Positions 1-64,000 are shown, counted from the stretch's first letter. The stretch: 64,000 nucleotides of DNA from Blastococcus sp. (GCA_035296685.1 DATHAK010000220.1:610-64609); one strand, 5' to 3'. Numbers and translations are program-made. The notes: generated from the sequence alone by a model not told the origin.

Positions 1-1121
1 AGGTGCAGCAGCGTGGCCAGGCAGGTCGCCGAGTCGCGCCGGTAGCGGGGTGAGTCGTCGCCGAAGCGGGAGACCGCGCGCGGCTGGTCGTGGTTGTCCC
101 AGTAGAGGGAGTTCCAGCCGACGTCGGCCAGCCCGGCCTGCCAGCGCCCGAACGACGCCTTGAGGTCGCGCATCCGGAGCGGACGCACGTCCCACTTCGA
201 CGTCGCGTGGTCGAGCCCCACGTGCTCGAACTGGAACACCATGTCGACCTCGGCACGCGCCGGGTCCGTGAACAGCCGCGCCTGGTCGACCGTCACCCCC
301 GGCATCTCGCCGACCAGGAGCAGGTCCTCCGGATGGCCGGCGAACACCTCGCCGTGCATCTCCTGCAGGAACTCGTGGATCCGCGGGCCGCAGAACACGT
401 GCGGCGTCGCGTCGCCGAAGGGCAGGTTCGGCAGCGGCGGTCCGTCGGGCAGCGAGCCGTCGTCCCCGACCGCCTTGGAGATCATGTTGATGACGTCCAT
501 GCGGAAGCCGTCGACCCCGCGGTCGAGCCACCACCGCATCATCGCGTAGACGGCCTGCCGGACCTGCGGGTTCTCCCAGTTCAGGTCCGGCTGCTTGCGG
601 TCGAACAGGTGCAGGTAGTACTCCCCGCTCGCTTCGTCGAGCTCCCACGTTGAGCCGGAGAAGAAGGAGTGCCAGTTGGTCGGCTCGGCACCCGGTGCCC
701 CGGCGTCCATCCCGTAGCGCGGCGGGCGCCACCAGTACCAGTCCCGCTTGGGACTCGTGCGCGACGCCTTGCTCTCCAGGAACCACGGGTGCTCGTCGCT
801 GGTGTGGTTGACCACCAGGTCCATCACCAGCTTCATCCCGCGCGCGTGCAGCGCCGCGATCAGCTCGTCGAGCTGCTCGATCGAGCCGAACAGCGGGTCG
901 ACACCCTGGTAGTCGCTGATGTCGTAGCCGTTGTCGGCCTGCGGCGACGGGTAGACCGGCGACAGCCAGAGGACGTCGACGCCCAAGTCGGCCAGGTGGT
1001 CGAGGCGCTGCAGCACGCCGCCCAGGTCGCCGACGCCGTCGCCGTCGGAGTCCATGAACGAGCGCGGATAGATCTGGTAGACCACGGCGCTGGTCCACCA
1101 CGGCGCCGACCCGGGGGTCAG
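1..1121 (-). CDS. GH13 alpha-glucosidase / oligo-1,6-glucosidase, 3' end runs off the window
   Basis: Manual minus-strand translation: PWWTSAVVYQIYPRSFMDSDGDGVGDLGG...WLSPVYPSPQADNGYDISDY...DLVVNHTSDEHPWF and GFRMDVINMI. Not in the ORF track because it is truncated. Apparent start is CTG at 1121. Confidence 0.93.
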   Translation of the reverse strand, partial: MTPGSAPWWTSAVVYQIYPRSFMDSDGDGVGDLGGVLQRLDHLADLGVDVLWLSPVYPSPQADNGYDISDYQGVDPLFGSIEQLDELIAALHARGMKLVMDLVVNHTSDEHPWFLESKASRTSPKRDWYWWRPPRYGMDAGAPGAEPTNWHSFFSGSTWELDEASGEYYLHLFDRKQPDLNWENPQVRQAVYAMMRWWLDRGVDGFRMDVINMISKAVGDDGSLPDGPPLPNLPFGDATPHVFCGPRIHEFLQEMHGEVFAGHPEDLLLVGEMPGVTVDQARLFTDPARAEVDMVFQFEHVGLDHATSKWDVRPLRMRDLKASFGRWQAGLADVGWNSLYWDNHDQPRAVSRFGDDSPRYRRDSATCLATLLH

Positions 1122-1507
1122 GACGGCGCCCAGGTGTGGTGCACGGCCTCGACGTTGTTGCCGTCGGGGTCACGGAAGAAGACGCCGTAGTAGCCCGGGT
1201 GGTACTCGGGCCAGATCCGCGGCTCGTGCAGGATCTCGGTTCCCGACTCCCGGGCCGCGGCGAAGACCGCGTCCACGGCCTCTCGGGACGGCGCGGTGAG
1301 CGCCAGATGCACCGGACGGTCTCCCGCGCCCTCCATCGGCCCGAACCACAGCTTCGGGAAGCCGTCGGGGCCGGAGAGCCCGACGACGCTGCCCTCCGGA
1401 CGGTCGAAGCGCATGGCCTCGCGCACTCCGCAGGCGGCGAACACCCGCGTGTAGAAGCTCACGGCGGCGTCGACGTCCGTGACCTGCAGGGACAGGTGGT
1501 CGAGCAT
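1118..1507 (-). CDS. VOC/glyoxalase family protein
   Basis: MLDHLSLQVTD and YYGVFFRDPDGNNVEAV motifs; leaderless -10 TACGGT at 1514-1519. Confidence 0.92.
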   Translation of the reverse strand: MLDHLSLQVTDVDAAVSFYTRVFAACGVREAMRFDRPEGSVVGLSGPDGFPKLWFGPMEGAGDRPVHLALTAPSREAVDAVFAAARESGTEILHEPRIWPEYHPGYYGVFFRDPDGNNVEAVHHTWAPS

Positions 1508-1640
1508 GGCGCGACCGTAGCCACCGGCCCGGGGTCGCGGCGACCGGTGCGACCCGGCGCCCTCGCGCGGGCGCTGCTTGGATGGAGCGGCGTCGTCCTG
1601 ATGCAGGCGCCGGGAACGCCCCGGTGCAGGAGGGAGAACC

Positions 1641-2018
1641 GTGGCCGAGCTGAGCCGACCGGACGTCGAGCCCCCGACTGGGCCTGCGCCGGACGACCTG
1701 GTGATCGAGGACCTCGTCGTCGGCGACGGTCCCGAGGCGACCCCGGGTTCACTGGTCAGCGCGCACTACGTCGGTGTCACCCACTCCGGTGGGGAGCAGT
1801 TCGACGCCTCGTGGGACCGCGGGGATCCGCTGGAGTTCCGGCTCGGCGTCGGCATGGTGATCCAGGGCTGGGACGAGGGCATCGCCGGGATGAAGGTCGG
1901 TGGCCGCCGCCGGCTCACCATCCCGTCGCACAAGGCCTACGGCGAGCGCGGTGCCGGCGGCGTCATCCAGCCCGGCGAGACGCTGGTCTTCGTCGTCGAC
2001 CTCGTCGGCGTGAGATAG
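1641..2018 (+). CDS. FKBP-type peptidyl-prolyl cis-trans isomerase
   Basis: HYVG..FDASWDRG..F.LG.G.VIQGWDEG..GMKVGGRRRLTIP..AYG; GGAG RBS. Confidence 0.96.
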   Translation: MAELSRPDVEPPTGPAPDDLVIEDLVVGDGPEATPGSLVSAHYVGVTHSGGEQFDASWDRGDPLEFRLGVGMVIQGWDEGIAGMKVGGRRRLTIPSHKAYGERGAGGVIQPGETLVFVVDLVGVR

Positions 2019-2048
2019 CAACACTGCGACCCTCCGGGCCGCACCGGG

Positions 2049-2074
2049 GGTTGAGGCGCGCACCCAGGGGGCAC
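2049..2074 (+). promoter_or_regulatory. SigB/SigF-type promoter of the CDF gene (leaderless)
   Basis: GTTG-N15-GGGCAC ending 10 nt before ATG 2085; no SD. Confidence 0.5.
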
Positions 2075-2084
2075 GGGTGCCGCC

Positions 2085-3137
2085 ATGACACAGCCGGCGC
2101 CGACCACGGAGCACGCCCTCGCCCGTGAGGCCCGGCAGGCCGACGCCGCCCGGCGCGGCGACAGCGAGGAGGCCGGGGGCGAGTCGACCGGCACGGTGAT
2201 CGTCGCCGGGCTGGCCAACCTCGCGATCGCCGTCGCCAAGCTCATCGGCGGCCTGATCAGCCACTCGTCGGCGATGCTGTCGGAGGCGGCCCACTCGGTC
2301 GCCGACACCGTCACCGAGGTCTTCCTGTTCGTCGCCCTCAAGCGGGGCAACCGCCCGCCGGACGCCAAGCACCCGTTCGGCTACGGCCGGGAGACCTACT
2401 TCTGGGCGTTCCTCGCCTCGCTCGCCACGTTCGGCCTCGGCGCCGGCTTCTCGATCTGGCAGGGCGTCACGACCATCGTCGAGGGCGAGGAGCAGGGCGA
2501 CCCACTCGTCTCCTACATCGTGCTGGCCGTCTCCTTCGTGCTCGAGGGCGTGTCCTGGCTGAAGGCGGTGCGCCAGGTTCGAGGCGCCGCCCGCAAGTGG
2601 GACGTCACGCCCAAGGAGTACCTCTCCGGGACGACCGACACCACGGTCAAGGCCGTCACGTTCGAGGACACCGCCGCACTGATCGGCCTGGTCCTCGCCG
2701 CGGTCGGCCTGTTCCTGGAGCAGGTGACGGGCGACCCGGTGTGGGACGGCCTTGCGGCCGTCGTCATCGGCGTCCTGCTGGTCGTCGTCGCCTACGTCCT
2801 GGCCCGGGCGAACGTGTCGCTGCTCATCGGGCAGTCGGCGTCGCCCCGCCTCCAGGCGGAGCTGAAGACCGAGATCGCCGCCCTGGACCACGTCGTGGAC
2901 GTGCCCTTCCTGCTCACCTCGGTGATCGGGCCGGCCCAGCTGCTCGTGGCCGCGAAGGTCGACTTCGACGACGAGGTGTCCGCCGCCGACATCGAGCGGG
3001 TGGCCGACGAGGCCGAGCGCCGCCTGGTGGCACGCCACGAGGGCGTCCGCTACGTCTTCCTCGACCCGACGGCCGGCGACGGACGGGCGCGGGCGCAGGC
3101 GCACCCCCTGCCCCACGAGGAGGCAGGGAATGCTTGA
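2085..3137 (+). CDS. Cation diffusion facilitator (CDF) family transporter
   Basis: SEAAHSVADT, HPFGYGRE, six hydrophobic segments, C-terminal dimerisation domain. Confidence 0.93.
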   Translation: MTQPAPTTEHALAREARQADAARRGDSEEAGGESTGTVIVAGLANLAIAVAKLIGGLISHSSAMLSEAAHSVADTVTEVFLFVALKRGNRPPDAKHPFGYGRETYFWAFLASLATFGLGAGFSIWQGVTTIVEGEEQGDPLVSYIVLAVSFVLEGVSWLKAVRQVRGAARKWDVTPKEYLSGTTDTTVKAVTFEDTAALIGLVLAAVGLFLEQVTGDPVWDGLAAVVIGVLLVVVAYVLARANVSLLIGQSASPRLQAELKTEIAALDHVVDVPFLLTSVIGPAQLLVAAKVDFDDEVSAADIERVADEAERRLVARHEGVRYVFLDPTAGDGRARAQAHPLPHEEAGNA

Positions 3138-3161
3138 GAGGACAACGAAGTTGGGGCAGGC

Positions 3162-3854
3162 ATGCAGGTAGAGGTCTGGTCCGACGTCGTGTGTCCGTGG
3201 TGCTACATCGGCAAGCGCCGCCTGGAGGCGGCCCTCGAGCAGTTCCCGCACCGCGACCAGGTCGAGGTCGTCTGGCGGTCGTTCCAGCTCGACCCGTCGA
3301 TCCCGGAGGGCGAGACGCACCCGACGCTGCCCGCGCTGGCCGCCAAGTACGGCACCAGCGTCGAGGCGATGAGGGCCAACATGGCCCGCGTCGAGGAGCT
3401 CGCGGCGGCCGAGGGACTCGAGTACCACCTGGCCGACGGCGTCAGCGGCAACACCCTGCGCGCCCACGAGCTGCTGCACCTGGCCGCCGAGCGCGGGCAG
3501 GGCGGCGAGCTCAAGGAGCGGCTGCTGCACGCCCACTTCGAGGAGGGGCGCTCGGTCTTCGACGTCGACTCCCTCGTGGCGCTGGGCGCCGAGGTCGGGC
3601 TCGACGAGACCGAGGCCCGCGAGGCGCTGGCCGACCGGCGCTACCTCGCCGCCGTCCGCCAGGACGGCGCCACGGCGCAGGCCCTCGGCGCGACCGGCGT
3701 CCCCTTCTTCGTCGTCGACCGGAAGTACGGCGCGGCGGGTGCCCAGCCGGCCGAGCTGCTCCTGCAGATCCTCGAGCGCGCCTGGGCCGACGCGCACCCG
3801 CTGGTCACCGTCCCGGCCGCCGACGGGTGCGACGACGGCAGCTGCGCCGTCTGA
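3162..3854 (+). CDS. DsbA/FrnE family oxidoreductase
   Basis: VWSDVVCPWCYIGKRRL, FQLDP, GVPFF cis-Pro loop. Confidence 0.94.
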   Translation: MQVEVWSDVVCPWCYIGKRRLEAALEQFPHRDQVEVVWRSFQLDPSIPEGETHPTLPALAAKYGTSVEAMRANMARVEELAAAEGLEYHLADGVSGNTLRAHELLHLAAERGQGGELKERLLHAHFEEGRSVFDVDSLVALGAEVGLDETEAREALADRRYLAAVRQDGATAQALGATGVPFFVVDRKYGAAGAQPAELLLQILERAWADAHPLVTVPAADGCDDGSCAV

Positions 3855-3855
3855 T

Positions 3856-4818
3856 TCAGCCCAGCAGTTCGGCCGCCGCCCGCAGCGCCTGCTCGGCGTC
3901 GGCGTCCAGCTCGCGGACGACGTCCGCGGCCGAGCGCTCCCTCGTCACCAGCCCGACGGCCTCGCCGGCGTAGACCGGGCCGAAACGCGGATCACCGGTC
4001 CGCCGGCCTTCGGCGACCAGCCCGCGGGCCTCGGCGTCGTCCACCAGTTCGGTCTCGCGGCCGTGCCAGGCCCGGCTGAAGTCGTTGACCAGCGCCCGTC
4101 CGGGCCAGCGCTCGGGCCACGCGATGCCCTCGCCGACGTCGAACGCGCGGGTCAGCACCGTCTCGTCGCCCGAGGCCGCCCGGACGCGCTCCCGCGCGGC
4201 GGGCTTGTTCAGCCCCTCGGTGCAGGACAGGAAGGCGGTGCCGACCCACACGCCGGCGGCGCCGGCGACCAGCGCCGCGGCCATCGCGCGGCCGGTGGCG
4301 ATCCCGCCGGCGGCCAGCACCGGCCGGTCGGTGAGGGGCAGGACCTCCTGCAGGAGCGGCAGCGTCGCCCGCTGCCCGGTGTGACCGCCCGCCTCGGTGC
4401 CCTGGGCGACGATCACGTCGACCCCCGCGTCCACGACCCGGGCGGCGTCGGCGACGGTGTTCACCTGCGCGGCCACCGCGACCCCCGCGTCGTGCAGCGG
4501 CCCGACGTAGGGCGCCGGGTCGCCGAACGAGACCGACACCAGGCCGGGCCTGGCCGCCAGGGTGGCCTCGAACAGGTCGGGGCGGGTCTCGAGCACCCAG
4601 ATCATCAGGCCGACCCCGAACAGCACGTCCGCCTCGGCGGGGATCGCGCACTGCTCGGTCAGGAACTCGGCCGTCGCGGAGCCGCTGATCCCGATCATCC
4701 CGAGGCCGCCGCCCTCCGACACCGCGCGGGCGAGCGCCCCACCGGCCACGCCCGCCATGGGCGCGCCGATGATCGGGGTGGACAGCTCGAGCCAGCGGGT
4801 CAGCGGTGTCGTGATCAC
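3856..4818 (-). CDS. Nitronate monooxygenase family flavoprotein
   Basis: PIIGAPMAG, VAQGTEAGGH, AAGGIATG, GVWVGTAFL. Confidence 0.92.
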   Translation of the reverse strand: MITTPLTRWLELSTPIIGAPMAGVAGGALARAVSEGGGLGMIGISGSATAEFLTEQCAIPAEADVLFGVGLMIWVLETRPDLFEATLAARPGLVSVSFGDPAPYVGPLHDAGVAVAAQVNTVADAARVVDAGVDVIVAQGTEAGGHTGQRATLPLLQEVLPLTDRPVLAAGGIATGRAMAAALVAGAAGVWVGTAFLSCTEGLNKPAARERVRAASGDETVLTRAFDVGEGIAWPERWPGRALVNDFSRAWHGRETELVDDAEARGLVAEGRRTGDPRFGPVYAGEAVGLVTRERSAADVVRELDADAEQALRAAAELLG

Positions 4819-4838
4819 GCCGTCATCCTGCCCCGTGG

Positions 4839-4892
4839 CCCCGTCCAGGGCACCGCCCCCGAGCGTGCGAAGGGCGGGGAGGGCGGGGTCCT
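4839..4892 (-). repeat. Structured ~55 bp intergenic repeat, copy A
   Basis: AGGA-CCCCGCCC-TCCCCGCCCT-TCGCACGCTC-GGGGGCGGTGCCCT-GGACGGGG; aligns with copies at 26888, 32261 and 40311. Confidence 0.85.
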
Positions 4893-4904
4893 GTCGGGGT
4901 CCTC

Positions 4905-5072
4905 CTACTCGTCCGCCTCCGTCCGGCCGGAGGCGAGCTCGTCCTCGCCGGTGGCGGCCGGATCGTCCTCGGCCGACGCGAGGTCCTCACCCTGGCCGTA
5001 GGCGCCGGGGTCGGCCTGCAGCGTGCGCGGGTCGTTGAGCGGGTCCGGGACGTCGGGGTCGGTCACGGTCAT
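4905..5072 (-). CDS. Small acidic hypothetical protein (55 aa)
   Basis: MTVTDPDVPDPLNDP...RTEADE, the 3' part of track ORF 4905..5273; GC3-rich codons; promoter motif directly upstream. Confidence 0.65.
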   Translation of the reverse strand: MTVTDPDVPDPLNDPRTLQADPGAYGQGEDLASAEDDPAATGEDELASGRTEADE

Positions 5073-5081
5073 CCCGCCCGC

Positions 5082-5106
5082 ATGCCCCACCGGCCGGGTC
5101 CTGAAC
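5082..5106 (-). promoter_or_regulatory. SigB/SigF-type promoter (leaderless)
   Basis: GTTC-N15-GGGCAT, 9 nt before ATG 5072. Confidence 0.55.
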
Positions 5107-5117
5107 CTCTGGCAAAC

Positions 5118-5137
5118 GCGTAACCCATGTGTTACGC
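5118..5137. promoter_or_regulatory. Candidate ArsR operator
   Basis: Perfect inverted repeat GCGTAAC-N6-GTTACGC, 7 nt before the ArsR start. Confidence 0.65.
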
Positions 5138-5144
5138 ATATCAG

Positions 5145-5474
5145 ATGGACGCGCTGGCGGCTCTCGCGGACCCGACGCGGCGGCAGCTCCTGGCCCTGCT
5201 GGCCGGCGGAGAGCAGGCGGCCGGCGAGCTGGCCGGGCGGTTCCCGGTCAGCCGCCCGGCGATCAGCCGGCACCTGCGGGTGCTGCGCGAGGCCGGCCTG
5301 GTCACCGCGCGCGGAGAGGGGAAGCGCCGCCTCTACGCCCTGGACCCACGCCCGCTGCGCGAGCTCGACGACTGGCTCGAGCCCTACCGCGACCTCTGGG
5401 CGCAGCGGCTCGACGCGCTGGACACCGAGATCGCCCGCGGTCGGCGGGCACGGACGAGCGGAGACCCGACATGA
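5145..5474 (+). CDS. ArsR/SmtB family transcriptional regulator
   Basis: ALADPTRRQLL..L, SRPAISRHLRVLREAGLV; second ATG chosen because the first lies inside the operator. Confidence 0.93.
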   Translation: MDALAALADPTRRQLLALLAGGEQAAGELAGRFPVSRPAISRHLRVLREAGLVTARGEGKRRLYALDPRPLRELDDWLEPYRDLWAQRLDALDTEIARGRRARTSGDPT

Positions 5475-5983
5475 CCGAGGACCTCGAGACCCGGCGCGGC
5501 GTCGTCACCACCGAGGCCGACGGCCGGCAGCGGCTCGAGTTCCGGCGGTCCTGGCCCGACCCCATCGAGGACGTCTGGGCCGCGCTCACCGAGCCCGACC
5601 GCCTCGCCCGCTGGATCGGCCGGTACGACGGCACGCGCGGCACCGGAGGCACCGGCACGTTCGTCATGACGCAGGAGGACGGCGACCACGCCGGCCAGGC
5701 CATGACGATCCTGGAGTGCGACCCGCCCCGGCGGCTGGTGGTCGAGTGGGAGCCGTCGGAGCTGGGCGTCTGGCGCGTCGATCTCGACCTGTGGGTGGAG
5801 GACGGGCGGACCTGGCTGCGCTTCGTCCAACTGTTCCCGGCGGACGCCGACGTCACCGACTTCGCCCTGGGCTGGCACTGGTACCTGGACAAGCTCGACA
5901 CCCAGATCAGCGGCCGCCCGGAGCCTGGGGAGTGGGACGCCTTCCTCGCCGAGGTCGGCCCCGCCTACGGGCGTTCTGCGTGA
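5471..5983 (+). CDS. SRPBCC (AHSA1-like) family protein
   Basis: EDVWAALTEPDRLARW, DPPRRL, GWHWYLDKL; ATGA overlap with the ArsR stop. Confidence 0.9.
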   Translation: MTEDLETRRGVVTTEADGRQRLEFRRSWPDPIEDVWAALTEPDRLARWIGRYDGTRGTGGTGTFVMTQEDGDHAGQAMTILECDPPRRLVVEWEPSELGVWRVDLDLWVEDGRTWLRFVQLFPADADVTDFALGWHWYLDKLDTQISGRPEPGEWDAFLAEVGPAYGRSA

Positions 5984-5984
5984 G

Positions 5985-6395
5985 TCAGCGTCCGGGTCGG
6001 CCCAGCACGGCCATCGCGGCGGAGCCCGCCAGCCCGGAGACCACGATCGGCGTCTCGACGGGGTCGAAGCCCTTCGGCGTCAGCAGCCTCCGGTTGAAGC
6101 GCTCCGACAGGTAGCCGCCGATCATAGACGTGCCGAGGAGCCGCAGCATCTTCCGGGCGCGCTCGTCGGGCCCCGCAGCCAGGCGCGCGACCGCGTAGAC
6201 CTGCGAGGCGAGCATGTACGACGGCGCGCTGTAGGAGGTGCCGAACCACAGCGAGTCCCGCGCGACGTGCTGCGGACTGCCGGTCATGAAGGGGACGTCG
6301 AAGTGGCGACGTCTGCGCAGGGCGACCACCTGGCCGACGAGGCCGGAGGCGAGCTGGATCGCGGAGGCGGCGAGGAGAGCCGAGCGGGAGGCCAT
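5985..6395 (-). CDS. Hypothetical membrane protein (136 aa)
   Basis: C-terminal part of track ORF 5985..7733 (MASRSALLAAS...); hydrophobic segments; leaderless -10 TACGGT at 6404-6409. Confidence 0.7.
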   Translation of the reverse strand: MASRSALLAASAIQLASGLVGQVVALRRRRHFDVPFMTGSPQHVARDSLWFGTSYSAPSYMLASQVYAVARLAAGPDERARKMLRLLGTSMIGGYLSERFNRRLLTPKGFDPVETPIVVSGLAGSAAMAVLGRPGR

Positions 6396-6429
6396 GCCGT
6401 CGCACCGTAGGACCGCCGTCCCGGCTGTG

Positions 6430-6487
6430 GGGGTGTTCCGCTCGCTCCCGGAGTCCTGCAGGACCCGAGGAGCGTGAGGAACACCCC
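6430..6487. repeat. Long imperfect intergenic hairpin (terminator or REP-like)
   Basis: GGGGTGTTCC...GGAACACCCC outer arms, inner CGCTCC/GGAGCG, central GTCCTGCAGGAC palindrome. Confidence 0.6.
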
Positions 6488-6502
6488 GAGAGCGGCCGGG
6501 CG

Positions 6503-7663
6503 TCAGGCGGACGCGCGCACCTGCACCGGGCCGGGACCGGTCCACGGCCCCAGCGAGCCCAGCAGGCGGTCGCGCCCGGCCAGCCGCGGCCTGGCCTGGA
6601 TCGGGTAGACGTCGTAGGAGCCGTCGAGTTCCCGGGCGGCGTGGACGGCGAAGTTCGGGTCGTCCTGGGCCTCGCGGGCGATCGCGACCAGGTCCGCCGC
6701 CCCGCCGGCGACGACCGCCTCGGCCTGCCGGGCGTCGACGATCAGGCCGGCCGCCATCGTGGCGATGTCCGCCTCCGCGCGGATCCGGGCGGCGAAGGGC
6801 ACCTGGTAGCCATAGCCGATCGGGTGCTCCCAGCCGCCGCCGAGCCCGCCGCCCGAGGTGTCGACGACGTCGACCCCGAGTGCCTTCAGCTCGCGGGCGA
6901 AGGCGACCGTGTCCTCCACGGTGACCCCGTCGCGGGACGCGTCGACCGACGAGACCCGCACGAACAGCGGCCTGTCCTCCGGCCACGCGGCGCGCACGGC
7001 CTCGACGACCTCGAGCGGGAAGCGCATCCGCGCCTCGCGGGAACCGCCGTAGGCGTCCTCGCGGCGATTGGTCAGCGGGGAGAGGAACTGGTTGAGCAGG
7101 TAGCCGTGCGCCGCGTGCACCTCGACGACGTCGAAGCCGGCGGCCACCGACCGGCGGGTGGCGGCGACGAACGCCTCGCGCACCCCGGCCAGCTCGTCCG
7201 CGGTCAGGGCGTGCGGCGTGGGCCAGCCCGGGCCGACCGGCACGGCGCTGGCGGACACGGTCGGCCACGGCGCCTCGCCCGGCCGCGCGTTCTCCCGAGT
7301 CACCGGGCCGTTCCCGTCCCAGGGGCGCAGGCTGCTGGCCTTGGCGCCCGCGTGCGCGAGCTGGATCCCGGCCAGGGAGCCCTCGGCGTGCAGGAAGTCC
7401 ACCACCCGCGCCTGGCCCGGAACGTGCTCGTCGGACCACAGGCCGACGTCGCCGTGGCTGATCCGGCCCTCGGGCGTCACCCCGGTCGCCTCCACGACGA
7501 CCAGACCGAAGCCGCCGAGAGCGAACCGACCCAGGTGGACCAGGTGGTAGTCGCCGACGAAGCCGTCGGTCACCGAGTACTGGCACATCGGCGCGACGAC
7601 CAGGCGGTTCGGCAGCGTCACGCCGCGCAGGGTCAGGGGGTCGAAGAGAGCGGAGGAGGTCAC
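6503..7663 (-). CDS. NADH:flavin oxidoreductase (old yellow enzyme, YqjM/NamA-like)
   Basis: NRLVVAPMCQYS, GIQLAHAGAK, EVHAAHGYLLNQFLSP. Confidence 0.94.
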   Translation of the reverse strand: MTSSALFDPLTLRGVTLPNRLVVAPMCQYSVTDGFVGDYHLVHLGRFALGGFGLVVVEATGVTPEGRISHGDVGLWSDEHVPGQARVVDFLHAEGSLAGIQLAHAGAKASSLRPWDGNGPVTRENARPGEAPWPTVSASAVPVGPGWPTPHALTADELAGVREAFVAATRRSVAAGFDVVEVHAAHGYLLNQFLSPLTNRREDAYGGSREARMRFPLEVVEAVRAAWPEDRPLFVRVSSVDASRDGVTVEDTVAFARELKALGVDVVDTSGGGLGGGWEHPIGYGYQVPFAARIRAEADIATMAAGLIVDARQAEAVVAGGAADLVAIAREAQDDPNFAVHAARELDGSYDVYPIQARPRLAGRDRLLGSLGPWTGPGPVQVRASA

Positions 7664-7725
7664 GGACGGTCGCCAACGCCGAGATCGATCCCCGTCTTCC
7701 GAGCTGAGAAAGCAGACGTCCTAGA

Positions 7726-7741
7726 CGTAACATGGCTCACG
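7726..7741. promoter_or_regulatory. Possible CRP/GlxR site upstream of pckG
   Basis: CGTAA-N6-TCACG, one mismatch to (C/T)GTGA-N6-TCAC(G/A). Confidence 0.35.
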
Positions 7742-7869
7742 GTTACAGGCGAGTGTCCCGCCGGTAGCCTGACCGGACCCGGGCCGTGGCCAGCGTCGTC
7801 CACGTCCGGGTCCCACGCACCACTGCCGGTGCACCACCCAGCCCCGGCTACCCAGAGGATGGAGACGCC

Positions 7870-9684
7870 GTGACTTCAGTTGCCACCCCCGGTCTCGACA
7901 ACGCCCCCACCACCCACGCCCGTCTGCTGGCCTGGGTGCGGGAGATGGCCGAGCTGACGACGCCGGACCGGGTGGTGTGGGTCGACGGCAGTGACGAGGA
8001 GTGGGAACGGCTCACCGGGAAGCTGGTGGACGCCGGCACGTTCACGCGGCTCCAGGCGAAGCCGAACTCCTTCTGGTGCGCCTCCGACCCGAGCGACGTC
8101 GCACGCGTCGAGGACCGCACGTTCATCTGCTCGGTCGACGAGGCCGACGCGGGGCCCACCAACAACTGGATGGACCCGCGCGAGATGAAGTCGCTCATGA
8201 CCGAGCTGTACCGGGGGTGCATGCGCGGCCGGACGATGTACGTCATCCCGTTCTGCATGGGCCCGGTCGAGGCCGAGAGCCCCATGTTCGGCGTCGAGAT
8301 CACCGACTCCGAGTACGTCGTCGTCTCCATGCGAGTGATGGCGCGGATCGGCACGCACATCCTCGAGGCGATGGGCTCCGACCGGCCGTTCGTGCCGGCC
8401 ATGCACTCCCTCGGCGCCCCGCTCGACGAGGGCCAGCAGGACGTCCCGTGGCCCTGCAGCGACACCAAGTACATCGTCCACTTCCCCGAGGAGCGGATGA
8501 TCTGGTCCTACGGCTCGGGCTACGGCGGCAACGCCCTGCTGGGCAAGAAGTGCTACTCGCTGCGCATCGCGTCGGTCATGGCCCGCGACGAGGGCTGGCT
8601 CGCCGAGCACATGCTGATCCTCAAGCTGACCAGCCCGCAGCAGAAGACCTACTACGTGGCCGCCGCCTTCCCGAGCGCCTGCGGCAAGACCAACCTGGCC
8701 ATGCTCGAGCCGACCATCCCCGGCTGGAAGGTCGAGACCCTCGGCGACGACATCGCCTGGATGCGCTTCGGCGAGGACGGCCGCCTCTACGCCCTGAACC
8801 CCGAGTACGGCCTGTTCGGCGTCGCTCCCGGCACGGGCTGGGACACCAACCCGAACGCCATGCGCACCATCGACAAGGGCAACTCGGTCTTCACCAACGT
8901 CGCGCTCACCGACGACGGCGACATCTGGTGGGAGGGGATGACCGACGAGCCGCCGGCCCACCTCACCGACTGGAAGGGCCGCGACTGGACGCCGGAGAGC
9001 GAGGAGCCCTCCAGCCACCCGAACAGCCGCTTCTGCACCCCGATCACCCAGTGCCCGATCCTCGCGCCCGAGTACGACGACCCGAAGGGCGTGCCGATCT
9101 CGGCGATCCTCTTCGGCGGCCGCCGGAAGACCACGATCCCGCTGGTCACCGAGGCCCGGGACTGGAACCACGGCGTGTTCATGGGCGCGACGCTCTCCTC
9201 GGAGACCACCGCCGCGGCCACGGGTGCCGTCGGCGTCGTCCGCCGCGACCCCTTCGCGATGCTGCCGTTCATCGGCTACAACGCCGGCGACTACTTCGGT
9301 CACTGGGTCGAGACCGGCAAGATGCACGACGCCACCAAGCTGCCGCGGATCTTCTACGTGAACTGGTTCCGCCGCGACGAGGACGGCGGCTTCCTGTGGC
9401 CGGGCTTCGGCGAGAACAGCCGTGTCCTCAAGTGGGTCGTGGAGCGCCTCGAGGGCACCGCTGCCGCCGTCGAGACCCCCGTCGGTCACGTGCCCACCTC
9501 GGACGCCCTGGACATGTCCGGCCTCGACATGACCTCCGAGCAGATCGAGAAGGCGCTCGCCGTCAAGCCCGAGGAGTGGCGCGAGGAGATTCCGCAGATC
9601 ACCGAGTGGTTCGAAAAGTTCGGCGACAAGCTGCCCAGCACCATGTGGGACGAGCTGGAGATCCTCAAGAGCCGGCTGGCCTGA
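7870..9684 (+). CDS. pckG: Phosphoenolpyruvate carboxykinase (GTP)
   Basis: [45 protein letters not shown]; GTG start after GGAG RBS. Confidence 0.98.
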
Positions 9685-9696
9685 CACCCGGACATC

Positions 9697-9735
9697 CGAA
9701 GGCCCGGATCCCCCGCGCGGGGGTCCGGGCCTTCG
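9697..9735 (+). terminator. Intrinsic terminator hairpin after pckG
   Basis: CGAAGGCCCGGA(T)CCCCC-GCGC-GGGGGTCCGGGCCTTCG. Confidence 0.8.
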
Positions 9736-9832
9736 TCGTACCTGTGACGCGCGGTCCCTCCAGGGGGCCACGAAGGTCCACGTTGAGTAGCGTGTCGGTG
9801 CCCCACGCGTTTCGACCGGAGGCTCCCCGCTC

Positions 9833-11047
9833 GTGGCCAACCCGTACCTGCAGGTGCTGCGGACGCCGCACGCCCTGCCGATGGTGCTGGCTGCGTTCAT
9901 CGGGCGGCTGCCGCTGTCGATGGTCGGGCTGGGCTGCGTGCTGCTCGTCGCCTCGGAGACCGGGTCCTACGGGCTCGGCGGGGCGGTCGCCGCCGCCGGG
10001 GCGGTCACCACCGCTCTGGCCGGGCCGGTGCTGGGCCGCTGGGCCGACAGCCACGGACAGCGCCGCGTGCTCCTGCCGGTGCTCGCGGTCTTCGTCGCCT
10101 CCGGCCTGACGTTCCTGTTCGCGGTCAAGGGCAACTGGCCGCTCGTCGTCGTCTTCGCCTCCGCGGGGCTCGCCGGCGCGTGCATCCCGCCCGTGTCGTC
10201 GATGATCCGGGTCCGCTGGACGCATCTCCTGCGCGGCAGCCACCGCCTGCCGACGGCGCTGGCCATGGAGTCGGTGGTCGACGAGTTCGTCTTCATCGTC
10301 GGCCCGGTGCTCGTCACCTTCCTGTCCACGACCGGCCACGCCACCAGCGGCGTGGTCACCGCCTTCACGCTCGCGGCCGTCGGCAGCCTGCTGTTCGCCG
10401 CGCAGGGGAGGACCGAGCCGCCACCCGCGCCGCACGAGCACCGCAACGGGCCGTCGGCGATGCGCACGCCGGGCCTGCGCGTCCTGTTCGTCGTGGGGGC
10501 CGCTGTCGGCTGCATCCTCGGGGCCTTCGAGATCGCCCTCGTCGCCTTCGCGGACGAGATGGGCGCCAAGTCCCTGTCCGGCGTGCTGATCGCGGGCCTG
10601 GCGGTCGGCTCCATGGCCAGCGGGATCGGCTGGGGGACCGTGCACTGGCGCATGCCGCTGCGTCACCGGCTCGTCGGCGTGCTCGTGCTGCTCACCGTGC
10701 TGAGCATCCCGCTGACGCTGGTGCACGACGTCTGGCTGATGATGCCGTTCGTCGTCCTGGCCGGGATCTCCCTCTCGCCCTCGCTGATCAGCTCCTTCAC
10801 CCTCGCCGAGCTGCTCGTGCCCCGGGCCGCGGTGACCGAGGCGTTCACCTGGATCGGCACCGCGCTGGGCCTCGGCGTCGCCGTCGGCGCCTCGACGGCG
10901 GGGAAGATCGTCGACGTGTACGGCGCGAACGCGTCGTTCCTCGTCGCGATCGTCGCCGCCGGGATCGCCGCCGTCGTGGTGGGTCTGTGCCAGCGGCTGC
11001 TCCACGTGCCGGCCGAGCACGCCACCGTCCCGGCCCTCGCCCGCTGA
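9833..11047 (+). CDS. MFS transporter
   Basis: ~12 hydrophobic segments, GRWADSHGQRRVL motif A; GGAGG RBS. Confidence 0.92.
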   Translation: MANPYLQVLRTPHALPMVLAAFIGRLPLSMVGLGCVLLVASETGSYGLGGAVAAAGAVTTALAGPVLGRWADSHGQRRVLLPVLAVFVASGLTFLFAVKGNWPLVVVFASAGLAGACIPPVSSMIRVRWTHLLRGSHRLPTALAMESVVDEFVFIVGPVLVTFLSTTGHATSGVVTAFTLAAVGSLLFAAQGRTEPPPAPHEHRNGPSAMRTPGLRVLFVVGAAVGCILGAFEIALVAFADEMGAKSLSGVLIAGLAVGSMASGIGWGTVHWRMPLRHRLVGVLVLLTVLSIPLTLVHDVWLMMPFVVLAGISLSPSLISSFTLAELLVPRAAVTEAFTWIGTALGLGVAVGASTAGKIVDVYGANASFLVAIVAAGIAAVVVGLCQRLLHVPAEHATVPALAR

Positions 11048-11079
11048 TCTCCGGTCCCCGCGGCTGTCATGCTCCAGGC

Positions 11080-11745
11080 GTGACCCGACCGCGCCCCGCT
11101 GCCGGTGGGGGGCGCCGGCTGGGCGTGGCGCCCGAGCGGCTCGGCCGCTGGCTGGACGGGGTGGCCGACCGGCACGGCGTGTTCACCGACGTGCGGCTCG
11201 ACGCCGGCGCCCTGCACGTGACCTGCGCCGACACCACCACGGTGACCCTGCGGGCGCCGTTCGAGTGGTCGCCGGGGCCGGCGCTGCTGACGACGTTCAC
11301 CGCGGCCGCCCGCGAGCCGCACCGCGCCGCCGTCCTGCTCGTGCGCCGCGGCCGCTGGGCGGTGGGCGTGTTCGACGGGTCGGAGCTGGTCGTCTCCAAG
11401 GTCGACGCCCGGCAGGTGCAGGGGCGGACAGCGGCCGGCGGGTGGTCGCAGCAGCGCTTCGCCCGCCGGCGCGGCAATCAGACCGACGCCGTCGTCGCCC
11501 ATGCCGTCGAGACGGCCGTCCGGGTGCTGCTGCCGCACGCCGGCTCGGTGGCCGCGCTGTTCACCGGCGGTGACCGGGGGCTGGTGGACGACGTCCTCGC
11601 CGACGCGCGCCTGCTCCCGCTCGCCGGGCGTCGCCGCGAGCCGCACCTCGACGTGGGGGAGCCGATGAAGGCGGTCCTGCTCGAGACGCCGGGGCAGTTC
11701 CGTGCGGTGGACGTCCACATCGTCGAGCCCGGCGACCGCCCCTGA
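11080..11745 (+). CDS. acVLRF1 (Vms1-like release factor) peptidyl-tRNA hydrolase
   Basis: LLVRRGRWAVGVF..VVSKVDARQVQGRTAAGGWSQQRFARRR.NQ, LFTGGDR; 3' part of track ORF 10180..11745; leaderless CATGCT -10 at 11068-11073. Confidence 0.88.
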   Translation: MTRPRPAAGGGRRLGVAPERLGRWLDGVADRHGVFTDVRLDAGALHVTCADTTTVTLRAPFEWSPGPALLTTFTAAAREPHRAAVLLVRRGRWAVGVFDGSELVVSKVDARQVQGRTAAGGWSQQRFARRRGNQTDAVVAHAVETAVRVLLPHAGSVAALFTGGDRGLVDDVLADARLLPLAGRRREPHLDVGEPMKAVLLETPGQFRAVDVHIVEPGDRP

Positions 11746-11747
11746 CC

Positions 11748-11801
11748 AGCTTTCTGTACCGAAGGCCGGGCGCGGTACCGCAGCTTTCGGTACAGAAAGC
11801 T
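11748..11801. repeat. AT-rich 16 bp perfect inverted repeat with nested palindrome
   Basis: AGCTTTCTGTACCGAA-N22-TTCGGTACAGAAAGCT. Confidence 0.85.
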
Positions 11802-11841
11802 CGGTGATGGTTCGCCGCAGGCGGCGTAACGTCCTGCGACC

Positions 11842-13896
11842 GTGTCTTCTCCCGCGGCCCCGGAGACCACCGATCCCGTCCTCGCCGCCGAACGGGCCCA
11901 CCTCGCGCGGGCGGCCGACTGCCTGACCGAGATGCGCACCGCGGCCTCCGCCGTCGCCGACGCCGGAGTCGACGCCTGGGCCTCCGAGCGCCTCGGTGCC
12001 GCCCGCGCCGCGCGGCTCCGCTCGCTGGCCGCCGATCCCGGCGTGCCGCCCTTCTTCGGGCGCACGGACAGCGCGACGGAGAGCTTCCACATCGGACGCC
12101 GGCACGTGCGCGACGAGTCGGGCGACCCCGTGGTCATCGACTGGCGGGCGCCGATGAGCCGCCCGTTCTACCGGGCCAGCGCCGCCGATCCCCAGGGACT
12201 CCTGCGCCGACGCCGCTTCGGGTTCTCCGGCGGCGAGCTCACCGGGTACGAGGACGAGCTGCTCGGCGCGGGCGACGAGCAGAAGAGCGAGTTCCTGCGC
12301 GGGGAGATCGAGCGCCCGCGGAGCGGTCCCATGCGCGACATCGTCGCCACCATCCAGCCCGAGCAGGACGACATCGTGCGGGCGCCCCTCACCGAGTCGA
12401 TCTGCGTCCAGGGCGCGCCCGGCACCGGCAAGACGGCGGTCGGGCTGCACCGGGCGGCCTATCTGCTGTACACGCACGGCGGCCAGCTGGCCCGTTCCGG
12501 CGTCCTGGTCGTGGGGCCCAACCGGGCCTTCCTCCGCTACATCGAGCAGGTGCTGCCCACGCTCGGCGAGGCCGACGTCGACCAGACCACGGTCGCGGAG
12601 CTCACCGCACGTGTCCCGGTGCGCGCGGTGGACCCGGCCGAGGTCGCCGTCCTCAAGGGGGACGCGCGCATGGCCGAGGTGCTGCGCCGGGCGCTGTGGG
12701 GCGAGATCGCGAAGCCGGTCGACTCCGTGCAGGTGCCGCTGGCCGGCCGCCGCTACCGGGTGCCGGTGGAGCGGCTCAAGCGGTACGTCGACGACCTGCG
12801 CCGCCGCTCCCGCGCCGACGACGACCAGCAGCTGCTGCACTACGCGGCCGGACGGGAGGGGCTGGCGATGCTGCTGGCCGCGGACGCACGGCGGCAGAAG
12901 GAGGAGGCCGGGGGCAGCCCCACGGACGCCGAGACGCGGCGCGCCGCCCGCTCAGAGGAGGTCCGCTCCTTCTGCGACGAGGTGTGGCCCGCCCGCGACG
13001 CCGCCGGGCTGCTCTGCGCGCTCTGGGGGGACGGCGACCGGCTGGCACGGGCCGCGCGCGGCATCCTGGACGAGGCCGATCAGGCGCTGCTGCGCTGGCC
13101 GGTGCCCCCGCGGTCGGTCCGCACCGCCCCGTGGACCGACGCCGACGCCGTGCTGGTCGACGAGCTCGCCGGCCTGCTCGAGCGCACCCCCGGCTACGGG
13201 CACGTCGTGGTGGACGAGGCCCAGGACCTCTCGCCGATGCAGTGCCGCGCGGTCGCCCGCAGGCTGGCGGCCGGCTCGCTCACCGTGCTCGGCGACCTCG
13301 CGCAGGCCACTAGCCCGTGGTCGCCGTCGGACTGGCAGGCGACGCTGGCCGGCCTGGGCCGCCCGGGCACGGTCGTCCGGCCGCTGACCCGGGGCTACCG
13401 GGTGCCCGGCGAGGTGCTCGATTTCGCCAACCGGCTGCTGCCGGTGATCGCGCCCGGGCTGCCCCCGGCGACCGCGGTGCGGTCGGACCCCGGTGCGCTG
13501 ACCGTCCGGTCGGTCCGCGCCCTGGGCGGGCCGCTCGCGAAGGTGGTGGGGGAGTTGCTCGCGGTGCCGGGCTCCATCGGCGTGCTGTGCGCCGACTCCG
13601 CGGTGCCGGAGGTGGTCGGCGTGCTGGCCGACGCCGGGGTCCCGGCCGCCGCGCTGGCCGACGACGGCGAGGAGGCCGCCGCGGTGGCCGTCGTCCCGGC
13701 GTCGCTGGCCAAGGGGCTGGAGTTCGACGCGGTCGTGGTCGTCGATCCGGCGGCGATCGCGGCGGCCGAGCCGCGGGGGCTGCACCGGCTCTACGTCGTC
13801 CTCACCCGGGCGGTGAGCACCCTCGTGGTCCTGCACCACGACGACCTCCCCGCCGCCCTGACCGGGGAGCCGCTGGAGGGCGTGGGGCACGTGTGA
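11842..13896 (+). CDS. helD: HelD-family SF1 helicase-like RNA polymerase recycling ATPase
   Basis: VIDWRAP, MRDIVATIQPEQD, QGAPGTGKTAVGLHRAAYLLY, VVDEAQD, KGLEFDAV, LYVVLTRA. Confidence 0.88.
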   Translation: MSSPAAPETTDPVLAAERAHLARAADCLTEMRTAASAVADAGVDAWASERLGAARAARLRSLAADPGVPPFFGRTDSATESFHIGRRHVRDESGDPVVIDWRAPMSRPFYRASAADPQGLLRRRRFGFSGGELTGYEDELLGAGDEQKSEFLRGEIERPRSGPMRDIVATIQPEQDDIVRAPLTESICVQGAPGTGKTAVGLHRAAYLLYTHGGQLARSGVLVVGPNRAFLRYIEQVLPTLGEADVDQTTVAELTARVPVRAVDPAEVAVLKGDARMAEVLRRALWGEIAKPVDSVQVPLAGRRYRVPVERLKRYVDDLRRRSRADDDQQLLHYAAGREGLAMLLAADARRQKEEAGGSPTDAETRRAARSEEVRSFCDEVWPARDAAGLLCALWGDGDRLARAARGILDEADQALLRWPVPPRSVRTAPWTDADAVLVDELAGLLERTPGYGHVVVDEAQDLSPMQCRAVARRLAAGSLTVLGDLAQATSPWSPSDWQATLAGLGRPGTVVRPLTRGYRVPGEVLDFANRLLPVIAPGLPPATAVRSDPGALTVRSVRALGGPLAKVVGELLAVPGSIGVLCADSAVPEVVGVLADAGVPAAALADDGEEAAAVAVVPASLAKGLEFDAVVVVDPAAIAAAEPRGLHRLYVVLTRAVSTLVVLHHDDLPAALTGEPLEGVGHV

Positions 13897-14001
13897 CCGG
13901 AGGTCCGGGCGGGGGTTGCACCCCGGGGACGGCCCGGCGCGGTCGGTTGTGAGGCGGTGCGTTCTCTGTTTCGGTGATGCGCGCTTTCGGGGAGGAGGGC
14001 C

Positions 14002-16332
14002 ATGAGTACACGCATCCGCACGATCCGCACGCTGTGCACGCTGGCCCTCAGCATCGTGCTCGCCGGTGCCCTCCTCGCCGGTCTCCTGCTGCCCTGGGTG
14101 GGCGGTCCGGTCCTGCTGGCCTCGCAGTCGAGCGGCCTGCTCGGCGAACCGCCGGCCGAGCTGAGCGACGAGCCACCCGCGGGCAACACCATCATGCTGG
14201 CCGGCAACGGTGAGCTGATCACCTCCTTCTACCAGGAGAACCGGGCCCCGGTGACCGGCGACCAGATCGCCGACGTGATGAAGCACGCCATGGTCGCGAT
14301 CGAGGACGCGCGCTTCTACGAGCACGCCGGGCTCGACGTGCAGGGCACGGTGCGCGCCCTCGTCACCAACCTGGCCTCGGGCCAGGTGATGGAGGGCGGC
14401 TCGACGCTCACCCAGCAGCTGGTCAAGCAGACCCTGCTGCAGGCGGCGGACACCCCCGAGGAACGCGACGCCGCCACCGAGGAGACGCTGGCCCGCAAGA
14501 TCCGGGAGGCCCGTCTCGCCCTGGCGATGGAGGACACCTACAGCAAGGACGAGCTGCTCACCCGGTACCTCAACATCGTCTACTTCGGGCGCAACGCCTA
14601 CGGCATCCAGCCCGCCGCCCGGGCCTTCTTCGGTGTGGACGCCTCCGCCCTCACCCTGCCCCAGGCCGCGCTGCTCGCCGGCCTCGCGCGGAGCCCGCGG
14701 GACGACAACCCGTTCGAGAACCCCGAGGGCGCGACGATCCGCCGCAACCAGGTGCTCACCCGCATGGCCGCGCAGGGCTACATCACGCCGGAGGAGCAGG
14801 CCGCCGCAGCGGCAGCACCGCTGGGCCTGGCGCCCGCACCGGACCCCCGCCGGGGCTGCGTCCAGGCCAGCGTCGGCCCCTACGTCTGCGACTTCGTGCA
14901 GCGATACCTGATCCAACAGCTCGGGATGACCCAGGACCAGCTGGACCGCGGGGGCTACGTCATCAGGACGACGCTGGACCCCGACCTGCAGCGCTCCGGC
15001 GACGCCGCCGTGCTGAACACCCTGCCGCTCGAGGACGACCGGGCGGCGACCTTCTCCGCCGTCGAACCCGGGACCGGGCACCTGCTCGCCCTGAGCGTGA
15101 ACCGCATCTTCGGCTACGACCTCAGCGACAAGAGACAGGAGTCGTTCAACCTCAACGTCGCGCCGAGCCGCGGCGCGGGGTCCACGTACAAGGTGTTCGT
15201 GGCCGCGGCCGCCCTGGCGCGGGGCTTCTCCACCCAGTACACCCTCGACGCGCCCAGCCCCTACCGCTCCCGCGTCTACCGCGAGGCGGGAAAGCCGTAC
15301 GAGGTGGAGAACGCGGGCCGGTACCGGTCGACGCTCGACCTGACCACCGCGCTGTACCAGTCCTCCAACACGTACTTCGTCGCGCTCGAGGACGCCCTCG
15401 GCAGCGTCGAGGAGCCGGTGGAGATGGCCAAGGCCATGGGGCTGTGGCAGTTCGACGCCGAAGCCGAGGCGATGCCCGGGGAGATCATCGAGCAGAACCG
15501 TGGTTCGTTCACCCTGGGCCCGGACGCGACCAGCCCACTCGGCCTGGCGAGCGCCTACTCCACGCTCGCGGCCGGCGGCACGCAGTGCGACGTCCTGCCC
15601 GTGACCGAGGTGCTCGACCGGTTCGGGAAGCCGGCCACGGACGAGGAGGGGAAGCCCCTGCTCCCGGTCGACAACTGCACGCCCGAGGCCATCCCGCCCG
15701 GCGTCGCGAACACCCTCAACCAGATGCTGCGCAAGGACGTCGAGCCCGGCAACCCGGGGCAGACGGCGCCGGCCGCCTACGTGCGTGGGCACCAGATCGC
15801 CGGAAAGACCGGTACGGCGCAGGGCAACGTGTCGGTGACCTTCGTCGGCTACACCCCGGAGATCGCTGCGAGCGCCATGGTCTTCAACCCCAAGCGGAAC
15901 CAGAACGTGGGCGGCTTCGGCGGCGGGAAGGGTGCCGCGATCTGGCACGACGCGATGGCGCCGATCCTCACGGCCCGCGGGAGCAGCAACTTCCCGCCGG
16001 CCGACCCCAAGGTCGTGAACGGCAACACCAAGCCGGTGCCCGGCTGCTCCGGCGTGGCGCAGTGCCGCAGCGTCCTCACGTCCGCCGGCTACGAGGTCAG
16101 CACCTCCGAGGTGGACAGCGACAAGGTGGAGGGCGCGCTGGTCGGCACCAGCCCGCCCCGCGGCGCCCGCGCCGTGCCCGGGCAGCTGATCACGATCCTG
16201 GTGAGCAACGGCTCGGACTACGTGGAGCCGGCCCCGGAGACGGTTGCGCCCGAGACGCCGGCACCGGAGACGCCCACTCCGACGCCGGAGGTCGAGCCGC
16301 CCCCGGTCGAGCCTCCCGACGACGGGGGATAG
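14002..16332 (+). CDS. Class A penicillin-binding protein (transglycosylase/transpeptidase + PASTA)
   Basis: N-terminal TM; EDARFYEH and GGSTLTQQ (transglycosylase); STYK, SSN, KTGT (transpeptidase); C-terminal PASTA and Pro/Glu/Thr-rich tail. Confidence 0.95.
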   Translation: MSTRIRTIRTLCTLALSIVLAGALLAGLLLPWVGGPVLLASQSSGLLGEPPAELSDEPPAGNTIMLAGNGELITSFYQENRAPVTGDQIADVMKHAMVAIEDARFYEHAGLDVQGTVRALVTNLASGQVMEGGSTLTQQLVKQTLLQAADTPEERDAATEETLARKIREARLALAMEDTYSKDELLTRYLNIVYFGRNAYGIQPAARAFFGVDASALTLPQAALLAGLARSPRDDNPFENPEGATIRRNQVLTRMAAQGYITPEEQAAAAAAPLGLAPAPDPRRGCVQASVGPYVCDFVQRYLIQQLGMTQDQLDRGGYVIRTTLDPDLQRSGDAAVLNTLPLEDDRAATFSAVEPGTGHLLALSVNRIFGYDLSDKRQESFNLNVAPSRGAGSTYKVFVAAAALARGFSTQYTLDAPSPYRSRVYREAGKPYEVENAGRYRSTLDLTTALYQSSNTYFVALEDALGSVEEPVEMAKAMGLWQFDAEAEAMPGEIIEQNRGSFTLGPDATSPLGLASAYSTLAAGGTQCDVLPVTEVLDRFGKPATDEEGKPLLPVDNCTPEAIPPGVANTLNQMLRKDVEPGNPGQTAPAAYVRGHQIAGKTGTAQGNVSVTFVGYTPEIAASAMVFNPKRNQNVGGFGGGKGAAIWHDAMAPILTARGSSNFPPADPKVVNGNTKPVPGCSGVAQCRSVLTSAGYEVSTSEVDSDKVEGALVGTSPPRGARAVPGQLITILVSNGSDYVEPAPETVAPETPAPETPTPTPEVEPPPVEPPDDGG

Positions 16333-16337
16333 CGGCG

Positions 16338-17165
16338 CTACCGGCCGGCCGCCCGGCGGGCGAGCAGGTCGTCGAACGACTGGGTGACCAGCCAGCCGCC
16401 GAGCACGACCAGGTGCAGGACGAACAGCCAGAGGCCGACGGCGACGACCCCGCCCACGACCGTGAGCCCACCGAACGGGGCGCCGAGGTCGAGGGGCAGA
16501 GCCAGGAACAGCACGAACCCCTGCAGGAAGCCGGAGATGCAGGCAGCGGTGAGCAGGGCGCCCGCGGCCAGCGCGCGCCGGCGCACGCGGGCGCCGCCCA
16601 CCACCCGGAACCCCCAGGCAAGGGGGATGGTCAGCGCGGCCAGCACCCCGTAGAAGCCGACGGCGATCCGGCCGGCGGTCGCCGCTGCCCCGCCGGTCTC
16701 GGCGAGGTCGGCCATCACCGGCACGGTGAGCAGCAGCGGGTAGAGCACCAGCGGGGCCAGGAGCAGCAGGGGCAGGGCGGCCAGCCGCCCGCGCCAGCCC
16801 GTGAGCCCCTCGCGGCGCCCGCTGAACCGGCGCAGCGCCCGCCGCAGCCCTTCGCCGTAGAGCGACATCGGCAGCAGCGCGAGCAGGCCGCCCAGCGGTG
16901 ACAGCCCGACGCCGGCCTCCACGAGCCGGCCGACGGCGTCCGGCGCGCCCAGTTGCGCCGGCAGCAGCTCGGCCAGCCGGCCGCCCAGCTCCTGGACCCG
17001 CGGTCCCGACGTCAGCCGTGCGGTCAGGGCGAAGGCCAGGACGAGCAGCGGGACGACGGCGATGCCGGCGTAGAACGTCAGCCCGGCCGCGATCAGCGCG
17101 AGGTCGCGACCCTCCAGCCGGGCGCGGACGCCCCGGAGGAGCTCCGCTGCCGCCGAGCACCTCAT
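16338..17165 (-). CDS. YihY/BrkB family membrane protein
   Basis: AAGLTFYAGIAVVPL and multiple TM segments; ATG 17165 chosen to avoid overlap with the upstream gene. Confidence 0.85.
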   Translation of the reverse strand: MRCSAAAELLRGVRARLEGRDLALIAAGLTFYAGIAVVPLLVLAFALTARLTSGPRVQELGGRLAELLPAQLGAPDAVGRLVEAGVGLSPLGGLLALLPMSLYGEGLRRALRRFSGRREGLTGWRGRLAALPLLLLAPLVLYPLLLTVPVMADLAETGGAAATAGRIAVGFYGVLAALTIPLAWGFRVVGGARVRRRALAAGALLTAACISGFLQGFVLFLALPLDLGAPFGGLTVVGGVVAVGLWLFVLHLVVLGGWLVTQSFDDLLARRAAGR

Positions 17166-17184
17166 CCCGCGCGGCGCTGTCCGC

Positions 17185-18747
17185 TCAACGGGGATCCAGC
17201 AGGTGACGGGCGGCGGCGTAGCCGCCCAGGCCGCTGACCGCGCCACCCCGGACCGTGCCGCCGGAGGATCCGGCGACGATCCGCGGATGTGCGGTCTCGA
17301 CGCCCCAGGTACCGGCCTGGTCGGGCGTCTGGGCCACCGGCCAGGACAGGTCGCCGTGGAAGATGTGCCCGCCCGGCATGGCCAGCGCCTCCTCGACGTC
17401 GAGCGGCGAGGCGGCCTGCAGGCACGGCTCGCCCGCGCCGTCGCGCGCCAGGCAGTCCAGCAACGGCTCCTCCAGGTGGGCGTCGAGCTGGGCGACCACC
17501 CGGCGGACCGCCTCCCGGCGGACGCCGACCGGGTCGTCGCGGAACAGCTCCGCCGGGATGTGCAGGCCGAACAGCGTGAGGGTGTGGTGCCCGGTGGCCC
17601 GCTCGACCGGGCCCAGCACCGAGGGGTCGGTCAGCGAGTGGCAGTAGAGCTCGAACGGGATGACGTCGGGCAGGTGCCCGGCCGACGCCTGGGCGTAGGC
17701 GGCGTCCAGCTGCGCGGCGGACTCGTCGACGTGGAAGGTGCCGGCGAACGCCGTCGCCGGGTCGGCACCGGAGCGCAGCCGGGGCAACCGGGCGAGCACC
17801 ATGTTCACCTTCAGCTGGGACCCGGACGGGCGGGGGCCGGGGTCGGCGCCGGTCAGCTCGGCCAGGACGGTCGGCGCCGCGCCGACGACGACGTGTTCCG
17901 CGTCGGTGGCGGCGACCGTGCCGTCCTCGTCGGTCCACTGCACCGAGACGCCGTCGGGTCGGGGATCGAGGGCGGTGACGGTCGCCCGGGTCACGAGCTC
18001 GGCGCCTCTCCGGCGGGCCGCGGCGGCGATCGCCCCGCTGACCGCGCCCATGCCGCCGACCGGTACCCGCCAGCGGCCCGTGCCGTTGCCGATCAGGTGG
18101 TACAGGAAGCAGCGGCCGGCCGGCCCGTCCTCGGCGTGCACGTCGGCGAACGTGCCGATCAGCCCGTCGGTGAGCGCGACCCCGCGGACGACGTCGTCGG
18201 AGAGGTGGTCGGCCACCACGTCGGCCAGCGGACGCTCGCGCAGGTCGTGCCAGAGCTCGGCGTCCCGGAGGCGGGCGGCGAGGTCGCCGGGGGAGAGCAG
18301 CGGTTCGGTGAGCGTGGGAGCCAGGTCGGCGGCCAGCGTGGCGAGCCGCCCGTAGAAGCCCTGCCAGCCCGCGAACTCGTCGTCGGAGCCAGTGAGCTGC
18401 CGGAAGGACGTCGCCGTCGCGGGGCCCTCGTCCCGCTCCACCAGCAGCCCCGTCGACCGGCCGGCCTGCGTCGCGGCCGTGTAGGAGGCGACGGATCGGT
18501 CGGCGAGGCGCACGTCCAGACCCAGGTCGTCCACGATCCGGTCGGGCAGCAGGCTGACCAGGTAGGAGTACGCGGACAGCCGGACGTCGACGCCCTCGAA
18601 GACCTGCCGGCTGACCGCCGCCCCGCCGACCTGGCCGAGCCGCTCCAGGACCAGGACCGACCGGCCCGCCCGGGCGAGGTAGGCCGCGGCCACCAGACCG
18701 TTGTGGCCGCCGCCGACCACCACCACGTCGTACCTGCCGCGCGTCAC
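17185..18747 (-). CDS. Phytoene dehydrogenase-like FAD-dependent oxidoreductase
   Basis: YDVVVVGGGHNGLVAAAYLARAG, VPVGGMGAVS, MPGGHIFHG, GGAVSGLGG. Confidence 0.9.
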   Translation of the reverse strand: MTRGRYDVVVVGGGHNGLVAAAYLARAGRSVLVLERLGQVGGAAVSRQVFEGVDVRLSAYSYLVSLLPDRIVDDLGLDVRLADRSVASYTAATQAGRSTGLLVERDEGPATATSFRQLTGSDDEFAGWQGFYGRLATLAADLAPTLTEPLLSPGDLAARLRDAELWHDLRERPLADVVADHLSDDVVRGVALTDGLIGTFADVHAEDGPAGRCFLYHLIGNGTGRWRVPVGGMGAVSGAIAAAARRRGAELVTRATVTALDPRPDGVSVQWTDEDGTVAATDAEHVVVGAAPTVLAELTGADPGPRPSGSQLKVNMVLARLPRLRSGADPATAFAGTFHVDESAAQLDAAYAQASAGHLPDVIPFELYCHSLTDPSVLGPVERATGHHTLTLFGLHIPAELFRDDPVGVRREAVRRVVAQLDAHLEEPLLDCLARDGAGEPCLQAASPLDVEEALAMPGGHIFHGDLSWPVAQTPDQAGTWGVETAHPRIVAGSSGGTVRGGAVSGLGGYAAARHLLDPR

Positions 18748-18880
18748 CTGCGGACGGTATCCGGAGGCGTGCCCCCGGGCGCGGGGAGCCGATCCACTGC
18801 GCAGCGTGACGGCCGCCGTCACAAGACCGTGACCGCGGTCGGCCGTCAACCCCCCGTTCCGTTCGTTGGCAAACTGAACG

Positions 18881-18898
18881 AATGACATCTTTGTCATT
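18881..18898. promoter_or_regulatory. Inverted repeat in an AT-rich divergent promoter region
   Basis: AATGACA-TCTT-TGTCATT. Confidence 0.45.
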
Positions 18899-18967
18899 GT
18901 CACGCCCCGATAACGCCCATTACGGTCTGTATGTCCGTCGGGGCAGTCAGTCACCGCCTGGGTGATG

Positions 18968-19100
18968 ACCCGCCGGACGCCGTCGAGCCGGTCCAGCGGA
19001 CCGGACCGGGGACCCACCGCAGCACTGGGGTGCAGCGCTCCCGCGAGCGCCGGGCGATCTCCCGCCCGAACCCGTCAGCTAACCCGGTAGGCGGCTCGTG
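18968..19100 (+). ncRNA. c-di-AMP (ydaO/yuaA) riboswitch
   Basis: GGGGACCCA (19008), TGGGGTG (19026), CCCGAACCCGTCAGCTAACCCGGTAGGC (19065-19092); closing helix CGAGCCG/CGGCTCG; precedes a cell-wall hydrolase as is typical in actinobacteria. Confidence 0.92.
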
Positions 19101-19123
19101 GAAGAAACGGAGTGCCGCCGCGC

Positions 19124-20191
19124 ATGGCGACCGCCCTCGACAGCTCCCCCGTCGCGGCTCCCCCCGCCTCGGTCCGGCGTCCCGGGCTCGCCCGCCGGCT
19201 GGCGCTCGCCGCCGCCGCGGTGGCCGGCATCCTCGCCTCCGCCACGCCGGCCCAGGCCGCGCCGCCGGCCACGTCCGCCGAGGCGGCCGAGCTGGTGGCC
19301 GCCCGCGGGCACGAGCTCGAGGGGGTCACCGAGCGGTTCAACGAGGCGCGCGAGGCCCTGGCCGCCCAGCAGGCCACCGCCCAGGCCGCCGCCGCTGCGC
19401 TGGAGCAGGCCACGGCCACGCTGGCCACCGCCCAGCACCAGGTGCGCGGCATCGCCCGCAGCGCGTACACCGGTGAGGGCCTCAACTCCTTCCAGGCGCT
19501 GCTCACCAGCGACTCGGCCGACGACTTCGTCGACCGCATGGCGACCCTCCAGCTGGTCGCCGGCCACCAGAACGGCCTGCTGGAGCAGGCCGCCACCGCC
19601 AACGTCGCCGCCGCGCAGGCCCAGGCGGCCGCGCAGCAGGCCGCCACCGACGCGCAGGCCCAGTTCGACGCCGTCGCCGCGCAGCAGGCCGACCTGCAGA
19701 AGCAGGTCGACGAGTTCCGGGCCGCGTTCGACCGGCTCAGCGCCCAGGAGCAGCGCGCCGCCACCGCCGCACACGGGGAGCGGGCCAGCCGGTCGACCGA
19801 CCGCGAGGTCGCGGCCGCGACGGGCCCGGTGGTCGCCAACAGCGAGGCGGCGCAGATCGCCGTCGACACCGCCCTCGCCCAGCGCGGCAAGCCGTACGTC
19901 TGGGCCGCCGACGGCCCCGGCTCCTTCGACTGCTCGGGCCTGACCGCCTACGCCTACGCCGCCGCCGGCGTGAGCCTGCCGCACTCCAGCCGGCTGCAGT
20001 CGCAGATGGGGCAGCCGGTCTCCCGGGACCAGCTCCAGCCCGGCGACCTCGTATTCTTCTACAGCCCGGTCAGCCACGTGGGCATCTACATCGGCAACGG
20101 CCAGATGGTGCACGCGCCGACCTCGGGCGACGTGGTGAAGGTGGCGCCGATCATGAGCGGCTTCAGCGGCGCCCGTCGCGTCGCCGGCTGA
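19124..20191 (+). CDS. Secreted NlpC/P60 (C40) peptidoglycan endopeptidase with coiled-coil stalk
   Basis: Signal peptide AQA/A, long Ala/Gln coiled coil, GKPYVWAADGPGSFDCSGL, SHVGIYIG, MVHAP; alternative start GTG 19112. Confidence 0.95.
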   Translation: MATALDSSPVAAPPASVRRPGLARRLALAAAAVAGILASATPAQAAPPATSAEAAELVAARGHELEGVTERFNEAREALAAQQATAQAAAAALEQATATLATAQHQVRGIARSAYTGEGLNSFQALLTSDSADDFVDRMATLQLVAGHQNGLLEQAATANVAAAQAQAAAQQAATDAQAQFDAVAAQQADLQKQVDEFRAAFDRLSAQEQRAATAAHGERASRSTDREVAAATGPVVANSEAAQIAVDTALAQRGKPYVWAADGPGSFDCSGLTAYAYAAAGVSLPHSSRLQSQMGQPVSRDQLQPGDLVFFYSPVSHVGIYIGNGQMVHAPTSGDVVKVAPIMSGFSGARRVAG

Positions 20192-20226
20192 CTCTCCGCT
20201 CCTGGCGCATCCGCGCTCGGGAGGGG

Positions 20227-20255
20227 TTGACACCGTCGGCCGTTCTGTGAACACT
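20227..20255 (+). promoter_or_regulatory. Possible housekeeping promoter
   Basis: TTGACA-N17-AACACT upstream of an AGGAGG RBS. Confidence 0.4.
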
Positions 20256-20291
20256 GCTCTCTATTCGGAGCGGTGATCACAGGAGGACGGC

Positions 20292-20639
20292 ATGGGCGGC
20301 ATCTGGAACGGGACGTGGCTGACCGTGGCCTTCCTCTCGGAGGTGGCGGCACTGGTCGCGCTGGGGGTGTGGGGCTGGTCGGCCGACGGAGTGACCGCGC
20401 TCCGGGTCGTCCTGGCCGCCGGCGCACCCCTGGTGGCGGCGGTGGCGTGGGGCATGTTCGCCGCACCGCAGGCGCCCGTGCAGGTGCTGGCGCTGACCGT
20501 CCTGGTGAAGGTCGCCGTCTTCGGGTCGGCCGCCTTCGCGCTCGTGGCCACCGGCCACCCCCGGCTCGCCGTCGCGCTGGCCGCCGCGGCCCTGCTCAGC
20601 TCCGTCGTCCCGAACCCTCCGGTCCCGGCGGTCGCCTGA
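20292..20639 (+). CDS. YrdB/DUF2568 family membrane protein
   Basis: [24 protein letters not shown], four TM segments; AGGAGG RBS. Confidence 0.85.
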
Positions 20640-21162
20640 CCTGCTGCAGGAGGCCCCATACGAAGGCGGCGCGCTCGCCGCCCCTGAGGTGGACCTCCCA
20701 GCGCGTGACCACGCCCGGGTCGACGCTCCGCGCGCCCGGGATCCCGATCACGTCGTCGAGCACGTGCTCCCAGACGAGCAGGCCGCCCACGGACGCCGGC
20801 GGCACCGGTGAGCCCGGGGCGCGGACCAGGTGCTCGTTCAGCACCGATCCGCTCGGACCGGTGAGCACCTCCCACCACAGGTGCGGCCACAGGGGGAGGG
20901 GCCAGCGGCGCACCTGGACGTCCAGGTCGCCGAACCGCCGGTCCTCGACCTCCTCGGGCGGGCCCAGGACCGCCGTCCGGAGGCCCAGCCCGCGTGGCGC
21001 CCTGGGTGAGTGCTGCAGCGCCTGCCAGCGGGTGTGCGCCGCATGCGCCTCGGCGCGCGATGCGCCCAGGCGCGGCAGCGCCTCGGCCACCAGGTCGGGG
21101 CGGACGTCGGCCATCCGGCGCAGCAGGACCAGGCAGAACTCCCTCCGCGCCAGTCCTCGCAC
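20596..21162 (-). CDS. Conserved actinobacterial hypothetical protein
   Basis: [33 protein letters not shown]; leaderless CAGGCT -10; overlaps the yrdB 3' end by 44 bp. Confidence 0.72.
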
Positions 21163-21197
21163 GGCCCGAGCCTGTCACCCTCGCTACGGTCGCCGTC

Positions 21198-22520
21198 ATG
21201 CCCGAACCCGTCCTGCCGACTACCGCCCGCACGCTCCTGGCCCGGACGGCGCGCGCGCAGCGGGACGGGCGGGCGCCGAGCCTGGTGGCCGGCGTCGTGC
21301 GGGAGGGCGGGCTGGTGTGGTCGACGGGCCGGGGCGACGTGGCCGAGCCGCACACCGACGTCCAGTACCGCCTCGGGTCGATCAGCAAGACCGTGACGGC
21401 CGTCCTGGTGATGCGCCTGCGCGACGAGGGCCGGATCTCCCTCGACGACCCGCTCGAGCGCCACCTGCCCGGCACCCCGTTCGGCACCCGCTCGGTGGGC
21501 CAGCTGCTCTCCCACCTCGCCGGCGCGTCGGCGGAGAGTCCCGGCGGCTGGTGGGAGCGCACGCCGGGGGGCTCCCTCGACGACCTGGGGCTCAGCGCCG
21601 ACGACGTCGTCCTCGGGGAGTCCCGTCGCTTCCACTACTCCAACCTCGGCTTCGGGCTGCTCGGGGAGCTGGTGGCCCGCCTGCGGGGGACGAGCTGGGA
21701 GGACGCCGTCGCCGCGGAGGTCCTCGGCCCGCTCGGGATGTCGCGGACGACGCCCCGCCCTGTCGCGCCGGCGGCGCAGGGTCACGCGGTGCACCCGTGG
21801 GCCGACGTCGTCCTGCCTGAACCGGAGCACCACGCGGGGGCCATGGCCGCGGCCGGTCAGCTGTGGGCGACGCTGGCCGACCTCGGCCGGTTCGCCGGGT
21901 TCCTGCTCGGCGACACCGCCGGCGTGCTCGATCCGGCGACGTTGGAGGAGATGACCGTCCCCGCGGGGGTCGACCCCTCGGCGCCGGGCTGGTCGGCCTA
22001 TGGGCTCGGTCTCCAGGTGATCCGGGTCGAGGGCCGGACGCTGGTCGGGCACGGCGGGTCGATGCCGGGGTTCCTCGCGGGCGTGTTCGTCGATCGGGAG
22101 GAGCACGCCGGCGCCGTCTCCCTGGCCAACACCACCAGCGGCCTCGACCCCCTCGTCTTCGGGCTGCTGGCCGACCTCGTCGCCGCCGAGCCGCGGGTGG
22201 TCCAGGCGTGGTCGCCGTCGCCGTCGCCGGTGCCCCTGGACCGGCTGGGCATCTGGTTCTGGGGTCCGGCGGCGTACGTGCTGCGGGCGGTCGGCGGCGG
22301 GCTGCTGCACCTGGGGCCGTTGCCCGGTCGCAGCGGCCGGGCGAGCCGGTTCGCCCGCGACGAGGACGGCACCTGGCGGGGCCTCGACGGCTACTACGCC
22401 GGCGAGCGGCTGGTTCTCGCCGACGACCACCTCGACCTCGGCACGTTCGTCTTCACCCGGGCGCCCTACGACCCCGACGCCCCGGTGCCTGGGGGAGTCG
22501 ACGAGCGCGGCTGGAGCTGA
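21198..22520 (+). CDS. Serine hydrolase, beta-lactamase/class C family
   Basis: YRLGSISK (SxxK), HYSNLG, VGHGGSMPG; leaderless TACGGT -10. Confidence 0.92.
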   Translation: MPEPVLPTTARTLLARTARAQRDGRAPSLVAGVVREGGLVWSTGRGDVAEPHTDVQYRLGSISKTVTAVLVMRLRDEGRISLDDPLERHLPGTPFGTRSVGQLLSHLAGASAESPGGWWERTPGGSLDDLGLSADDVVLGESRRFHYSNLGFGLLGELVARLRGTSWEDAVAAEVLGPLGMSRTTPRPVAPAAQGHAVHPWADVVLPEPEHHAGAMAAAGQLWATLADLGRFAGFLLGDTAGVLDPATLEEMTVPAGVDPSAPGWSAYGLGLQVIRVEGRTLVGHGGSMPGFLAGVFVDREEHAGAVSLANTTSGLDPLVFGLLADLVAAEPRVVQAWSPSPSPVPLDRLGIWFWGPAAYVLRAVGGGLLHLGPLPGRSGRASRFARDEDGTWRGLDGYYAGERLVLADDHLDLGTFVFTRAPYDPDAPVPGGVDERGWS

Positions 22521-22535
22521 CCTCTGGCTCCGGCG

Positions 22536-23009
22536 TCAGGAATCGCCGGCCGCGCGCTCCAGCAGGGGGCCGAGGCGGTGGTCGACGAACCGCCGCATCG
22601 CCAGCGCGGTGTCGATGCGCTGCACGCCGGGGATGGCCAGCACCTGCTCGGTGATCCGCCACAGGTCGTCGGCGTCCCTGGCCGCGACCTGCACGAGCAG
22701 GTCGGCGGCCCCCGACAGGCCGGTCACCTCGAGTACCTCGGGGATGCGCGCCAGACCGTCGCTGACCTCGGCCAGGCTGCGCTGCGCCACCTGCACCGTC
22801 ACGTAGGCGCCGAGGCGGTAGCCGAGGGCCTCGGGCCGCACCCGGCGGTCCAGCGGAGCGAGCGCACCGCTGCCCTCCAGCCGGGTCAGCCGGGCCTGCA
22901 CCGTGTTGCGGGCCAGCCCCAGCCGCTGCGACAGGGCCATGACGCTGGCCCGCGGGTCCTCGGCGAGGGCCAGCAGCAGCCGGGCGTCGGTGGCGTCCAC
23001 TTCGGGCAC
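22536..23009 (-). CDS. Lrp/AsnC family regulator (BkdR-like)
   Basis: DATDARLLLAL..DPRAS..ALSQRLGLARNTVQARL; divergent from the 2-oxoacid dehydrogenase operon. Confidence 0.92.
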   Translation of the reverse strand: MPEVDATDARLLLALAEDPRASVMALSQRLGLARNTVQARLTRLEGSGALAPLDRRVRPEALGYRLGAYVTVQVAQRSLAEVSDGLARIPEVLEVTGLSGAADLLVQVAARDADDLWRITEQVLAIPGVQRIDTALAMRRFVDHRLGPLLERAAGDS

Positions 23010-23050
23010 GCAGGTCAGTCTGACACCGTCGGGCCGCCGGGCGACATCGT

Positions 23051-23083
23051 TCTGCGCAATCAGTTCGGGGGATCTTGCGCAGA
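23051..23083. promoter_or_regulatory. Candidate Lrp/BkdR operator
   Basis: Inverted repeat TCTGCGCAA-N15-TTGCGCAGA. Confidence 0.5.
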
Positions 23084-23228
23084 TCGTTCCTGGGGTGGTG
23101 TTGTTCACGCGCGGGCAAGTCGTGTCAGGATGTGTGAGTGGCACCACACCCCTGGCGCCGCGCAGACGTCCAGCACGCCCAGCACGACCGGTGACCCCGG
23201 CATGCCGGGAGACGGCGAGGAGAGCTCC

Positions 23229-24368
23229 ATGACCGCGTTGCGTTCGGCCACCGAGGTGGTCGACCCCGTACCCGGGGCCGGTGCCCCCCATCTGCCGCAG
23301 CAGCCGGACCTGGTCCAGCTGCTCACCCCCGAGGGCGAGCGGGTGGAGCACCCCGACTACTCGATCGACATCGGCGACGACGACCTGCGCGGGCTGTACC
23401 GCGACCTCGCGCTGGTCCGCCGGTGGGACGTCGAGGCGACGGCGCTGCAGCGGCAGGGCGAGCTGGGCATCTGGGCCTCCCTGCTTGGCCAGGAGGGCGC
23501 CCAGGTCGGGGCCGGCCGTGCGATGCAGCCCGACGACATGGCCTTCCCCACCTACCGCGAGCACGGCGTCGCCTGGACCCGTGGCGTCGACCCGCTCGAC
23601 GTGATCAGCCTGTTCCGCGGCGTCGACAACGGCGGCTGGGACCCGGTGGCCACCGGCTTCAACCTCTACACCGTCGTCATCGGCGCGCAGTGCCTGCACG
23701 GCACCGGGTACGCGATGGGCATCCAGCGGGACGGCGCGGAGAACGCCGTCCTCGCCTTCCTCGGCGACGGCGCCACCAGCCAGGGCGAGGTCAACGAGGC
23801 GATGATCTGGGCGGCCAGCTTCTCGGCCCCCGTCGTCTTCTTCTGCCAGAACAACCAGTACGCGATCAGCGTCCCGCTGGAGCGGCAGTCGCGGGTCCCG
23901 CTGTACCAGCGTGCAGCCGGCTTCGGCTTCCCCGGCGTCCGGGTCGACGGCAACGACGTCCTCGCCGTTCTCGCCGTCACGCGCGCCGCCCTGGCGGCCG
24001 CGCGCGAGGGTCAGGGCCCCACGTTCATCGAGGCGTTCACCTACCGGATGGGCGCGCACACCACCTCGGACGACCCCACCCGCTACCGGCTGGCCAGCGA
24101 GCTGGAGGAGTGGAAGCTGCGCGACCCGATCGCCCGGCTCAAGGCGTACCTGTCGCGCAGCGGCATCGCCGACCACGCGTTCTTCGACTCGGTCGAGGCG
24201 GAGGCCGACGAGCTGGCGGTGCGCATCCGCACCGGGACGACGGAGATGCCCGATCCGCCGCCGACCAGCATGTTCGACCACGTGTACGCCGAGCAGACGC
24301 CGCACCTCGCGCAGCAGCGGGACGAGTTCGTCGCGTACCACGCGTCGTTCGAGGGCGGCGAGCACTGA
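23229..24368 (+). CDS. pdhA: 2-oxoacid dehydrogenase E1 alpha (pyruvate or branched-chain)
   Basis: LQRQGEL, FPTYREHG, GDGATSQG...NNQYAIS TPP motif, YRMGAHTTSDDP. Confidence 0.95.
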   Translation: MTALRSATEVVDPVPGAGAPHLPQQPDLVQLLTPEGERVEHPDYSIDIGDDDLRGLYRDLALVRRWDVEATALQRQGELGIWASLLGQEGAQVGAGRAMQPDDMAFPTYREHGVAWTRGVDPLDVISLFRGVDNGGWDPVATGFNLYTVVIGAQCLHGTGYAMGIQRDGAENAVLAFLGDGATSQGEVNEAMIWAASFSAPVVFFCQNNQYAISVPLERQSRVPLYQRAAGFGFPGVRVDGNDVLAVLAVTRAALAAAREGQGPTFIEAFTYRMGAHTTSDDPTRYRLASELEEWKLRDPIARLKAYLSRSGIADHAFFDSVEAEADELAVRIRTGTTEMPDPPPTSMFDHVYAEQTPHLAQQRDEFVAYHASFEGGEH

Positions 24369-25348
24369 TGGCCGCCCAGACGCTCACGATCGGCAAGGCG
24401 CTCAACCTCGGCCTGCGCAAGGCCATGGAGGACGACGCGAAGGTCGTGCTCATGGGCGAGGACATCGGCAAGCTCGGCGGCGTCTTCCGGATCACCGACG
24501 GCCTGCAGAAGGACTTCGGCGACGACCGCGTCGTCGACACCCCGCTGGCCGAGGCCGGCATCCTGGGCACCGCCGTCGGCCTGGCCATGCGCGGCTACCG
24601 GCCGGTCTGCGAGATCCAGTTCGACGGGTTCGTCTTCCCCGCCTACAACCAGATCGTCACGCAGGTGGCCAAGATCCACGCCCGCTCGCAGGGCAAGCTG
24701 CCGATGCCGATCGTCATCCGCATCCCCTTCGGCGGCGGCATCGGCGCGGTCGAGCACCACAGCGAGAGCCCGGAGGCCTACTTCGCGCACACCGCCGGGC
24801 TCAAGGTCGTCGCGGTCAGCAACCCGGTCGACGCGTACTGGGGCATCCAGCAGGCGATCACCCACCCCGATCCGATCGTCTTCTTCGAGCCCAAGCGCCG
24901 GTACTGGGAGAAGGCCGAGGTCGATCCCGACGCGACCCCCGGTCCCCTGTTCGCCTCCCGCGTGGTGCGCGGGGGCGATGACGTCACGGTGCTCGCCTAC
25001 GGCCCGATGGTGAAGACCGCCCTGCAGGCGGCCGAGGCCGCGGAGGATGAGGGGCGCTCGCTGGAGGTCATCGACCTGCGCACCCTGTCGCCGCTCGACC
25101 TCGACCCGGTGTTCGAGTCGGTCCGGCGCACGGGTCGCTGCGTCGTCGTCCACGAGGCGCCGCTGACCCTCGGCCTGGGCGCGGAGATCGCCGCCCGGGT
25201 CACCGAGACCTGCTTCCACTCGCTCGAGGCCCCGGTGCTGCGCGTCGGTGGCTACGACACCCCCTACCCGCCGTCGAAGCTGGAGGAGGAGTACCTCCCC
25301 GACCTCGACCGCGTGCTCGACGCCGTCGACCGGTCGATGGGGTTCTGA
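24368..25348 (+). CDS. pdhB: 2-oxoacid dehydrogenase E1 beta
   Basis: GEDIGKLGGVFRITDGL, DTPLAE, EIQFDGF, EHHSES; TGATG overlap with the E1a stop. Confidence 0.96.
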   Translation: MAAQTLTIGKALNLGLRKAMEDDAKVVLMGEDIGKLGGVFRITDGLQKDFGDDRVVDTPLAEAGILGTAVGLAMRGYRPVCEIQFDGFVFPAYNQIVTQVAKIHARSQGKLPMPIVIRIPFGGGIGAVEHHSESPEAYFAHTAGLKVVAVSNPVDAYWGIQQAITHPDPIVFFEPKRRYWEKAEVDPDATPGPLFASRVVRGGDDVTVLAYGPMVKTALQAAEAAEDEGRSLEVIDLRTLSPLDLDPVFESVRRTGRCVVVHEAPLTLGLGAEIAARVTETCFHSLEAPVLRVGGYDTPYPPSKLEEEYLPDLDRVLDAVDRSMGF

Positions 25349-25350
25349 GC

Positions 25351-26886
25351 ATGGCGACCAAGCAGTTCAAGCTGCCCGACGTCGGTGAGGGTCTGACCGA
25401 GGGCGAGATCCTTCAGTGGCTGGTCGCCGTCGGCGACACGGTCACGGTGAACCAGCCGCTGTGCGAGGTGGAGACGGCGAAGGCTGCCGTGGAGCTGCCC
25501 TCGCCGTGGGCCGGCACCGTCACCGAGCTGCTGTTCGAGGCCGGCACGATGGTCGACGTCGGGACGCCGATCATCACCATCGACATCGGCGGGGAGGGTG
25601 GGGGTGGTCCGGCTGGCGAACCGAGCACCGCACCGCAGCCCGCGCCGGAGGCCGCGTCGGACGAGCCGGCCGCAGGCCTGATCGGCGGCGCGGCCCCGGG
25701 TGGCCGAACGGCCGTGCTGGTCGGCTACGGGCCGCGGAACACCGAGGCCAAGCGCCGGCCCCGCCGTACCGGGGACGCCGTGGCCGCGCGCGCGACCGCA
25801 CCGGCTCCTCCCGCGAGCACCGCCACGGCCACGCTGCCCGGTGCGGACTACGGCTCGGGAGGGTCTGCGCACCCGCCGCTGCTCACCACGGCGCCCGACG
25901 CCGGCACCAAGCCGGTGCGGCACGGCGGCCTGGAGGTGGGCCGGCAGGCGGAGGCGCACGCGCTCAGCGAGGCGGCGGCCCCCGCGGCGGCGGCGCCGCA
26001 CGGCCGGGGCCGGCTGCGCCCGCTGGCCAAGCCGCCGGTGCGCAAGTACGCCAAGGACCTCGGCGTCGACCTGACCACGATCGTCGGCTCGGGGAACGGC
26101 GGCGTCATCACCCGCGCCGACGTCGACGCGGCCGTGTCGGGCGAGGCGGCGGCGCCTGCGGCCCCGGCCCGGGCTCCGCAGGAGACCGGCGGGGAGCAGC
26201 GCATCCCGATCAAGGGCGTCCGCAAGCACACCGCGGCCGCGATGGTGGCCAGCGCCTTCACCGCCCCGCACGTCACCGAGTTCCTGACCGTCGACGTGAC
26301 CCGGATGATGAAACTGCGCACCCGGCTGGCGGCCCGCCCGGAGCTCGCCGGGCTCAAGATCAGCCCGCTGCTGTTCGTGGCCAAGGCGCTGATCCTGGCC
26401 GTGCAGCGGCACCCGATGATCAACAGCTCGTGGGACGAGGCGGCCCAGGAGATCGTGGTCAAGGACTACGTGAACCTCGGCATCGCGGCGGCCACGCCGC
26501 GGGGCCTGGTCGTGCCGAACATCAAGGACGCCGGACGGCTCTCGCTGGCCGAGCTGGCCGGGGCGCTCGCCGACCTGACCGCCACCGCCCGGGAGGGGAA
26601 GACGTTCCCCGCCGACATGACCGGCGGCACGATCACGATCACCAACGTGGGCGTGTTCGGCGTCGACACCGGCACCCCGATCCTCAACCCGGGGGAGTCG
26701 GCGATCCTGGCGTTCGGCGCGATCCGCGAGATGCCCTGGGTGCACAAGGGGAAGATCGTGCCGCGGCAGGTGACGCAACTGGCCCTCTCGTTCGACCACC
26801 GGATCGTCGACGGCGAGCTCGGGTCGCGGTTCCTGGCCGACGTCGGCGCCCTCCTGCACGACCCGGGGACGGCGCTGGCCTTCTGA
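25351..26886 (+). CDS. pdhC: Dihydrolipoamide acyltransferase E2
   Basis: Lipoyl domain EVETAKAAVELPSP, E3-binding AKPPVRKYA, catalytic SFDHRIVDG. Confidence 0.96.
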   Translation: MATKQFKLPDVGEGLTEGEILQWLVAVGDTVTVNQPLCEVETAKAAVELPSPWAGTVTELLFEAGTMVDVGTPIITIDIGGEGGGGPAGEPSTAPQPAPEAASDEPAAGLIGGAAPGGRTAVLVGYGPRNTEAKRRPRRTGDAVAARATAPAPPASTATATLPGADYGSGGSAHPPLLTTAPDAGTKPVRHGGLEVGRQAEAHALSEAAAPAAAAPHGRGRLRPLAKPPVRKYAKDLGVDLTTIVGSGNGGVITRADVDAAVSGEAAAPAAPARAPQETGGEQRIPIKGVRKHTAAAMVASAFTAPHVTEFLTVDVTRMMKLRTRLAARPELAGLKISPLLFVAKALILAVQRHPMINSSWDEAAQEIVVKDYVNLGIAAATPRGLVVPNIKDAGRLSLAELAGALADLTATAREGKTFPADMTGGTITITNVGVFGVDTGTPILNPGESAILAFGAIREMPWVHKGKIVPRQVTQLALSFDHRIVDGELGSRFLADVGALLHDPGTALAF

Positions 26887-26887
26887 G

Positions 26888-26942
26888 AGGACCCTCATGC
26901 TCCCCACCACTCGCAGGCTCGCGGCGGGCCCCTGCATGAGGG
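26888..26942 (+). repeat. Structured ~55 bp intergenic repeat, copy D
   Basis: AGGA-CCCTCATGC-TCCCCACCAC-TCGCAGGCTC-GCGGCGGGCCCCT-GCATGAGGG (9 bp perfect outer stem). Confidence 0.88.
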
Positions 26943-26946
26943 CCAC

Positions 26947-28119
26947 GTGACCGAGCTCGGCCGGCTGCTGGACTTCGCGGAGCGCTCCCGCCTGCCACAG
27001 GGCGGCTTCGGCTACCTCGGGGACGACGGCCGGGTGCTGCCGGACCGGCCGGTCGAGACTTGGATCGTGGCGCGGATGACGCACGTCTTCGGGCTGGCCA
27101 CGCTGCTGGGCCGGCTGGGAGCGGACGAACTGGTCCGGCACGGCATCGAGGCGCTGACGACAGGACCGCTGCACGACGCCGAGCACGGTGGCTGGCGGGC
27201 GAGCACCGAGGACGACGCCAAGACCGCCTACGTCCACGCCTTCGTGCTGCTGGCCGCCTCGACGGCCACGACGGCCGGCGATCCCGGCGCCCTCGCGCTC
27301 CTCAACGAGGCGCTGGGACTCTGGGAGACCTGGTTCTGGGACGACGAGACGGGGATGGCCGTCGAGGAGTGGGACCGCACGTGGTCCCGCCTCGACGACT
27401 ACCGGGGCGTCAACGCGAACATGCACGGCGTCGAGGCCTCCCTCGCCGCCGCCGACGCCCTCGAGGCGACCGATCCGGCGGTCGCCTGGGACCTGCGGGC
27501 CCAGGCGCTGCGGACCACCGAGCGGGTGCTGCACGGCTGGGCCCGCCAGCGGGACTGGCGCCTGCCCGAGCACTACACCTCAGGCTGGGAGCCGTTGCCC
27601 GAGCACAACCGCGAGCGCCCGGCCGATCCCTTCCGTCCGTTCGGCGTGACGATCGGGCACCAGTTCGAGTGGGCGCGGCTGGCCCTCCACGTCCGCGCGG
27701 TCGCCGCCGATCCCCCGGCCTGGCTGCTCGACGACGCCGTGGGCATGTTCGACGCCGCAGCCGAACGGGGCTGGGCGGCCGACGGGCAGGAGGGCTTCCC
27801 CTACACCCTCGACTGGGACGACCGTCCGGTCGTCGGCGCCCGCATGCACTGGGTGCTCTGCGAGGCGATCGCCGCCGCGGCCGTGCTCGCCCGCTCGACC
27901 CGCGAGGACCGGTACCGCGAACTGGCCGACCGGTGGCTGGCGCACGGGGAGGCGCACTTCGCCGACCCGGCCACCGGAAGCTGGCACCACGAGCTCACCC
28001 CGACCGGCGACCTGGGCACCGGCACGTGGGCGGGACAGCCCGACGCCTACCACCTCGCCCAGATGCTGCTGCTCGACGGCCGGCCGGTCCGGGGCAGCGT
28101 CGCCGCGGCCCTGCGGTGA
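26947..28119 (+). CDS. AGE-family sugar epimerase/isomerase (YihS/mannose isomerase-like)
   Basis: ARMTHVF, YVHAFVLLA, YRGVNANMH, TIGHQFEW, RMHWV.CEA, SWHHEL, DAYH. Confidence 0.9.
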   Translation: MTELGRLLDFAERSRLPQGGFGYLGDDGRVLPDRPVETWIVARMTHVFGLATLLGRLGADELVRHGIEALTTGPLHDAEHGGWRASTEDDAKTAYVHAFVLLAASTATTAGDPGALALLNEALGLWETWFWDDETGMAVEEWDRTWSRLDDYRGVNANMHGVEASLAAADALEATDPAVAWDLRAQALRTTERVLHGWARQRDWRLPEHYTSGWEPLPEHNRERPADPFRPFGVTIGHQFEWARLALHVRAVAADPPAWLLDDAVGMFDAAAERGWAADGQEGFPYTLDWDDRPVVGARMHWVLCEAIAAAAVLARSTREDRYRELADRWLAHGEAHFADPATGSWHHELTPTGDLGTGTWAGQPDAYHLAQMLLLDGRPVRGSVAAALR

Positions 28120-28138
28120 CGAGGGTGCTGGCGCGGAC

Positions 28139-28906
28139 TCAGCCGGGCAGCGTCGTCTCGACCAGCGCCTCGCGGCCCGCACCCCCGGAGACGGGAACCG
28201 CCAGGACCGGACCGACGTCCGGCGCGTAGAACTTCAGCTCGACGACGTCGGGCTCGAGCGGCGTCGTCTCCCGCGTCATCAGCACCCCCGTGTACGTGCC
28301 GGTCGGCACCTGCACCTGCTCGCCGGTCGACAGCACGAACGCCTCGTCCTCCGCCTCGCCGGCCAGGTACTCCTGCCGGTAGTGCTGCCCTGGCCGCGGC
28401 TCGGCGGGCAGCAGGATGCCGGGCTGGGCGCCGTCCCGGCCGGCCTCCCACGAGCCCTCCGTCGAGACGATCTGCCCGTTCTCGTACTCCGCGGTCTGCT
28501 CGCCGAGGTACCAGACGTTGCCGCCGGCGTCCTGCGCGTACCAGTCCAGGGTGTCCTCGAGGGTTCTCCCGCCCTCGGTGACCACGTCGTGCACGACGCG
28601 AGCCTCGACGCCGTCGGCCGTCGTCCGCGTCCGGTCCAGCACGGTGACCTCGACCCGCTGGACGCTGCCCCCGCCGTCGGTCTCCTCGTACACCCACCGG
28701 TCGCCCGGTCGCATCGGCCAGTACCGGTGGGTGATGTCGGGGGTGAAGGCGGCCGGGTCGAGCTCGACGGGGTCGTCGCCGCGGGGGAGGGACGGCGCCG
28801 TCGGCGATCCGGGGTCCCCGGCCGGCCCACTGCCGCAGGCGCTCAGGGCCAGCGCACCGAGGGGGCCGAGGACGAGGGCGCGGCGCCGGTCAGCCGCCGT
28901 CCTCAT
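28139..28906 (-). CDS. Hypothetical lipoprotein
   Basis: Lipobox LSA-C; body ITHRYWPMRPG.RW.YE...DWYAQD..GNVWYLGE...SWEAG.DGAQPG...KFYAP.VG.V. Confidence 0.8.
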   Translation of the reverse strand: MRTAADRRRALVLGPLGALALSACGSGPAGDPGSPTAPSLPRGDDPVELDPAAFTPDITHRYWPMRPGDRWVYEETDGGGSVQRVEVTVLDRTRTTADGVEARVVHDVVTEGGRTLEDTLDWYAQDAGGNVWYLGEQTAEYENGQIVSTEGSWEAGRDGAQPGILLPAEPRPGQHYRQEYLAGEAEDEAFVLSTGEQVQVPTGTYTGVLMTRETTPLEPDVVELKFYAPDVGPVLAVPVSGGAGREALVETTLPG

Positions 28907-29243
28907 CGGAATCCTCCTCGCCGGCCTCGTCGTCGTCGGCGCTGCTGCCGACGACCACGAAGTCCTCGTCGAGCTGGACGTCGACCCGGGTGCCGTCGCC
29001 CATGGTCACCTCCACCTCGTAGTAGCTCTCCTCGTCGCCGACCTCCGTGCCGGTGACCCGGCCGCCCCCGGTCTCGGCGAGGGCGGCCTCGCTCGCCCTC
29101 TCCAGCGCGTCGCCGGTGATGGCGACGTCCGGGCCCTCGTCGGAGTCGCCGTCGCCACCTCCGCCGGCCACGGCCACCCCGGCGCCGGCGGCCACGACCG
29201 CCGCCGCTCCGATCGCCACGGCGAACTTCCTCGACCTGCTCAT
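28890..29243 (-). CDS. Secreted PepSY-like domain protein
   Basis: Signal peptide, then A..AAL..TGGGRVT.TE...YYEVEV...G..VDVQLD; acidic tail; GGAGG RBS. Confidence 0.8.
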   Translation of the reverse strand: MSRSRKFAVAIGAAAVVAAGAGVAVAGGGGDGDSDEGPDVAITGDALERASEAALAETGGGRVTGTEVGDEESYYEVEVTMGDGTRVDVQLDEDFVVVGSSADDDEAGEEDSDEDGG

Positions 29244-29298
29244 GAGTGCCCTCCTCAGTTGTCGAATCCCCGTGTGGATGCCGATGGTGGCCCGGTGT

Positions 29299-29324
29299 CC
29301 TGACGGCGGCCTGAGCCGTTCAGG
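29299..29324. promoter_or_regulatory. Candidate OmpR-family response-regulator site
   Basis: CCTGA direct repeats 11 bp apart (29299, 29310) plus inverted TCAGG (29320). Confidence 0.5.
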
Positions 29325-29375
29325 CTCCCGAAAGGTTCGACGGCCGAGCATGATCCGCAGCACAGGGAGGACGGC

Positions 29376-30047
29376 GTGAAGCTGCTGCTCGTCGACGACG
29401 ACGCGGTGCTCACGCGCGCCTTGCGCCGTGGCCTGGTGGCCGAGGGGTTCTCGGTCGAAGTGGCCTTCGACGGGCCGGAGGGGCTGTGGCGGGCCCGCGA
29501 GGGCGGCTACGACCTGATCCTGCTCGACATCATGCTGCCCGGCGCCCACGGGTACCGGGTCTGCGCGGAGCTGCGGCGGTCGGGCGTGCTGACGCCGATC
29601 CTCATGCTCACCGCCAAGGACGGCGACCTCGACGAGGCGGAGGCCCTGGACACCGGGGCCGACGACTACCTGCGGAAACCGTTCTCCTTCCCGGTACTGG
29701 TGGCCCGCGTCCACGCTCTCCTGCGCCGGGCGGCCCTCGGGACGCCCGCCCCGCTCGTCGCCGGGGACCTGCGGCTGGACGTGGGGGCAAGGCGGGCCCT
29801 GCGGGGCGGCGAGCCGGTGCCGCTGACCGCCCGGGAGTTCGACCTGCTCACCTATCTGGTCCGGCGGGCCGGGCGGGTCGTCTCGAAGCGCGAGATCCTC
29901 GCGGGGGTGTGGGACGACGCCTTCGAGGGCGACCCCAACGTGGTGGAGGTCTACGTCGCCCGGCTGCGGCGGAAGCTGGACGGGCCGGACGGGCGCCGGA
30001 GCATCGAGACGGTGCGCGGCGCCGGGTACCGGATCGCCGACCGGTGA
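29376..30047 (+). CDS. OmpR/PhoB family response regulator
   Basis: LLVDDD, LDIMLPG, LTAK, GADDYLRKPF, ETVRGAGY. Confidence 0.96.
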   Translation: MKLLLVDDDAVLTRALRRGLVAEGFSVEVAFDGPEGLWRAREGGYDLILLDIMLPGAHGYRVCAELRRSGVLTPILMLTAKDGDLDEAEALDTGADDYLRKPFSFPVLVARVHALLRRAALGTPAPLVAGDLRLDVGARRALRGGEPVPLTAREFDLLTYLVRRAGRVVSKREILAGVWDDAFEGDPNVVEVYVARLRRKLDGPDGRRSIETVRGAGYRIADR

Positions 30048-31411
30048 CCGGGCGGCGGCTCCTCCCCGGCAGCCTGCGCTTCCGGGTGACCGCGCTCGCC
30101 GCCCTCGCCGTGCTCGGCGTGCTGACCGCCGTCGGCACCGGGGTCGTCCTCACCCACCGGGCGGTCCTGATCGAGAGCCTGGACGAGGGCCTGGGCGACC
30201 GGGCGGAGACCATCGCCGGGCAGGTGCGTTCCGGGCGGGCGTTCGGGCGGGGAGACCTGCCGACCGACGACGTCCTCGCCCAGGTGGTCGGCGCGGACGG
30301 CACCGTGCTCGCCGCGTCGCCCGGCCTGGGTGACGTCCGGCTCGGATCCGGCGTGCCCGAGCGCACCACGGTCACCGACGGGCGGTTCCCGGACGGTGGA
30401 CAGGCGCGCGTGGTGGCGGCGCCGGCCGGCGCGGCCGCCGTCTACGTCGCCGGCAGCCTCGAGGACGTCGAGCGGAGCACCGGCACCCTCGTGGGCTCCC
30501 TCCTCGTCGCCGTCCCGCTCAGCTCCGCGGCGCTCGCGGCCCTCGTCTGGTGGCTGGTCGGACGGGTGCTGCGACCGGTCGAGGACATCCGTGCCGAGGT
30601 CGACCGCATCTCGGCCCGCCGCCTCGACCGCAGGGTGCCCGAACCGTCGACTCCGGACGAGGTCGCCCGGCTGGCACGCACCATGAACGCGATGCTCGAC
30701 CGGCTGGCCGCGGCGGCGGCGGAGCAGCGGCGCTTCGTCGCCGATGCCGCCCACGAGCTGCGCAGCCCGCTCGCGCGGATCCGCGCCCAGCTGGAGGTGG
30801 ACGCGGCGCATCCCGGCTCCGCCGATCCCCGCGCCACGCACGCGTCGGTGCTCGACGAGACGGTCCGGTTGCAGCGGCTGGTCGACGATCTGCTGCTCCT
30901 CGCCCGGGGGGACGCGGGCGCGCTCGACCTCGACCGGGCCGGCCCGGTGGACCTGGACCACGTGGTGGAGGGGCTGGTGCGGGGGCGGGGCGCACAGGAC
31001 GGCCCGAGGATCGAGACCCGCGGCGTGGGGGCGGTCCAGGTGCGCGGCGACGCGGCGCAGCTCGCCCGGGCGGTGGGCAACCTGCTCGACAACGCCGTCC
31101 GCCATGCGCGCAGCACGGTCACCGTGCACCTGGCCGAGGACGACGGCGGACGGGCCGTGCTGACGGTGGCCGACGACGGACCCGGCATCCCGGCGGCCGA
31201 CCGGGAGCGCGTGTTCGACCGGTTCACCCGGCTCGACGAGGCCCGGTCGGCCGACGGCGGTGCCGGACTGGGTCTCGCGATCGTCCGCGACATCGCGCAA
31301 CGGCACGGGGGCACCCTCACGCTGGAGACCGCCGCGCCGGAGGGGGCCCGGTTCGCGTTCACCCTCCCAGGGGACGGGGTGTCCGCCGCGTCGCCTCCGG
31401 GTAGGGCCTGA
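30044..31411 (+). CDS. Sensor histidine kinase (HAMP-HisKA-HATPase)
   Basis: Two TM, DAAHELRSPL, NLLDNA, DDGPGI, GAGLGLAI; GTGA overlap with the regulator stop. Confidence 0.95.
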   Translation: MTGRRLLPGSLRFRVTALAALAVLGVLTAVGTGVVLTHRAVLIESLDEGLGDRAETIAGQVRSGRAFGRGDLPTDDVLAQVVGADGTVLAASPGLGDVRLGSGVPERTTVTDGRFPDGGQARVVAAPAGAAAVYVAGSLEDVERSTGTLVGSLLVAVPLSSAALAALVWWLVGRVLRPVEDIRAEVDRISARRLDRRVPEPSTPDEVARLARTMNAMLDRLAAAAAEQRRFVADAAHELRSPLARIRAQLEVDAAHPGSADPRATHASVLDETVRLQRLVDDLLLLARGDAGALDLDRAGPVDLDHVVEGLVRGRGAQDGPRIETRGVGAVQVRGDAAQLARAVGNLLDNAVRHARSTVTVHLAEDDGGRAVLTVADDGPGIPAADRERVFDRFTRLDEARSADGGAGLGLAIVRDIAQRHGGTLTLETAAPEGARFAFTLPGDGVSAASPPGRA

Positions 31412-31441
31412 CCAGGCACATTCCGACCGAAGGAGCAGAAC

Positions 31442-31903
31442 GTGGCAAGCGTGCAGGAGTCCGTCGACGTCGACGTCCCGATCCGGGTCGCGTACGACCA
31501 GTGGACGCAGTTCGAGTCGTTCCCGCAGTTCATGGGCGGCGTCGAGCGCATCACCCAGCTCGACGACACCCACACGCACTGGGTCACCAACGTCGACGGC
31601 GTGAAGCGTGAGTTCGACGCCGAGATCACCGAGCAGCACCCCGAGGAGCGGGTCGCCTGGACCAGCACCAGCGGCGAGGCCAAGCACGCCGGGGTGGTCA
31701 CCTTCCACCGGCTGGACGAGTCGAAGACCCGCGTGATGATCCAGATCGACTGGGAGCCGGAGGGCCTGGTCGAGAAGGCCGGCGCCGCCCTCGGCTTCGA
31801 CGACCGTCAGGTGAAAGCGGACGCGAAGCGGTTCAAGGAGTTCATCGAGAGCCGCGGCACCGAGACCGGCGCCTGGCGCGGGGACGTCGAGCGCCCCAGC
31901 TGA
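31442..31903 (+). CDS. SRPBCC / polyketide cyclase-dehydrase family protein
   Basis: VDVPIRVAYDQWTQFESFPQFM, AGVVTFHRL; AAGGAG RBS. Confidence 0.92.
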   Translation: MASVQESVDVDVPIRVAYDQWTQFESFPQFMGGVERITQLDDTHTHWVTNVDGVKREFDAEITEQHPEERVAWTSTSGEAKHAGVVTFHRLDESKTRVMIQIDWEPEGLVEKAGAALGFDDRQVKADAKRFKEFIESRGTETGAWRGDVERPS

Positions 31904-31918
31904 TCCCTCTCCAGACGC

Positions 31919-31954
31919 CGACGGCGCCCGCCCCCTCGGGGACGGGCGCCGTCG
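31919..31954. terminator. Bidirectional terminator between convergent genes
   Basis: CGACGGCGCCCG...CGGGCGCCGTCG stem. Confidence 0.8.
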
Positions 31955-31961
31955 CTGTCTC

Positions 31962-32222
31962 TTATTCGGCGTCGAGGTCCTCGGCGACCATGCCGGCGAT
32001 CTGGTCCAGCACCGTCTGGTCCTCGCTGGTGACCACCACCTCCGCGCCCTGCTTGGCGCCGAGGGTCATGATCATGAGTGGGGACCCGGCGTCGATGGGC
32101 GCGCCCCCCGGGGTGTGCAGGGTGACCGGGACCCCGGCCTTCCCCACGGCCTCGGCGATCAGGGCGGCGGGACGGGCGTGCAACCCGACCCGGGAGCCGA
32201 CGGTGACGGTCTGACTGGGCAT
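31962..32222 (-). CDS. ptsH: PTS phosphocarrier HPr
   Basis: GLHARPAA (His15) motif. Confidence 0.96.
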   Translation of the reverse strand: MPSQTVTVGSRVGLHARPAALIAEAVGKAGVPVTLHTPGGAPIDAGSPLMIMTLGAKQGAEVVVTSEDQTVLDQIAGMVAEDLDAE

Positions 32223-32260
32223 CGATCCTCTTCCTCGCTGCTCGGAGATGTCTGTAACGG

Positions 32261-32316
32261 CACCCTTGCAGGGTCCCGCCGCGAGCGCGCGAGCGGCGGG
32301 GGGGCAAGGGTGTCCT
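32261..32316 (-). repeat. Structured ~55 bp intergenic repeat, copy B
   Basis: AGGA-CACCCTTGC-CCCCCCGCCGC-TCGCGCGCTC-GCGGCGGGACCCT-GCAAGGGTG (9 bp perfect outer stem). Confidence 0.88.
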
Positions 32317-32324
32317 TCTACCTG

Positions 32325-34421
32325 TCAGACGGTCCCGGCGCGCGCCGGGACGTGCACGGGGGTGTGCGCGTGCTCGAGGTCGACGGCGTCCTCGGGGGCC
32401 TCCTCGGCGTCGGAGCGCCCGATGCTCTTCAGCACCGTGACGGCCAGAGCGCCGACGACGGTGCCCACGACCAGCGCGACCAGGAACCACAGGATCCCGC
32501 TGATGGCGAAGAACACGAAGATGCCGCCGTGCGGGGCGCGCAGTTGCACACCGGCGCCCGCGACGATCGCTCCGGTGGTCGCGCCGCCGAGCATCATCGA
32601 GGGGATGACCCGCAGCGGGTCGGCCGCCGCGAACGGGATCGCGCCCTCGGAGATGAACGACAGGCCGAGCAGCCAGGCGGCCTTGCCGTTGTCCCGCTCC
32701 GCCGGGGTGTACAGCTTCGGCCGGAGCGCGGTGCTCAGCGCCATCGCCAGCGGAGGCACCATGCCGGCCGCCATCACGGTCGCCATGATCACCAGCGGGG
32801 TGCCCGAGGCCGCGGCGGTGAGTCCGGTGGTGGCGAAGACGTAGGCCGCCTTGTTGATGGGGCCGCCGAGGTCGAAGCACATCATCAGCCCGAGGATGAT
32901 GCCCAGAAGGATCGCCGACGTGCCGGTCAGGCCGCTGAGCCAGTTGCCCAGACCGGTCAGCGCGGCGGCCAGTGGTCGGCCGAGGACGGCAACCATGAGA
33001 CCACTGGAGATCAACGTCGCCAGCAGCGGGATGATCACGACCGGCTGCAGACCGCGGACACCGAGCGGCAGCTTCCAGCGGCTGATCCACAGCGCGGCGA
33101 ACCCGGCGATGATGCCGCCGACCAGGCCGCCGATGAAGCCCGCGCCCACGGTGACCGAGACGGCGCCGACGACGAAGCCGGGCACGATGCCCGGGCGGTC
33201 GGCGATCGCGAAGGCGATGAAGCCGGCCAGTGCCGGGACGAGGAAGCCGAAGGCCGCCTGCCCCAGGACGGTGCACACCGCGCCCAGGTAGCCGAGGAAG
33301 CCATCGTTGAGGCCCTCGATCCCCGACGCGCTCGGCAGGTTGAAGAACGAGTTGTCGAGCACCCAGCTCAGCGCGTAGCTCTGGCCGTCCGCGTCGGGAT
33401 TGCCGGTGACGATCTTGTAGCCGCCGAACAGGAAGCCCAGCGCGATCAGCAGACCGCCGGCCGCGACGAACGGGATCATGTAGCTGACACCGGTAAGCAG
33501 CCAGCGACGCACCTCCGACGCGCCCCGTCCGGCACCGCCACCGCTCGAGGCGGCGGGACCGGCTCCGGTCGCGCCGCCGGTGACGCGGCGCGCGTTCGGG
33601 TCGTCCGCGGCCGCGAGCGCCTCGCGGATCATCACGTCGGGCTCGTTGATGGCGCGCTTCGTACCGCTCTGCACCAGCGGCTTGCCGGCGAACCGGTCCT
33701 GGTCGCGGACGCCGACGTCGACGGCGAAGATCACCGCGTCGGCGGCCCGGATGAGCGCCGGGTCGAGCGGGGTGGAGCCGGACGACCCCTGGGTCTCGAC
33801 GTGCACGTCGACGCCGGCGTCCTGCGCGGCCGCCGTGAGCTTGTCGGCCGCCATGTAGGTGTGCGCGATGCCGGTCGGGCAGGCGCTGACCACAACGATG
33901 CTCTTCCGGGCGGTGGTCGCCGCGGCGGGGGCGGAGGCGGTGGCGGCAGCGGGCGCGGCCGCCGTCTCCGCGGGCGCAACGACATCCTGGACCAGGGTCA
34001 CGATCTCGTCGGCCGAGGCCGCCGCCCGCAGCGAGGCCACGAAGTCGGGCCGTACGAGCGCGCGGGCCAGCGCGGTCAGCAGGGTGAGGTGGTCGGCGTC
34101 GCCCTCGGCTGGTGCGGCGATGAGGAAGACCAGGTCGGCCGGGCCGTCCGGGGCGCCGAAGTCGACCTTCGGGTCGAGCCGAGCGAAGCCGAGGGACGCC
34201 TGGGTGACGGCGGCGGAACGGCAGTGCGGGATGGCGATGCCACCCGGCAGGCCGGTGGGGGCCTGCGCCTCACGGGCCATGGCATCACCGTGCAGCGCCT
34301 CCCCGCTGGTCGCCCTGCCGGCGCCCGCGACCAGATCGGCCAGCCGGCGGACGACGGTGCTCTTGTCGGAGCCCAGATCCGCGTCGAGGGCGACGAGGTC
34401 GGGGGTGATCAGTGCGGTCAT
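32325..34421 (-). CDS. fruA: PTS fructose-specific EIIABC
   Basis: IIA GIAIPHCR, IIB ACPTGIAHTYMAA, IIC GVSYMIPFV, DLGGPINKA, ISEGAIPFA. Confidence 0.96.
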   Translation of the reverse strand: MTALITPDLVALDADLGSDKSTVVRRLADLVAGAGRATSGEALHGDAMAREAQAPTGLPGGIAIPHCRSAAVTQASLGFARLDPKVDFGAPDGPADLVFLIAAPAEGDADHLTLLTALARALVRPDFVASLRAAASADEIVTLVQDVVAPAETAAAPAAATASAPAAATTARKSIVVVSACPTGIAHTYMAADKLTAAAQDAGVDVHVETQGSSGSTPLDPALIRAADAVIFAVDVGVRDQDRFAGKPLVQSGTKRAINEPDVMIREALAAADDPNARRVTGGATGAGPAASSGGGAGRGASEVRRWLLTGVSYMIPFVAAGGLLIALGFLFGGYKIVTGNPDADGQSYALSWVLDNSFFNLPSASGIEGLNDGFLGYLGAVCTVLGQAAFGFLVPALAGFIAFAIADRPGIVPGFVVGAVSVTVGAGFIGGLVGGIIAGFAALWISRWKLPLGVRGLQPVVIIPLLATLISSGLMVAVLGRPLAAALTGLGNWLSGLTGTSAILLGIILGLMMCFDLGGPINKAAYVFATTGLTAAASGTPLVIMATVMAAGMVPPLAMALSTALRPKLYTPAERDNGKAAWLLGLSFISEGAIPFAAADPLRVIPSMMLGGATTGAIVAGAGVQLRAPHGGIFVFFAISGILWFLVALVVGTVVGALAVTVLKSIGRSDAEEAPEDAVDLEHAHTPVHVPARAGTV

Positions 34422-34440
34422 CGAGACCCTCTTCCAGAGG

Positions 34441-35460
34441 TCAGGAGGCGTCCCGGCCGGCGGCCGGGACGGGGGTGAGAGCGCTGGAGCTGCCGGGCAC
34501 GCCGGCGGTGACGGACACGGCGAGCAGATCGACGTCGCCCGGTTCGGGCAGGGCGGAGCCGGGCAACGATGCCGCGGCCGCCCCGAAAGCGACCGCGGCC
34601 CGCAGTCGCTCGGATGGCGGTGCGCCGGCCAGGTCGGCCAGCAGGTAGCCCGCCAGGCTGCTGTCGCCCGCACCGACGGTGCTGCGGACGGTGATGCGCG
34701 GCGGCCGGGCGGACCAGACGCCCTCGGCCGTGGAGAGGACGGCGCCGTCCCCGCCGAGGGTGAGCAGGACCTCGGCGACCCCGCGCCGGTGGAGGGTGCC
34801 CACCGCGGCCATCGTCGCGGCGGGGTCGCCGAGCACCTCGTCCTCCGGGATGCCGGCCAGCTGGGCCAGCTCCTCGGAGTTCGGCTTCAGCAGGTCGGGC
34901 GCGCACTCCGGGCCCGCGGCCAGCAGTGCGAGCAGCGGGGCCTCGCTGGTGTCGACGGCGACCCGGGCGCCGGTGTCGCGCAGCGACGCGACCAGCTCGC
35001 CGTACCAGCCGGGCGGCGTGCCCGGAGGCAGGGAGCCGGAGAGCACGACCCAGCGCGCACCCTCGGCGTGGTCGTGCAGGGCCGCGTCCAGCGCCGACCG
35101 GGTGGCCCCGTCCAGCGGCGCGCCCGGCTCGTTGAGCTTCGTCGTCGTCCCGTCGGGCGCGACCAGCGTGTAGTTGGTCCGCACCGGCGTGCGCACCGGG
35201 ACCGTGGCCAGCTCCAGGCCGATCTCGCGCAGTGCCGTCACCAGCGGGTCGGAGGCCGCGGCCGGCAGCACGGAGACGACGTCCCCTCCGGCCGCGGCGA
35301 CGGCGCGGGCGACGTTGACCCCCTTGCCGCCGGGCTCGGTGCTCGCGGCGGTGAGGCGCATGATGCCGCCCTCGACGAGCGGGCCGGGCAGCTCCAGGGT
35401 GCGGTCGAGACTCGGATTGGCGGTCAGTGTGACCACGCGCGCGCCGTGGGTGCGGCTCAT
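34441..35460 (-). CDS. fruK: 1-phosphofructokinase
   Basis: TLTANPSLD, GGKGVNVA, LKPNSEEL, STVGAGDS. Confidence 0.94.
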   Translation of the reverse strand: MSRTHGARVVTLTANPSLDRTLELPGPLVEGGIMRLTAASTEPGGKGVNVARAVAAAGGDVVSVLPAAASDPLVTALREIGLELATVPVRTPVRTNYTLVAPDGTTTKLNEPGAPLDGATRSALDAALHDHAEGARWVVLSGSLPPGTPPGWYGELVASLRDTGARVAVDTSEAPLLALLAAGPECAPDLLKPNSEELAQLAGIPEDEVLGDPAATMAAVGTLHRRGVAEVLLTLGGDGAVLSTAEGVWSARPPRITVRSTVGAGDSSLAGYLLADLAGAPPSERLRAAVAFGAAAASLPGSALPEPGDVDLLAVSVTAGVPGSSSALTPVPAAGRDAS

Positions 35461-36224
35461 GCGACCAGGACCTCGATCCCCATCGTCTCCAGCTCGGTGA
35501 CGACGCCGGGGTCGGCGCCGTCGTCGGTGACCAGCACGTCGACGTCGGCCACGGCGGCGAACCGCACGAGGTGCTCCCGGCCGAGCTTGCTGCTGTCGGC
35601 CAGCACGATCACCCGCTGGGCGGCCCGCACCATGGCGCGCTTGGTGGCCGCCTCCGCCTCGTCCGGGGTGCTGAAGCCGTGGCCCGCGCTCACCCCGTTG
35701 GTGCCGAGGAAGACGACGTCGACGCGCAGGTCCTCCATCGCGCGGACGGTGGCGTCTCCCACGGCCGTCTGGGTGATGCCGCGCACCCGGCCGCCCAGCA
35801 GGTGCAGGGTGACCATGGGCGAGCCCGAGAGACGTGCCGCGATGGGCACCGAGTTGGTCGCGACGTAGAGCCGGCGGTCGGTGGGCAGCACCTCCGCGAG
35901 CGCCGCCGTGGTGCTGCCCCCGTCGAGGATCACGCTGCCGTCCGGGGCCGGGAGCAGGTCCAGCGCCGTGGCGGCGATCTTCCGCTTCGCCTCGGTGCGG
36001 GTGCCGTGCCGCTCGCCCAGCCCGGGCTCCACGAGGGTCAGCGCCCCGGCCGGCACGGCACCGCCGTGCACGCGGCGCAGCATCCCGGCCCGTTCCAGGA
36101 GTGCCAGGTCGCGGCGGACGGTCTCGGTGGTGACGCCGAACTCCTCGGCCAGGGCGGTCACCGCCAGGCGGCCGCGCTCGGCGACCATTCCGGCGATGGT
36201 GTGCTGACGCTCCTCGGCGTACAC
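35457..36224 (-). CDS. fruR: DeoR/GlpR family regulator
   Basis: MYAEERQ, FGVTTETVRRDL, LDGGST, LADSSK; GGAGG RBS favours GTG 36224. Confidence 0.93.
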   Translation of the reverse strand: MYAEERQHTIAGMVAERGRLAVTALAEEFGVTTETVRRDLALLERAGMLRRVHGGAVPAGALTLVEPGLGERHGTRTEAKRKIAATALDLLPAPDGSVILDGGSTTAALAEVLPTDRRLYVATNSVPIAARLSGSPMVTLHLLGGRVRGITQTAVGDATVRAMEDLRVDVVFLGTNGVSAGHGFSTPDEAEAATKRAMVRAAQRVIVLADSSKLGREHLVRFAAVADVDVLVTDDGADPGVVTELETMGIEVLVA

Positions 36225-36303
36225 GGGCCCCACCCTCCTCCGGCGCTGTGACGTGCACCATGGCGGATGCCCGGATGCGTGGGTTTCAGATTGTGCTTAC
36301 GTT

Positions 36304-36349
36304 GTTTTACGTCCGTTCTGTTGACAAGTCAAGGCCTGTTCGTGACTCT
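36304..36349. promoter_or_regulatory. Overlapping divergent promoters for fruR-fruK-fruA-ptsH and ptsI
   Basis: TTGACAAGTCAA (36321-36332) gives TTGACA on + (N17, GACTCT) and TTGACT on - (N17, TAAAAC). Confidence 0.6.
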
Positions 36350-36437
36350 GGTCACCGCACGGACAATCCCGTCGCGACGAATCCACAGCGACGTTCCCGC
36401 GACCCGCCGCGTCGCCCGTCCTCCAGCGAGGCCCTCC

Positions 36438-38180
36438 ATGTCGACCACCTCCACCACCTCCAGCCTGTCGGGGAACACGGTCGCCGGGCCGGGCTCGCTG
36501 CCTCCCGCCGGCGGCCCCACGGTCCTGACCGGCACGCCCGTCGTCCCGGGTGCGGCGCTGGGTCCCGTGATCCGGCCGGCCGGTGCGGTGCAGTTGCCGT
36601 CGGAGGACCAGCCCGACGTCGCCGAGGCCGATCGCGCCGCCGAACGGGAGCGCTTCGTCGCGGCGGCCGAGACCGTCGCCGGCCGGCTGGCCGACCGCGC
36701 GGCGGCCGCGACCGGGGTGAGCGCGGAGGTGCTCTCGACCACCGCCGGCCTCGCCCGGGACCGCGGGCTGCTGTCGGCGGTCGAGCAGCGGATCGACGGC
36801 GGCACGCCGGCGGCGGCCGCCACCGTCCAGGCCGCACAGCAGTTCGTCGACCTGTTCACCTCGCTGGGCGGCCTCATGGCCGAGCGGGTCACGGACGTCC
36901 GCGACATCCGCGACCGGATCGTCGCCCAGCTGACCGGTCAGGGTGAGCCCGGCGTCCCGGACCCCGAGGTGCCGTCGGTGCTGCTGGCCGACGACCTCGC
37001 GCCCGCCGACACGGCAGGGCTCGACCCCACCCGGGTCATCGGCCTGGCCACCCGCCTCGGTGGAACGACCAGCCACACCGCGATCATCGCCCGCCAGCTC
37101 GGCCTGCCCTGCGTCGTGGCGGTCGGCGGCCTCGACGACGTCCCCGAGGGGGTGACGGTGCTGCTCGACGGCGACCAGGGCACGGTGACAGTGGACCCGG
37201 ACCCGGACGAGGCCCGCATCCGCGTGCAGGCGGCCCGGACGGCCGCCGAGCTCCTGGCCACCTACTCGGGTCCCGCCACGACCAGGGACGGGCAGGCTGT
37301 CGCGGTGCTGGCCAACGTGCAGGACGGCGCCGGTGCCCGTGCCGCGGTCGCCGCGCACGCCGAGGGTGTCGGGTTGCTCCGCACCGAGCTGGCCTTCCTC
37401 GGCCGGGCCCAGGAGCCCTCGGTCGAGGAGCAGGCAGCCGGATACGCCGAGGTGTTCGAGGCGTTCGCGGGACGCAAGGTCGTGCTGCGCACGCTCGACG
37501 CGGGATCGGACAAGCCGCTGGCCTTCGCCACCGCGCCCGACGAGCCGAACCCGTCGCTCGGCGTCCGGGGGCTGCGGGTGGCCCGCGGCAACCCGGGCAT
37601 CCTCGAGCGGCAGCTGGACGCGGTGGCCGAGGCGGCACGGCGGACCAGCTCGACTCCCTGGGTGATGGCTCCCATGGTGGCGACCGTGCCGGAGGCGGCG
37701 GAGTTCGCGGCTGCCGTCCGGGCCCGGGGCCTGGTGCCCGGCGTCATGATCGAGGTGCCGTCGGCCGCGCTGCACGCCGACCGGCTGCTCGAACACGTCG
37801 ACTTCCTGTCGATCGGCACCAACGACCTCTCGCAGTACACGCTGGCCGCCGACCGGCTGTCGGCCGACCTGGCCGACCTGACCGACCCGTGGCAGCCCGC
37901 GCTGCTGCTCCTGGTGTCCATGACCGCGGATGCCGGCAAGCGGAAGGGCAAGCCGGTCGGCGTGTGCGGTGAGGCCGCCGCCGATCCGTTGCTCGCCTGC
38001 GTCCTCGTGGGCCTGGGCATCACGTCGTTGTCCTGTGCCGCCTCGGCCGTCGCCGGGGTGGGCGCGCGGTTGGCGACGGTCGACCTGGCCACCTGCCAGG
38101 AGGCCGCGGCCGCGGCTCTGGCGGCCGACGACCCGATGGGCGCGCGGGCAGCGGCGCGCGTGGTCCTCGAGGGGGCGTGA
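36438..38180 (+). CDS. ptsI: PTS enzyme I (PEP-protein phosphotransferase)
   Basis: GGTTSHTAI (phospho-His), GLLRTE, RTLDAGSDK, MIEVP, SIGTNDLSQY, GVCGE. Confidence 0.96.
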   Translation: MSTTSTTSSLSGNTVAGPGSLPPAGGPTVLTGTPVVPGAALGPVIRPAGAVQLPSEDQPDVAEADRAAERERFVAAAETVAGRLADRAAAATGVSAEVLSTTAGLARDRGLLSAVEQRIDGGTPAAAATVQAAQQFVDLFTSLGGLMAERVTDVRDIRDRIVAQLTGQGEPGVPDPEVPSVLLADDLAPADTAGLDPTRVIGLATRLGGTTSHTAIIARQLGLPCVVAVGGLDDVPEGVTVLLDGDQGTVTVDPDPDEARIRVQAARTAAELLATYSGPATTRDGQAVAVLANVQDGAGARAAVAAHAEGVGLLRTELAFLGRAQEPSVEEQAAGYAEVFEAFAGRKVVLRTLDAGSDKPLAFATAPDEPNPSLGVRGLRVARGNPGILERQLDAVAEAARRTSSTPWVMAPMVATVPEAAEFAAAVRARGLVPGVMIEVPSAALHADRLLEHVDFLSIGTNDLSQYTLAADRLSADLADLTDPWQPALLLLVSMTADAGKRKGKPVGVCGEAAADPLLACVLVGLGITSLSCAASAVAGVGARLATVDLATCQEAAAAALAADDPMGARAAARVVLEGA

Positions 38181-38313
38181 CCGGTCTCTCACCCATTCGA
38201 GGGGGAAAGCTTCGGATTCAGCTCGATTTTGCCTGCGTTTCGTCGGAATAACTTCGTCTCCGCCTGCTTTACTACGGGTGTACCTCCGCGAAGTTCCGAA
38301 GAAAGGCACCACG

Positions 38314-38463
38314 ATGAGCAGCGTGACGTCCAGCTGGCGGCAGCGTCGACAGGCCGCGCGTACCCGGCGCGCCCTCGACCGGGCGCTCGCCCGCACGAGC
38401 AGCCCGGCGATGCGTGACGAGCTCCTGACGCTCGCCAACGGCAGCGACTTCCTCGGTCGCTGA
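38314..38463 (+). CDS. Small basic hypothetical protein (49 aa)
   Basis: MSSVTSSWRQRRQAARTRRALDRALARTSSPAMRDELLTLANGSDFLGR; AGAAAGG RBS; own terminator. Confidence 0.75.
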   Translation: MSSVTSSWRQRRQAARTRRALDRALARTSSPAMRDELLTLANGSDFLGR

Positions 38464-38496
38464 CCCGCCGCGCCCCCGGGCGCGGCACGCCGACAT

Positions 38497-38528
38497 CGAC
38501 CCCGGCCTCCATGCGGAGGCCGGGGTCG
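38497..38528. terminator. Terminator hairpin
   Basis: CGACCCCGGCCTCC-ATGC-GGAGGCCGGGGTCG perfect 14 bp stem between convergent genes. Confidence 0.85.
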
Positions 38529-38553
38529 TCTGCTGTCCGCCCGACGAGCGGGG

Positions 38554-39387
38554 TCAGTCGCGCAGCCGCGCGCGCAGTGCCGCCTGCTCGTCGGCGCCGA
38601 ACCCATGGCTGTCCAGCCAGCCCGCGGCGCCCCCGAACCGCTCGTCGAGCAGGGTGAGCACCCGGTCCATCGTCTCCGCCCGAGGCGTGTGGCTGGCGAC
38701 GTCGCGCTGCTCCATGTCCTCGGCGTACGTGGGTGACGCGGCGAGCTTCGCCACGAGCGCGTCGATCACGTCGGCGGTCAGCGCGTAGTCGGCCACGATC
38801 TCCTCGTGGCCCACGCCGGCTACGGCGAGGGCCAGCGCGACCACGACCCCGGTGCGGTCCTTGCCGGCGGCGCAGTGCACGACCGAGGCGCCGGGGCCCG
38901 CCGTCGCGAGCGCCCGCAGGGCAGCCACCACGTTGTCGGCCCGGTCGCTGAGGTAGCCGAGGTAGGACCGCACCGCCGGTGGCTCCTCGCGGTCGTGCTC
39001 CGCGGTCTGCCGCGGCAGCAGCGACTCGACCCAGTCGGCCGGCAGGTCGTGGACCGGGTCGTCCTCCTCCACGGCGAAGACGTCGGTGTGGTGCCCGCGC
39101 TCCGGCAGCAGGCTGAAGTGCTGGTGGACGACGTCGTCGACGTCGCGGAGCGGTCCCCGCCCCTCCAGGAGAATCTCGGCGGTCGTGCGCAGGTCGATCA
39201 CCTGGCGCAGTCCGATCTCGTCCACCAGCCGGCGGACGTCCTCCGGGCTCAGCGTCTGCAGGTTGTCGCTGCGCAGGACGCGGCCGGCGACCGTGCGCCC
39301 GCCGTCCGTGGTCGGCAGGCCCCCGAGGTCGCGGGTGTTGGTGGTGCCGTCGAGCCGCACCCAGCGGCCGGTGCGGGTGGAAGTCAC
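38554..39387 (-). CDS. Tyrosine-protein phosphatase (IphP/PtpB-like)
   Basis: NTRDLGG, VIDLR, VHCAAGKDRTG (CX5R), ADYALT. Confidence 0.93.
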   Translation of the reverse strand: MTSTRTGRWVRLDGTTNTRDLGGLPTTDGGRTVAGRVLRSDNLQTLSPEDVRRLVDEIGLRQVIDLRTTAEILLEGRGPLRDVDDVVHQHFSLLPERGHHTDVFAVEEDDPVHDLPADWVESLLPRQTAEHDREEPPAVRSYLGYLSDRADNVVAALRALATAGPGASVVHCAAGKDRTGVVVALALAVAGVGHEEIVADYALTADVIDALVAKLAASPTYAEDMEQRDVASHTPRAETMDRVLTLLDERFGGAAGWLDSHGFGADEQAALRARLRD

Positions 39388-39430
39388 GAGCCCGACGGTA
39401 CTTCGGCGCCGGGACGACGGAGGTGCTGCC

Positions 39431-40291
39431 TCAGGCCAGCTCGTTCGTTACGTCGAGGAGTCGCTGCCGGAGGACGGCACCGCGCTCGGCGAACGTCCGC
39501 TGGGCGGTCACGTACTCCGCCTTGCCCTCGGGCGTCTCGATCGCGACCGGGGCGTAGCCGTGGTCGCGGAGGTCGTAGGGGGAGGCCCGCATGTCCAGCT
39601 CCCGGATCTCCGCCGCGAGCTCGAGGCAGTCGGCCACCAGCTCACCCGGCGTGGCCGGGCTGAGCTTGTAGGCCCACTTGTAGAGGTCCATGCCGGCGTG
39701 CAGGCAGCCCGGTTGCTCGAGCGCGGGCTGCGTCTCCCGCGTCGGCTGCACACGGTTGCGGCCCACCGCCGCCGGTGTAAAGAACCGGAAGGCGTCGTAG
39801 TGCGTGCACCGGATCGGGTGCGCCTCGACGACGGCGTCGGTGCCCTCGGGGCCCAGCCGGAGCGGCACCGCGTGCCGGGTCTGCCGGTCGCGGTAGACCA
39901 TCGCCCACTCGTGCAGGCCGAAGCAGCCGGTGGACGGCGGCCGGGACGCCGTGGCGGCGAGCAGCCGGCGGGCGAACGCGACGGTGTCGCGGCGGTCGGC
40001 CAGGAACGCCGGGACGTCCAGGCGCACCGTGCCGTCGGCGTCGGCCCGGTACCAGCGCCATCCCTCGTGCGGCGCGGGCCCGGCCAGGGCGACGCCCGGA
40101 CCCGGGTGCCAGCGGCGCAACCGGCCGGGGGTCTCCGAGTAGTAGGTGAAGAGGAAGTCGAGCACCGGGTGCGGTTGACCCCGCCGCCGACGCTCCAGGT
40201 GCGGCGTCACCCAGCGGTCGACGCGCGCCTCGTGTGCCGCGGCCCGCGCCGTCCACTCCTCCACCGCGAGGCGGGTCAGGACGCCGGGCAT
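39431..40291 (-). CDS. Conserved actinobacterial protein (often labelled 3-methyladenine DNA glycosylase)
   Basis: HPVLDFLFTYY, GCFGLHEWAMVYR, CTHYDAFRFF, QPGCLHAGMDLYKW, DMRASPYDL; leaderless TACGCT -10. Confidence 0.85.
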   Translation of the reverse strand: MPGVLTRLAVEEWTARAAAHEARVDRWVTPHLERRRRGQPHPVLDFLFTYYSETPGRLRRWHPGPGVALAGPAPHEGWRWYRADADGTVRLDVPAFLADRRDTVAFARRLLAATASRPPSTGCFGLHEWAMVYRDRQTRHAVPLRLGPEGTDAVVEAHPIRCTHYDAFRFFTPAAVGRNRVQPTRETQPALEQPGCLHAGMDLYKWAYKLSPATPGELVADCLELAAEIRELDMRASPYDLRDHGYAPVAIETPEGKAEYVTAQRTFAERGAVLRQRLLDVTNELA

Positions 40292-40310
40292 CCCGCCAGC
40301 GTAGGTGGCG

Positions 40311-40363
40311 CCCCTCCGGGGCACCGCCGCGAGCTTGCGAGGGGGTGGGGAGGAGGGGGTCCT
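40311..40363 (-). repeat. Structured ~55 bp intergenic repeat, copy C
   Basis: AGGAC-CCCCTCC-TCCCCACCCCC-TCGCAAGCTC-GCGGCGGTGCCCC-GGAGGGG. Confidence 0.86.
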
Positions 40364-40366
40364 TGT

Positions 40367-42304
40367 TCAGTCGGAGACCGCGCCGGTGAGCCGGTGCAAC
40401 CGCAGCGCGAGCTGCACCTCCAGCGCCCGTTCCGGGGTGTTCCAGTCCTTGCCCAGGAGCCGGCCCACCCGCTCCAGCCGCTGGCTGACCGTGTTCACGT
40501 GCACCCGCAGCGCCTCGGCGGCGCGGGCCGGCGAGCCGCCGCTGTCGAAGAACGCCTGCAGCGTGCCGACCAGGTCGGTCCCGCGGCGCTCGTCGTACTC
40601 GAGGACCGGGGCCAGGGTCGCCGTCACGAAGCCGCCGACGTCCCGCCCCTCCCCCACCAGCAGGCCGAAGAAGCCCAGCTCGGCCGCGCTGGCCGCGCCG
40701 CCGGTCCGGCCCAGTGCGACCAGCGTGGCCGCGCACCGGGTGGCCTCGGCGTGGGCCGGTGCGATCGCGGCCGGTCCCTGGGCCGGTCCCGCGCCGCCGA
40801 CGGTCACCGGGCCTCCGCCGGCGCTGGTCAGCTCGCGGCAGACGGCGGCCGCGGCGGCTCCCGGCTCGGCATCGGGCAGGCACAGGACGATCTCGCCGTC
40901 GTGGGTGCCTGCCAGTCCACCGCGGGTGGCGGCCAGGTGCGTGGCGGCGGCGAGCACCCGGGCACGGCCTCGGTCGTCGGTGCGCGTCACGAGAACGGCG
41001 TGCGGGCGGTCGAGATCGGCGCCGAGCCGCCGCGCCCGCTCCCGCAGCCCCTCCGGATCGCGGCCCGAGGAGGTCAGGAGCTCCTCGAGGAGCTCGCCGC
41101 GGACCCGGTTCTCCGCCTCGCCCGCGGTCCGCCGGATGAGCAGCAGGAGCGCGGTCACCAGGGCCGCGCGCTCGAGGATGCGCTGGTCGGAGTCGGAGAG
41201 ATCCTCGTCCCGCTGCAGCACCAGACCGCCCAGCAGGTCGCTGCCGACCGTGACGGCGGCGATCCACCAGCTGCCGTCGCGGACGGTCCGACCCGTGGTG
41301 CGGGCCTGCACCAGTGCGCCGGCCGGGTCGGGCGGCAGCGCCGCCGCGGACTCCTCGGCCGGGGTGGCGCGGCCCTCCTCGTCGATCACGGTGATGGTGC
41401 CGCCCAGGGCCTCGGTGACCGCCTCCGCGACGTCCTCCACCCCGCCGCCGCGCAGGACGACGTCGATGAACCGGTCGTGGGCGCCGGCGGCGCGCTCCAC
41501 GGAGGCGGTGTGCGCCCGCAGCTCCCGGCTGGCCGCCGACAGCTCGTCCAGTGCGGCCCGCGTCTCCTCCAGCAGCCGCGCGTTGTCCAGGGCGATGGCG
41601 GCGTGGGCGGCCAGCGAGCCCAGCAGCGACACCTCCGAGCGGTCGAAGGTGCGCTCGGAACGGTCGGCGGCGTAGAGCACGCCGATGACCTGCGATCCCC
41701 GGATCAGCGGAACGCCGAGGATCGCGACGAGCCCCTCGTCCCGGACGCCGTTGTTGATCTCGTCGGTGTGCTTGAACCGGGCGTCGGTGAAGTAGCTGGC
41801 GGTGGCGTAGGGCGCCGCGGTCTGGGCGACCAGCCCGCCGAGCCCCGCGCCCAGGGGCAGCCGCAGGGCCTGGAAGCGGGCGGACACCGAGCCGTCGGTC
41901 ACGCGCATGTAGGTGTGGCGGCGGGCGCCGTCGTTGAGGGTCAGGTAGGAGACATCGGTACCCAGCAGCTGGCGGGCCCGGCGGACGATCGCGGTGAGCA
42001 CGGAGTCGACGCCGCGCAGGGCGGCGAGGTCCCCCGCGGTGTCGAAGAGGGCCGAGAGCTCCGACTCCCGGCGGCGGCGGGCCGCGAACGCCTCCCGGAC
42101 CTGCAGCGCCAGCAGCTTCACCCGCTCCAGCTCGGCGAGCTCGTCGGCATCGGCCCCGGCCGCCCGGGCGCGGACCAGCGGGCGTTCGTAGGCGATCGCC
42201 GCGGCGTCGTCGAGGAGCAGCTCGAAGTACTCGGCCGCGCACCCGGAGGCCGACGGGGGCGGGCTCGCCGACCGCGCGTCGCCGGGGGCCGTCGGCCGGG
42301 ACAC
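40367..42304 (-). CDS. GAF domain + PucR/CdaR C-terminal HTH regulator
   Basis: GAF (GLGGLVAQ, EGLVAILGVPL..VIGVLYAADR) and C-terminal YDERRGTDLVGTL..AAEALRVHVNTVSQRL; start uncertain. Confidence 0.9.
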   Translation of the reverse strand: MSRPTAPGDARSASPPPSASGCAAEYFELLLDDAAAIAYERPLVRARAAGADADELAELERVKLLALQVREAFAARRRRESELSALFDTAGDLAALRGVDSVLTAIVRRARQLLGTDVSYLTLNDGARRHTYMRVTDGSVSARFQALRLPLGAGLGGLVAQTAAPYATASYFTDARFKHTDEINNGVRDEGLVAILGVPLIRGSQVIGVLYAADRSERTFDRSEVSLLGSLAAHAAIALDNARLLEETRAALDELSAASRELRAHTASVERAAGAHDRFIDVVLRGGGVEDVAEAVTEALGGTITVIDEEGRATPAEESAAALPPDPAGALVQARTTGRTVRDGSWWIAAVTVGSDLLGGLVLQRDEDLSDSDQRILERAALVTALLLLIRRTAGEAENRVRGELLEELLTSSGRDPEGLRERARRLGADLDRPHAVLVTRTDDRGRARVLAAATHLAATRGGLAGTHDGEIVLCLPDAEPGAAAAAVCRELTSAGGGPVTVGGAGPAQGPAAIAPAHAEATRCAATLVALGRTGGAASAAELGFFGLLVGEGRDVGGFVTATLAPVLEYDERRGTDLVGTLQAFFDSGGSPARAAEALRVHVNTVSQRLERVGRLLGKDWNTPERALEVQLALRLHRLTGAVSD

Positions 42305-42330
42305 GGGTCCCGTCCTCGCCGGTCGGGGGG

Positions 42331-43086
42331 TCAATGGGCGCTCCAGCCGCCGTCCATCACCAGCGAGGTGCCGGTGATCGAGGCCGCCGCGGGGCAGCAC
42401 AGGAACGCGACGGCCTCGGCTACCTCCTCCGGCTCGATCAGCCGCTTGACGGCCGCCGGGGCGAGCATGACCTTCTCCACGACCTCGTCCTCGGAGAGGC
42501 CGTGGGCCCTGGCCTGGTCGGCGATCTGGCCCTCGACCAGCGGTGTCCGCACGTAGGCCGGGTTCACGCAGTTCGACGTGACGCCGTGCTCGGCCCCCTC
42601 CAGGGCGATCACCTTCGACAGCCCCTCGAGCCCGTGCTTGGCGGTCACGTAGGCGGACTTGAACGGCGAGGCCCGCAGGCCGTGGACGGAGCTGATGTTG
42701 ATGACGCGACCCCAGCCCTGCCCGTACATGTGCGGGAGCGCGCCCCGGACCAGCCGGAACGGCGCCTCGAGCATGAGCCGCAGGATGTAGGAGAACCGGT
42801 CGACCGGGAAGTCCTGCAGCGGCGCCACGTGCTGCAGTCCGGCGTTGTTGACCACGACGTCCACGGCGAGGTCGAGCGCGTCGACGGCGTCCAGGTCGGA
42901 GAGGTCGACGGCGACCGCGGTCCCGCGCACCGCGTCGGCGACCGCCTCGGCCGCCTCGGCGTCCCGGTCGACGACGACGACGTCCGCCCCGGCCGCGGCC
43001 AGCCGGACGGCGCAGGCCCGGCCGATACCGGAGGCGCCCCCGGTGATGAGGGCGCGCCGTCCGCGTAGGACATCGTCAGTCGTCAC
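42331..43086 (-). CDS. bdh: 3-hydroxybutyrate dehydrogenase (SDR)
   Basis: TGGASGIG, NNAGLQHVAP, SVHGLRASPFKSAYVTAKHGL, VRTPLVEGQI. Confidence 0.93.
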   Translation of the reverse strand: MTTDDVLRGRRALITGGASGIGRACAVRLAAAGADVVVVDRDAEAAEAVADAVRGTAVAVDLSDLDAVDALDLAVDVVVNNAGLQHVAPLQDFPVDRFSYILRLMLEAPFRLVRGALPHMYGQGWGRVINISSVHGLRASPFKSAYVTAKHGLEGLSKVIALEGAEHGVTSNCVNPAYVRTPLVEGQIADQARAHGLSEDEVVEKVMLAPAAVKRLIEPEEVAEAVAFLCCPAAASITGTSLVMDGGWSAH

Positions 43087-43176
43087 GCCGAGGACGGTAT
43101 GCGGTTCCGGTGACCGGGCCCACAGGGTTCCCCCACACGGCGTGACACGGACGGGTGGTGCCGACCCACATCACGG

Positions 43177-43356
43177 TCAGTCGGGCTCGTTGCCCGGGCG
43201 CATCACCCCGTCGTCCTCTTGGGCCTCGTCGTCGGTGGTGAGGGTGGCCGAGCCGGCCGTGCTGTTCTCCTGCTGGCCCTCGACCTGCTCGCTGCCGGGG
43301 GCGACGTCGCCGTCGGAGGTGTCGGGGGACTCCCCGTAGCCGGTGGGTTCGCTCAT
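43177..43356 (-). CDS. Small acidic hypothetical protein (59 aa)
   Basis: MSEPTGYGESPD...MRPGNEPD; GC3-rich codons; GGGCAT 9 nt upstream. Confidence 0.65.
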   Translation of the reverse strand: MSEPTGYGESPDTSDGDVAPGSEQVEGQQENSTAGSATLTTDDEAQEDDGVMRPGNEPD

Positions 43357-43363
43357 GGGGCTG

Positions 43364-43579
43364 TCATGCCCCGCCGGGCGGGTCGGCACGCTGCGAGAGA
43401 GCGACATCGTCGTCGGCCTTGGCCGGCAGGTCGTCGTCCGAGGCGGCGTCCCGCTCCACCGCGTCCTCGCGGGTGAGGGGGACGTCCTCGAACGCGGAGC
43501 CCGTGCTGCTGTTGTCCCCCGTCCCCGAGGCGGTGGGGATGTCCTGCTGGATGCGGTCGCTGCCCTGTGGGTCGCTCAC
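43364..43579 (-). CDS. Small acidic hypothetical protein (71 aa)
   Basis: MSDPQGSDRIQQD...DPPGGA; GGGAGG RBS before GTG; SigB/F-type promoter. Confidence 0.72.
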   Translation of the reverse strand: MSDPQGSDRIQQDIPTASGTGDNSSTGSAFEDVPLTREDAVERDAASDDDLPAKADDDVALSQRADPPGGA

Positions 43580-43612
43580 GGATGCCTCCCGTGGTCCGGT
43601 GGTGCCGCGACC

Positions 43613-43637
43613 ATGCCCGCGCACCGGGCCGCGAAAC
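43613..43637 (-). promoter_or_regulatory. SigB/SigF-type promoter
   Basis: GTTT-N15-GGGCAT. Confidence 0.65.
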
Positions 43638-43776
43638 GACGACGGCCGCCTCCACGTCGGTGGGGAGGCGGCCGTCGAGCAGGGTGGGGACCCGGAGGGT
43701 TCCCCGAGGCGAGACGAGGGGGCTCAGCGCAGCAGGGGCACGGCACCTGGCCGCGGTGTCGTCCGGAGGACGACGA

Positions 43777-45621
43777 TCAGAAACAACGCTCGTCGACCTC
43801 CATGAGGGCGTTGTCGGTGTTCTCGACGATCGCGCGCTCCGAGGACAGCCGCGGCAGCACCTGGGTGGCGAAGAAGCGGGTGGCGGCCAGCTTGCCCTCG
43901 TAGAAGAACCGGTCCTTCTCGCTGACCTCGCCACCGAGCGCGGCCAACGCGACCTCCGACTGCCGGATGAGCAGCCACCCGGTGATGAGGTCACCGGTCG
44001 CCAGCAGCAACCGGCTCGTGTTCTGCGCGACCTTGTACAGCGACGTCATGTCCTGCTGCGCCTCGGTCAGGTGGCCGAACATCGCGGTGAGCATGCCCTG
44101 GACGTCGGAGAGAGCGGTCGCCAGCAGCGCGCGCTCCTCCTTGAGCCGCCCGTTGCCCGCCTCGGCGTCGATCGTCGACTGGATCTGCTCGGCGATCCAG
44201 GTCAGCGCCACCCCGCCGTCCTTGACGATCTTGCGGAAGAAGAAGTCCTGCCCCTGGATCGCCGTGGTGCCCTCGTAGAGGGTGTCGATCTTGGAGTCGC
44301 GGATGTACTGCTCGATCGGGTAGTCCTGCAGGTAACCCGAGCCGCCGAGGGTCTGCAGCGACTCGGCGGTCAGCAGCTGGGTGGCGCGCTCGGACCCGAA
44401 GCCCTTCACGATGGGCAGCAGCAGGTCGTTGACCCGCTCGGCCAGCTTCGCCTCCTCGCTCTCGCCCTCGCCGGCCGCCTCCGCCTCGACGACCCGGTCC
44501 CGGAAGCTCGCCGCGTAGAGGTAGAGCGCGCGCATGCCCTCGGCGTAGGCCTTCTGGACCATCAGCGAGCGGCGGACGTCGGGGTGGTGGCTGATCGTCA
44601 CCCGCGGCGCGTCCTTGGACGTCGCGGTCAGGTCGGCGCCCTGCACCCGCTCCTTCGCGTAGGCCAGGGCGACCTGGTAGCCGGCCGACAGCGTGGCGAT
44701 GGCCTTGGCCCCGACGAACATGCGGGCGTGCTCGATGACCTTGAACATCTGGGCGATGCCGTCGTGCACCTCGCCGACCAGCCAGCCCTGCGCGGGCACG
44801 TCGGTCGCGCCGAAGGTGAGCTCGCAGGTGGTGGAGACCTTGAGGCCCATCTTCTTCTCGACGTTGGTGACGTAGACGCCGTTGCGCTCGCCGAGCTCAC
44901 CGGTCTCGAGGTCGACGTGGAACTTGGGGACGACGAACAGCGACAGGCCCTTGGTGCCGGCCCTCGCACGCTCGGGGCGGGCCAGCACCAGGTGGATGAT
45001 GTTGTCGTAGAGGTCGTGCTCGGCCGAGGTGATGAACCGCTTCACCCCGGTGATGTGCCAGGAGCCGTCGTCCTGCTGCACGGCCTTGGTGAGGCCGGCC
45101 CCCACGTCGGAGCCCGCGTCGGGCTCGGTGAGCACCATCGTGGCGCCCCAGCCCTTCTCCAGCATGAGCTCGGCGAGCTTCTTCTGCTCCGGGGTGCCGA
45201 GGTCGTCGAGGACGGCGGCGAACGCGGCGCCCGACCCGTACATGAAGACGGCCGGGTTCGCGCCCAGCACCATCTCGAACGCCGCCCACGTCAGGGCGTG
45301 CGGGGCGCCGAACCCGCCCAGGTGCTCGGGGACGTCCAGCCGCCACCACTCGCCGTCGTTGATCGCCTGCATCGACTTCTTGAACGACTCGGGGAGGGTC
45401 ACCGAGTGCGTGGGCGGGTCGAAGACCGGCGGGTTGCGGTCGGCGTCGGTGAAGGACGCCGCGATCGGCCCCTCGGCCAGCTTGCGGATCTCGGCGAGCA
45501 CACCGCGGGCCGTGTCGGCGTCCATCTGCTCGAACGGCCCGGTGCCGAACTTGTCCTTGGTGTCCAGGAACTCGAAGAGGTTGAACTCGAGGTCCCGGAG
45601 GTTGGCCGTGTAGTGGCTCAT
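43777..45621 (-). CDS. fadE5: Acyl-CoA dehydrogenase, FadE5-like
   Basis: [57 protein letters not shown]. Confidence 0.93.
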
Positions 45622-45663
45622 CGTGCGTGTGCTCCCGTGCTGGTGCCGGTGGGCGGCGATTCC

Positions 45664-45701
45664 CTACTCGCCAGTAACAAACGTTATTACCCACCGGTAG
45701 C
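45664..45701. promoter_or_regulatory. Tandem imperfect palindromes upstream of fadE5 (candidate operator)
   Basis: CTAC-TCGCCA-GTAA and TTAC-CCACCG-GTAG (YTAC-N6-GTAR twice). Confidence 0.5.
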
Positions 45702-45752
45702 AACGAGCAACCCGCCGCGCCGTTCCGCGCCCTCTCCGAGGGGGACCGCGGC

Positions 45753-46112
45753 TCAGCGGTTGCGGCGCCGGGCCCGCACGGTCGCACCCGCCAGGGCGAC
45801 GAGGAGGCCGCCCAGCACGGCCGCGATCACCAGGGCCAGCACCAGCGGCGCCTTCACGTCGGCGAACACCAGGCTGATGTCGACGGTCTGGGTGTTGAAG
45901 ACGACGAACAGCACGAGGACGACGGTGACGAAGAGGAGCAGGGCGAGCGCCACCGTGCGGCCGATCGTGCGTCCGGTGTGCCGCTTGGGAGCGGGGGCCG
46001 TCGGGGAGGTGCCGGCCGGGGCCGCGGGGGGAGGGCCGGGAACGGTCCTCCCCGGCACGAGGGTCGGGTCGGCGCCGGGAGTGGTGGCCGGGTGCGGGTC
46101 GGGAGTGCTCAC
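45753..46112 (-). CDS. LapA/DUF1049 family membrane protein
   Basis: Pro-rich N-terminus, LVLFVVFNTQTVDISL, second TM, basic C-terminus. Confidence 0.88.
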   Translation of the reverse strand: MSTPDPHPATTPGADPTLVPGRTVPGPPPAAPAGTSPTAPAPKRHTGRTIGRTVALALLLFVTVVLVLFVVFNTQTVDISLVFADVKAPLVLALVIAAVLGGLLVALAGATVRARRRNR

Positions 46113-46172
46113 GTTGCCGAGTGTGCTGCCCGGAGGGAGCCGCCGCAGGTTCCCGCGACGCGGCCGTGATCT

Positions 46173-46331
46173 TCAGTGCGCGTCCGGCTCGGTCTCCGCC
46201 GGCGGGTAGCTCGGTCCGGCCACGCCGCCGGCCGGCCCGGGCTCACCGCCCTGCGACTCGGGGTCCCCGGGAGGGGCGGACTCGCTGCCGAGGGGCTGGG
46301 CGTCGCGGTCGTCGTCGTCCGGCATCGTCAT
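46173..46331 (-). CDS. Small acidic Pro/Gly-rich hypothetical protein (52 aa)
   Basis: MTMPDDDDRDAQP...TEPDAH; leaderless CACACT -10 six nt upstream. Confidence 0.55.
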   Translation of the reverse strand: MTMPDDDDRDAQPLGSESAPPGDPESQGGEPGPAGGVAGPSYPPAETEPDAH

Positions 46332-46427
46332 GCGCGGAGTGTGTGGCGCATCCAGCAAGATCACCACTGGTCCGACGGGGTCTCCGCGATTCCGACGGCC
46401 CGGTGGGCCAGTGCTGATCGTGGTTCC

Positions 46428-46853
46428 TCAGTCCTCCAGCGCGGGGCCGGCCTCGTGGCGCGGATGGCCCTTGGTCCGCTCGCCCTGCTTCATCCGCGCC
46501 TCGTAGACGTGCCGGTCGCCGCCGGCCAGCTCGTTCCGGGCGCGGGCGTCGAAGTCGCGGAACGACGCCCAGTAGCTGGCGTCGAAGTCCTCGACGATCT
46601 GGAAGGTCCAGCGGTCGGCGATCACGTTCCGCCCCACCAGGTCGCGGTCGAGGTCGGCGGCCAGCTCGCGCGCGCCGGCCTTCTGGAACAGCTCCACCGA
46701 CTCCTGCAGCAGCCGGTCCGCCTTGCCGGTCAGCTGGTGGAACGCGTAGAGGAAGCCACGGGCCTGCTCGACGGTCTCGAGTGCCTCGGAGAGCTTCCCG
46801 AGCGCCTCGACGGTCGTGTCGTCGAGGTCGGGGCGGGTGCGGTCGGTCGTCAC
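46428..46853 (-). CDS. Conserved actinobacterial hypothetical helical protein
   Basis: VEALGKLSEALETVEQARG.LY.FHQLTG.AD...RWTFQIVEDFD. Confidence 0.85.
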   Translation of the reverse strand: MTTDRTRPDLDDTTVEALGKLSEALETVEQARGFLYAFHQLTGKADRLLQESVELFQKAGARELAADLDRDLVGRNVIADRWTFQIVEDFDASYWASFRDFDARARNELAGGDRHVYEARMKQGERTKGHPRHEAGPALED

Positions 46854-46864
46854 CCGCTCATCCT

Positions 46865-46888
46865 GTTCCCGCGGTTGTCGCCATAAAC
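46865..46888 (-). promoter_or_regulatory. SigB/SigF-type promoter
   Basis: GTTT-N14-GGGAAC, 11 nt before GTG 46853. Confidence 0.6.
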
Positions 46889-46902
46889 GCGGGAAGGGCG
46901 GG

Positions 46903-47523
46903 TCAGGCCCTGGCCGCCGCGATCGCGATCAGGCGCTCGGCGAGCTGGCGACCGTGGGCGGCCGGCCCGTCGGGGCCCAGGAGCCCGCCCGAGAGGTACA
47001 TGCCGTCGATGATCAGGTGGATCTGCGCGGCGAGGTGCTCCCCGGCGCCCGGCACGATCTCCTCGGCCAGGCGCTCCAGGCGGCCGTACAGCTCGAACTT
47101 GTAGTCGGCGGCCGCGCTGCGGGCGGGGTGCTGCGGGTCGTCGTACTCGCTGCTGACGTTGTTGAAGGGGCAGCCGCGGAAGCCGGTCCGCGTGACATCG
47201 CGCTCGACGGCGTCGACGACCGAGAGCAGGGCGGCGCGCGGGTCGCCCTGGAGGCGGACGAGCTCGGCGTCGATGAACGCCAGCACCGTGGCGGCCTTGC
47301 GGGCGAGGTACGCGCCGACGAGGTCGTCCTTGCTCTTGAAGAGCCGGTACACGGTCATCTTGCCGAGGCCGGTCTCGCGGACGAGCTCGTCCATGCCGAC
47401 GCTGCGCGAGCTGCGGCCGGCGAAAAGGCGCTCGGCGGTGTCGAGGACGATGGCCTGCCGCTCGGCGCGGCTGCGGCGAACGGGGGTGGAGACGTCGTCG
47501 GCGGCGGCGAGGGCGGCGGTCAC
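46903..47523 (-). CDS. TetR/AcrR family regulator
   Basis: AERLF..VGMDELVRETGLGKMTVYRLFKSKDDLV, RGCPF; leaderless CACCAT -10. Confidence 0.93.
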   Translation of the reverse strand: MTAALAAADDVSTPVRRSRAERQAIVLDTAERLFAGRSSRSVGMDELVRETGLGKMTVYRLFKSKDDLVGAYLARKAATVLAFIDAELVRLQGDPRAALLSVVDAVERDVTRTGFRGCPFNNVSSEYDDPQHPARSAAADYKFELYGRLERLAEEIVPGAGEHLAAQIHLIIDGMYLSGGLLGPDGPAAHGRQLAERLIAIAAARA

Positions 47524-47658
47524 GTCAGGGATGGTGCACCACGTCCGTGACGGAGCAGTTCGCGGCACGCCGGAATGGTTGCTCTGGGTGACGAGAGGCG
47601 CGGGGGTGGCCCGGGACGCCGGGGGACCCTGGGGCCGCTGTGACGACGGAGAGTGAGG

Positions 47659-47688
47659 AAGGGCCCCGTCGCCTCGGGACGGGGCCTT
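47659..47688 (-). terminator. Terminator hairpin after the 45-aa ORF
   Basis: GGCCCCGTC-N7-GACGGGGCC stem starting at the TAA stop. Confidence 0.75.
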
Positions 47689-47824
47689 AGTTGCGGCGGA
47701 CGCGGCGGGGGTTGGCCAGCATGCGCGCGACGGTGGCGACGGCGGCCTCGGGGGAGCGGGACTCCTCGGTCTGGGTCGAGGCGGTGTCCTCGGAAACGCG
47801 TGCGTCGTGCTGGGGGTTCGCCAT
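47687..47824 (-). CDS. Small hypothetical protein (45 aa), absent from the ORF track
   Basis: MANPQHDARVSEDTASTQTEESRSPEAAVATVARMLANPRRVRRN*; own promoter motif and terminator; GC3-rich codons. Confidence 0.7.
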   Translation of the reverse strand: MANPQHDARVSEDTASTQTEESRSPEAAVATVARMLANPRRVRRN

Positions 47825-47834
47825 GCCGACCAGC

Positions 47835-47860
47835 CTGCCCCTGCCCCCCGGGCCGGAAAC
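47835..47860 (-). promoter_or_regulatory. SigB/SigF-type promoter (leaderless)
   Basis: GTTT-N16-GGGCAG, 10 nt before ATG 47824. Confidence 0.55.
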
Positions 47861-47918
47861 AGCCCCGGACCTGTGATCTACCCCCTCGGGGGTGAGAGTT
47901 CGCTCACCTCCGTGCTGG

Positions 47919-48809
47919 TCAGGTGCGCTGCGCGACGCCGTGGCCGTGCGCGGCGGGCCGCTGCGGCCGGTGCCGTCCGCGGCCGCCGGAGGTCGCCAGG
48001 ACCACCACCCAGGCGAGCACGGCGAGCGACACGATGAAGAAGCTCGGCGGCAGGTCGACCATCGCCGACAGCACGAGGCCGCCCCAGACCGAGCCGAGCG
48101 CCAGGAGGACGGCCAGGGCCGCCACCCGCGCCGGCCGGGCGGTGATCCGCAGGGCCGTGGCCGCGGGGGTCACCACCAGCGCGAACAGCAGCAGCGTGCC
48201 CACGACCTGGACGGCCATGGTGATGGTCAGCGCGAGCAGGACGACGAAGGCGAGGCCGAGCGCGCGCACCGGTACCCCGCGGGCCTCGGCCACCGCGGGG
48301 TCGACCGAGGCGAACACCAGCGGCCGGGCCAGGACGGCGAGGGTGCCCACCACCGCCGCGGTGAAGACGCCGAACACGACCAGCTGGTCGGCCGAGATCG
48401 CCAGCAGGTTGCCGAACAGGACCGACGTGGTCGTCCCCGCGTTGGCGCTCGCCAGCGAGGCGAACAGCACGCCGAGCGCGGTGGCCAGCGCGAGGATCGT
48501 GCCGGTGGCCATCTCGCGGTCGGCGACCCGGCGGCCGAACAGCCCGATGAGCAGCCCGCCGCCGACGCAGAAGACGGTGAGGCCGAGGGTGACCGGTGCG
48601 CCGACCAGGATCGCGCCGGTCGCGCCGGGGAAGCCGATGTGCGCGAGGGCGTGCGCGGCGAAGGCGTTCTGCCGGGTGATCACGAAGTAGCCCAGGAGCC
48701 CCGCGGCCACAGCGACCATCGAGCCGCCGACCAGCGCGTTGCGCATGAACGGGCTCTGCAGGATCTCCACCCAGTTGCTCTGGAACTCCACGGCGGCGAG
48801 CGCGCTCAC
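47919..48809 (-). CDS. znuB: Metal ABC transporter permease
   Basis: FAAHALAHIGFPG, LFGNLL, VVGTLLLFALVVTPAATA. Confidence 0.92.
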   Translation of the reverse strand: MSALAAVEFQSNWVEILQSPFMRNALVGGSMVAVAAGLLGYFVITRQNAFAAHALAHIGFPGATGAILVGAPVTLGLTVFCVGGGLLIGLFGRRVADREMATGTILALATALGVLFASLASANAGTTTSVLFGNLLAISADQLVVFGVFTAAVVGTLAVLARPLVFASVDPAVAEARGVPVRALGLAFVVLLALTITMAVQVVGTLLLFALVVTPAATALRITARPARVAALAVLLALGSVWGGLVLSAMVDLPPSFFIVSLAVLAWVVVLATSGGRGRHRPQRPAAHGHGVAQRT

Positions 48810-49603
48810 GGCCGCGGGTCCCGCCACGCGGCGCGGGTGAACAGGTCGCCCTGCGCGGTGCGGACGACGCCGACCGGCGTGCCGTAGAGGTGGGTGAGCA
48901 GCTCCTCCTGCACCACCTCGCCGATCGTGTCGTGGTGCGGGTGTCCGTCGAGCAGGTAGACCGCGTCGGTCAGCACCGGCAGCAGCGGGTTCAGGTCGTG
49001 CGCGACGACCATGATCGTGACGTCGCGCTCCCGGTGCAGCTCGCCCAGCAGCCGGACGATCTCCTGCTGGTTGCGCAGGTCCAGGTTGGCCAGTGGCTCG
49101 TCCAGCAGCAGCAGCTCGGCGTCGTCGACGATGGCCTGCGCGATCGCCACCCGCTGCTGCTGGCCGCCGGACAGCTCCGACATCCGCCGCTCGGCGTACG
49201 GGGCGGCGCCGACCCGCTCCAGCGCGGCGTCCACCCGCGCGCGCTCCGCGGGCGAGGTGGGTCGCAGGCCGAAGCGGCCGCCGGTGAGACCGAGGGTGAC
49301 CAGGTCGCGGCAGCGGATGGCGTCGCCGAGGGCGGCGGTGTAGTTCTGCGGCACGTAGCCGATCCGCCGGTTGCCGCGGCGGGGCGGGGCGCCCAGCACC
49401 TCGACCCGGCCGGATGCGGCCGGGAGCAGCCCGAGGGCCAGCTGGAACATCGTCGTCTTGCCCGCCCCGTTCGGGCCGATCACCCCCACCACGGCGCCGG
49501 CCCGCACGGTGAAGGAGCCCTGTGCCCACACGGTGAGCCCGCCGCGGACGACGCTGACGTCGTCCAGCACGAGGGCCGGCGGGCGCTCGCCGGGAGCCGT
49601 CAC
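48806..49603 (-). CDS. znuC: Metal ABC transporter ATP-binding protein
   Basis: GPNGAGKTT, IGYVPQ, LSGGQQQR, LLLDEP, VAHDLN. Confidence 0.94.
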   Translation of the reverse strand: MTAPGERPPALVLDDVSVVRGGLTVWAQGSFTVRAGAVVGVIGPNGAGKTTMFQLALGLLPAASGRVEVLGAPPRRGNRRIGYVPQNYTAALGDAIRCRDLVTLGLTGGRFGLRPTSPAERARVDAALERVGAAPYAERRMSELSGGQQQRVAIAQAIVDDAELLLLDEPLANLDLRNQQEIVRLLGELHRERDVTIMVVAHDLNPLLPVLTDAVYLLDGHPHHDTIGEVVQEELLTHLYGTPVGVVRTAQGDLFTRAAWRDPRP

Positions 49604-50544
49604 GGGTTCCCGCCGAGAGCCTCGGAGAGCGCCGAGAGCTGGGAGACCTGCCACGCGACGAAGGAACCGCCGGCGTCGGTCGGCGATTCCGTCACCTCCA
49701 CCACGGGCACGCCCGCCTCCTCGGCGGCCGACCGCAGCTGCTCGGGGACGCTGCCGCTCGTCTGGCTGTTGTAGATCAGCACGTCGACGGACCCGTCGGC
49801 GAGTGCCGACTCGAACGCGGCGAGATCCCCCGGCGCGGGGTCGCTGTCGTTGCTCGCCGCCCGCCGGTAGCCGGCGGGCGTGACGTCGGTCAGCCCCACC
49901 GCGGCCGCCATCCGGTCGAAGACGCCCTCCGTGGCGGCGTAGCTGTGCCCGGCGGCGGCCGAGCTCAGCGCGACGACGGCGTCGGTGTAGCGCCGCAGGT
50001 CCGCCTGCCAGGCAGCTGCGCGCTCCTCGACGTAGCCCTTGGCGTCGGGCGACACGGCCGCCAGCTCGTCGGCGAGGACGCCGGCGAGCCCGTGCACCGT
50101 CTCGGGGGCGTACCACAGGTGCGGGTCCTCGCCGTCGGAGACGCCCGAGACGTCGGCGACGTCGACCACCACCGGGTCGCTGTCCAGCGTGGCGACGGCG
50201 TCGAGGGCCCACTCGTCGTAGTGCGCCCCGTTGACCACCACGAGATCGGCCTCGGAGAAGGCGGCGAGGTCGGACGTGCTGGCCTCGAAGTCGTGCGGAT
50301 CGACCGACCCGGAGGCGACGATCGTCGTCACCGTCGCGCAGTCGCCGGCGACCCGGCGGACGACGTCGCTCCACTGCGACACCGACACGACGACGTCGAC
50401 GACCTCCCCCGGGCAGCTGTCGGGGTTGCCCGACGACACCGCGGCGCCGTCGCCGGACCCGTCGTCGGCGGTGCAGGCGGTCAGCGCCAGCGCGGCGAGC
50501 CCGGCGAGCGCCGAACGGACGGCGGTGGATCGGGCGCGCGGCAC
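49600..50544 (-). CDS. znuA: Metal ABC transporter substrate-binding lipoprotein
   Basis: Lipobox LTA-C, VDPHDFE, DPHLWY, VEVTES; AGGAAGG RBS favours GTG 50544. Confidence 0.92.
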   Translation of the reverse strand: MPRARSTAVRSALAGLAALALTACTADDGSGDGAAVSSGNPDSCPGEVVDVVVSVSQWSDVVRRVAGDCATVTTIVASGSVDPHDFEASTSDLAAFSEADLVVVNGAHYDEWALDAVATLDSDPVVVDVADVSGVSDGEDPHLWYAPETVHGLAGVLADELAAVSPDAKGYVEERAAAWQADLRRYTDAVVALSSAAAGHSYAATEGVFDRMAAAVGLTDVTPAGYRRAASNDSDPAPGDLAAFESALADGSVDVLIYNSQTSGSVPEQLRSAAEEAGVPVVEVTESPTDAGGSFVAWQVSQLSALSEALGGNP

Positions 50545-50562
50545 GACGACGACCTTCCTAAC

Positions 50563-50580
50563 TGACAATGATTCCCATGA
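50563..50580 (-). promoter_or_regulatory. Zur box overlapping the znuA transcription start
   Basis: TCATGGGAATCATTGTCA resembles actinobacterial Zur sites; -10 CATACT at 50583-50588. Confidence 0.7.
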
Positions 50581-50595
50581 GCAGTATGCCCGGGG

Positions 50596-51612
50596 TCAGC
50601 GGAAGGCGGCGACGAGGGGGTTCCACAGATCGAGGGACGCCGGGTAGGAGGCGTAGACGCTGAACCGATCGAGCAGCCCGGCGAACCGCTCCCGCACGCG
50701 GGCGGCGACATCCCCCGGGTCGGCCACCACCGCGAACGTGGCCAGCACCTCGTCGTCGACCAGGTCGCGCATCGCCGTCCACTTGTCCTCGCGGCGGCCG
50801 ACCGACAGCGCGTGCAGCTCGTCGGCGAGCGCGTCCCAGCCGTGCAGCTCGAGCACCGGCCGGTAGGCCGGCGTGCTCCCGTAGAACGCGATCGTCGCCT
50901 TCACCGCCGCCGCGGCCTCGGCGCGCTCGGCGTCCGTCCGGCCCGACACCACGAGACCGGGCAGGCTCACCGTCAGCTCCTCGCGGGCCCGGCCGGCGAG
51001 AACCAGGCCCTCGGCGAGCGCCGGCAGGGTGCGCTCGCGCAGGTAGCGCTCGGTCGTGAACCCGTGGACGAGCAGCCCGTCGGCGACCTCGCCGGCGAGC
51101 CGGGTCATGACCGGGCCCACCGCGGCCAGGTGCACGGGCGGGGCGCCCCACTCGTGCGCGGCCGGGGCGAACATCGGCGTCATGAGGGTGTGCCGGTAGT
51201 GCGTGCCCTCGAAGCGCAGGCGGGTGCCGTCCTGCCACGCCGACCAGATGGCGCGCAGCGCCGCGATGTACTCCCGCATCCGGTCGGCCGGCGCGCTCCA
51301 CGGCATCGAGAAGCGGCGCTCGACGTGCGCGCGCACCTGGGTGCCCAGTCCCAGCACGAACCGGCCGCGGGTGTAGCGCTGCAGGTCGTGCGCGGTCATG
51401 GCCAGCGTCATGGGTGACCGGGCGAAGGCCACCGCGATGGCGGTGCCCACCTGCAACCGCGTGGTCGCCTGGCCGGCGGTGAGCAGCGGCAGGAACGGGT
51501 CGTGGTCGACCTCCGACGCCCAGACGCCGGCGTAGCCGCGGGCCTCGAGGTCCCGAGCGGTGGCGCCGACGTCGTCGATCCCGGTGGACAGCAGCGCGGC
51601 GTCGAGGAGCAC
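50596..51612 (-). CDS. LLM-class F420-dependent oxidoreductase (TIGR03617/MSMEG_2256-like)
   Basis: SEVDHDPF, GTAIAVAFARSPM, GLGTQVRAH, AFYGSTPAY. Confidence 0.9.
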   Translation of the reverse strand: MLLDAALLSTGIDDVGATARDLEARGYAGVWASEVDHDPFLPLLTAGQATTRLQVGTAIAVAFARSPMTLAMTAHDLQRYTRGRFVLGLGTQVRAHVERRFSMPWSAPADRMREYIAALRAIWSAWQDGTRLRFEGTHYRHTLMTPMFAPAAHEWGAPPVHLAAVGPVMTRLAGEVADGLLVHGFTTERYLRERTLPALAEGLVLAGRAREELTVSLPGLVVSGRTDAERAEAAAAVKATIAFYGSTPAYRPVLELHGWDALADELHALSVGRREDKWTAMRDLVDDEVLATFAVVADPGDVAARVRERFAGLLDRFSVYASYPASLDLWNPLVAAFR

Positions 51613-51719
51613 GGGGCCCGAGCCTGCCCGACAGCGACCTCCCTGGCCAGCACGGGGGCGGCGACCGTACGGTCAGCGGTCGGAGGCGGCAGCGTGGCCG
51701 GCCCGGGCAGGAGGTGGTC

Positions 51720-52514
51720 GTGGCGGAGCTGGCACCGCTGCTCGGCGATCTGCGCGACGAGGGAGAGGCGCTCGACGCCGTCGTCGCCCCGCTCGAGGAG
51801 ACCGCCTGGCTCGGTTCCACCCCCGCCGAGGGCTGGACGATCGCGCACCAGGTCGCCCACCTCGCGTGGACCGACCAGCAGGCGCTGCTCGCCGCGACCG
51901 ACCCCGAGGGCTTCGCCCGTGCCGTCTGCGCGACGGGCCCGGAGCTCACCTCGGCGGTCGACGACACGGCGGCGGCCGGGGCGACGGAGCCGCCGGAACA
52001 GCTGCTGGCCCGCTGGCGCGAGGGGCGGACGGCGCTGACCGACGCCCTCGCCGCGCTCCCGGACGGCACCAAGCTGCCGTGGTTCGGACCGCCCATGAGC
52101 GCCGCCTCGATGGCGACGGCGCGGCTGATGGAGACCTGGGCGCACGGCCTCGACGTCACCGACGCGCTGGGCCTGCCGCCCTCGGTCTCCGGGCGGCTGC
52201 GGCACGTCGCGCACATCGGCGTCCGGGCGCGGGACTTCGCCTTCCGCCAACACAGCCTGTCCCCGCCCGTCGGGGAGTTCCGGGTCGAGCTGACCGCGCC
52301 GGACGGGGACACGTGGACCTGGGGTCCGGAGGACGCCGCGCAGCGGATCGCCGGCCCAGCCCTCGACTTCTGTCTCAAGGTCACCCGCCGCCGCCACCGC
52401 GCCGACCTGGCGCTGGTGGCGACGGGGCCCGACGCAGACCGCTGGCTGGACCTGGCACAGGCCTTCGCGGGGCCGCCCGGGAAGGAACGCCCTCCCTCGG
52501 ACGGCGGGGCGTGA
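51720..52514 (+). CDS. TIGR03084 family MDMPI-like metal-binding protein
   Basis: TPAEGWTIAHQVAHLAWTD, TARLMETWAHG, RHVAHIGVR; AGGAGG RBS. Confidence 0.9.
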   Translation: MAELAPLLGDLRDEGEALDAVVAPLEETAWLGSTPAEGWTIAHQVAHLAWTDQQALLAATDPEGFARAVCATGPELTSAVDDTAAAGATEPPEQLLARWREGRTALTDALAALPDGTKLPWFGPPMSAASMATARLMETWAHGLDVTDALGLPPSVSGRLRHVAHIGVRARDFAFRQHSLSPPVGEFRVELTAPDGDTWTWGPEDAAQRIAGPALDFCLKVTRRRHRADLALVATGPDADRWLDLAQAFAGPPGKERPPSDGGA

Positions 52515-54232
52515 CGGCGCCCCTGCGGATCGGCAACGCCTCGGGCTTCTACGGGGACCGGCGCTCCGCGGTGCGCGAGATGCTCGAGGGCGGGCCGCTC
52601 GACGTCCTCACCGGCGACTACCTGGCCGAGCTGACCCTGCTCATCCTCGGCCGGGACCGGGCGCGCGACCCGGCCCTCGGGTACGCCCGCACCTTCCTGG
52701 CGCAGATGGAGGAGTGCCTCGGTCTCGCCGGGGACCGCGGCGTGCGGATCGTGGTGAACGCCGGCGGCCTGAACCCCGCCGGACTGGCCGCCGCCCTCCG
52801 CGACCTGGCCGACCGGCTCGGCGTGCCGGCGGCCGTCGCCTTCGTGGAGGGCGACGACCTGCTGCCGCGCGCCGGCGAGCTCGGCCTCGGCGCACCGCTG
52901 ACGGCCAACGCCTATCTCGGGGCCTTCGGCATCGCGGAGTGCCTGGGGGCGGGCGCGGACGTCGTCGTCACGGGGCGCGTCACCGATGCCTCGCTGGTCG
53001 TGGGAGCGGGGATCGCGCATTTCGGCTGGGGGCGGGACGACCTCGACGCCCTCGCCGGGGCGGTGGTGGCCGGGCACGTGCTCGAGTGCGGGGCGCAGGC
53101 GACCGGAGGCAACCTCTCCGCCTTCTCCGAGCACCCGCTCGAACAGCTCCTCCACCCCGGCTTCCCCCTCGCCGAGCTCGCCGCCGACGGATCCAGCGTC
53201 ATCACCAAGCATCCCGGCACCGGGGGCGTGGTCGACCAGGACACGGTCACCGCCCAGCTGCTCTACGAGGTCGGCGGTGCCCGGTACGCCGGCCCCGACG
53301 TCGTCGCCCGGTTCGACACGATCGAGCTGGCCGACGACGGGCCCGACCGGGTGCGGATCTCCGGTGTGCGTGGCGAGCGCCCGCCGCCGACGGCGAAGGT
53401 CTGCCTGAACGCGCTCGGCGGCCACCGCAACGAGGTGACGTTCGTGCTCACCGGCGAGCGGATCGAGGCGAAGGCGGCCTTCGCCCGGGCCCAGTTCGAG
53501 GCGGCACTGCCCCAGCGGCCCGCGGAACTGGTCTGGTCGCAGCTCGGCGACGGCCGGCCGGACGCGGCCACGGAGGCCGGCGCCAGCGTGCTGCTGCGCT
53601 GCCAGGCGCTGGACCCATCCGCCGACGTGGTGGGGCGGGCCTTCAGCGGGGCCGCGGTGGAGATGGCCCTGGCGAGCTACCCCGGCTTCCACCTCACCGC
53701 GCCGCCCGGCAACGGCTCGCCCTTCGGCGTCTACACCGCGGCCTACGTGCCGCAGACCGAGGTGCCGCACGTCGCCGTCCTGCCCGACGGCACACGGGTC
53801 GAGGTCCCGCCGCCCGCGGAGACCTCGCCCCTCGAGGCGGGGTCCTCGGCAACGTCTGCCTCTGAGTGCGGTGGCACTCAGAGGCAGAGGTTCACGGGAA
53901 CAACGAGTCGGGTCCCGCTGGGTGCCGTGGCCCGGGCCCGGAGCGGGGACAAGGGCGGGACCGCCAACGTGGGGGTGTGGGCGCGGACCGACGCGGCGGC
54001 GGCCTGGCTCGCGGAGACCCTCACGCCCGAGAAGGTGCGCGAGCTGCTGAGCGAGGCCGCGAGCCTGCCGGTCACCGTGCACCCGCTGCCGAACCTGCGG
54101 GCGGTCAACGTGGTGGTCGACGGGCTTCTCGGCCGCGGCGTCGCCGCGAGCACCCGGTTCGACCCCCAGGGCAAGGCCGTGGGCGAGTGGCTGCTCAGCC
54201 GCGCGGTCGACGTGCCGGAGGAGCTCCTGTGA
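52511..54232 (+). CDS. atuA: Acyclic terpene utilisation AtuA family protein (DUF1446)
   Basis: IGNASGFYGDR, GDYLAELT, GHVLECG.Q.TGGN, RSGDKGG.ANVG, DPQGK..GEWL. Confidence 0.92.
   Translation: MTAPLRIGNASGFYGDRRSAVREMLEGGPLDVLTGDYLAELTLLILGRDRARDPALGYARTFLAQMEECLGLAGDRGVRIVVNAGGLNPAGLAAALRDLADRLGVPAAVAFVEGDDLLPRAGELGLGAPLTANAYLGAFGIAECLGAGADVVVTGRVTDASLVVGAGIAHFGWGRDDLDALAGAVVAGHVLECGAQATGGNLSAFSEHPLEQLLHPGFPLAELAADGSSVITKHPGTGGVVDQDTVTAQLLYEVGGARYAGPDVVARFDTIELADDGPDRVRISGVRGERPPPTAKVCLNALGGHRNEVTFVLTGERIEAKAAFARAQFEAALPQRPAELVWSQLGDGRPDAATEAGASVLLRCQALDPSADVVGRAFSGAAVEMALASYPGFHLTAPPGNGSPFGVYTAAYVPQTEVPHVAVLPDGTRVEVPPPAETSPLEAGSSATSASECGGTQRQRFTGTTSRVPLGAVARARSGDKGGTANVGVWARTDAAAAWLAETLTPEKVRELLSEAASLPVTVHPLPNLRAVNVVVDGLLGRGVAASTRFDPQGKAVGEWLLSRAVDVPEELL
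53851..53892. repeat. Palindrome in-frame within the atuA linker
   Basis: TCTGCCTCTGAGTGC-GGTG-GCACTCAGAGGCAGA perfect 15 bp stem (53855-53888), AAC/GTT flanks. Confidence 0.85.
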
Positions 54233-55389
54233 CCGATCCCTGGACGACGCCGGAGCGACTCGCGCTGCGGGAGTCGGCGGCCGGCTTCGTGCGGCGGCAC
54301 GTCGTGCCGCACCTGGCCGACTGGGAGGAGGCCGGGGAGGTCCCGCGGGAGCTGCACCGCCAGGCCGCGGCCGCCGGGCTGCTCGGGCTCGGGATGCCCG
54401 AGGAGGTGGGCGGCCAGGGCGGCGACCTGGTCGACGTCGTCACCTCGATGGAGGCGATGGTCGGGGCCGGGGCCTCCTCGGGACTGCTGGCCGCCCTCTT
54501 CACCCACGCCATCGCGCTGCCGCACATCGTCGCCGGGGGGAACGCCGACCTGATCGACCGGTTCGTCCGCCCGACGCTGGCGGGCGAGCTGATCGGTGCC
54601 CTCGCCGTCACCGAGCCGGGCGGTGGCTCCGACGTCGCCGCGCTGCGCACCCGGGCCGTGCGCGAGGGGGACGACTACGTCGTCGACGGCGCCAAGACCT
54701 TCATCACCAGCGGCACCCGGGCCGACTTCGTCACCACCGCCGTGCGCACCGGTGGGCCGGGCGCGCGGGGCGTGAGCCTGCTGGTCGTCGAGCGCGGGAC
54801 CGAGGGCTTCACCGTGGACCGGCGGCTGGCCAAGATGGGCTGGCTCTGCTCCGACACCGCGGAGCTCGGCTACGCGGGCGTGCGCGTGCCCGCGGCCAAC
54901 CTGGTCGGCCCGGAGGGCAGCGGCTTCGGGCAGATCATGCGGCAGTTCGTGACCGAGCGGCTGGCGCTCGCAGTGCACGCCTACGCCGTCAGCGCCCGGG
55001 CGCTCGCGCTGACGAAGGCGTGGACCCAGGAGCGGGCCACGTTCGGTGTCCCGCTGGCCGGCCGGCAGGCCGTGGTGCACCGGCTGGTGGAGATGCACCA
55101 GCGGATCGAGCTGGCCCGCACCTACACGCGGTCGGTGGTGCTGCGGCACGTCGCGGGCGAGGACGTCACCGCCGACGCCTGCCTGGCCAAGAACGCCGCC
55201 GTCGCCGCGGGGGAGTGGGTGGTCGACCAGGCCGTCCAGCTGCACGGCGGCGCGGGATACCTGAGGGAGTCGGAAGTGGAACGGCACTACCGCGACGTGC
55301 GGATCCTCGGCATCGGCGGCGGCGCCACCGAGGTGCTCGCCGACCTCGCCGGCCGCCTCCTGGGTTACACCGCTGCGGGTGTCCGGTGA
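54229..55389 (+). CDS. Acyl-CoA dehydrogenase (AtuD/FadE13-like)
   Basis: LAVTEPGGGSDVA, GAKTFITSG, KMGWLCSDT, YRDVRILGIGGGATE. Confidence 0.94.
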   Translation: MTDPWTTPERLALRESAAGFVRRHVVPHLADWEEAGEVPRELHRQAAAAGLLGLGMPEEVGGQGGDLVDVVTSMEAMVGAGASSGLLAALFTHAIALPHIVAGGNADLIDRFVRPTLAGELIGALAVTEPGGGSDVAALRTRAVREGDDYVVDGAKTFITSGTRADFVTTAVRTGGPGARGVSLLVVERGTEGFTVDRRLAKMGWLCSDTAELGYAGVRVPAANLVGPEGSGFGQIMRQFVTERLALAVHAYAVSARALALTKAWTQERATFGVPLAGRQAVVHRLVEMHQRIELARTYTRSVVLRHVAGEDVTADACLAKNAAVAAGEWVVDQAVQLHGGAGYLRESEVERHYRDVRILGIGGGATEVLADLAGRLLGYTAAGVR

Positions 55390-56999
55390 CCGTCGTCCGC
55401 TCGGTGCTGGACCCGACGTCGGCCGAGTTCGCCGCCAACCGCGAGGCCGTGCTGGCCGCCCTCACCGAACTGGACGCCGAGCACGCGAAAGCCCTGGCCG
55501 GGGGCGGCGCGAAGGCCGTCGCCCGCCACCGGAGCCGCGGGAAGCTGCTGCCCCGCGAGCGGATCGAGCTGCTGCTCGACCCCGACAGCCCGTTCCTCGA
55601 GCTCTCCCCGCTGGCCGCCTGGGGCACCGAGTTCGCGGTCGGGGCCAGCGTCGTCACCGGCATCGGCGTGGTCGAGGACGTCGAGTCCGTGGTCATCGCC
55701 AACGACCCCACCGTGCGCGGTGGCGCGAGCAACCCCTGGACGCTGAAGAAGTCGCTGCGGGCACTGCAGATCGCCCGGGAGAACCGGCTGCCGGTGATCC
55801 AGCTCGTCGAGTCCGGCGGGGCGGACCTGCCGACGCAGAAGGAGATCTTCATCCCGGGCGGGCAGCTCTTCCGCGACCTGACCCGGCTCTCTGCCGCGGG
55901 TATCCCGACCATCGCGCTGGTCTTCGGCAACTCCACGGCCGGCGGGGCCTACGTGCCCGGCATGAGCGACCACGTCGTCCTGGTCGACGGCGGCGCGAAG
56001 GTCTTCCTGGGAGGTCCGCCGCTGGTCCGCATGGCCACCGGCGAGATCGCCGACGAGGAGGAGCTGGGCGGGGCCGCGATGCACGGCCGGGTCAGCGGGC
56101 TGGCCGACCACGTGGCGTCGGACGAACAGGACGCGATCAGGATCGGCCGGCGCATCGTCGCCCGGCTGAACTGGCGCAAGCGCGGGCCGGCGCCGCTCCC
56201 GTCGCTGCCGCCGCGCTACCCCGAGGAGGACCTGGTCGGCATCGTCGGCCCCGATCTGTCCCGGCCGTTCGACCCGCGCGACGTGCTCGCCCGGGTGGTC
56301 GACGACTCCGACGTCGACGAGGTCAAGCCGCGGTACGGGCCCAGCCTGGTCACCGCCTGGGCCCGCATCCACGGCCACCCCGTCGGCATCCTCGCCAACG
56401 CCCAGGGCGTGCTGTTCAGCCAGGAGGCCCAGAAGGCGGCCCAGTTCATACAGCTCGCGAACCAGACCGACACCCCGCTGGTTTTCCTGCACAACACCAC
56501 CGGCTACATGGTCGGCCGCGAGTACGAGCAGGGCGGGATCATCAAGCACGGCGCCATGATGATCAACGCCGTCGCCAACAGCCGGGTCCCGCACCTCTCC
56601 GTGCTGCTCGGCGCCTCCTATGGCGCCGGCCACTACGGCATGTGCGGCCGGGCCTACGACCCGCGCTTCCTGTTCGCCTGGCCCACGGCGAAGTCGGCGG
56701 TGATGGGTCCGGCGCAGCTGGCCGGGGTGCTGTCGATCGTCTCGCGGGCAGCCGCCGAGGCGCGGGGGACGCCGTTCGACGAGGAAGGGGACACCGCGAT
56801 GCGGGCCGCCGTCGAGGCGCAGATCGAGGCCGAGTCCCTGCCGGCCTTCCTCTCCGGCCGGGTCTACGACGACGGCGTCATCGACCCCCGGGACACCCGG
56901 ACGGTGCTCGGCCTCTGCCTCTCGGCGATCGCCAACGGCCCGATCGAGGGCGTCGGCTCGGGACGAGGGGACGCCGGCTTCGGCGTCTTCCGGATGTGA
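55386..56999 (+). CDS. Acyl-CoA carboxylase carboxyltransferase subunit (AtuC/AccD2-like)
   Basis: GKLLPRERI..LLD, ANDPTVRGG, GNSTAGGAY, NTTGYMVG, GAGHYGMCGR. Confidence 0.94.
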   Translation: MTVVRSVLDPTSAEFAANREAVLAALTELDAEHAKALAGGGAKAVARHRSRGKLLPRERIELLLDPDSPFLELSPLAAWGTEFAVGASVVTGIGVVEDVESVVIANDPTVRGGASNPWTLKKSLRALQIARENRLPVIQLVESGGADLPTQKEIFIPGGQLFRDLTRLSAAGIPTIALVFGNSTAGGAYVPGMSDHVVLVDGGAKVFLGGPPLVRMATGEIADEEELGGAAMHGRVSGLADHVASDEQDAIRIGRRIVARLNWRKRGPAPLPSLPPRYPEEDLVGIVGPDLSRPFDPRDVLARVVDDSDVDEVKPRYGPSLVTAWARIHGHPVGILANAQGVLFSQEAQKAAQFIQLANQTDTPLVFLHNTTGYMVGREYEQGGIIKHGAMMINAVANSRVPHLSVLLGASYGAGHYGMCGRAYDPRFLFAWPTAKSAVMGPAQLAGVLSIVSRAAAEARGTPFDEEGDTAMRAAVEAQIEAESLPAFLSGRVYDDGVIDPRDTRTVLGLCLSAIANGPIEGVGSGRGDAGFGVFRM

Positions 57000-57004
57000 G
57001 CGGC

Positions 57005-58973
57005 ATGATCACGCGGGTCCTCGTGGCCAACCGGGGCGAGATCGCCCGGCGCGTCTTCCGCACCTGCCGCGACCTCGGCATCGGCACCGTCGCGGTGTAC
57101 TCCGACGCGGATGCCGACAGCCCGCACCGCGCGGAGGCCGACCGCGCCGTCCGGCTCCCCGGGTCCGCGCCCGCCGACACCTACCTGCGCGCCGACCTGC
57201 TGATCGCCGCCGCGCGGGCGGCCGGTGCCGACGCCGTCCACCCCGGCTACGGGTTCCTGTCGGAGAACGCGGAGTTCGCGCAGGCCGTGCTCGACGCGGG
57301 GCTCACCTGGATCGGCCCGCCGCCGGCCGCCATCGCGGCGATGGGGTCGAAGGTCGCGGCCAAGAAGCTCATGGCCGACGCCGGTGTGCCGGTGCTGCCC
57401 GAGCTCGACCCCGGCGCGGTCGCCGACTCCGACCTGCCCGTGCTGGTCAAGGCGTCGGCCGGTGGTGGTGGCCGGGGGATGCGGGTCGTGCGCACCCTCG
57501 CCGAGCTGCCGGCAGCGCTGGACGCGGCCCGGGCCGAGGCGGCCTCGGCGTTCGGCGATCCCACCGTCTTCTGCGAGCCGTACATCGAGGTGGGGCGGCA
57601 CCTGGAGGTGCAGGTCCTGGCCGACGCGCACGGCACCGTGTGGTCGCTGGGCGAGCGGGAGTGCTCGCTGCAGCGCCGCCACCAGAAGATCGTCGAGGAG
57701 ACGCCCTCGCCGATGGTCGACGACAGGCTGCGCGGCGAGCTGTCCGCGGCCGCGGTGGCCGCCGCCAAGGCCATCGACTACGTCGGCGCGGGCACCGTGG
57801 AGTTCCTCGCGAGGAATGACGGCAGCTTCTGGTTCCTCGAGACCAACACCCGTCTGCAGGTCGAGCACCCGGTCACCGAGTGCGTCACCGGGCTGGATCT
57901 GGTCGCGGCGCAGCTGCGGATCGCCGCGGGGGAGCGGCTCCCCGCCGCGCCGCCGGAGCCGCGGGGGGCGGCCATCGAGGTGCGGCTGTACGCGGAGGAC
58001 CCGGCCCGGGACTGGCGCCCCACCGGGGGCACCGTCCGCCGCTTCGCCGTCCCGGGGGTCACGGCGGAGTTCGACGTCCCGCCCCGTCCCGGCATCCGGC
58101 TGGACGCCGGCGTCGCCGACGGGACGCCGGTCGGCATGGCCTACGACCCGATGCTGGCCAAGGTCATCGGGTGGGCGCCCACCCGCGAGGAGGCGGCCGC
58201 CCGCCTGGCGGCGGCGCTGGCCGGCGCCCGGGTGCACGGCATGACCACCAACCGCGACCTCCTGGTCCGCACGCTCCGGCACCCCGAGTTCCTCGCCGGC
58301 CGCACCGACACCGCGTTCTTCGACCGGATCGGACTGGGGCAGCTGGCGTCTCCCCTGGCCGGCCCGGACGAGGTGCGCCTGGCCGCCCTCGCCGCCGCGC
58401 TCGCGGGCGCCGCGACCCGGCGCAGGGACGCCCGGGTGCTCGGCGGCCTGCCGAGCGGGTGGCGGAACGTCCCGTCCCCAGCCGCAGCGGGCGGCGTTCG
58501 ACGTGGCGGGGCGGACCGTCGAGGTGGGCTACCGGTACACCCGTGACGGGCTGCTGGTCGAGGGTCGCGACGACGTGGGCCGGGTGACGGCGACGCCCGA
58601 GGAGGTGATCGTCGAGATCGGCGGCGCGGAGCACCGACTCCGGACTTTCGGCGCCGGAAGTCCGGACGTGGACGTCGAGGGTGACGGGTGGTCGGTCGCG
58701 CTGCGCGCCCTGCCGCGCTTCCCGGACGCCGCGGCCGCCGTCGCCGCCGGTTCGCTGGTCGCCCCCATGCCCGGCGCGGTCGCCGCGGTGCACGTGGCGG
58801 TCGGCGACCGCGTGCAGGCCGGGAGCCCGCTGCTGGTGCTCGAGGCGATGAAGATGCAGCACCCGGTCGTGGCACCCGGGGCGGGCGTCGTCCGTTCCCT
58901 GGGCGTCGTCGCGGGCCAGCAGGTGGACGCCGGCACGGTGCTGGCCGTGATCGAGGCAGAAGGAGAACCGTGA
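57005..58973 (+). pseudogene. Biotin carboxylase/BCCP subunit (AtuF/AccA2-like) with +1 frameshift at 58476-58479
   Basis: VANRGEIA, HPGYGFLSEN, GGGGRGM, ETNTRLQVEHPVTE in one frame; biotinyl domain APMPG..EAMKM in another. Removing one C from TCCCCAG restores WRNVPSQPQRAAFDVAG. Confidence 0.88.
58639..58666. repeat. 28 bp palindrome in-frame within the accA2-like CDS
   Basis: TCCGGACTTTCGGCGCCGGAAGTCCGGA; near-identical to the intergenic palindrome at 60144. Confidence 0.8.
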
Positions 58974-60133
58974 GCCTGGACTTCGACGAGGGCGACGAGC
59001 TGCGGGCGCTGCGGGCGGCCGTGGCCGACCTGGGCGGCCGCTACGGGCAGTCTTACTTCCTGGAGCAGGCGCGCACCGGCGGCACCACCGCCGCGCTGTG
59101 GGCCGAGGCGGGGAAGGCCGGGTTCCTGGGCGTGAACCTGCCGGAGGAGTACGGCGGCGGGGGCGGCGGCATGGTCGAGCTGTCGCTGGTCTGCGAGGAG
59201 CTGGGCGCCGCCGGCTGCGGGCTGCTGATGATGGTCGTCTCGCCGGCGATCTGCGGCACGGTCATCAGCCGGTTCGGCACGCCCGAGCAGAAGGAGCGCT
59301 GGCTGCCCGGCCTGGCCGACGGGTCGCGGATCATGGCGTTCGCGATCACCGAACCGGACGCCGGGTCGAACGCGCACGAGATCAGCACGACCGCCCGCCG
59401 CGACGGCGACGAGTGGGTGCTCAGCGGGCGCAAGACCTGGATCAGCGGGGTCGATCTCGCCGACGCCGTCCTCGTGGTGGGCCGGCTCGCCGACGGGCCG
59501 AAGGGCACGCTCCGCCCGGCGCTGTTCGTCGTCCCGACCGATGCCCCCGGCTTCGGCGCGCGGCCGATCCCCATGGAGCTGGTCAGCCCCGAGCGGCAGT
59601 TCCAGGTGTTCCTCGACGACGTCCGGCTGCCCGCCGACGCGCTGGTCGGGCACCCCGACCAGGGCATCGCGCAGCTGTTCGCCGGCCTCAACCCAGAGCG
59701 GGTGATGGCGGCCGCGTTCTCCCTCGGCGTCGCCCGGCTCGCGATGAGCAAGGCCACCGCCTATGCCCGGCAGCGCCAGGTCTGGGGGACGCCGATCGGC
59801 GCCCACCAGGGTCTGGCGCACCCGCTGGCCGCCTGCCAGATCGAGATCGAGCTCGCGCGGCTGATGACGCAGAAGGCGGCGTGGCTGATCGACCGGGGCC
59901 GTGACGCCGAGGCTGGCCTGGCGGCCAACAGCGCGAAATATGCCGCCGCCGAGGCCTCGGCCCGCACGGTCGACCAGGCGGTGCAGACCCACGGCGGCGC
60001 CGGCCTCTCGCAGGAGTACGGCGTCGGAGCCCTGCTCGTCGCGTCCCGGCTGAGCCGGATCGCCCCCGTGAGCCGCGAGATGATCCTCAGCTTCGTGGCC
60101 CAGCACGACCTGCAGCTCCCCCGCTCCTACTGA
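58970..60133 (+). CDS. Acyl-CoA dehydrogenase (FadE12-like)
   Basis: FAITEPDAGSNAH, GRKTWISG, HQGLAHPLA, QTHGGAG, RIAPVSREM. Confidence 0.94.
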   Translation: MSLDFDEGDELRALRAAVADLGGRYGQSYFLEQARTGGTTAALWAEAGKAGFLGVNLPEEYGGGGGGMVELSLVCEELGAAGCGLLMMVVSPAICGTVISRFGTPEQKERWLPGLADGSRIMAFAITEPDAGSNAHEISTTARRDGDEWVLSGRKTWISGVDLADAVLVVGRLADGPKGTLRPALFVVPTDAPGFGARPIPMELVSPERQFQVFLDDVRLPADALVGHPDQGIAQLFAGLNPERVMAAAFSLGVARLAMSKATAYARQRQVWGTPIGAHQGLAHPLAACQIEIELARLMTQKAAWLIDRGRDAEAGLAANSAKYAAAEASARTVDQAVQTHGGAGLSQEYGVGALLVASRLSRIAPVSREMILSFVAQHDLQLPRSY

Positions 60134-60143
60134 CCGCCCACCC

Positions 60144-60165
60144 GGACTTTGGGCGCCCAAAGTCC
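60144..60165. repeat. 22 bp perfect intergenic palindrome
   Basis: GGACTTTGGGCGCCCAAAGTCC. Confidence 0.85.
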
Positions 60166-60183
60166 CGAGACCGGAGGACGACG

Positions 60184-61755
<1,572 letters not shown>

Positions 61756-61759
<4 letters not shown>

Positions 61760-61899
61760 ACGCTGTCGGCGCCGCCGGCGTCGGTGTCCTCGCCCTCGGC
61801 CGGCTGCTCGGGATGCGGCGTCTGCCCGCCCTCGCCGGTGCCGGGCTCCTCGGCGCCCTCGGCCGGCTCGGCGGTGTGGGCGTTGTCCGGCTCGGTCAT
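61756..61899 (-). CDS. Small acidic hypothetical protein (47 aa), absent from the ORF track
   Basis: MTEPDNAHTAEPAEGAEEPGTGEGGQTPHPEQPAEGEDTDAGGADSV*; GGAGG RBS; stop overlaps the ligase stop (CTAG). Confidence 0.75.
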
Positions 61900-61935
61900 C
61901 GTCGGGTCCTCCTCGGTCCGTCGCTCGACCGCCCT

Positions 61936-61960
61936 GTGCCCGGCCGGAGGCGGCGGAAAC
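61936..61960 (-). promoter_or_regulatory. SigB/SigF-type promoter
   Basis: GTTT-N15-GGGCAC. Confidence 0.65.
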
Positions 61961-61965
61961 GCAGG

Positions 61966-62889
61966 TCAGCCGACGGTCTCCGACGCCGGCACCCGGGGCA
62001 GCAGCGCCCGGACGTCGGCGTCGTGGGGCAGGGCACCGCGGGCACCCGGTCCGGTGGTCGACAGCGCCGCGGCGGCCACCGCGTAGCGCACGGCCTCGGG
62101 CAGGTCGCCGCCCCGGGCCAGCGCCTGCCCGAGCGCGCCGCAGAAGCAGTCACCCGCGCCGGTGGTGTCGACGGCGGTGACCGGGGGCGGCGCCTGCAGC
62201 AGGACCGGCCCGTCGTCGGGCACGAGCAGGGCACCGCGCGCCCCGAGCGTGACGACGACCGAGCATGTCGCCACCGACCGGGCCAGGGCCACCAGCTCCC
62301 CGACCGGCCGCTCGCCGGCGGCGACCCCGGCCAGCTGGGCCAGCTCGTGCTCGTTGGGCACCAGCACGTCCACCCGCTCCATCAGCGCCCGTGGTAGCGG
62401 CCGCGGGGGAGCGGGCGTGAGGACGACGGTGCCCGTGGCCGCCTGTGCCGCGGCCGTCACCGTCTGGATCGGCACCTCCAGCTGGAGGAGCACCACGCGC
62501 GCGGTCCGGACCGGCTCGATGTCGGCGTCCTCGGGAGCGAGGGCGCCGTTCGCCCCGGGGACGACGACGATCAGGTTCTCGCCGCTGCCCTCCTCCACGG
62601 GGATCGTGGCGGAGCCGGTGGGCTCCCCTGGTGTCCGGTGCACGTGGCTGACGTCCACCCGCGCGGCGGCCAGCTCGGCCAGCTGCCGGTCACCGGCGGG
62701 GTCCTTGCCGACCCGGCCCACCATGAGCACGCCGCGTCCGAGCATCCCGGCCGCGGCGGCCTGGTTCGCCCCCTTGCCGCCGGGGGCCAGGCGGGTGGAG
62801 CGGCCGACCACCGTCTCGCCCCGGCCGGGCAGCCGCCCGACCGCGACCAGCACGTCCTCGTTCAGGCTGCCGACGACGGCGACGGACAA
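61966..62889 (-). CDS. rbsK: Ribokinase (PfkB family)
   Basis: GGKGANQA, LLQLEVP, VPNEHE, VDTTGAGDCFCG; TTG start after GGAGG. Confidence 0.92.
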   Translation of the reverse strand: MSVAVVGSLNEDVLVAVGRLPGRGETVVGRSTRLAPGGKGANQAAAAGMLGRGVLMVGRVGKDPAGDRQLAELAAARVDVSHVHRTPGEPTGSATIPVEEGSGENLIVVVPGANGALAPEDADIEPVRTARVVLLQLEVPIQTVTAAAQAATGTVVLTPAPPRPLPRALMERVDVLVPNEHELAQLAGVAAGERPVGELVALARSVATCSVVVTLGARGALLVPDDGPVLLQAPPPVTAVDTTGAGDCFCGALGQALARGGDLPEAVRYAVAAAALSTTGPGARGALPHDADVRALLPRVPASETVG

Positions 62890-62947
62890 CGGGGACCTCC
62901 GGCGATCCAGGGGTGCGGCGGGCGGCGTTCCCGGTGATCATGGCCCG

Positions 62948-63649
62948 GTGACGGGACGGCGGCGCAACGACCCCGCCCAGTACCACGACCTGCACGACCA
63001 GTGGTGGGAGCCGCACGGGGAGTTCGCCGCCCTGCACTGGCTGGCCGCCTGGCGCGCGCAGCACCTCCCGCCCGCCGACCGCGACGGCGCCGTGCTGGTC
63101 GACCTGGGCTGCGGCGGCGGCCTGATGGGCCCCCACGTCGCGCCGCTCGGCTACCGGCACGTGGGCGTCGACATCGGCCTCCCCGGCCTGGCGCTCGCCC
63201 GCGAGCACGGCGTCCGGCCGGTCGGCGGGTCGGCGCTGGAGGTCCCGCTGGCCGACGGCTGCGCCGACGTGGTGCTCGCCTGCGAGATCCTCGAGCACGT
63301 CGAGGACGACGCGGCGGTGCTGGCCGAGTGCGCGCGGCTGCTCCGGCCCGGCGGCCTGCTCCTGCTCGACACGCTCGCGGCCACCTGGCTGTCGGTGCTG
63401 ATCAACGTGCACCTGCTCGAGCGGCTGCCCGGGGGCCCGCCGCGGGGACTGCACGACCCGGCCCTCTTCGTCGACCGCTCGCGGCTCCTCGCGGCGGCCG
63501 ACCGGCACGGCCTGGATCTCCGGCTGGTGGGCCTGCGTCCGTCGATGCGGGAGGCGATCGCATGGAAGTTCGGCCGCCGCGACATGGTCACCATGAAGCA
63601 GCACCGGTGGACCGGCAGCGTGTTCGCGGGGATCGGGCGCAAGCGGTGA
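62948..63649 (+). CDS. Class I SAM-dependent methyltransferase, UbiG-like
   Basis: VDLGCGGG, EILEHV, GLHDPALFV; leaderless GATCAT -10. Confidence 0.88.
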   Translation: MTGRRRNDPAQYHDLHDQWWEPHGEFAALHWLAAWRAQHLPPADRDGAVLVDLGCGGGLMGPHVAPLGYRHVGVDIGLPGLALAREHGVRPVGGSALEVPLADGCADVVLACEILEHVEDDAAVLAECARLLRPGGLLLLDTLAATWLSVLINVHLLERLPGGPPRGLHDPALFVDRSRLLAAADRHGLDLRLVGLRPSMREAIAWKFGRRDMVTMKQHRWTGSVFAGIGRKR

Positions 63650-63686
63650 GGCGGCGCGCGCCGGGACGCCGACGTACCGTCGGGCC

Positions 63687-63725
63687 ATGACGCCGAGCCC
63701 GTGCGCCCGCCGGACGCCCGCATGA
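63687..63725 (+). other. Putative leaderless uORF MTPSPCARRTPA* overlapping the PKS start
   Basis: TACCGT -10 six nt before ATG 63687; its TGA overlaps the PKS ATG (ATGA). Confidence 0.4.
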
Positions 63726-64000
63726 GCAGCGCGATCGTGACCGGCGCGGGTTCCGCGCTCCCCGCCGCGCTCGACCAGGACGCGGTGTGGGAGGGCTATT
63801 TCGCCCGGCACTACGAGGGCGTCCGCGCGGCCCGCCGGATCTTCGCGGGCGCGGGCGTACGACGTCGCCACGCGGTCGCCAACCCGGTCGACGAGGACCT
63901 CAGCCAGTGGGGCACCGGCGCCCGCATGGAGCGCTTCGTCCAGGAGGCATTGCCGCTCGGCAAGCAGGCGGTCGCCGGTGCGCTGGACGCGGCCGGGCTC
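63722..64000 (+). CDS. Type III polyketide synthase, 5' part only
   Basis: IVTGAGSALP..DQ..IFAGAGVRRRH...TGARMERFVQEALPLGKQAV..AL; typical type III PKS N-terminus, catalytic Cys beyond the window. Confidence 0.82.
   Translation, partial: MSSAIVTGAGSALPAALDQDAVWEGYFARHYEGVRAARRIFAGAGVRRRHAVANPVDEDLSQWGTGARMERFVQEALPLGKQAVAGALDAAGL

Follow-up and report, generated by a model that had tools for sequence, protein, structure and literature searches.

A stretch of Blastococcus sp. DNA (GCA_035296685.1 DATHAK010000220.1:610-64609; 64,000 nt in full, hereafter the window) carries a palindrome of ~55 bp at 26,888-26,942, lodged between the stop codon of one gene and the start codon of the next, and three similar palindromes elsewhere. 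The locus raises the question of what this element is, how it comes to lie directly after a stop codon and whether it acts in RNA. A sequence-only reading had proposed a REP-like family under structural selection, acting as a cis-regulatory RNA or promoter module and possibly mobilised by a HUH nuclease. The analysis presented here retains the first part of that proposal and revises the rest. The element is probably a lineage-specific, non-autonomous interspersed palindromic repeat of the REP/BIME/TRIT kind that has inserted recurrently at or just after stop codons and would play an RNA role at cistron ends.

Four copies in the window

Each of the four copies claimed from the sequence was located at its place, with covariance-model (R1) scores of 77, 68, 57 and 51 bits for copies A, C, D and B. 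A copy is taken here to begin at the GGAC foot and to end with the closing CC. An R1 scan of the window detected no further full copy and returned two weak matches only, at 47652-47689 and 44938-44997. The features are as follows.

26889-26944, plus strand: copy A, 77.2 bits; 26887-26944 with its tail
26887-26888, plus strand: tail GA of copy A
26889-26891, plus strand: foot GGA of copy A
26892-26900 and 26934-26942, plus strand: outer stem arms of copy A
26903-26910 and 26921-26928, plus strand: inner stem arms of copy A, with two A·C mismatches
26911-26920, plus strand: near-invariant 10-nt loop of copy A, TCGCAGGCTC
26943-26944, plus strand: closing CC of copy A, paired with GG at 26889-26890
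26884-26886, plus strand: TGA stop of a 2-oxoacid dehydrogenase E2 (acyltransferase) gene (25351-26886), 2 nt 5' of the copy A GGAC
26947-28119, plus strand: GlcNAc 2-epimerase-family gene, its GTG start 2 nt 3' of copy A
4891-4837, minus strand: copy B, 51 bits; outer stem CCCCGCCC/GGACGGGG with one mismatch
4896-4907, minus strand: upstream of copy B, a TAG stop (4907-4905, 13 nt before GGAC) and a duplicated foot GGACCCC (4902-4896)
4905-5072 and 3856-4818: neighbours of copy B, a 55-aa acidic ORF and a nitronate monooxygenase-like gene, respectively
32315-32259, minus strand: copy C, 67.8 bits; 32259-32321 with its own tail
32321-32316, minus strand: own, unused tail GTAGAA of copy C
32327-32325: TGA stop of the neighbouring PTS EIIABC gene, 9 nt before the copy C GGAC
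31962-32222: ptsH/HPr, the other neighbour of copy C
32245-32258, minus strand: diverged 3' linker motif GTTACAGACATCTC after copy C (family linker GTTCCAGCACGTCAC)
40362-40307, minus strand: copy D, 57.4 bits; 40307-40366 with its tail
40366-40363, minus strand: tail ACAA of copy D
40369-40367: TGA stop of the neighbouring GAF/PucR regulator gene, 4 nt before the copy D GGAC
39431-40291: 286-aa gene, the other neighbour of copy D
47652-47689, plus strand: candidate mini-derivative TGAGGAAGG-GCCCCGTC-GCCTCG-GGACGGGGCC

The outer stems of the four copies had been described as different in sequence yet complementary, and this description is borne out. The foot duplication seen at copy B is also present in other copies of the family. 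The candidate at 47652-47689 consists of a tail and a type-2 outer stem only; it is probably an internally deleted mini-derivative, a tentative assignment given the weak match (18.2 bits, E 0.04).

Copy number and distribution

The host genome is a 4.51 Mb draft in 276 contigs with 73% G+C and a completeness of 98.5%. A nhmmer search seeded from pattern matches detected 128 copies and R1 detected at least 123, which places the family at ~125 members dispersed over ~90 contigs. At this copy number, the family stands far beyond chance.

In an exact-pattern scan that took one genome for each species, nearly all records came from Geodermatophilus, Blastococcus, Modestobacter and Trujillonella; two stray records were of doubtful origin.

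R1 matched 31 of 41 Geodermatophilaceae genomes, representing 11 of 15 genera, with per-genome counts that are often lower bounds. Four genera of the family, with small genomes, lack the repeat, and the congener G057 is essentially without it. Outside the family, R1 was run on 38 genomes representing 18 families of the order and gave no match. The repeat is confined to Geodermatophilaceae and is lineage-specific. No copy matched Rfam 15 at the gathering threshold, the best permissive match being 13.9 bits (E = 4.5), and no description was found in the literature on palindromic or REP-type repeats in Geodermatophilaceae or Geodermatophilus. The sequence-only reading, which knew of no description, agrees with these searches. 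The repeat is apparently an undescribed one of the REP/BIME/TRIT kind.

Anatomy and stem covariation

The repeat unit is ~60-66 nt in length and forms a hairpin. The 5' tail is purine-rich, commonly CTGA plus RRAA, (A)GTAGAA, xTGAA or TAA, and frequently holds a stop triplet; such a triplet is present in the tail of ~24 of 31 copies located where no gene ends. The tail is followed by GGAC, a variable outer stem of 8-9 bp, ~3 unpaired C residues, an inner stem of 8 bp and the loop TCGC-nn-GCTC. The return arms are separated by a 5-nt bulge (nCCCT or CCTCT) and the unit is closed by CC. A Shine-Dalgarno-like AAGGA is found at the foot in 79 of 98 copies. RAAGGAC is the conserved head of the family, and GTAGAA occurs in 12 of 98 tails only. 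The claim of a near-invariant 10-nt core holds, with 86 of 98 clean copies reading TCGCA[ACG]GCTC. Two subfamilies are distinguished by their stems: type 1 has the inner stem CCCACCGC/GCGGCGGG, and type 2 has the inner stem CTCACCCC/GGGGCGAG and the outer stem CCCCGTCC. About 15 copies extend into the linker, and several are composite or have a duplicated foot. Neither the subfamily nor the mismatch state described below is related to the orientation or context of a copy.

The stems are kept paired through compensatory change. Standard pairs occupy 90.1% of stem cells in 98 copies compared to 40-50% when the partners are slid by 1-3 columns, and none of 500 shuffles attained the observed pairing values. 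Two-sided changes were recorded in 13 of 17 pairs (216 cells, 98 copies), a figure to be read with the caveat that much of the covariation separates subfamilies found in every genus and that cells are not independent events. A set of 71 copies from Geodermatophilus, Blastococcus, Modestobacter and Trujillonella was 91% paired with two-sided change in 12 of 17 pairs, and the loop, mismatch and internal loops have the same consensus across the four genera. A DNA palindrome can retain matching arms with no function in RNA, and where subfamilies are old, compensatory change alone does not prove selection on RNA.

One position of the inner stem is A·C in 72-78 of 98 copies and is otherwise repaired to G-C (12-13 copies) or A-T (6 copies). 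The inner stem as a whole contains 94 A·C versus 6 G·U. The conserved mismatch is A·C on the commonly transcribed strand and would be G·U on the other. Such a bias is not what simple selection for a helix in the sense RNA would produce; it points instead to a constraint on the DNA or on the bottom strand, which fits better, or to recognition of the bulge.

Placement at stop codons

Gene calling with a codon-usage scorer gave 4,347 genes and a genome that is 88% coding. Among 109 intergenic copies, 74 (68%) lie in co-directional spacers, which make up ~67% of genome spacers; 49 of these are sense and 25 antisense. Convergent spacers hold 27 copies (25% versus 16.6% of genome spacers) and divergent spacers hold 8 (7% versus 16.6%). 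This departure from background, with convergent spacers enriched and divergent spacers depleted, is significant at p = 0.007. A same-strand upstream gene is present for 76 of the intergenic copies and absent for 33. The claim that the repeat always follows a stop codon therefore stands for the window, where all four copies lie 3' of a same-strand stop between co-directional genes, and fails as a rule for the genome.

Among 62 copies with a same-strand stop upstream, 51 have it 0-6 nt before GGAC, with a peak at 4 nt (28 copies). Orientation (49 versus 25) and stop distance are both non-random. In co-directional spacers, 27 of 35 sense copies start at most 2 nt from the stop, whereas uniform placement predicts 2.8-7.2, and the maximum within 2 nt in 20,000 simulations of uniform placement was 15. 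Uniform insertion within spacers is excluded. On the other side of the repeat, the 3' end is 0-9 nt from an opposite-strand stop (TCA on the repeat strand) in ~25 copies. TAA stops composed of a T and the AA of the element are enriched (6 of 51 versus 2% genome-wide, p = 5e-4). The next start codon follows the hairpin at a median of 43 nt and lies within 9 nt in ~5 of 50 sense copies.

Copies are found within operons, including a sense copy between ilvB and ilvN and an antisense copy between ilvN and ilvC, one 24 nt before purN in purN-H, one downstream of ftsZ, and copy C between the PTS gene and ptsH. Since these copies sit inside conserved operons, they must be transcribed through as part of the mRNA. 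The genes flanking copies have no common functional theme.

Insertion history in relatives

Orthologous sites were compared among congeners that are ~80-89% identical, so the junctions are approximate. The stop is at the same codon with or without the element at six of six loci (copy A and the loci on contigs C174, C48, C244, C125 and C241). The copy A site reads TTCTGA-GA, element, AC-GTG in the host, and the corresponding empty site in genome G007 reads TTCTGAcATG (TTCTGAcATGACC). At the C48 spacer, G007 has an element oriented as in the host, G003 has one turned the other way, and four further genomes have none. The spacer on C244, with convergent stops in the arrangement TGA-CGC-TCA, is filled in two species, carries an inverted element with a different stem in a third and is empty in two. 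In G003 the original TGA is now TGG, and the gene ends at a TAA made with the AA of the element.

Downstream of ftsZ, an element or mosaic lies directly after the stop in 16 of 16 Geodermatophilus genomes examined. In three species a type-2 copy is nested in or beside the loop of a resident type-1 copy, and the nested copies bring their own tail (GGAGAA, GTAGAA or GAGGAGAA). The nested copy of G106 places TAGAA in a loop that otherwise lacks TAG, which indicates that the element carries its tail along, stop triplet included. Three species have 3' half-units repeated in tandem with the linker between them, and three have internal deletions.

Recurrent insertion, replacement and decay identify a mobile or recombining repeat and not a fixed regulatory site; the term mobile is used on the strength of insertion polymorphism between species at the identity given above. 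Retention after ftsZ across many species could reflect a local function rather than selfish persistence.

Search for a mobilising enzyme

The proposed mobilisation by a HUH enzyme of the RAYT/IS200 type finds no support in the genomes. Y1_Tnp (PF01797; RAYT/IS200) had no match in the host genome, in spite of its near completeness, and none in 41 Geodermatophilaceae genomes; 6 of 14 control genomes gave a match. TnpB was found in only 2 of the 41 genomes and does not correlate with the repeat. No RAYT/TnpA or other transposase has copies on both sides. Where two copies are less than 3.5 kb apart, the genes between them number 22 and are all housekeeping genes; ilvN, purH, purN, murA, lysS, lsr2 and atpC are among the bracketed genes. 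A truncated copy downstream of glmS was considered as the end of a longer element and leads nowhere. Single-strand transposition typically leaves a strong lagging-strand bias. A closed congener genome has no replichore strand bias (66 plus, 50 minus, mixed in each tenth of the chromosome). The copies have no direct repeats at their sides that would indicate a target duplication, and conservation extends into the flank on the 5' side but not on the 3' side. We infer from these results that the moving agent is not a Y1 HUH (RAYT/IS200) enzyme.

The association with stops may have two parts. The first would be that insertion favours sites resembling T(G/A)(A/G), or relies on microhomology with the tail of the element. 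The second would be selection, as harmless sites in a genome so densely coding would mostly be real stop codons.

Comparison with known repeats

The closest published parallel in behaviour is TRIT ('Tuberculosis Rho-independent terminator') of Mycobacterium, a lineage-restricted palindrome with 147 copies and a narrow stop distance (Gardner et al. 2011, PMC3152330). Like TRIT, the present repeat is a conserved palindromic hairpin of ~50 nt with more than 100 dispersed copies in one actinobacterial lineage of the same order, has a narrow stop distance with the stop in or at the 5' edge of the motif, lacks a known mobilising enzyme and forms an interrupted duplex of ~20 bp. TRIT shows a two-site cleavage pattern that is putatively due to RNase III (PMC13714241). 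The two differ in that the Geodermatophilaceae repeat has a purine tail with an AAGGAC foot, a two-tier stem and a 10-nt invariant loop. The likeness is one of behaviour, drawn from the published description, and is not proof of membership; the order-wide R1 search does not suggest homology.

REP and BIME elements of Enterobacteria and Pseudomonas share the short imperfect palindrome, the conserved foot and the variable stem, as well as many extragenic copies at gene 3' ends and in operons, mosaics, alternating orientation and linkers. The label REP-like with a conserved foot, given by the sequence-only reading, is therefore apt for the dispersed palindrome, the foot and the mosaics, and does not extend to the RAYT/HUH enzyme. 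The present repeat further differs from REP/RAYT systems in having no Y1 gene, in a conserved head that reads RAAGGAC and not GTAG/CGTC, in its tighter coupling to the stop and in the stop triplet of its tail.

Correia elements of Neisseria, ERIC and MITE-like elements resemble the repeat as small non-autonomous units that form long mRNA hairpins and are polymorphic in their insertions among closely related species. Correia elements serve as substrates for RNase III (summarised in PMC13714241). These families have fixed terminal inverted repeats and a target duplication (TA for Correia), whereas the Geodermatophilaceae repeat has no evident duplication, a conserved flank on the 5' side only, and a stem that varies over most of its length. 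A MITE was rejected on the grounds that there are no direct repeats at the copies and no longer element with the same ends. Ends of IS200/IS605 elements (PATE-like) were rejected as well, given the absence of TnpA, the rarity of TnpB, the variable junctions and the lack of strand bias. Integron attC sites are imperfect palindromes of similar size located right after the stop of a cassette, with conserved structure and unpaired bases that give strand choice. They differ in being arranged in tandem cassette arrays beside an integrase and in having RYYYAAC/GTTRRRY cores. These cores are absent from the present repeat, whose copies are scattered among core genes (ftsZ, ilvBNC, purNH) over its many contigs, and attC was rejected.

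Role at cistron ends and alternative readings

The reading we prefer begins with repeated, independent insertion in either orientation at, or a few bases after, pre-existing stops, and also into resident copies, which yields the nested and tandem mosaics. A transcribed copy would likely form a stable stem-loop at the cistron end. The stem-loop may serve as an RNA processing site, that is, an RNase III-type duplex as proposed for TRIT, or as a barrier to 3' exonucleases. Where the stem starts no more than 15 nt from the stop, it may perturb ribosome termination. REPs stabilise upstream mRNA, and Liang, Rudd and Deutscher reportedly found in 2015 that E. coli REPs within 15 nt of a stop lower translation. 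The compensatory stem changes would reflect a need for the palindrome in propagation, in the RNA hairpin or in both, and would partly trace to the old subfamilies. By analogy with these systems, we favour a processing or stability determinant at cistron ends, whether as a role or as a side effect.

The promoter-module idea, which placed a leaderless -10 hexamer 7-8 nt downstream of copies A and C, does not survive. The GTG after copy A aligns with an ATG or GTG start in relatives without the element, and the ATG of ptsH, 3' of copy C, is preceded by an ordinary Shine-Dalgarno sequence (GAGGAAGAGGA). A scan for sigma-70 promoters and simple terminators around copies A, C and D found nothing at the copies. 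The element is not a promoter, and in the sense orientation it is not a canonical terminator.

An orientation-dependent intrinsic terminator is an unlikely alternative. The bottom strand would provide a G+C-rich hairpin and a U-rich tail (UCCUUUCUCA) that stop genes entering from the 3' side. The complement of the tail is indeed T-rich in a genome of such high G+C, the ~25 copies with a 3' end close to an opposite-strand stop and the excess of convergent over divergent spacers are as expected for such a device, and TRIT was itself first proposed as a terminator (PMC3152330). No U-tract comes after the hairpin in the sense orientation, which is the orientation of two thirds of the co-directional copies and in which a canonical intrinsic terminator was rejected, the terminator scan raising no flag. 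In the antisense orientation there is only an interrupted tract (UCCUUUCU), and mycobacterial RNA polymerase needs a true U-tract (PMC3993855). Antisense copies also lie within operons a few bases before the next start, as in ilvN-ilvC and ahead of purN. TRIT overlaps little with termination sites mapped by Term-seq, being found at only 2-4% of those in M. tuberculosis (bioRxiv 10.1101/2022.06.01.494293).

A second alternative takes up the more novel question raised by the repeat, namely how stop codons are targeted without a recognisable transposase. The repeat would be a cistron-end cassette that unites a hairpin with a Shine-Dalgarno-like foot and a portable stop triplet and is delivered to stops by a mechanism new for bacterial repeats that involves neither a Y1 HUH enzyme, TnpB nor inverted repeats with target duplication. 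Delivery might occur via T(G/A)(A/G) microhomology or via a protein particular to the family, with the invariant loop and the A·C mismatch as its recognition features, and loss of such a factor would account for the repeat-free G057 and the four genera without copies. This proposal is improbable as it stands.

A portable intercistronic translation module is more doubtful still. Here the tail would supply the stop and AAGGA, and the hairpin would bring AAGGA to the next start, such that coupling survives the insertion. The frequency of AAGGA at the foot and the stops built from the AA of the element are consistent with this, as is the nested copy that adds TAGAA to a loop without any. At copy A and downstream of ftsZ the next start is 2-7 nt after the hairpin with no other Shine-Dalgarno sequence evident, and a hairpin-bridged ribosome site is conceivable at such loci. 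It cannot be general given the median distance to the next start, and few sense copies have a start within 9 nt. Moreover, half of the copies are antisense or face a convergent gene and serve no start, and the predicted fold places the GG of the foot in base pairs.

Classical REP/RAYT spread, in which a domesticated IS200-like Y1 HUH transposase nicks by the foot and spreads hairpins as single-stranded DNA, is very unlikely. In its favour, REP-like traits are seen in the foot, conserved next to a stem that varies, in the imperfection of the palindrome with its conserved mismatch, and in the BIME-like mosaics; the asymmetry of A·C over G·U suggests that one DNA strand matters. These attractions are outweighed by the enzyme searches above, with PF01797 missing from the host and the family but detected in controls, TnpB rare and only housekeeping genes between inverted copies, and by the balanced strand distribution and the missing GTAG/CGTC head. 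For Y1 enzymes this reading is already largely refuted.

That each copy is instead a cis-regulatory RNA or a binding site for a protein, stationary, inherited vertically and selected in place, is disfavoured and highly improbable. The identical consensus of loop, mismatch and internal loops in four genera and the occupancy downstream of ftsZ in all 16 Geodermatophilus genomes would fit this reading, but orthologous sites are empty in many congeners, and from one species to another a given spacer can differ in the subfamily or the orientation of its copy. Nesting, half-units in tandem and internal deletion are common among the copies, G057 is essentially free of the repeat and the flanking genes share no theme.

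Implications

On the preferred reading, of an interspersed repeat that recurrently enters cistron ends, this would be the second independent stop-hugging hairpin repeat in Mycobacteriales after TRIT, which makes the phenomenon comparative and not a single-genus oddity. If the RNA processing role is true, the element would be a widespread determinant of differential operon expression in stress-tolerant actinobacteria. The 10 of 41 family genomes that are free of the repeat, including one congener, offer a contrast that could reveal a mobilising or binding factor. In the annotation of Geodermatophilaceae genomes, ~125 repeats in each can be masked with the covariance model, which would mend gene ends and starts that run into copies and flag assembly breaks caused by the repeat.

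Rearranged and partial copies of the repeat

In Geodermatophilus genomes, a mosaic of nested, tandem and deleted repeat units begins directly 3' of the ftsZ stop codon (locus L085, 5904-7166, and its orthologues). The conserved GTG of the gene that follows ftsZ lies 3-7 nt past the mosaic in most species, and the entire intergenic spacer is therefore repeat-derived. In Geodermatophilus maliterrae (L083, 2100-2396), the inner hairpin is repeated four times in tandem beside one full repeat copy. The units of this array span positions 18-56 of the repeat model and recur with a period of ~62 nt.

Two sequences in the window correspond to parts of the ~60-base element.

47652-47689, + strand: putative repeat derivative, TGAGGAAGG-GCCCCGTC-GCCTCG-GGACGGGGCC, with only the purine-rich tail and the outer stem of the type-2 subfamily
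44938-44997, + strand: CCCTCGCACGCTCGGGGCGGGCC, the same as the loop and 3' inner arm of the repeat (covariance model R1, 21 bits, E = 0.0075)

The first looks like a derivative of the repeat from which the interior has been deleted. The second would be either a chance match or a decayed fragment. Alignments of the locus on contig C125 of our genome (L141-L160) show that its orthologue in the congener G007 reads GCCTTCTGAG-TGCAT-GCCTTCTGAGAAGGGGGCC, with the gene end duplicated. What follows the duplicated gene end looks, from its sequence, like an element that has lost its interior, the foot being fused to the closing GGGGCC. A similar gene-end duplication is found at the locus of copy A (window 26889-26944, + strand) in another genome, G012 (L007), where it lies 5' of an independent insertion.

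Open reading frames that overlap repeat copies

Gene calling in our own genome placed 15 copies inside called ORFs, some of which run into or through the repeat. The 'inside' copies include the following.

C23, 57076-57137: repeat copy inside a called ORF
C78, 41788-41849: repeat copy inside a called ORF
C235, 8144-8204: repeat copy inside a called ORF

Some of the ORFs that read into repeat copies may be true in-frame extensions; others are miscalled starts or stops.

Genomes almost free of the repeat

The complete genome of one member of the same genus (G057) and four genera of the family (g16, g20, g24 and g26) have essentially no repeat copies, whereas their relatives carry from 50 to >127. 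These genomes provide a natural contrast for tracing the mobilising factor.

A riboswitch in the window

A single Rfam family matched at the gathering level in the whole window.

18976-19108, + strand: c-di-AMP riboswitch (ydaO/yuaA leader, RF00379), 60.8 bits, full model covered
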